From IMG/VR virus record IMGVR_UViG_3300030061_001589: a stretch of 20,000 nt of DNA; one strand, given 5' to 3'. Below the pieces are notes generated by a model. It saw only the letters and a list, made by a program, of their open reading frames with translations. It did no database searches and was not told the DNA's origin. Shown here piece after piece: positions 1 to 20,000 of this stretch; the stretch's first letter is position 1; each line of letters opens with the position of its first letter. Position numbers and translations under genes: made by a program. This DNA comes from an uncultured virus (IMG/VR IMGVR_UViG_3300030061_001589) (Duplodnaviria; Heunggongvirae; Uroviricota; Caudoviricetes).

Positions 1-161
1 AACTCGCTACCATTAAGTGCGCCGGCTAAAAGAAAAGGTGAACCCATTAAAGAATTAGTTGCCGTACAAGCATTATTATAATTACCGCTAGAGCCTGTCG
101 CTACACTCAAAAGAGCAGAACTCCCTATTTGAGAACAAATACCTATTATTGTTGGATAAAT
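1..161 (-). CDS. 5' part of a hypothetical virion/tail-associated protein that runs off the window edge; not in the ORF track
   Basis: Open frame immediately after the fibre stop (IYPTIIGICSQIGSSALLSVATGSSGNYNNACTATNSLMGSPFLLAGALNGSE...). It is preceded by a GGTGA RBS at 170-166. An in-frame TAG at 173-171 bounds it, so the start would be ATT (161 or 164) or a later TTG/ATG. Confidence 0.55.
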   Translation of the reverse strand, partial: MYPTIIGICSQIGSSALLSVATGSSGNYNNACTATNSLMGSPFLLAGALNGSE

Positions 162-165
162 AATA

Positions 166-6072
<5,907 letters not shown>

Positions 6073-6100
6073 ATACTTTCCCTCTTTTATTGTTTAATAA

Positions 6101-7432
6101 TTATATCACTAATGCGCCCATGATAATGATACCACTATCATTATTACTTACAACTAAGTCGCCTATATCAAGTGTTCCACCGCCACCGCTTTCTCCACCT
6201 GTGTTAGTAGCCCAAACAGGACTACCGCTATTTATAGTAAGCACCGTTCCTTCTGAACCTGCGGCTAAGATTGTCATATCATCGTGTCCCTGCCCCACTA
6301 ATATTGCATCTTTAGTAATAAACTCTCTTCCTGTACCCCCCTCTACGACAGAAGTTGAGGGCGGTGTGTTTCTACTGCGGTAAATACCATCAGATACTTG
6401 AGAAAAGTTCCAATCTCCTTTTACCGTAGGTCTTTTTACGGTGTGTATATCAGCACTTTGTTTTGATTGTGAATAAGGACCGTATAATGTACCATCAGTT
6501 TCTATGACTAATTCATTACACGTTAGTGTACGACCATCAGATATAATCCAATCGTGTGTAGATGCCTCAATAACTACTTTGTTATATTTGACGTTAAACA
6601 TTTTTAGTGTAGAATTACCGTAGGTTGTATCTCCATTTACAGGTAAAACTTGATTACTAGAAGTAGCGGTATAGTGTACAGTAGTATTACCCCAATTATA
6701 TTCTTCATGTGCTATGCTAATAGTGCCTTGTAATTTAAATATTTTTGACAAATCATCTATATCAATTGTTTGAGGTCTTACTCTTACGGTAGAAGGAACA
6801 ACAAAATTACCAATATCTACAGAACCGTATGTATTCCACACCGCACCTGTTCTTGTATATATGTGTTCAGGGCTAAATGTAGCAATACCGGATGCGGTAG
6901 CCAATGTAATTTTAGGGTATTTACCGTCTGTTAAAGTCAATATACCTGCGGCGGGTAATGTAAATGTTATTATACTATCAGAATCCGGCTCTCCGTTTGT
7001 ACCCGCCCATATACTTGTGTTTGCTTCGTACTGTATGTAAAGTCTATTATTTGTTTGAGTTGCGGCACTATCGCCTATTGGAAAAGGTGGTGTACCTGTA
7101 AAAATCCATGTAGTACCTGTGTTATCTTTTATACAATTCGCTACTTGAATTATTAACCCTGCTTCAAAATATAAAGTAGAGCCACTACAATTAAAAATCC
7201 TACTACCCGTAAATGTAGAATCTATTGTGACAAGATTTAGATAACGTGTATTAGCACCAAAGTTTATTCCTTGTTGGGCTACTGATGTAAAGTAAAGTGC
7301 ATCGTCATTTCCTGTTTGTAGCCAATCAGCCGGAAGGCTGCTTGCTAGTGAAGAACCGTTTGAAGTTGTAGACCAATTATTAGCAACCATAGGGTCAGTA
7401 GATGCCGCACCAACCCACCAATAATTTGTCAT
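6101..7432 (-). CDS. Virion structural protein, beta-rich (tail spike/fibre-like)
   Basis: 443 aa, T/S/G/N rich. N-terminal 'YWWVG...NNWS' beta-helix-cap-like motif. C-terminal 'GGTG..ILVGQG..LAAGSEGTVLTINSGSPVW' is typical of phage fibre shaft segments. Lies between adaptor and collagen fibre; GAGGG RBS. Confidence 0.55.
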   Translation of the reverse strand: MTNYWWVGAASTDPMVANNWSTTSNGSSLASSLPADWLQTGNDDALYFTSVAQQGINFGANTRYLNLVTIDSTFTGSRIFNCSGSTLYFEAGLIIQVANCIKDNTGTTWIFTGTPPFPIGDSAATQTNNRLYIQYEANTSIWAGTNGEPDSDSIITFTLPAAGILTLTDGKYPKITLATASGIATFSPEHIYTRTGAVWNTYGSVDIGNFVVPSTVRVRPQTIDIDDLSKIFKLQGTISIAHEEYNWGNTTVHYTATSSNQVLPVNGDTTYGNSTLKMFNVKYNKVVIEASTHDWIISDGRTLTCNELVIETDGTLYGPYSQSKQSADIHTVKRPTVKGDWNFSQVSDGIYRSRNTPPSTSVVEGGTGREFITKDAILVGQGHDDMTILAAGSEGTVLTINSGSPVWATNTGGESGGGGTLDIGDLVVSNNDSGIIIMGALVI

Positions 7433-7444
7433 ATTTTACCCTCT

Positions 7445-7879
7445 TTAATCTTGATAAAGAGAGCCGGACAATTGCGAGCCGGTTGTTGTTCCTCCGACTC
7501 TTGATGCTGTTGTTCCCGATTTAAACGCACTACCACCCTTCTCTTCTATCGCTGCTAAAGCGTCTTGTGCTGATTTCTCAAAAGACGCTAATTGTTTATT
7601 GTATCGAATGTCAGATGTACCTTGTTCTTTTTGTGGGAATACAGCAGGTATAGTATCTATTAATACTCTTAGACAATCTACACAAACTAAAAACTTTACT
7701 GCACTTTCTTTTAAGGTATCAGTAGGTGCGCCTGTAGTATCTACACCAAAGTATTCTGCTACTCTTGCTTTTTTGTTTACTTCTGCTGTACGAATGGTAA
7801 TATATTCTGTGATTGTACCATTGTTTAGACCTCTAGGTCTATTAAGTAAATCTCTAATATTATCCGTTGTGACTGCCAT
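7445..7879 (-). CDS. Putative head-tail adaptor/connector (HK97 gp6/SPP1 gp15-like)
   Basis: ~144-aa helical protein starting 'MAVTTDNIRDLL' with a later 'LKESAVKFLV' helix, downstream of the MCP. ATG at 7879 (GGAGAGG RBS) is preferred over TTG at 7885. Confidence 0.5.
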   Translation of the reverse strand: MAVTTDNIRDLLNRPRGLNNGTITEYITIRTAEVNKKARVAEYFGVDTTGAPTDTLKESAVKFLVCVDCLRVLIDTIPAVFPQKEQGTSDIRYNKQLASFEKSAQDALAAIEEKGGSAFKSGTTASRVGGTTTGSQLSGSLYQD

Positions 7880-8252
7880 CTCCAAACCTCTCCCTGTAAT
7901 CTAACGGTACGTCAAGCACTATATTGTTTGATGAAGGTTTGGTTGCTCGGCCTAGTACTACTACAAGTTTAGTAGCAATAATTTTTTGAACCATTTCGCT
8001 ATTTGGAATCCAATAAGGTTTCTTTGCATTTCTACTTAACAAAGACATAGGGTGATTAGCGTATCTTCTACCACCGTTCTTATGCGCCCTTATTAACCAT
8101 CCCGGTCCGGGCAAATAATTATCTAATCTAAATTGCATATCCTCTATATTACCACTTTCGGGCAAAGGAATACCTGCTTCTTTCAATGCAGATGCAAGTT
8201 TAGCCTTAGAAGGTTTCTTTGGCTTCGCCTTAGCGACTTTTTTATCACTCAT
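7860..8252 (-). CDS. Basic hypothetical protein with N-terminal HeH/SAP/Rho-N-like helix-extension-helix
   Basis: 'SKAKLASALKEAGIPLPESGNIEDMQFRL' fits the HeH pattern often found just after phage MCP genes. AGGTGA RBS. Confidence 0.5.
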   Translation of the reverse strand: MSDKKVAKAKPKKPSKAKLASALKEAGIPLPESGNIEDMQFRLDNYLPGPGWLIRAHKNGGRRYANHPMSLLSRNAKKPYWIPNSEMVQKIIATKLVVVLGRATKPSSNNIVLDVPLDYRERFGDGSHNG

Positions 8253-8269
8253 TCATTCACCTTTTAATC

Positions 8270-8686
8270 TCAAGGGTTAGAATATCCAAGTACGAATACA
8301 TGGACTGCCGGTGCTGTATCATCAGATGATGTAGATGTGACTTTAAGAGTACCACCTGCACTAATCTTGTAGTAGGAATCATCTATTTCTCCACACCTTA
8401 CAACATCTTTGTCACCTGCTGTTCCTGTGACAAAAGCATCAGTAATAGCGTCAGTACCGTTAAGCAATTGTAGACTGTTAGCGTTTGCGCCGCCATCTGC
8501 TAAAAGATGACACCACACATCAACAACTTCTAAGTTGCGGTCTACAGTTAGTGAAACGCTTTCTGTTGCGCCACCATCTACTGCTATTTTGTAAAGGATA
8601 GGTATAGACCCACCTGTTCCACCATTAGAGACTTGCTTTGTGTTAAGCCCTGTCATTAGGTTTTGGAGTTTACGGTTAATAGGCAT
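8270..8686 (-). CDS. Hypothetical virion protein (possible capsid decoration protein)
   Basis: 138 aa with a beta-strand pattern, directly downstream of the MCP. GGGGG RBS. Confidence 0.5.
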   Translation of the reverse strand: MPINRKLQNLMTGLNTKQVSNGGTGGSIPILYKIAVDGGATESVSLTVDRNLEVVDVWCHLLADGGANANSLQLLNGTDAITDAFVTGTAGDKDVVRCGEIDDSYYKISAGGTLKVTSTSSDDTAPAVHVFVLGYSNP

Positions 8687-8700
8687 TTATTTTAGCCCCC

Positions 8701-9612
8701 TTAAGCCCTTACGCCTGTAATCTTACAGATTCGGTTGTTCTTACCTGCTGCTGCACCATCCTGCATTTCGTGGATAACGCTACCCATGTAAGATGTTAAT
8801 AGCCAATCAAAACCGACTCCCGGTAGACGTGTTAATTCTGTCTCTTGGAATCCCGGTCCGTTGTATGTGAAAAACTCGGCTGTTTCTGCGCCCGGTATAA
8901 GTAGTAGACCATCGTTTACCAATGCGCTACTTGCCCCGAAATCTCTTGTGTAGTAAATTGTTAGGTTTGCGATTCTACCCAAGTGTTGTTGTAGAGACTC
9001 GACTACGTTTCCGTATAGAGTTGTGTTAAGCATAGCACTTCTCTTGTCAGCAGGTAATACTAGAGCCATTGGCTCATTACCGCTAACCTTTGCGTTAGCA
9101 AAGATTAAGTCCATAGCGTCTAGCAAGTCTTTTTCCTCGTCTGCTGATGCACTACCGAATGTTGATGTTGCTGCTTGTGATTGTCCATTACCCGCCATTA
9201 ACTTTGTTAGGATATGGTTGTCTATTAAGTCTGCACGACCTCTTACAACAGCCATTTGTTGCCTGTCAATGTTCTCAAAGGATTCGCCACGTAGTCTTAC
9301 TGCGTCTAGGAATGTGACTCTACCCTGTCCTTTCTCAAGTTTAACTGTGTAGTTTGCTGTTCCGATGTTTGTTGGGTCTGTTAGAGCAACGTCATCAATT
9401 GGATAAGCGAATGTACCTGTCACTCCGGTGTACCACTTAAACTCTAACCAAGGAACGGTTCTTACACCGACCAAATCAGTCGCTATTGCGATTGTATTAG
9501 ACTGTAATTGAATGAAATCTCTTAGAGTCTGTTCTAAAACCGCATCTCCTACTGAAAACGGGCCTGTTGCTGCTTCTACATTTAATATTTCTTCTAGTGT
9601 GTTATTTACCAT
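8701..9612 (-). CDS. Major capsid protein (HK97 fold)
   Basis: ~303 aa, following protease-scaffold and cement genes. Pattern 'ANYTVKLEKGQGRVTFLDAVRL...AVVRGRADLIDNHILTKLMAG' matches HK97 E-loop/spine helix organisation. The true start is probably ATG 9612, because the track's GTG at 9621 is part of the GAGGTGA RBS. Confidence 0.8.
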   Translation of the reverse strand: MVNNTLEEILNVEAATGPFSVGDAVLEQTLRDFIQLQSNTIAIATDLVGVRTVPWLEFKWYTGVTGTFAYPIDDVALTDPTNIGTANYTVKLEKGQGRVTFLDAVRLRGESFENIDRQQMAVVRGRADLIDNHILTKLMAGNGQSQAATSTFGSASADEEKDLLDAMDLIFANAKVSGNEPMALVLPADKRSAMLNTTLYGNVVESLQQHLGRIANLTIYYTRDFGASSALVNDGLLLIPGAETAEFFTYNGPGFQETELTRLPGVGFDWLLTSYMGSVIHEMQDGAAAGKNNRICKITGVRA

Positions 9613-9640
9613 TTTATTCACCTCAATTTATTTGCTATAT

Positions 9641-10054
9641 CTAACAAGATACAGGAATAAAGTCTCCCGATGCGATTGCACCTTCTCCACCAAAGTAGTA
9701 CCCTACGAATACTGCTGAATTGGTTGAGTCATCTACTGTGACCGTTCCGTTATCGGAAGCAGTCTGTGAAACATATACAGACATTCCAAACTTAGGTGCT
9801 GCTTTTGCTGCACCTGCTTTAAGATAGCAAATACCGTCAAGAGCAACTACTGAAACTGTTCCTGTACCTGCTGCTTCTAATGCTTGGTCTGCATCTCGGC
9901 TTGATTCAGCCATTGTGTATGCAATTGGTGTGTCTGTCACACTTGCTGTCATTAGTATTCCACCTGCACCGTACTTAACTAAAAGTCCTTTGCTTGCGAA
10001 AGTTTCTGCTATATCTACTACGTTTACCGGGTCGTTTCCTGAATATGCTACCAT
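9641..10054 (-). CDS. Putative capsid cement/decoration protein (lambda gpD/DUF2190-like)
   Basis: 137 aa, Gly/Ala/Val-rich, 'GTVSVVALDGICYLKAGAA..FGMSVYV', located between scaffold and MCP. Confidence 0.55.
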   Translation of the reverse strand: MVAYSGNDPVNVVDIAETFASKGLLVKYGAGGILMTASVTDTPIAYTMAESSRDADQALEAAGTGTVSVVALDGICYLKAGAAKAAPKFGMSVYVSQTASDNGTVTVDDSTNSAVFVGYYFGGEGAIASGDFIPVSC

Positions 10055-10055
10055 T

Positions 10056-11981
10056 TTATCTCATCTCCTTTATTGTGTCGTATGTTGGGGCAACCATTTG
10101 TGTGCCTTCTCCAACTGCGAGTGTTTTGTTCCATGCACCGGCCCAAGCGTTCCATGCTTTAGCGTATAGTGCTTCATCGTTTTCTACTACTCTACCATTT
10201 AGATAGTTAGAAACTTTGTGAGTTGATTCAGAAGCGATTGCTTCTTCGATAGGCTTCTCGACTGATTCAACAGGAGACATTTCTACTTCTGTTGGTGTCG
10301 GGTGTGCCTCATTCCATGAAGCAATTAGAGAAGTTAGTGTATCGGATGACAAATCTTCGTGTCCCGACATTCCTAATTCTGATGCCTCATCAACAAGAGT
10401 TTGACGTGATGCCTCTACTCTTGCTTCTTCTTTTGCCTCAAACTCGCCAACTCTTGAATTGGCTAAAACGAGGGAAGCCTTAAGTGCTTCAATTTCTGCT
10501 GCGTAATCTACTGTATTTTCTTCTTCGGTCATTATCTCACCTGTTTGTTGGTCTGTGTCAGTTTGTGAATGTCCTATAAAGGTTGCTTCTGCTGCCGTTG
10601 CTTCTATTTTTCGTATAGAATCTATTGTAGCCCTTTGATATGCGGGTTTATGTACAATAGCAAGGTGGTCGAACTTAAAATCTTCACCAAACAACATACC
10701 ATCTTCGGAAGCCTCGACAGGTACGCCGCTACCCCCAATTGACACTCCGTAGTTATCCCTAGACCATAGGCCGGACTCTAAAGCATCAAATAATTCTGTT
10801 CTTACAACGTGTGCTACATATCTAACTTCATAACCACCTGCTACGGTTTTATGGAATGATGCGCCTTTAATATATCCGACTACTGCTTCTTCTACGCCGC
10901 CATTCATATTTCTTGTAAAGCCACTACCATGTTCACTTGCTGCCGGATGATTTAATGTTAGGTCTGCACCTTTCATTTGTTCTGCTACTAACTTTGCACC
11001 TTCTTCTGTCAAAGCCCATTTGTTCTTATTCATACCTTCATGGAATGCTACGCCTCTTATTTCTATAACAGTTTCTCCGGTAGATGCTTCTACTATTGCT
11101 TCTACCTCATCGAAATCTAAATCTAGTGTGACAGAAACTTTTCTGCATTCACCATCTATCATTTCTTCACCATATCCACATTCCTTAGCATATTGCTTTT
11201 TCTTCATATAACCTGCTTCGTGGTCCTCTTCGTCATGTGCTTCATCTTGGTCTTTGAAAGTATGTCCTTCGTGTGCAGCCATACATTCTTCTTTAGAATA
11301 TCCTGCTTTTTGACACCTAGACATATATTCACCGTGTGTTTCAGAATCTTTAGGTGTAGGTTCTGCTGCTTGTTTCAAAGCCTTTTCCATTGAAGGTTCG
11401 GGGTCCTCTACATATGCAACACTCATACATTCACCATGAGATGCACATTTTTCTTGTGTCATACAAGAAGAACAAACGTCATATGCTGCTTCTGCCTTTT
11501 TCTTAATAGGAATACAGTTAGGTACTTTTCTACCATTTTTCATTTTCATACCGTATTGTTCATATCCCGCAGTACAAGGGTCATCGGCATCTTTAGCCTC
11601 GACTTCTTCATCATTACATCCACATCCACATGGTGTTCCATCTTCTGCTTCTACCTTTGTTCCGCCTCGCCATTGTCTACAAGACCAATACCTAGCCTTC
11701 CATTTTGGGCCGGGTGTTTTACAGTTATGTCTAGCACGAAACGATTTTCTTCTAGCGGGGTCATCTCTTTTGATTTCCATGTTAGGGTCGCCAAATCGTA
11801 CAATAACTACTGTGCCGCTACCATTTTTAGTATATACTGCAAACTTTTTAGGTCCACCCTTTGTTCTAAAGGGTTTATTGAGACTTACAGTACGGCCTTG
11901 ATACTCGGCTGCTGAAACATCTTCTTCATCCCATTCTTCGTATGCTACTACTTCGCCACTACAACCGCATCCGCACGACAT
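10056..11981 (-). CDS. Prohead maturation protease fused to a C-terminal scaffold, with a ~300-aa N-terminal multi-module extension
   Basis: Assemblin/HK97-type protease motifs 'IRGVAF', 'LTLNHP' (His), 'GVSIGG' (Ser) and 'DHLAIVHKPAY' at aa ~305-455. Acidic coiled coil follows (YAAEIEALKASL...). Located between portal and MCP. Confidence 0.8.
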   Translation of the reverse strand: MSCGCGCSGEVVAYEEWDEEDVSAAEYQGRTVSLNKPFRTKGGPKKFAVYTKNGSGTVVIVRFGDPNMEIKRDDPARRKSFRARHNCKTPGPKWKARYWSCRQWRGGTKVEAEDGTPCGCGCNDEEVEAKDADDPCTAGYEQYGMKMKNGRKVPNCIPIKKKAEAAYDVCSSCMTQEKCASHGECMSVAYVEDPEPSMEKALKQAAEPTPKDSETHGEYMSRCQKAGYSKEECMAAHEGHTFKDQDEAHDEEDHEAGYMKKKQYAKECGYGEEMIDGECRKVSVTLDLDFDEVEAIVEASTGETVIEIRGVAFHEGMNKNKWALTEEGAKLVAEQMKGADLTLNHPAASEHGSGFTRNMNGGVEEAVVGYIKGASFHKTVAGGYEVRYVAHVVRTELFDALESGLWSRDNYGVSIGGSGVPVEASEDGMLFGEDFKFDHLAIVHKPAYQRATIDSIRKIEATAAEATFIGHSQTDTDQQTGEIMTEEENTVDYAAEIEALKASLVLANSRVGEFEAKEEARVEASRQTLVDEASELGMSGHEDLSSDTLTSLIASWNEAHPTPTEVEMSPVESVEKPIEEAIASESTHKVSNYLNGRVVENDEALYAKAWNAWAGAWNKTLAVGEGTQMVAPTYDTIKEMR

Positions 11982-11999
11982 GATTTTTTAATTTAGGGT

Positions 12000-12010
12000 T
12001 TGTCTTATTA
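12000..12010 (-). promoter_or_regulatory. TATA-like promoter TAATAAGACAA for the protease/capsid operon (leaderless)
   Basis: Starts exactly 29 nt upstream of ATG 11981. No RBS in between. Matches the motif at 14402 and 14660. Confidence 0.6.
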
Positions 12011-12012
12011 AT

Positions 12013-12363
12013 CTATTCTAGTATGCCGGACTGTTTTAGACTTTCTATCAAATCTTTATACAAAGAATAATCAGATAAAGTACATATAGGCTCTATATGT
12101 GTATCACCTATACTATAATTAACGTATGATTTAGGACTTACATATACCTTAAAGTCCTCACTAACGTAAGTGTAGTTATCTTCTACTCTTATAATAATAT
12201 AAAATGGTTCTTTATCTACTATTTCTCCGGTAATACTACTACAAGAAATCATATTCGGGTCATAAAAAGGACTTGTTTCAAACGCAGGTGTAGCAAAAGG
12301 CACAAGAAAAACAGACATCATACATATAGCGATAAACTTTTCTATAACTTCGTCTTTATCCAT
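12013..12363 (-). CDS. Hypothetical membrane-anchored/secreted protein
   Basis: N-terminal hydrophobic segment (FIAICMMSVFLVPFA). ATG at 12363 overlaps the upstream TAA (TAATG coupling) and is preferred over GTG at 12372. Confidence 0.6.
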   Translation of the reverse strand: MDKDEVIEKFIAICMMSVFLVPFATPAFETSPFYDPNMISCSSITGEIVDKEPFYIIIRVEDNYTYVSEDFKVYVSPKSYVNYSIGDTHIEPICTLSDYSLYKDLIESLKQSGILE

Positions 12364-12443
12364 TAACCCCACTTTTCCGTATCAAGGGCCATAAAGGAAA
12401 TAGCAATAAATAATAAGATGCAACAAACTTCGTTAAGTGTCAT
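12363..12443 (-). CDS. 26-aa single-TM micropeptide MTLNEVCCILLFIAISFMALDTEKWG (not in ORF track)
   Basis: Fills the gap, is hydrophobic, and its stop overlaps the next ATG (TAATG). A promoter-like TCATAAAAC lies 28 nt upstream. Confidence 0.55.
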   Translation of the reverse strand: MTLNEVCCILLFIAISFMALDTEKWG

Positions 12444-12475
12444 AACACTAGGTCATCCTAGTGTTTTATGATTAT

Positions 12476-12982
12476 TTACTTTTTGCTGCCTTTAGTAATT
12501 TGAAATGCTTCCATATCTAAAGTATGTTTTTGTTGCATGGCTTCCATATCCAAATCGTGTTGTAGTTTTAATTCTTCTAGTTTACGAGTATGGTTTTTAG
12601 ATGCGTTAGTAGATTCTACGTCAGCGTTTAGTCTGTCGGGTAATACTGCAATTTTAGCACTTTCTTTACCCTTAAATAAATCTAGTACACTTGTTATAAT
12701 AAGAAGTGCAGGACCACCTAATAGACCAATAACTGTAAGTTGTGAATCCGATATATCCCTTTGTTCTACAACGCTGTAATAAGAAGCAGCCGCAGCGATT
12801 ATAACCCACGCCATAACAACACCCATACCAAAAGTTAGCATAAGTGTTTCGTTGGGATTTGACATTTTTGGGCTACTCATGTCTTTTCGTTGTTCGGGGT
12901 GTCTTTTAAGTATTATTGCTGCAACAGCACCCAAAGCCGCTAAAACAAGGCTATACACCGCAAATTGTAATTCCGGTATCAT
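12476..12982 (-). CDS. Multi-pass membrane protein (about 3 TM helices) with charged C-terminal coiled coil; holin-like candidate
   Basis: Three hydrophobic stretches (aa ~6-25, 47-68, 83-103). ATGA overlap with the portal stop. Confidence 0.6.
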   Translation of the reverse strand: MIPELQFAVYSLVLAALGAVAAIILKRHPEQRKDMSSPKMSNPNETLMLTFGMGVVMAWVIIAAAASYYSVVEQRDISDSQLTVIGLLGGPALLIITSVLDLFKGKESAKIAVLPDRLNADVESTNASKNHTRKLEELKLQHDLDMEAMQQKHTLDMEAFQITKGSKK

Positions 12983-14373
12983 ATATCTTCCTCACTAGGT
13001 GCGCTTTCTTGTTCATTCTCTCTAGGTAAACTTCCTACATTTGCAGGTTGTTCGACCTCTTTTCTTTCATCACCTTCTTTGCCTATTTCCGGTAAGTTTA
13101 GAATATCAAGGGATTGATTAAGCGTAAGTAGGCCACCATCATAACCCATTGTGACTCTTTGCATAACATTTAGTGGAGACTCCATATCCATAGCGTCAAA
13201 CTTGATAGTAGGCAAATCTTGTCGTCTATATGTTATACCTAATAGGTCTAAGTGCATCATAAATAGTTGCATAGCCGATTCCGCTAGTATTTTGTGCATA
13301 CGGCTTATTGCTTGTACGGCCCAAAGGTTAGCATTGAATGTTGCTGCGAATGTAGAGCCACGTTCTTGACCTGCTGCTACTCTTGGTACTTGCAGAACGG
13401 CTGCAATATCGGCATTTATACTATCTAGGAAATCTGCACTATTAGGCATTGTATTACCTAAATCTACGTGGTGTAGATTAACGTAATGCGGTAATACAGG
13501 TATTTGGTCGCCCCTTAAACCGGAGAATAAACTAATTACCTCATCCATAATAAATGATAGTCTTTGTGATTGCTCAACAGGGTCTTGTATGTGTTCAATA
13601 GCAGATTTGTCTATTGTAATGTATTGTTTAGTCATAGCATCTTCTAAAGATATACGATTATTCATACTGTTGTATTTCATGCGTATTGCTTGTTTTAGTG
13701 CCGAGAAACGTGATGCACCCCATATACCATAAGTCTTTCTACCTTTGTTATCTGTAAACCAATTAGAACGGAAATCAACCTTTATGTGTAATATTTCTTT
13801 TGCGGAAATAGCAACTTCGTAAGGTGATGTTTCCCGCATAATATATGTTCTTGGGTTAATTATAGGGTTATCTTCGTCAGCAACGAAGTAAGAACCTACA
13901 CCGCCTCTTTCATCAACAATAGTTATTTGTTTGATAGGAAGGCTTTGTAGACCTGTGACTCCTATACCTTGTTTACCTACTATTTTGTTAATGTCATTAC
14001 CGTAAACCATCATATTACGCATAGAGTTAATCATAATGTCATCAAAGTCAAGAGTATCTTCTACAAGTGTCTGTATGGCGTTTCTTATCTGTGCATTTTT
14101 ACCTTTAGAATAATTTATTTCGTAATTATTAGCCGTAAGTGATACAGCACGAACCGCACCGTTCAATTCCGGGTCTAACTTCAACATAAGGTCATACAAA
14201 TCAAACTCATTGTCAAACTTACTGTCTTGTCTTAGTTTTTCTGTATCTCTAACAATATCCGGTATTCCTGCAATTGCTGAAAACTTTTCGTTAGTAGATA
14301 ACGCTATTCTCTTCGGTTCTACGGGTTTTTCTACACTTCCGGTTAATCTTTTCCACAAACTTCGCTCGGCCAT
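12979..14373 (-). CDS. Portal protein
   Basis: 464 aa, first gene of the head operon. Portal-like motifs: 'LYDLMLKLDPELNGAV', 'MMVYGND', 'EILHIK', 'YGIWGASRF', 'IAAVLQVP', 'GLLTLNQSLDILNLP'. Confidence 0.8.
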   Translation of the reverse strand: MAERSLWKRLTGSVEKPVEPKRIALSTNEKFSAIAGIPDIVRDTEKLRQDSKFDNEFDLYDLMLKLDPELNGAVRAVSLTANNYEINYSKGKNAQIRNAIQTLVEDTLDFDDIMINSMRNMMVYGNDINKIVGKQGIGVTGLQSLPIKQITIVDERGGVGSYFVADEDNPIINPRTYIMRETSPYEVAISAKEILHIKVDFRSNWFTDNKGRKTYGIWGASRFSALKQAIRMKYNSMNNRISLEDAMTKQYITIDKSAIEHIQDPVEQSQRLSFIMDEVISLFSGLRGDQIPVLPHYVNLHHVDLGNTMPNSADFLDSINADIAAVLQVPRVAAGQERGSTFAATFNANLWAVQAISRMHKILAESAMQLFMMHLDLLGITYRRQDLPTIKFDAMDMESPLNVMQRVTMGYDGGLLTLNQSLDILNLPEIGKEGDERKEVEQPANVGSLPRENEQESAPSEEDI

Positions 14374-14391
14374 ATAATTACGAGGATTAGG

Positions 14392-14402
14392 TCGTTTTAT
14401 AA
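14392..14402 (-). promoter_or_regulatory. TATA-like promoter TTATAAAACGA for the portal operon (leaderless)
   Basis: Starts exactly 29 nt upstream of ATG 14373, with a purine-rich BRE-like AAAAAG just upstream. Confidence 0.65.
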
Positions 14403-14448
14403 CACTTTTTGATGTTTTTCTTAATTTTTTTTATTTTTTCGGTATATT

Positions 14449-14629
14449 ACAAAATTAATAAAACGCTGTACTGCGCTAATTCTTTCTATTTATTTTATTT
14501 CTTCTATAGTATGGATGAAGTTAATAACTAAAAGAGTAATAGATAGACAGGGCCGCCGCCTACCCATACTAAAGAAAGAATAAATTAATTCAAACATAGG
14601 CTTTTAGTAAAGCGTTTTTTTAATTTTGT
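14449..14629. repeat. Nested imperfect inverted repeat in the divergent intergenic region
   Basis: 14449-14472 vs 14606-14629 match 22/24 as reverse complements, and 14494-14514 vs 14564-14584 match 18/21. Both pairs are centred on 14539. Confidence 0.85.
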
Positions 14630-14659
14630 TAAACACGAAAAGAACAAAATAAATAAGTA

Positions 14660-14670
14660 TTATAAGACGA
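14660..14670 (+). promoter_or_regulatory. TATA-like promoter TTATAAGACGA for the phosphoesterase-terminase operon (leaderless)
   Basis: Starts exactly 29 nt upstream of ATG 14689. Confidence 0.65.
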
Positions 14671-14688
14671 TATGAGCAGGACAGTACA

Positions 14689-16119
14689 ATGGGAAGGTAT
14701 CAAGGGGGCTACGACCTCATAGAAAAATACGCCAATGATAGGACTTTTAGGAATAATTCCGATTTTGCTCGGTTTTTGCACGAAGTTGAGCCACAATGCT
14801 CGATAAACAGTTGGAGATGTAGAATACAACGGTGGGTCAAACAAGGAAATGATTATAGAGAAGCCGGAACACCGGAATTATCTGTAAATAAGATAAGAGT
14901 TTACTATGATAAAGCAAATGACACTTATTTGACGGTGTTAGATGCACTAGGTGGTGAAATGGTTGCTATTGATGGTGAAAAACACAGAAACATGAAAAAA
15001 GATTATTCGGATGACGGTAATGGTTTGTCTGCAACAGATTTGGCTAGAAAGTACGGAATACCTACAGGTTGGATTAAAGAATACATAAGAGTCAATGAAT
15101 GGAATCATGGTATGGACATTTTTACCGATGAAGAAGTTATGACAAAGACTACTGATGATTTAGTAAATGAAACTCTTGCTGTTAGGCGTATGCAAGTAGC
15201 AGAAAAGGTAGAAAGTAAGCGTTGGGCCGAAATAGAAAAAGATGCTAACGCATATAGGGCTTTTAGCGATACAATTCTTAATGAGTTTCTTACTTTAATC
15301 CCAAAAGTAAAAACAACTACGAAAAACAGAATCAAGATGACGGAAAACGGTAATTATGCCGTAGTCATTTCTCCTACTGACTTACATTATGGTAAATATG
15401 GTTGGAAAGATGAAGTTGGTGAAGAGTATGACCTTGACGAAGCACGTTCAAGACTTATTGACCGCACAAACAATTTAATTTCAAGATTACCTAGTAGGCC
15501 CGATAAAGTTATTGTGACTGCGGGTTCTGATTGGTTTCATGTTGATAATGACGCAGGTACTACTACAAGAGGAACACCACAAGATATGGCGGCTACACCT
15601 GCACAAATACTTATGGGTGGTTGTGAGTTAGCGAGAGAGCATATTGAAATGCTTCGTGCTGTTTCTCCTGTACAAGTAGTATTTATGTGTGGTAATCACG
15701 ATAGACATAGTAATTTTGCTTTGATGATGTATTTATCCGCACTTTATGAAAATGCAGACGATGTAGAAGTAATAGTCAGTCCTTATCCTCGACAGTATAT
15801 AGAATACGGAAACTCTTTACTAGGTTTTACTCACGGTGATGGAGTTAGGGGTAATGACTTACCTGCACTTATGGCTACAGAAGAAAGACAGGCTTGGGGA
15901 GAAAGAGAACACCATTATTGGTTTCACGGACACCTACACCACATGAGACTAACAGAAAAGGCAGGATGTACGGTAATTCAATTACCTAGTCTAGCCGGAC
16001 ACGATAGATACCACGCTAGAAAAGGATATGTACTTGCTAGAGCAGGTATTTGCGCCCATATTGTAGATAAGGAATTAGGATTAGTAGGTAATCTGTTTTC
16101 TCCGGTGGTGCATGAGTAA
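14689..16119 (+). CDS. Calcineurin-like metallophosphoesterase with N-terminal HTH and coiled-coil region
   Basis: All five motifs are present: DLHYG, GSDWFH, GNHD, HGD, GHLHH. HTH-like 'SATDLARKYGIPTGWIKEYI' near aa 115-135. Confidence 0.85.
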   Translation: MGRYQGGYDLIEKYANDRTFRNNSDFARFLHEVEPQCSINSWRCRIQRWVKQGNDYREAGTPELSVNKIRVYYDKANDTYLTVLDALGGEMVAIDGEKHRNMKKDYSDDGNGLSATDLARKYGIPTGWIKEYIRVNEWNHGMDIFTDEEVMTKTTDDLVNETLAVRRMQVAEKVESKRWAEIEKDANAYRAFSDTILNEFLTLIPKVKTTTKNRIKMTENGNYAVVISPTDLHYGKYGWKDEVGEEYDLDEARSRLIDRTNNLISRLPSRPDKVIVTAGSDWFHVDNDAGTTTRGTPQDMAATPAQILMGGCELAREHIEMLRAVSPVQVVFMCGNHDRHSNFALMMYLSALYENADDVEVIVSPYPRQYIEYGNSLLGFTHGDGVRGNDLPALMATEERQAWGEREHHYWFHGHLHHMRLTEKAGCTVIQLPSLAGHDRYHARKGYVLARAGICAHIVDKELGLVGNLFSPVVHE

Positions 16120-16235
16120 TGTGGGTTTCAGCCAAATGCTACACTTGTGGTTGGGCTACTAACAGAATGATGAAAACAAAGGCGTTAAAAGGTATATGTC
16201 CACATTGTAATAAAAAAGATTTACACCCGAAGTGA
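16119..16235 (+). CDS. 38-aa zinc-ribbon protein MWVSAKCYTCGWATNRMMKTKALKGICPHCNKKDLHPK (not in ORF track)
   Basis: Two CxxC motifs. ATG overlaps the upstream TAA (TAATG), GGTGG RBS, and it ends 4 nt before the terminase ATG. Confidence 0.75.
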   Translation: MWVSAKCYTCGWATNRMMKTKALKGICPHCNKKDLHPK

Positions 16236-16239
16236 TTAT

Positions 16240-17754
16240 ATGGCTACATTCAATACTAATTTTTCTATGGAACGTAGTCGTAATGACGTAGAGTATTTCT
16301 ACAAGTGGTTAGGTTATACTTGGGGAGAACATATAGGTGAGTGGGTAAATATGTACGGAGATAATCACGACAATTCTTCTGTACATCGTGTTTGTATTAT
16401 TGCACCGAGGGACCACAGTAAATCAACTACTTTAAGGGTAAAACTATTACACATGGCTCTTTTTGAACAATGGCGTAATAAACCGTTTACTTGTTGGTTA
16501 TTTTCTGCTAGTAAAGACCTAGCAGTTAGGAGGTTGGAAGAAATAAGAGAAGATATGAAAAGGCATCCTCAATTATCTAGGTATCTCGACCCTAAGAGGG
16601 GAAACAAACTAGAAATACGTTTTACTAACGGTGCATGGATTCGTGCTACTTCTGTTGGTGCGGCTATTCGTGGAGAACACCCTGCGGCTATTGCATTTGA
16701 TGACGTACTTGATGATATGGGGGATATGAATTGGAATAACATAGCACAATGGTTTAGAAAGAAGATTACACCTATGTTGAGTCCCGGTACAGCAATTTTC
16801 GTAGTAGGTACACCTATGAGTATGAATGATTTATACCACACAGAAATGTTAGAGAATAAAACATGGAAATCGGGTACGTGGTCTGCTATTCCTAATTGGG
16901 ATGAACATAAAGCCGACCCACTAAATATTAAGCCTGTAGAGTTATGGGCCGAATATAGACCTATTAAGTTTTTACTAGAACAAAAAGAGGCTATGGGTGA
17001 ATTATCCTTTGTACAAGAATATTTGTGTAAAGTAGTAGATGACGAGGCTAGTGTGTTTCCTAGAATGCTAATTAGAAAAAATATGGATATGGATGCTATA
17101 TTACAGACTGATAAAATGGATGGGTACAGATATGTTATAGGTTTTGACCCTGCACATGGATTAGGGCAAGATTACAGCGTTATGATATGCCTAAAGCAAG
17201 ATGATGACGGTTATATTCACTTTGTAGATATGTGGAGAAGAAATGACTTTCCACCGGATAAACAAGCAGATATGTTGATAGAGTGGGCTAAACGCTACGG
17301 TAATTGTCCGATAGCGGTTGAGGATGTAGGTTTCCAACAAATGTATGAAAGTTTACTTGCACAAAAAGGTGCGGTAGTAGATTACAGGGCTAGTAAGGTT
17401 AGTAATAGAACACTAAAGCAAGGATTACTAAATAGGCTTAGAGTTTGGTTTGAAAGAGAAATGATAATATTCCCCTTCGGTAATGACACTACTAGAACAA
17501 AGGTAGGTATATTATTACAAGAATTAGAAACCCATGCGTGGCGTGATGGGATTATAGTAGATTTAGGCAGACATAACGATACAGTTATGGCTTTTGCACA
17601 CGCCATAGACCAATTCACATACAGGACACCCGATATGCCGGTAATTATGAAAACCATGAAAGGCGGCGATTGGTTAGGTGGTGATACACAAATGCAAAGA
17701 ATAAGTAAGCATGAAGGTCTTGGTGGAAAAATAATAGATAGGAGAGGATGGTAA
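16240..17754 (+). CDS. terL: Terminase large subunit
   Basis: Walker A-like 'IIAPRDHSKST', 'AIRGEHP', Walker B 'IAFDD', coupling motif 'VGTP', 'FVQEYLC', and RNase H-like nuclease 'IGFDPA..DYS..AVE..HNDTVMA'. Confidence 0.93.
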   Translation: MATFNTNFSMERSRNDVEYFYKWLGYTWGEHIGEWVNMYGDNHDNSSVHRVCIIAPRDHSKSTTLRVKLLHMALFEQWRNKPFTCWLFSASKDLAVRRLEEIREDMKRHPQLSRYLDPKRGNKLEIRFTNGAWIRATSVGAAIRGEHPAAIAFDDVLDDMGDMNWNNIAQWFRKKITPMLSPGTAIFVVGTPMSMNDLYHTEMLENKTWKSGTWSAIPNWDEHKADPLNIKPVELWAEYRPIKFLLEQKEAMGELSFVQEYLCKVVDDEASVFPRMLIRKNMDMDAILQTDKMDGYRYVIGFDPAHGLGQDYSVMICLKQDDDGYIHFVDMWRRNDFPPDKQADMLIEWAKRYGNCPIAVEDVGFQQMYESLLAQKGAVVDYRASKVSNRTLKQGLLNRLRVWFEREMIIFPFGNDTTRTKVGILLQELETHAWRDGIIVDLGRHNDTVMAFAHAIDQFTYRTPDMPVIMKTMKGGDWLGGDTQMQRISKHEGLGGKIIDRRGW

Positions 17755-18033
17755 GTGAAGAAACGATACAACAAACAAAACCCGGAAGTAAGAAGGCATG
17801 GCCCTAAAAGCAAAAAGATTGTCTATAAGGAATCTATTGATAAAATAATGGATGAAGGATATTTAGACGATTGGAAAACATCAGAAGAAATTGCGTGGAA
17901 AGCAAATAAGTATGTAAGTAATTATTGGACACCACTTTCTAGGAATATAGTACCAACGTACTTGAAACGTACTAACCAAGTAAAATGGCGTAGGAAACCC
18001 GGCGCACATAAACTTGAATGGAAAAAAATGTAA
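17755..18033 (+). CDS. Small basic hypothetical protein, possible winged-HTH DNA-binding protein
   Basis: 92 aa, GTG start after a GGAGAGG RBS. 'WKTSEEIAWKAN...LSRNIVPTYLKR...VKWRR...LEWK' fits a wHTH pattern. Confidence 0.6.
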   Translation: MKKRYNKQNPEVRRHGPKSKKIVYKESIDKIMDEGYLDDWKTSEEIAWKANKYVSNYWTPLSRNIVPTYLKRTNQVKWRRKPGAHKLEWKKM

Positions 18034-18182
18034 AAAAATATTTTTCAAAAAAATTATAAAAAATTGTAAGCGGTGGTTGGCGGCCAAATATATGGGTTAG
18101 TCGAAAACCTTTGGAAATGCCTAAAAACCCGCAAATTAGCCTAAAAACGCACTTTTTTCGAGAGAACCCCACGTCATAACCA

Positions 18183-18218
18183 TTAAGTACCTGACAACAC
18201 CCATGCGTAGCATGGGTG
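18183..18218 (+). promoter_or_regulatory. Archaeal-type TATA box (TTAAGTA) followed by the palindrome CACCCATGC-GTA-GCATGGGTG
   Basis: TTAAGTA starts at 18183, 29 nt before the in-frame ATG at 18212. Perfect 9-bp inverted arms at 18198-18218. Confidence 0.55.
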
Positions 18219-18247
18219 AGTTTTTGCACATAGGAGATGACGACAGT

Positions 18248-19183
18248 ATGACGAATACGTTAGATGTACACGATAGTATATCATTAGAGGTAGGCGAAGC
18301 ATTTCGCTTTACTCAAGTTAAAGATAAGTCTAAGATTTTGACAAGTCCTAGATTTATCATCAAGAGATTGAATAGTATTCAATTTTCTGATGTTGAAAAT
18401 AATGTTTGGGAGGGTCAAATTGTGCCTTTCAAATCATCATTCAAAATGACTTTAGTAAACCATATCAGACATTCTCAATCATTAGAGAATAAGTCTAGTC
18501 CTCAAATATCAGCGAGTAATTACATCACAGAAATGCGATATGTATGTACAAAATGTAATCATAATGATGCACACTTTTCAGATAAAACAAATAACAAACC
18601 TGTTTGCACAATCAGAAAAAATGAACTTCGAGGTTCTGTATGTCATCAAGAGACTTCATTATGGAATATGGAAAATGGTTATTTCGTATCAAATATAACT
18701 ACTAAGTTTGAATCCAGAATCTATGAAATGCCTATTGTTTCATATGATGGTTATGATTGGGTTATTATTGGTATGAACCCACTAAATAACCGAGGTAAAA
18801 AGGATAACAAGTTTACTTATTCAGCAACCTCAAGAAGTTTAGATGGTGTTCGTTCTTTAGATTGTGGTTGTAATAATTGTGCTGTCAAAATGACACCAAA
18901 GCATGAAGAAAAGAGCCGTACAATAGTAGGATATGATGAAGATGGAGTGGCTTATGTTGCACCTCGTCAATGTCATAAATCACCTAAAATGATAGTTTCA
19001 GATAGTGGATTAGTAATCAAGAATACTCAAAAGATTACTTGTGGCGGAGAATTAAAAGCGTCTTTCTTCCCTTCAATCGGTTTTGCTGCTGTCCATATGA
19101 CAGAATCAAATCTTAGACAAATAAACAAAGAAAACAGACCACTAACAGATATTATCAATGTAGTATCGGGAGTAGACGAATAA
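18248..19183 (+). CDS. Cys/His-rich hypothetical protein (probable Zn-binding)
   Basis: Long ORF with CTKC..H..H, CGCNNC and other Cys. Start is either ATG 18248 (GGAGATGA RBS) or leaderless ATG 18212. Confidence 0.7.
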   Translation: MTNTLDVHDSISLEVGEAFRFTQVKDKSKILTSPRFIIKRLNSIQFSDVENNVWEGQIVPFKSSFKMTLVNHIRHSQSLENKSSPQISASNYITEMRYVCTKCNHNDAHFSDKTNNKPVCTIRKNELRGSVCHQETSLWNMENGYFVSNITTKFESRIYEMPIVSYDGYDWVIIGMNPLNNRGKKDNKFTYSATSRSLDGVRSLDCGCNNCAVKMTPKHEEKSRTIVGYDEDGVAYVAPRQCHKSPKMIVSDSGLVIKNTQKITCGGELKASFFPSIGFAAVHMTESNLRQINKENRPLTDIINVVSGVDE

Positions 19184-19214
19184 GATTGTTGAGGGCTTCG
19201 GCCCTCTTCAATCT
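19183..19214 (+). other. Intergenic RNA hairpin with cUUCGg tetraloop
   Basis: AGATTG-TT-GAGGGC-TTCG-GCCCTC-TT-CAATCT: two 6-bp stems with a 2x2 U/U internal loop. Confidence 0.75.
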
Positions 19215-19234
19215 CTATTTAGGAGGTGAATAAA

Positions 19235-19984
19235 ATGGATAACAAATACACTAATTATATCTTAAACGAAGAAAACAAAGGTTCTCGTCAAGAGTCAATT
19301 GAGGACTCTAACAACCCCAAAAACCCGAACATCAATGTATGTGTTAATGCTGTATGGAATCACTTTGAGATAATCACAAACAGCAAATACGGCCACACTT
19401 TTTACGATACATCAGAAGCATTGAGAGACTCAAAACATTCTTTCGGAATTGAATTAAGAAACCCTATCAAATCAAAAAGTCAATGCCCACATTGTGATTC
19501 AAGGAATTGCACAGTACCTCAAGGACTTACCCGAAAAATAACATTAACACCACAAAAATATTCAGAAGAAATGTGGAATAGAAGATATGAAAATGGCGAC
19601 CCATACTACCCAATGAAACAACAATTTGAGTATAACCACACTACAAAAGAAATGCACGATATGATTAAATTATTACAGGATAAAATTGATAATTCAATGA
19701 AGTCATTCGGTAAAGGAATTAAAACCAATTCATTTCAGAAAATTGCGGAGGCTCTATGGATGACACTAGATTCTGATGACAGGCAAAAATATATTCCTGT
19801 AGGATTTAGATACGGAGTACGAGGCCATATCATCGGACTAGATACCAAAGGATTTCCGGTAGTAGATACAGCACCGACCTATGGTTCAAAATACACCGAC
19901 ACAACATCATTCAAACAGCGAAGAGAAAAGAGAGCAGGCAAAGTGTTTACCTTAATCTTTAGAGAGAGGGCATCTATGAATTAA
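19235..19984 (+). CDS. Hypothetical protein with CPHC..C motif
   Basis: ORF preceded by a perfect AGGAGGTGA RBS. The track's GTG at 19226 lies within the RBS, so ATG 19235 is the likely start. Confidence 0.7.
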   Translation: MDNKYTNYILNEENKGSRQESIEDSNNPKNPNINVCVNAVWNHFEIITNSKYGHTFYDTSEALRDSKHSFGIELRNPIKSKSQCPHCDSRNCTVPQGLTRKITLTPQKYSEEMWNRRYENGDPYYPMKQQFEYNHTTKEMHDMIKLLQDKIDNSMKSFGKGIKTNSFQKIAEALWMTLDSDDRQKYIPVGFRYGVRGHIIGLDTKGFPVVDTAPTYGSKYTDTTSFKQRREKRAGKVFTLIFRERASMN

Positions 19985-20000
19985 GGCTGCCTACAAAAAG

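Follow-up and report, generated by a model that had tools for sequence, protein, structure and literature searches.

A capsid maturation protease of an uncultured virus with shuffled N-terminal modules and a scaffold-like C-terminal tail

Described head proteases and the P0001 locus

In phage T4, the internal proteins IPI–III and Alt are encoded by separate genes, carry a short N-terminal capsid targeting sequence, and are processed by gp21, which cuts after Glu in (L/I)-x-E. The protein described here, P0001, is encoded in a 20,000-nucleotide stretch of DNA from an uncultured marine virus (IMG/VR IMGVR_UViG_3300030061_001589), hereafter the window. Unlike the T4 proteins, its candidate cargo belongs covalently to the precursor of the protease, and Ala takes the place of Glu as the fixed residue. 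In the giant phages SPN3US (gp245) and phiKZ (gp175), one head protease cuts itself and many head proteins, with multiple cuts in long propeptides (PMC10052503). Those enzymes cut after Glu (A-x-E|) and act on separate substrate proteins, and the cited passages of that report describe no cassette string on the protease (PMC10052503).

Herpesvirus UL26/UL26.5 (assemblin, MEROPS S21) has R and M sites with the sequences YLQA-T and VQA-S (PMC4498786). P0001 resembles this system in two respects: its tail has a conserved in-frame internal start codon with a ribosome-binding (SD) motif, and candidate hydrophobic-x-Ala|Ser/Thr sites lie at the protease–scaffold border and near the C-terminus. There are also clear differences. 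No sequence similarity is detectable; herpesvirus proteases have no upstream part, whereas P0001 has 299 residues of shuffled modules; P1' at its cargo joints is mostly not Ser; and the host of the virus is prokaryotic.

That polyvalent phage proteins can include an assemblin-like peptidase has already been published as a general idea. In the account of Iyer et al. 2017 (PMC5512222), some polyvalent proteins contain such a peptidase, which probably processes them during virion assembly. Polyvalent proteins unite many unrelated domains, with conflict-related enzymatic or nucleic-acid-binding functions, in a single chain whose internal peptidase has been proposed to set them free, and the P0001 family likewise has at least two unrelated domains and variable architectures; it may be among the examples of that work. 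However, the assemblin-like peptidase is C-terminal in the proteins as presented in the cited passages, whereas the P0001 protease is followed by a scaffold-like tail, and the P0001 modules are short, belong to families without an assigned function, and have a defined motif at each joint. MuF polymorphic toxins, according to the cited parts of Jamet et al. 2017 (PMC5576092), also pair a conserved head-associated carrier with domains that vary, can be exchanged, and are presumed to be carried inside the capsid; there, however, the carrier is MuF and not a protease, a single variable C-terminal toxin domain is accompanied by an immunity gene, and no protease-site joints are described. Open-access full texts yielded no description of the P0001 family, nor of any phage head protease with a V-x-Ala code.

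P0001 lies between the portal gene and the major capsid gene, i.e., within the head module (Table 1). The order on the minus strand is portal, two small ORFs, P0001, a 137-aa ORF, and the capsid-like gene, and the same head-gene order is present at a second locus (L075). Seven modules of 13–88 residues (up to about 110 in relatives) precede the protease, which is followed by 180 residues. The initial annotation had read the segment 11085–11981 as the upstream part of a self-cleaving prohead protease that releases small cargo modules inside the head. This segment corresponds exactly to residues 1–299, and every sequence element that had been listed is present in the 641-residue translation: CGCGC (residues 3–7 and 118–122), the basic domain (25–112), DPCTAGYEQYG...NCIP (134–158), CSSC..C..C (170–185), PTPKDSETHGEYMSRC (208–223), ECGYGEEMIDGEC (267–279), and GVSIGG, which contains Ser414. 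The Ala-ending tetrapeptides are EVVA (10–13), DVSA (21–24), KVEA (109–112), EVEA (126–129), KAEA (162–165), LKQA (202–205), DHEA (253–256), EVEA (292–295), and IVEA-S (296–300) ahead of the protease, with KIEA (458–461), AAEA (463–466), RVEA-S (521–525), and AIA-S (581–584) at its end and beyond.

Table 1. Features of P0001 and neighboring genes (window coordinates; all on the minus strand).
Feature	Residues	Position	Description or basis
P0001, whole ORF	1–641	10056..11981	Module string, capsid protease, scaffold-like tail
Leader	1–13	11943..11981	MSCGCGCSGEVVA; CxCxC element, then V-V-A
Acidic arm	14–24	11910..11942	YEEWDEEDVSA; likeness to free-standing module B copies
Module B	25–112	11646..11909	Basic, ends KVEA; phrog_7595, 1.7e-14
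Linker c	113–129	11595..11645	EDGTPCGCGCNDEEVEA; second CGCGC and VEA
Module D	130–165	11487..11594	KDADDPC..GYEQYG..NCIP, then KKKAEA; phrog_9737, 2.7e-5
Module E	166–205	11367..11486	Four-Cys module, CxxC-x5-C-x5-C and tail to LKQA
Module F	206–257	11211..11366	AEPTP..ETHxEYMxRC..C..AHEGH and acidic His-rich tail
Module J and pro-linker	258–299	11085..11210	C-x10-C hairpin, then VTLDLDFDEVEA-IVEA; ends at conserved Ala299|Ser300
Capsid maturation protease domain	300–461	10599..11084	Structure comparison
Candidate triad	His345, Ser414, His439	10947–10949, 10740–10742, 10665–10667
Protease–scaffold linker	462–483	10533..10598	AAEA|TFIGHS; GGTGA ribosome-binding motif at 10537–10541
Scaffold-like tail	484–641	10059..10532	Conserved LIA|S (554|555) and x-[VI]-x-A|S (583|584)
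P0001 stop codon		10056–10058
Major capsid protein	303 aa	8701..9612	ATG 9610–9612; role assigned from position and size
Likely capsid propeptide	14 residues	9571–9612	MVNNTLEEILNVEA|A
Portal gene		12979–14373	Pfam Phage_portal, 1e-9

Protease domain and scaffold-like tail

Structure comparison places residues 300–461 in the assemblin/T4 gp21-type protease fold. The AF2 model of residues 285–475 has a pLDDT of 88.2 and gave 205 matches at E ≤ 0.001 in BFVD, many of them named prohead or head-maturation protease; a Foldseek comparison with the PDB returned nothing at E ≤ 0.001, the best match being at 1.7e-3. In both assemblin and gp21 the third catalytic residue is a His. The candidate triad residues His345, Ser414, and His439 of P0001 are invariant in 32 aligned sequences and reach at least 90% conservation in a set of 39 that also covers distant sequences. 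Their spacing of 69 and 25 residues is equal to that of the catalytic residues His63, Ser132, and His157 of the cytomegalovirus enzyme. H157 is named as a catalytic-site residue in PDB titles, and the alignment ranges are in register with the P0001 protease. On the predicted structure, residues 300–461 are a serine protease of the assemblin/T4 gp21 fold, which agrees with the protease assignment and the kinship to assemblin proposed in the initial annotation.

At the sequence level, the domain is recognized neither by Pfam, PHROG, NCBIfam, or PDB profiles nor in a PDB single-sequence search. Pfam at E ≤ 1 gave no match for the domain, 10 full-length homologs, and 11 distant relatives, except for one Mu-like_Pro (E 0.17), and the curated Peptidase_S78, S78_2, S77, and S21 models do not match. 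Since there is no Pfam, PHROG, or PDB profile match, the P0001 protease is a separate sequence family inside the assemblin-type fold superfamily. The earlier label "HK97-type" is only loosely right, as no sequence profile recognizes the domain. A pattern scan of 185,579 species genomes found no relatives of the protease, cluster names read only "Prokaryotic dsDNA virus sp.", and the TerL of the window shares at most 25.6% identity with those of cultured phages. Distant relatives of the protease resemble halovirus proteins. Magrovirus proteases have been reported as halovirus-like (PMC5434244).

In the tail, Met484 is nearly invariant among relatives. An SD-like pentamer is located at −17 to −5 of Met484 in 22 of 25 ORFs, compared with 26 of 513 other internal ATGs (5%). 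This GGTGA-type motif is kept despite differences in the encoded residues and uses a rare GTG codon for Val; the same SD motif precedes the capsid gene (GAGGTGA ahead of its ATG) and other genes in the window. The conservation of this site suggests that the tail is probably also translated alone from the internal start Met484. From its position and by analogy, we infer that residues 484–641 are the scaffold. Of the two Ala|Ser sites in the tail, 554|555 is kept in 116 and 583|584 in 105 of 120 sequences. The linker between the protease and the tail contains the semi-conserved motif (I/M/V/A)-(E/K)-A|T-F-I-(S/G)-H-S, and [VIL]xA is present in 58 of 73 unique linkers, against 46% of shuffles.

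Shuffled modules and their Ala-ending joints

The model of the N-terminal part has the appearance of beads on a disordered string. Structure predictions allowed no fold to be assigned to the N-terminal modules; module F, a helical hairpin with a pLDDT of about 80, is the only well-modeled part. The modules match only families without an assigned function, namely phrog_7595, phrog_9737, DUF3721, and DUF5824. Modules B and D, DUF3721, DUF5824, and the RCMGD-type module rank with the most frequent orphan proteins in marine viromes, and their hosts include genomes of myo-, podo-, and siphovirus-like type as well as archaeal spindle viruses. The leader begins as M(x0-3)CxC in 87 of 121 family proteins, and in 96 of 130 cases a CxCxC element has [VILMA]xA within the next 14 residues, with Ala at +6 or +7 in 86 of these. 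Module B is a basic protein of 10.1 kDa (pI 10.9, 22 K+R) with at least 7999 short homologs, and is a stand-alone gene in 37 phage records. Ahead of EYQG, free-standing copies have a similar pair of Cys residues and then a YE-acidic arm; by this likeness, the acidic arm at residues 14–24 of P0001 is probably part of module B's own N-terminal arm, and the predicted cut at DVSA|A is doubtful.

The 120 best homologs share 60–99% identity over residues 285–641, while their N-terminal parts range from 15 to 481 residues, with modules gained, lost, replaced, and reordered. Even among relatives 85–99% identical in the conserved part, module E is deleted, module F is swapped for a longer variant, or module B is lost; in others, linker c and module D are replaced by a DUF3721-like module, or the order is DFE instead of DEF. 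For instance, module E is missing in P0004 and follows module F in P0009 and P0011, and P0002 has a longer RCMAD/RCMGD-type variant in place of module F. Mapped on the protease–scaffold tree, the minimum numbers of presence/absence changes are 16 for B, 20 for D, 11 for E, 19 for F, 7 for G, 13 for H, and 2 for I; the sequences are related, so that the counts refer to non-independent events. The 41 regex-defined architectures in 121 proteins are a maximum, raised by truncated gene calls: for about 20 of these proteins the start falls within a module, probably through mis-calling or truncation, which inflates both architecture and loss counts. These observations bear out the proposal that modules are gained, lost, and shuffled among homologs, which could have turned out instead to possess a single conserved N-terminal domain.

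The joints between the modules are marked by a short motif. P0001 contains [VIL]-E-A eight times against 1.22 ± 1.12 expected, a number reached by none of 2000 composition-preserving shuffles; [VIL]-x-A over the whole protein is weakly enriched (15 observed, 9.7 expected; at least 15 in 92 of 2000 shuffles). The [VIL]EA enrichment is absent from ten other ORFs tested in the window. Across 110 unique N-termini, [VILMA]-x-A occurs within four residues upstream of 398 of 419 module starts, compared with 3055 of 22,000 random positions (13.9%), and it does so irrespective of the neighboring module. The expected enrichment of Ala-ending motifs at module boundaries is thereby confirmed. Each of the listed tetrapeptides is present, but not all are a general feature: DHEA falls in a non-conserved region of low complexity, and EVVA and DVSA in residues that double as the N-terminal arm of free-standing module B copies. 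BLAST segment ends were too blurred by gapped alignments to serve as junction markers.

At the 398 junctions, P3 is Val in 289, and P2 is Glu in 236, Thr in 45, Ala in 34, Ile in 32, Ser in 27, and Val in 22. Because P2 varies, Ala, and not Glu, is the fixed residue, and a T4-like cleavage after Glu (V-E|A) was ruled out on the same grounds. P1' is mostly Ala, Glu, or Lys; Ser occurs in 32 of 398, unlike the A|S rule of herpesviruses. All 87 module F copies found are preceded by x-x-A(-A). The Ala-Ala ahead of EYQGR and EPTP, one part of this motif, may be module sequence. VEA comes after the module B anchor in every one of the 98 polyprotein copies. Among the best 120 short homologs of module B, 56 end exactly at the position of the polyprotein VEA (VDN, VDS, VED, and others), 36 run on into other domains without VEA, and 8 have VEA and resemble polyprotein fragments; fusions of module B outside the protease context have VDE, VKQ, or VED at this position, never VEA. 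Similarly, 92 of 109 short homologs of module D end within four residues of NC[IV]P. VEA is encoded by 14 different codon triplets, and the constraint is therefore on the protein; a DNA recombination joint was ruled out by these codon versions.

The same motif is present where a capsid protease would be expected to act. [VILMA]xA with Ala in the column of residue 299 is found in 118 of 120 unique sequences, and Ala299 is invariant in 32 aligned proteins. The capsid protein, which has no Pfam or PHROG match and no tblastn match in cultured phages, holds one [VIL]EA only, at its N-terminal site; in 62 loci, its residues 11–15 are conserved, with VEAA in 44, PTAA in 14, and other sequences in 4 (VSAA also occurs). 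These patterns suggest that the Val-x-Ala joints are probably cut sites of the P0001 protease.

Alternatively, the joints might be flexible linkers or recombination-easing joints that are never cut, the string remaining on the protease as a multidomain protein. Linkers alone could explain beads on a disordered string, and the P1' residues depart from the herpesvirus rule. A further point comes from XkdF-type prohead proteases (Pfam PF14550), uncharacterized metagenomic proteins that also carry module D, DUF3721, and a J-like hairpin; such fusions account for 50 of the 120 short homologs among the matches listed, and were confirmed by Pfam in 3 of 3 scanned. In these, unlike in P0001, the modules are C-terminal to the protease, and the joints, with L-K-(A/K)-P in place of V-x-A, resemble no known cut site. 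Yet one tripeptide recurs at the capsid N-terminus, the N-terminal border of the protease, and two sites of the scaffold that have Ser as P1', which is the pattern expected of the substrates of one protease. Moreover, plain linkers need not match the natural C-termini of free-standing modules, the lack of VEA in module B fusions outside the protease context argues against a general linker, and the variable VEA codons argue against a joint at the DNA level. Uncut joints therefore appear distinctly improbable.

Proposed maturation pathway and fate of the modules

The initial interpretation is partly supported. Our preferred account, which we hold to be somewhat probable, is that P0001 is a three-part capsid-maturation polyprotein consisting of a module rack, a protease, and a scaffold-like tail, in which the protease cuts after Ala and the modules are released in the procapsid. 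The tail would be made alone from Met484 in larger amounts than the full-length protein and would carry the latter into the assembling procapsid. The rack would consist of small, independently folding modules (3–10 kDa) that vary from strain to strain. After closure of the shell, the protease would cut behind the Ala of (V/I/L/A)-x-Ala: cuts at IVEA|S and AAEA|T would free the protease, those at LIA|S and AIA|S would fall within the scaffold tail, NVEA|A would remove 14 residues of the capsid protein, and cuts at the junctions would release each module. Module B, with its size and basicity, would be the likeliest to remain with the DNA, and small acidic pieces may exit the capsid. Since peptides of 1–6 kDa usually leave proheads according to the cited reports (PMC9958956, PMC10052503), several of the "cargo" pieces may be discarded.

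A broader reading takes the protease precursor as a general "cassette rack", in which any small domain inserted between V-x-Ala joints is carried in by the tail, cut free, retained on the DNA, and passed into the host. We regard this as a tentative possibility. Alternatively, the excised modules might act in assembly only, for instance by delaying or regulating protease activation, nucleating at the portal, or filling space, and then be expelled together with the scaffold fragments, so that none is retained or injected. Most N-terminal pieces are indeed small (1.2–5.9 kDa) and acidic (pI 4.1–4.6), and module J and the leader are found in most family members, as propeptides would be. In addition, propeptide and scaffold fragments generally leave proheads (PMC9958956, PMC10052503), and T4 gp21 is described as being activated by loss of its own N-terminal residues (PMC9958956). 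An assembly role would, however, favor a conserved N-terminus over strain-level swaps of unrelated modules. Modules B and D also occur as free-standing genes in phages without a P0001-type protease, and the size and strong basicity of module B are traits of DNA-associated internal proteins. A purely assembly-related role is accordingly judged unlikely.

It is also conceivable that the polyprotein is an economical means of producing several small accessory proteins, which the protease frees in the cytoplasm either ahead of capsid assembly or without any tie to it, and that the modules act in the infected cell. Free-standing module B homologs are fused to cytoplasmic enzymes (adenylate kinase and PAP2 phosphatase), and those of cultured phages lie outside clear head modules. 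Against this, proteins needed early would be wasted if they were co-expressed late with head genes and linked covalently to a scaffold-bearing protease, and the cited accounts have capsid proteases of this superfamily kept inactive until assembly (PMC9958956, PMC4498786). Two different capsid-protease families bear the same modules, which points to the capsid, and a cytoplasmic expression device is very unlikely.

If the cassette-rack reading is true, modules B and D, DUF3721, DUF5824, and the RCMGD-type module would be virion-internal, possibly injected mini-proteins, and two unrelated capsid-protease families would have recruited modules independently. A capsid protease that frees cargo from its own rack would also be a natural template for packing foreign proteins into the capsids of phages. 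The V/I/L/A-x-Ala code, being readable from sequence, would predict mature capsid, scaffold, and cargo products across the uncultured lineage and could be used in metaproteome searches. An Ala-specific code and a nested scaffold gene, if true, would be the closest prokaryotic-virus parallel yet to UL26/UL26.5, and their combination with an assemblin-fold protease in one prokaryotic virus would sharpen the evolutionary link between tailed phages and herpesviruses. For abundant orphan families of marine viruses, namely the phrog_7595 domain, module D, DUF3721, and DUF5824, this would be the first likely role in the capsid interior.

Gene organization and the protease domain

P0001, a single ORF of 641 aa, is part of a head-gene block whose order on the minus strand is portal, two small ORFs, P0001, a 137-aa ORF, a 306-aa capsid-like ORF and more structural ORFs, ending with a collagen-repeat tail fibre. 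The exonuclease and large terminase (TerL) genes are on the opposite strand. The range described in the initial annotation as a string of small Cys-rich modules corresponds exactly to aa 1–299 of P0001, and every motif quoted there was found in its place. TerL shares at most 25.6% identity with T4-like cyanophage TerL, the capsid-like protein had no tblastn match among 50,697 phage records, and a pattern scan of 185,579 species genomes turned up no relative of the protease. This lineage, with genomes of ~67–73 kb, is uncultured and probably lytic.

Features of P0001, its relatives and the neighboring head genes (last column: module starts preceded by the junction motif)
Feature	Window (nt)	Strand	Residues	Description	Starts with motif
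TerL	16240–17754	opposite to head block
Portal	12979–14373	minus		Pfam Phage_portal, 1e-9
Portal element		minus	33–37	x-[V/I/A]-Ala|Gly-[I/V]-Pro-Asp
P0001	10056–11981	minus	1–641
Module string	11085–11981	minus	1–299
Module B		minus	25–112	basic; phrog_7595	87/87
Module D				DPC..GYEQYG..NCIP	68/69
Module E				four-Cys	38/49
Module F				EPTP..ETHxEYMxRC..AHEGH	71/77
Module G				longer RCMGD-type variant of F
Module H				DUF3721-like	19/21
Module I				DUF5824	6/7
Module J				Cys hairpin directly before protease
Protease		minus	300–461		109/109
Loop motif	10710–10721	minus	421–424	V-(E/S/D)-Ala
AGGTGA	within 10533–10544	minus
Met484 codon	10530–10532	minus	484
Listed capsid start	9619–9621	minus		GTG
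Capsid start	9610–9612	minus		ATG
Capsid N-terminus	9571–9612	minus		MVNNTLEEILNVEA|A
Capsid-like protein	8701–9612	minus
Tail fibre	166–6072	minus	1–1968	tail-fibre-like, with collagen triple-helix repeats (Pfam Collagen 5.4e-68); many PHROG tail-fibre families; in G+C-richer part of window (0.49–0.55 G+C at 1001–5000)

No part of aa 285–641 was recognized by Pfam, PHROGs or NCBIfam, and neither the single protein nor a 39-sequence profile matched any PDB sequence. Searched exhaustively with HMMER, 1.84 billion representatives yielded only 51 clusters at E ≤ 0.001, including a few 31–41% identical proteins of 271–436 aa in which the domain is N-terminal and lacks an extension. These most distant relatives (P0156–P0166) are very acidic, halovirus-like and devoid of the module string. 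An AlphaFold2 model of aa 285–475, built on a 39-sequence alignment, reached a mean pLDDT of 88.2 and a pTM of 0.81. In a Foldseek search of the PDB, herpesvirus proteases and T4 gp21 ranked first with a best E-value of 1.7e-3, and no match was obtained at E ≤ 0.001. Among predicted viral structures, 205 matches at E ≤ 0.001 were found, many named prohead or head-maturation protease. A candidate triad consists of His345, Ser414 (within GVSIGG) and His439 (within DHLAIV). All three are invariant among 32 sequences and reach at least 90% conservation in a set of 39. Their spacing of 69 and 25 residues equals that of the cytomegalovirus triad, and the alignments are in register when compared by range. 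Judged by the model, the protease domain is real and visible by structure only. The loop motif, found ten residues past the putative catalytic Ser in 96 of 120 family members, is a possible site of internal autolysis, like the internal site of cytomegalovirus assemblin.

Shuffled modules before the protease

A search with aa 285–641 returned 680 homologues, the best 120 of which share 60–99% identity over this region, yet range from 377 to 842 aa in total length because the stretch before the protease varies from 15 to 481 aa. These N-terminal stretches could be read as an alphabet of modules: an M-S-C-x-C-x-C leader, B, a CGCGC linker (c), D, E, F/G, H, I and J. Near relatives differ by entire cassettes. 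P0004 (96% identity in the conserved part) has no E, P0002 (99%) carries G instead of F, an E-type module follows F in P0009 and P0011, H replaces c and D in P0010, and B is missing from P0013 and P0014. On a FastTree tree of 120 rows, built from the protease-scaffold part with the N-terminal modules left out, the minimum numbers of presence/absence changes are 16 for B, 20 for D, 11 for E, 19 for F, 7 for G, 13 for H and 2 for I. The regex-defined architectures number 41 among 121 family proteins. The architecture and module-loss counts are upper bounds, since ~20 of the 121 proteins start partway through a module, probably owing to wrong gene calls or truncation. The CxC leader opens 87 of the 121; in 3 plus 2 others it comes behind an upstream gene call that is too long, and 6 open with module G. 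The region comprising aa 1–299 and its equivalents is a shuffled module string, in which relatives gain, lose, replace and reorder cassettes in front of a conserved protease-scaffold part, as the proposal of swappable modules had held.

The junction motif and free-standing modules

P0001 contains eight [VIL]-Glu-Ala motifs, against 1.22 ± 1.12 in shuffled sequences, none of 2000 shuffles reaching eight; the motif is not enriched in any of ten other window ORFs tested. The looser [VIL]-x-Ala is weakly enriched (15 observed, 9.7 expected; reached by 92 of 2000 shuffles). Across 110 unique N-termini, [V/I/L/M/A]-x-Ala ends at most 4 residues upstream of 398 of 419 module starts, compared with 13.9% of random positions (3055/22000), in favor of the suggested Ala-ending module borders. 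The motif is kept despite a change of upstream neighbor: EPTP is preceded by ...VEAA, ...AEAA, ...EVAA, ...KQAA or ...VIAA, following the leader, the CGCGC linker, D, E or I. Val occupies P3 in 289 of the 398 motif-bearing joints, P2 is less uniform (E 236, T 45, A 34, I 32, S 27, V 22), and A, E, K, S, G or T stands at P1'. Since Ala is constant whereas P2 is not, cleavage behind Glu in the manner of T4 (VE|A) is disfavored. VEA is encoded by 14 codon combinations at near-background usage, so that the constraint acts on the protein.

Free-standing modules served as controls. Module B has at least 7999 homologues at E ≤ 0.001 among 8000 candidates scored. In 37 phage records, from cultures or assemblies, it is a small gene of its own; pelagiphages, roseophages, cyanophages and one Nitrosopumilaceae spindle virus are among them. 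In all 98 polyprotein copies, the anchor YWSCxxW is followed by x5-V-E-A. Among the best 120 short homologues, 56 have their C-terminus precisely where that Ala would stand and read VDN, VDS, VED or similar, never VEA; 36 run on into other domains via VDE, VKQ or VED; 14 stop at the anchor itself, another 2 within the next seven residues, and 4 lack the anchor. The remaining 8 continue with VEA and look like N-terminal polyprotein fragments. Cleavage after the Ala would therefore leave B ending where its free-standing counterpart naturally ends, and VEA is specific to protease-linked copies. In other marine viral proteins (P0181, P0215, P0200, P0291, P0242), B is joined to adenylate kinase, a PAP2-type phosphatase, DUF5824, PF19197 and RCM[SG]D-type modules, and VEA is never present at the joints.

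Similarly, the D anchor is found in 109 short homologues, 92 of which end at most 4 residues from NC[IV]P, and the 78 polyprotein copies of D continue with a short basic spacer and (A/V)-E-A. D, DUF3721 and a J-like hairpin also occur at the C-terminus of XkdF-type prohead proteases (PF14550) in 50 of 120 listed short homologues, as confirmed by Pfam for P0374, P0384 and P0429. In these fusions, from another phage lineage (~30 kb contigs), DUF3721 precedes D and the joints read L-K-A/K-P rather than V-x-A; they provide an independent hint that ties the modules to capsids. Cleavage at the joints of P0001 is rather probable.

A probable nested scaffold, candidate substrates and known systems

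Met484, right behind the linker (aa 462–483), is nearly invariant. Upstream of it lies AGGTGA, spaced as it is ahead of the capsid gene and other window genes. A Shine-Dalgarno-like pentamer at −17 to −5 is present in 22 of 25 related ORFs versus 26 of 513 other internal ATG codons. It persists though the encoded residues differ (QTGEI, NKVIK, EKVKA, DLVND...), and often uses the Val codon GTG, just 7% of Val codons in these genes. The start of the full-length ORF has no such motif upstream. The conserved motif and Met484 suggest a nested 158-aa gene, and aa 484–641 would, by position and analogy, act as a scaffold; a nested scaffold gene, Nu3, is known in lambda. The scaffold would be made in bulk from Met484 and the full-length protease-cargo protein in small amounts, as for UL26.5/UL26.

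Several sites in P0001 itself are likely substrates of its protease. The motif at Ala299|Ser300, the protease start, is present in 118 of 120 unique sequences, and LIA|Ser at 554|555 in 116. At 583|584, 58 residues ahead of the strongly conserved C-terminus, 105 have x-[VI]-x-Ala|Ser. The linker contains a semi-conserved (I/M/V/A)-(E/K)-Ala|Thr-Phe-Ile, and [VIL]-x-Ala lies within 58 of 73 unique post-protease linkers versus 46% of shuffles. The capsid N-terminus is also a likely substrate. Its ATG, with GAGGTGA upstream, agrees with the start in relatives and lies three codons past the listed GTG, giving a protein of 303 aa, not 306. The N-terminal site, the sole [VIL]EA of this protein, reads VEAA in 44 of 62 loci, PTAA in 14 and another variant in 4. 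The portal element is kept in 53 of 53 homologues with N-terminal coverage, their first ~30 residues being more variable; it may be a processing site or merely a conserved structural element.

Four known systems come nearest to P0001. A passage of PMC4498786 gives YLQA-T and VQA-S as the release and maturation sites of herpesvirus pUL26, which the site layout of P0001 mirrors. Fold, protease-scaffold order, nested start and Ala-type sites are common to both systems, those of P0001 being predicted; UL26/UL26.5 has no N-terminal cargo. According to a passage of Iyer et al. 2017 (PMC5512222), an assemblin-like peptidase at the C-terminus of some polyvalent proteins probably processes them in virion assembly, so the general idea is already in print. 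Excerpts on other phages describe a targeting peptide that loads T4 internal proteins, with gp21 trimming them (PMC9958956), and giant-phage proteases cutting at A-x-E (PMC10052503). Open-access full-text searches turned up neither the family nor a V-x-Ala code in a phage head protease, and likewise no account of the explicit, well-controlled Ala-type junction code, mini-modules shared with very common marine orphan genes, or the nested-scaffold combination.

The view of P0001 as a self-cleaving, cargo-carrying polyprotein thus stands in part, for gene anatomy and module shuffling. Loading of the modules into the capsid is somewhat favored, and their retention or injection is rather doubtful. 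Two structural relatives of the protease in BFVD, A0A6J5N5R9 (679 aa) and A0A6J5RFH1 (622 aa), bear a ferritin/Dps domain annotation; if this is true, it would mean a further type of fused cargo on a head protease.
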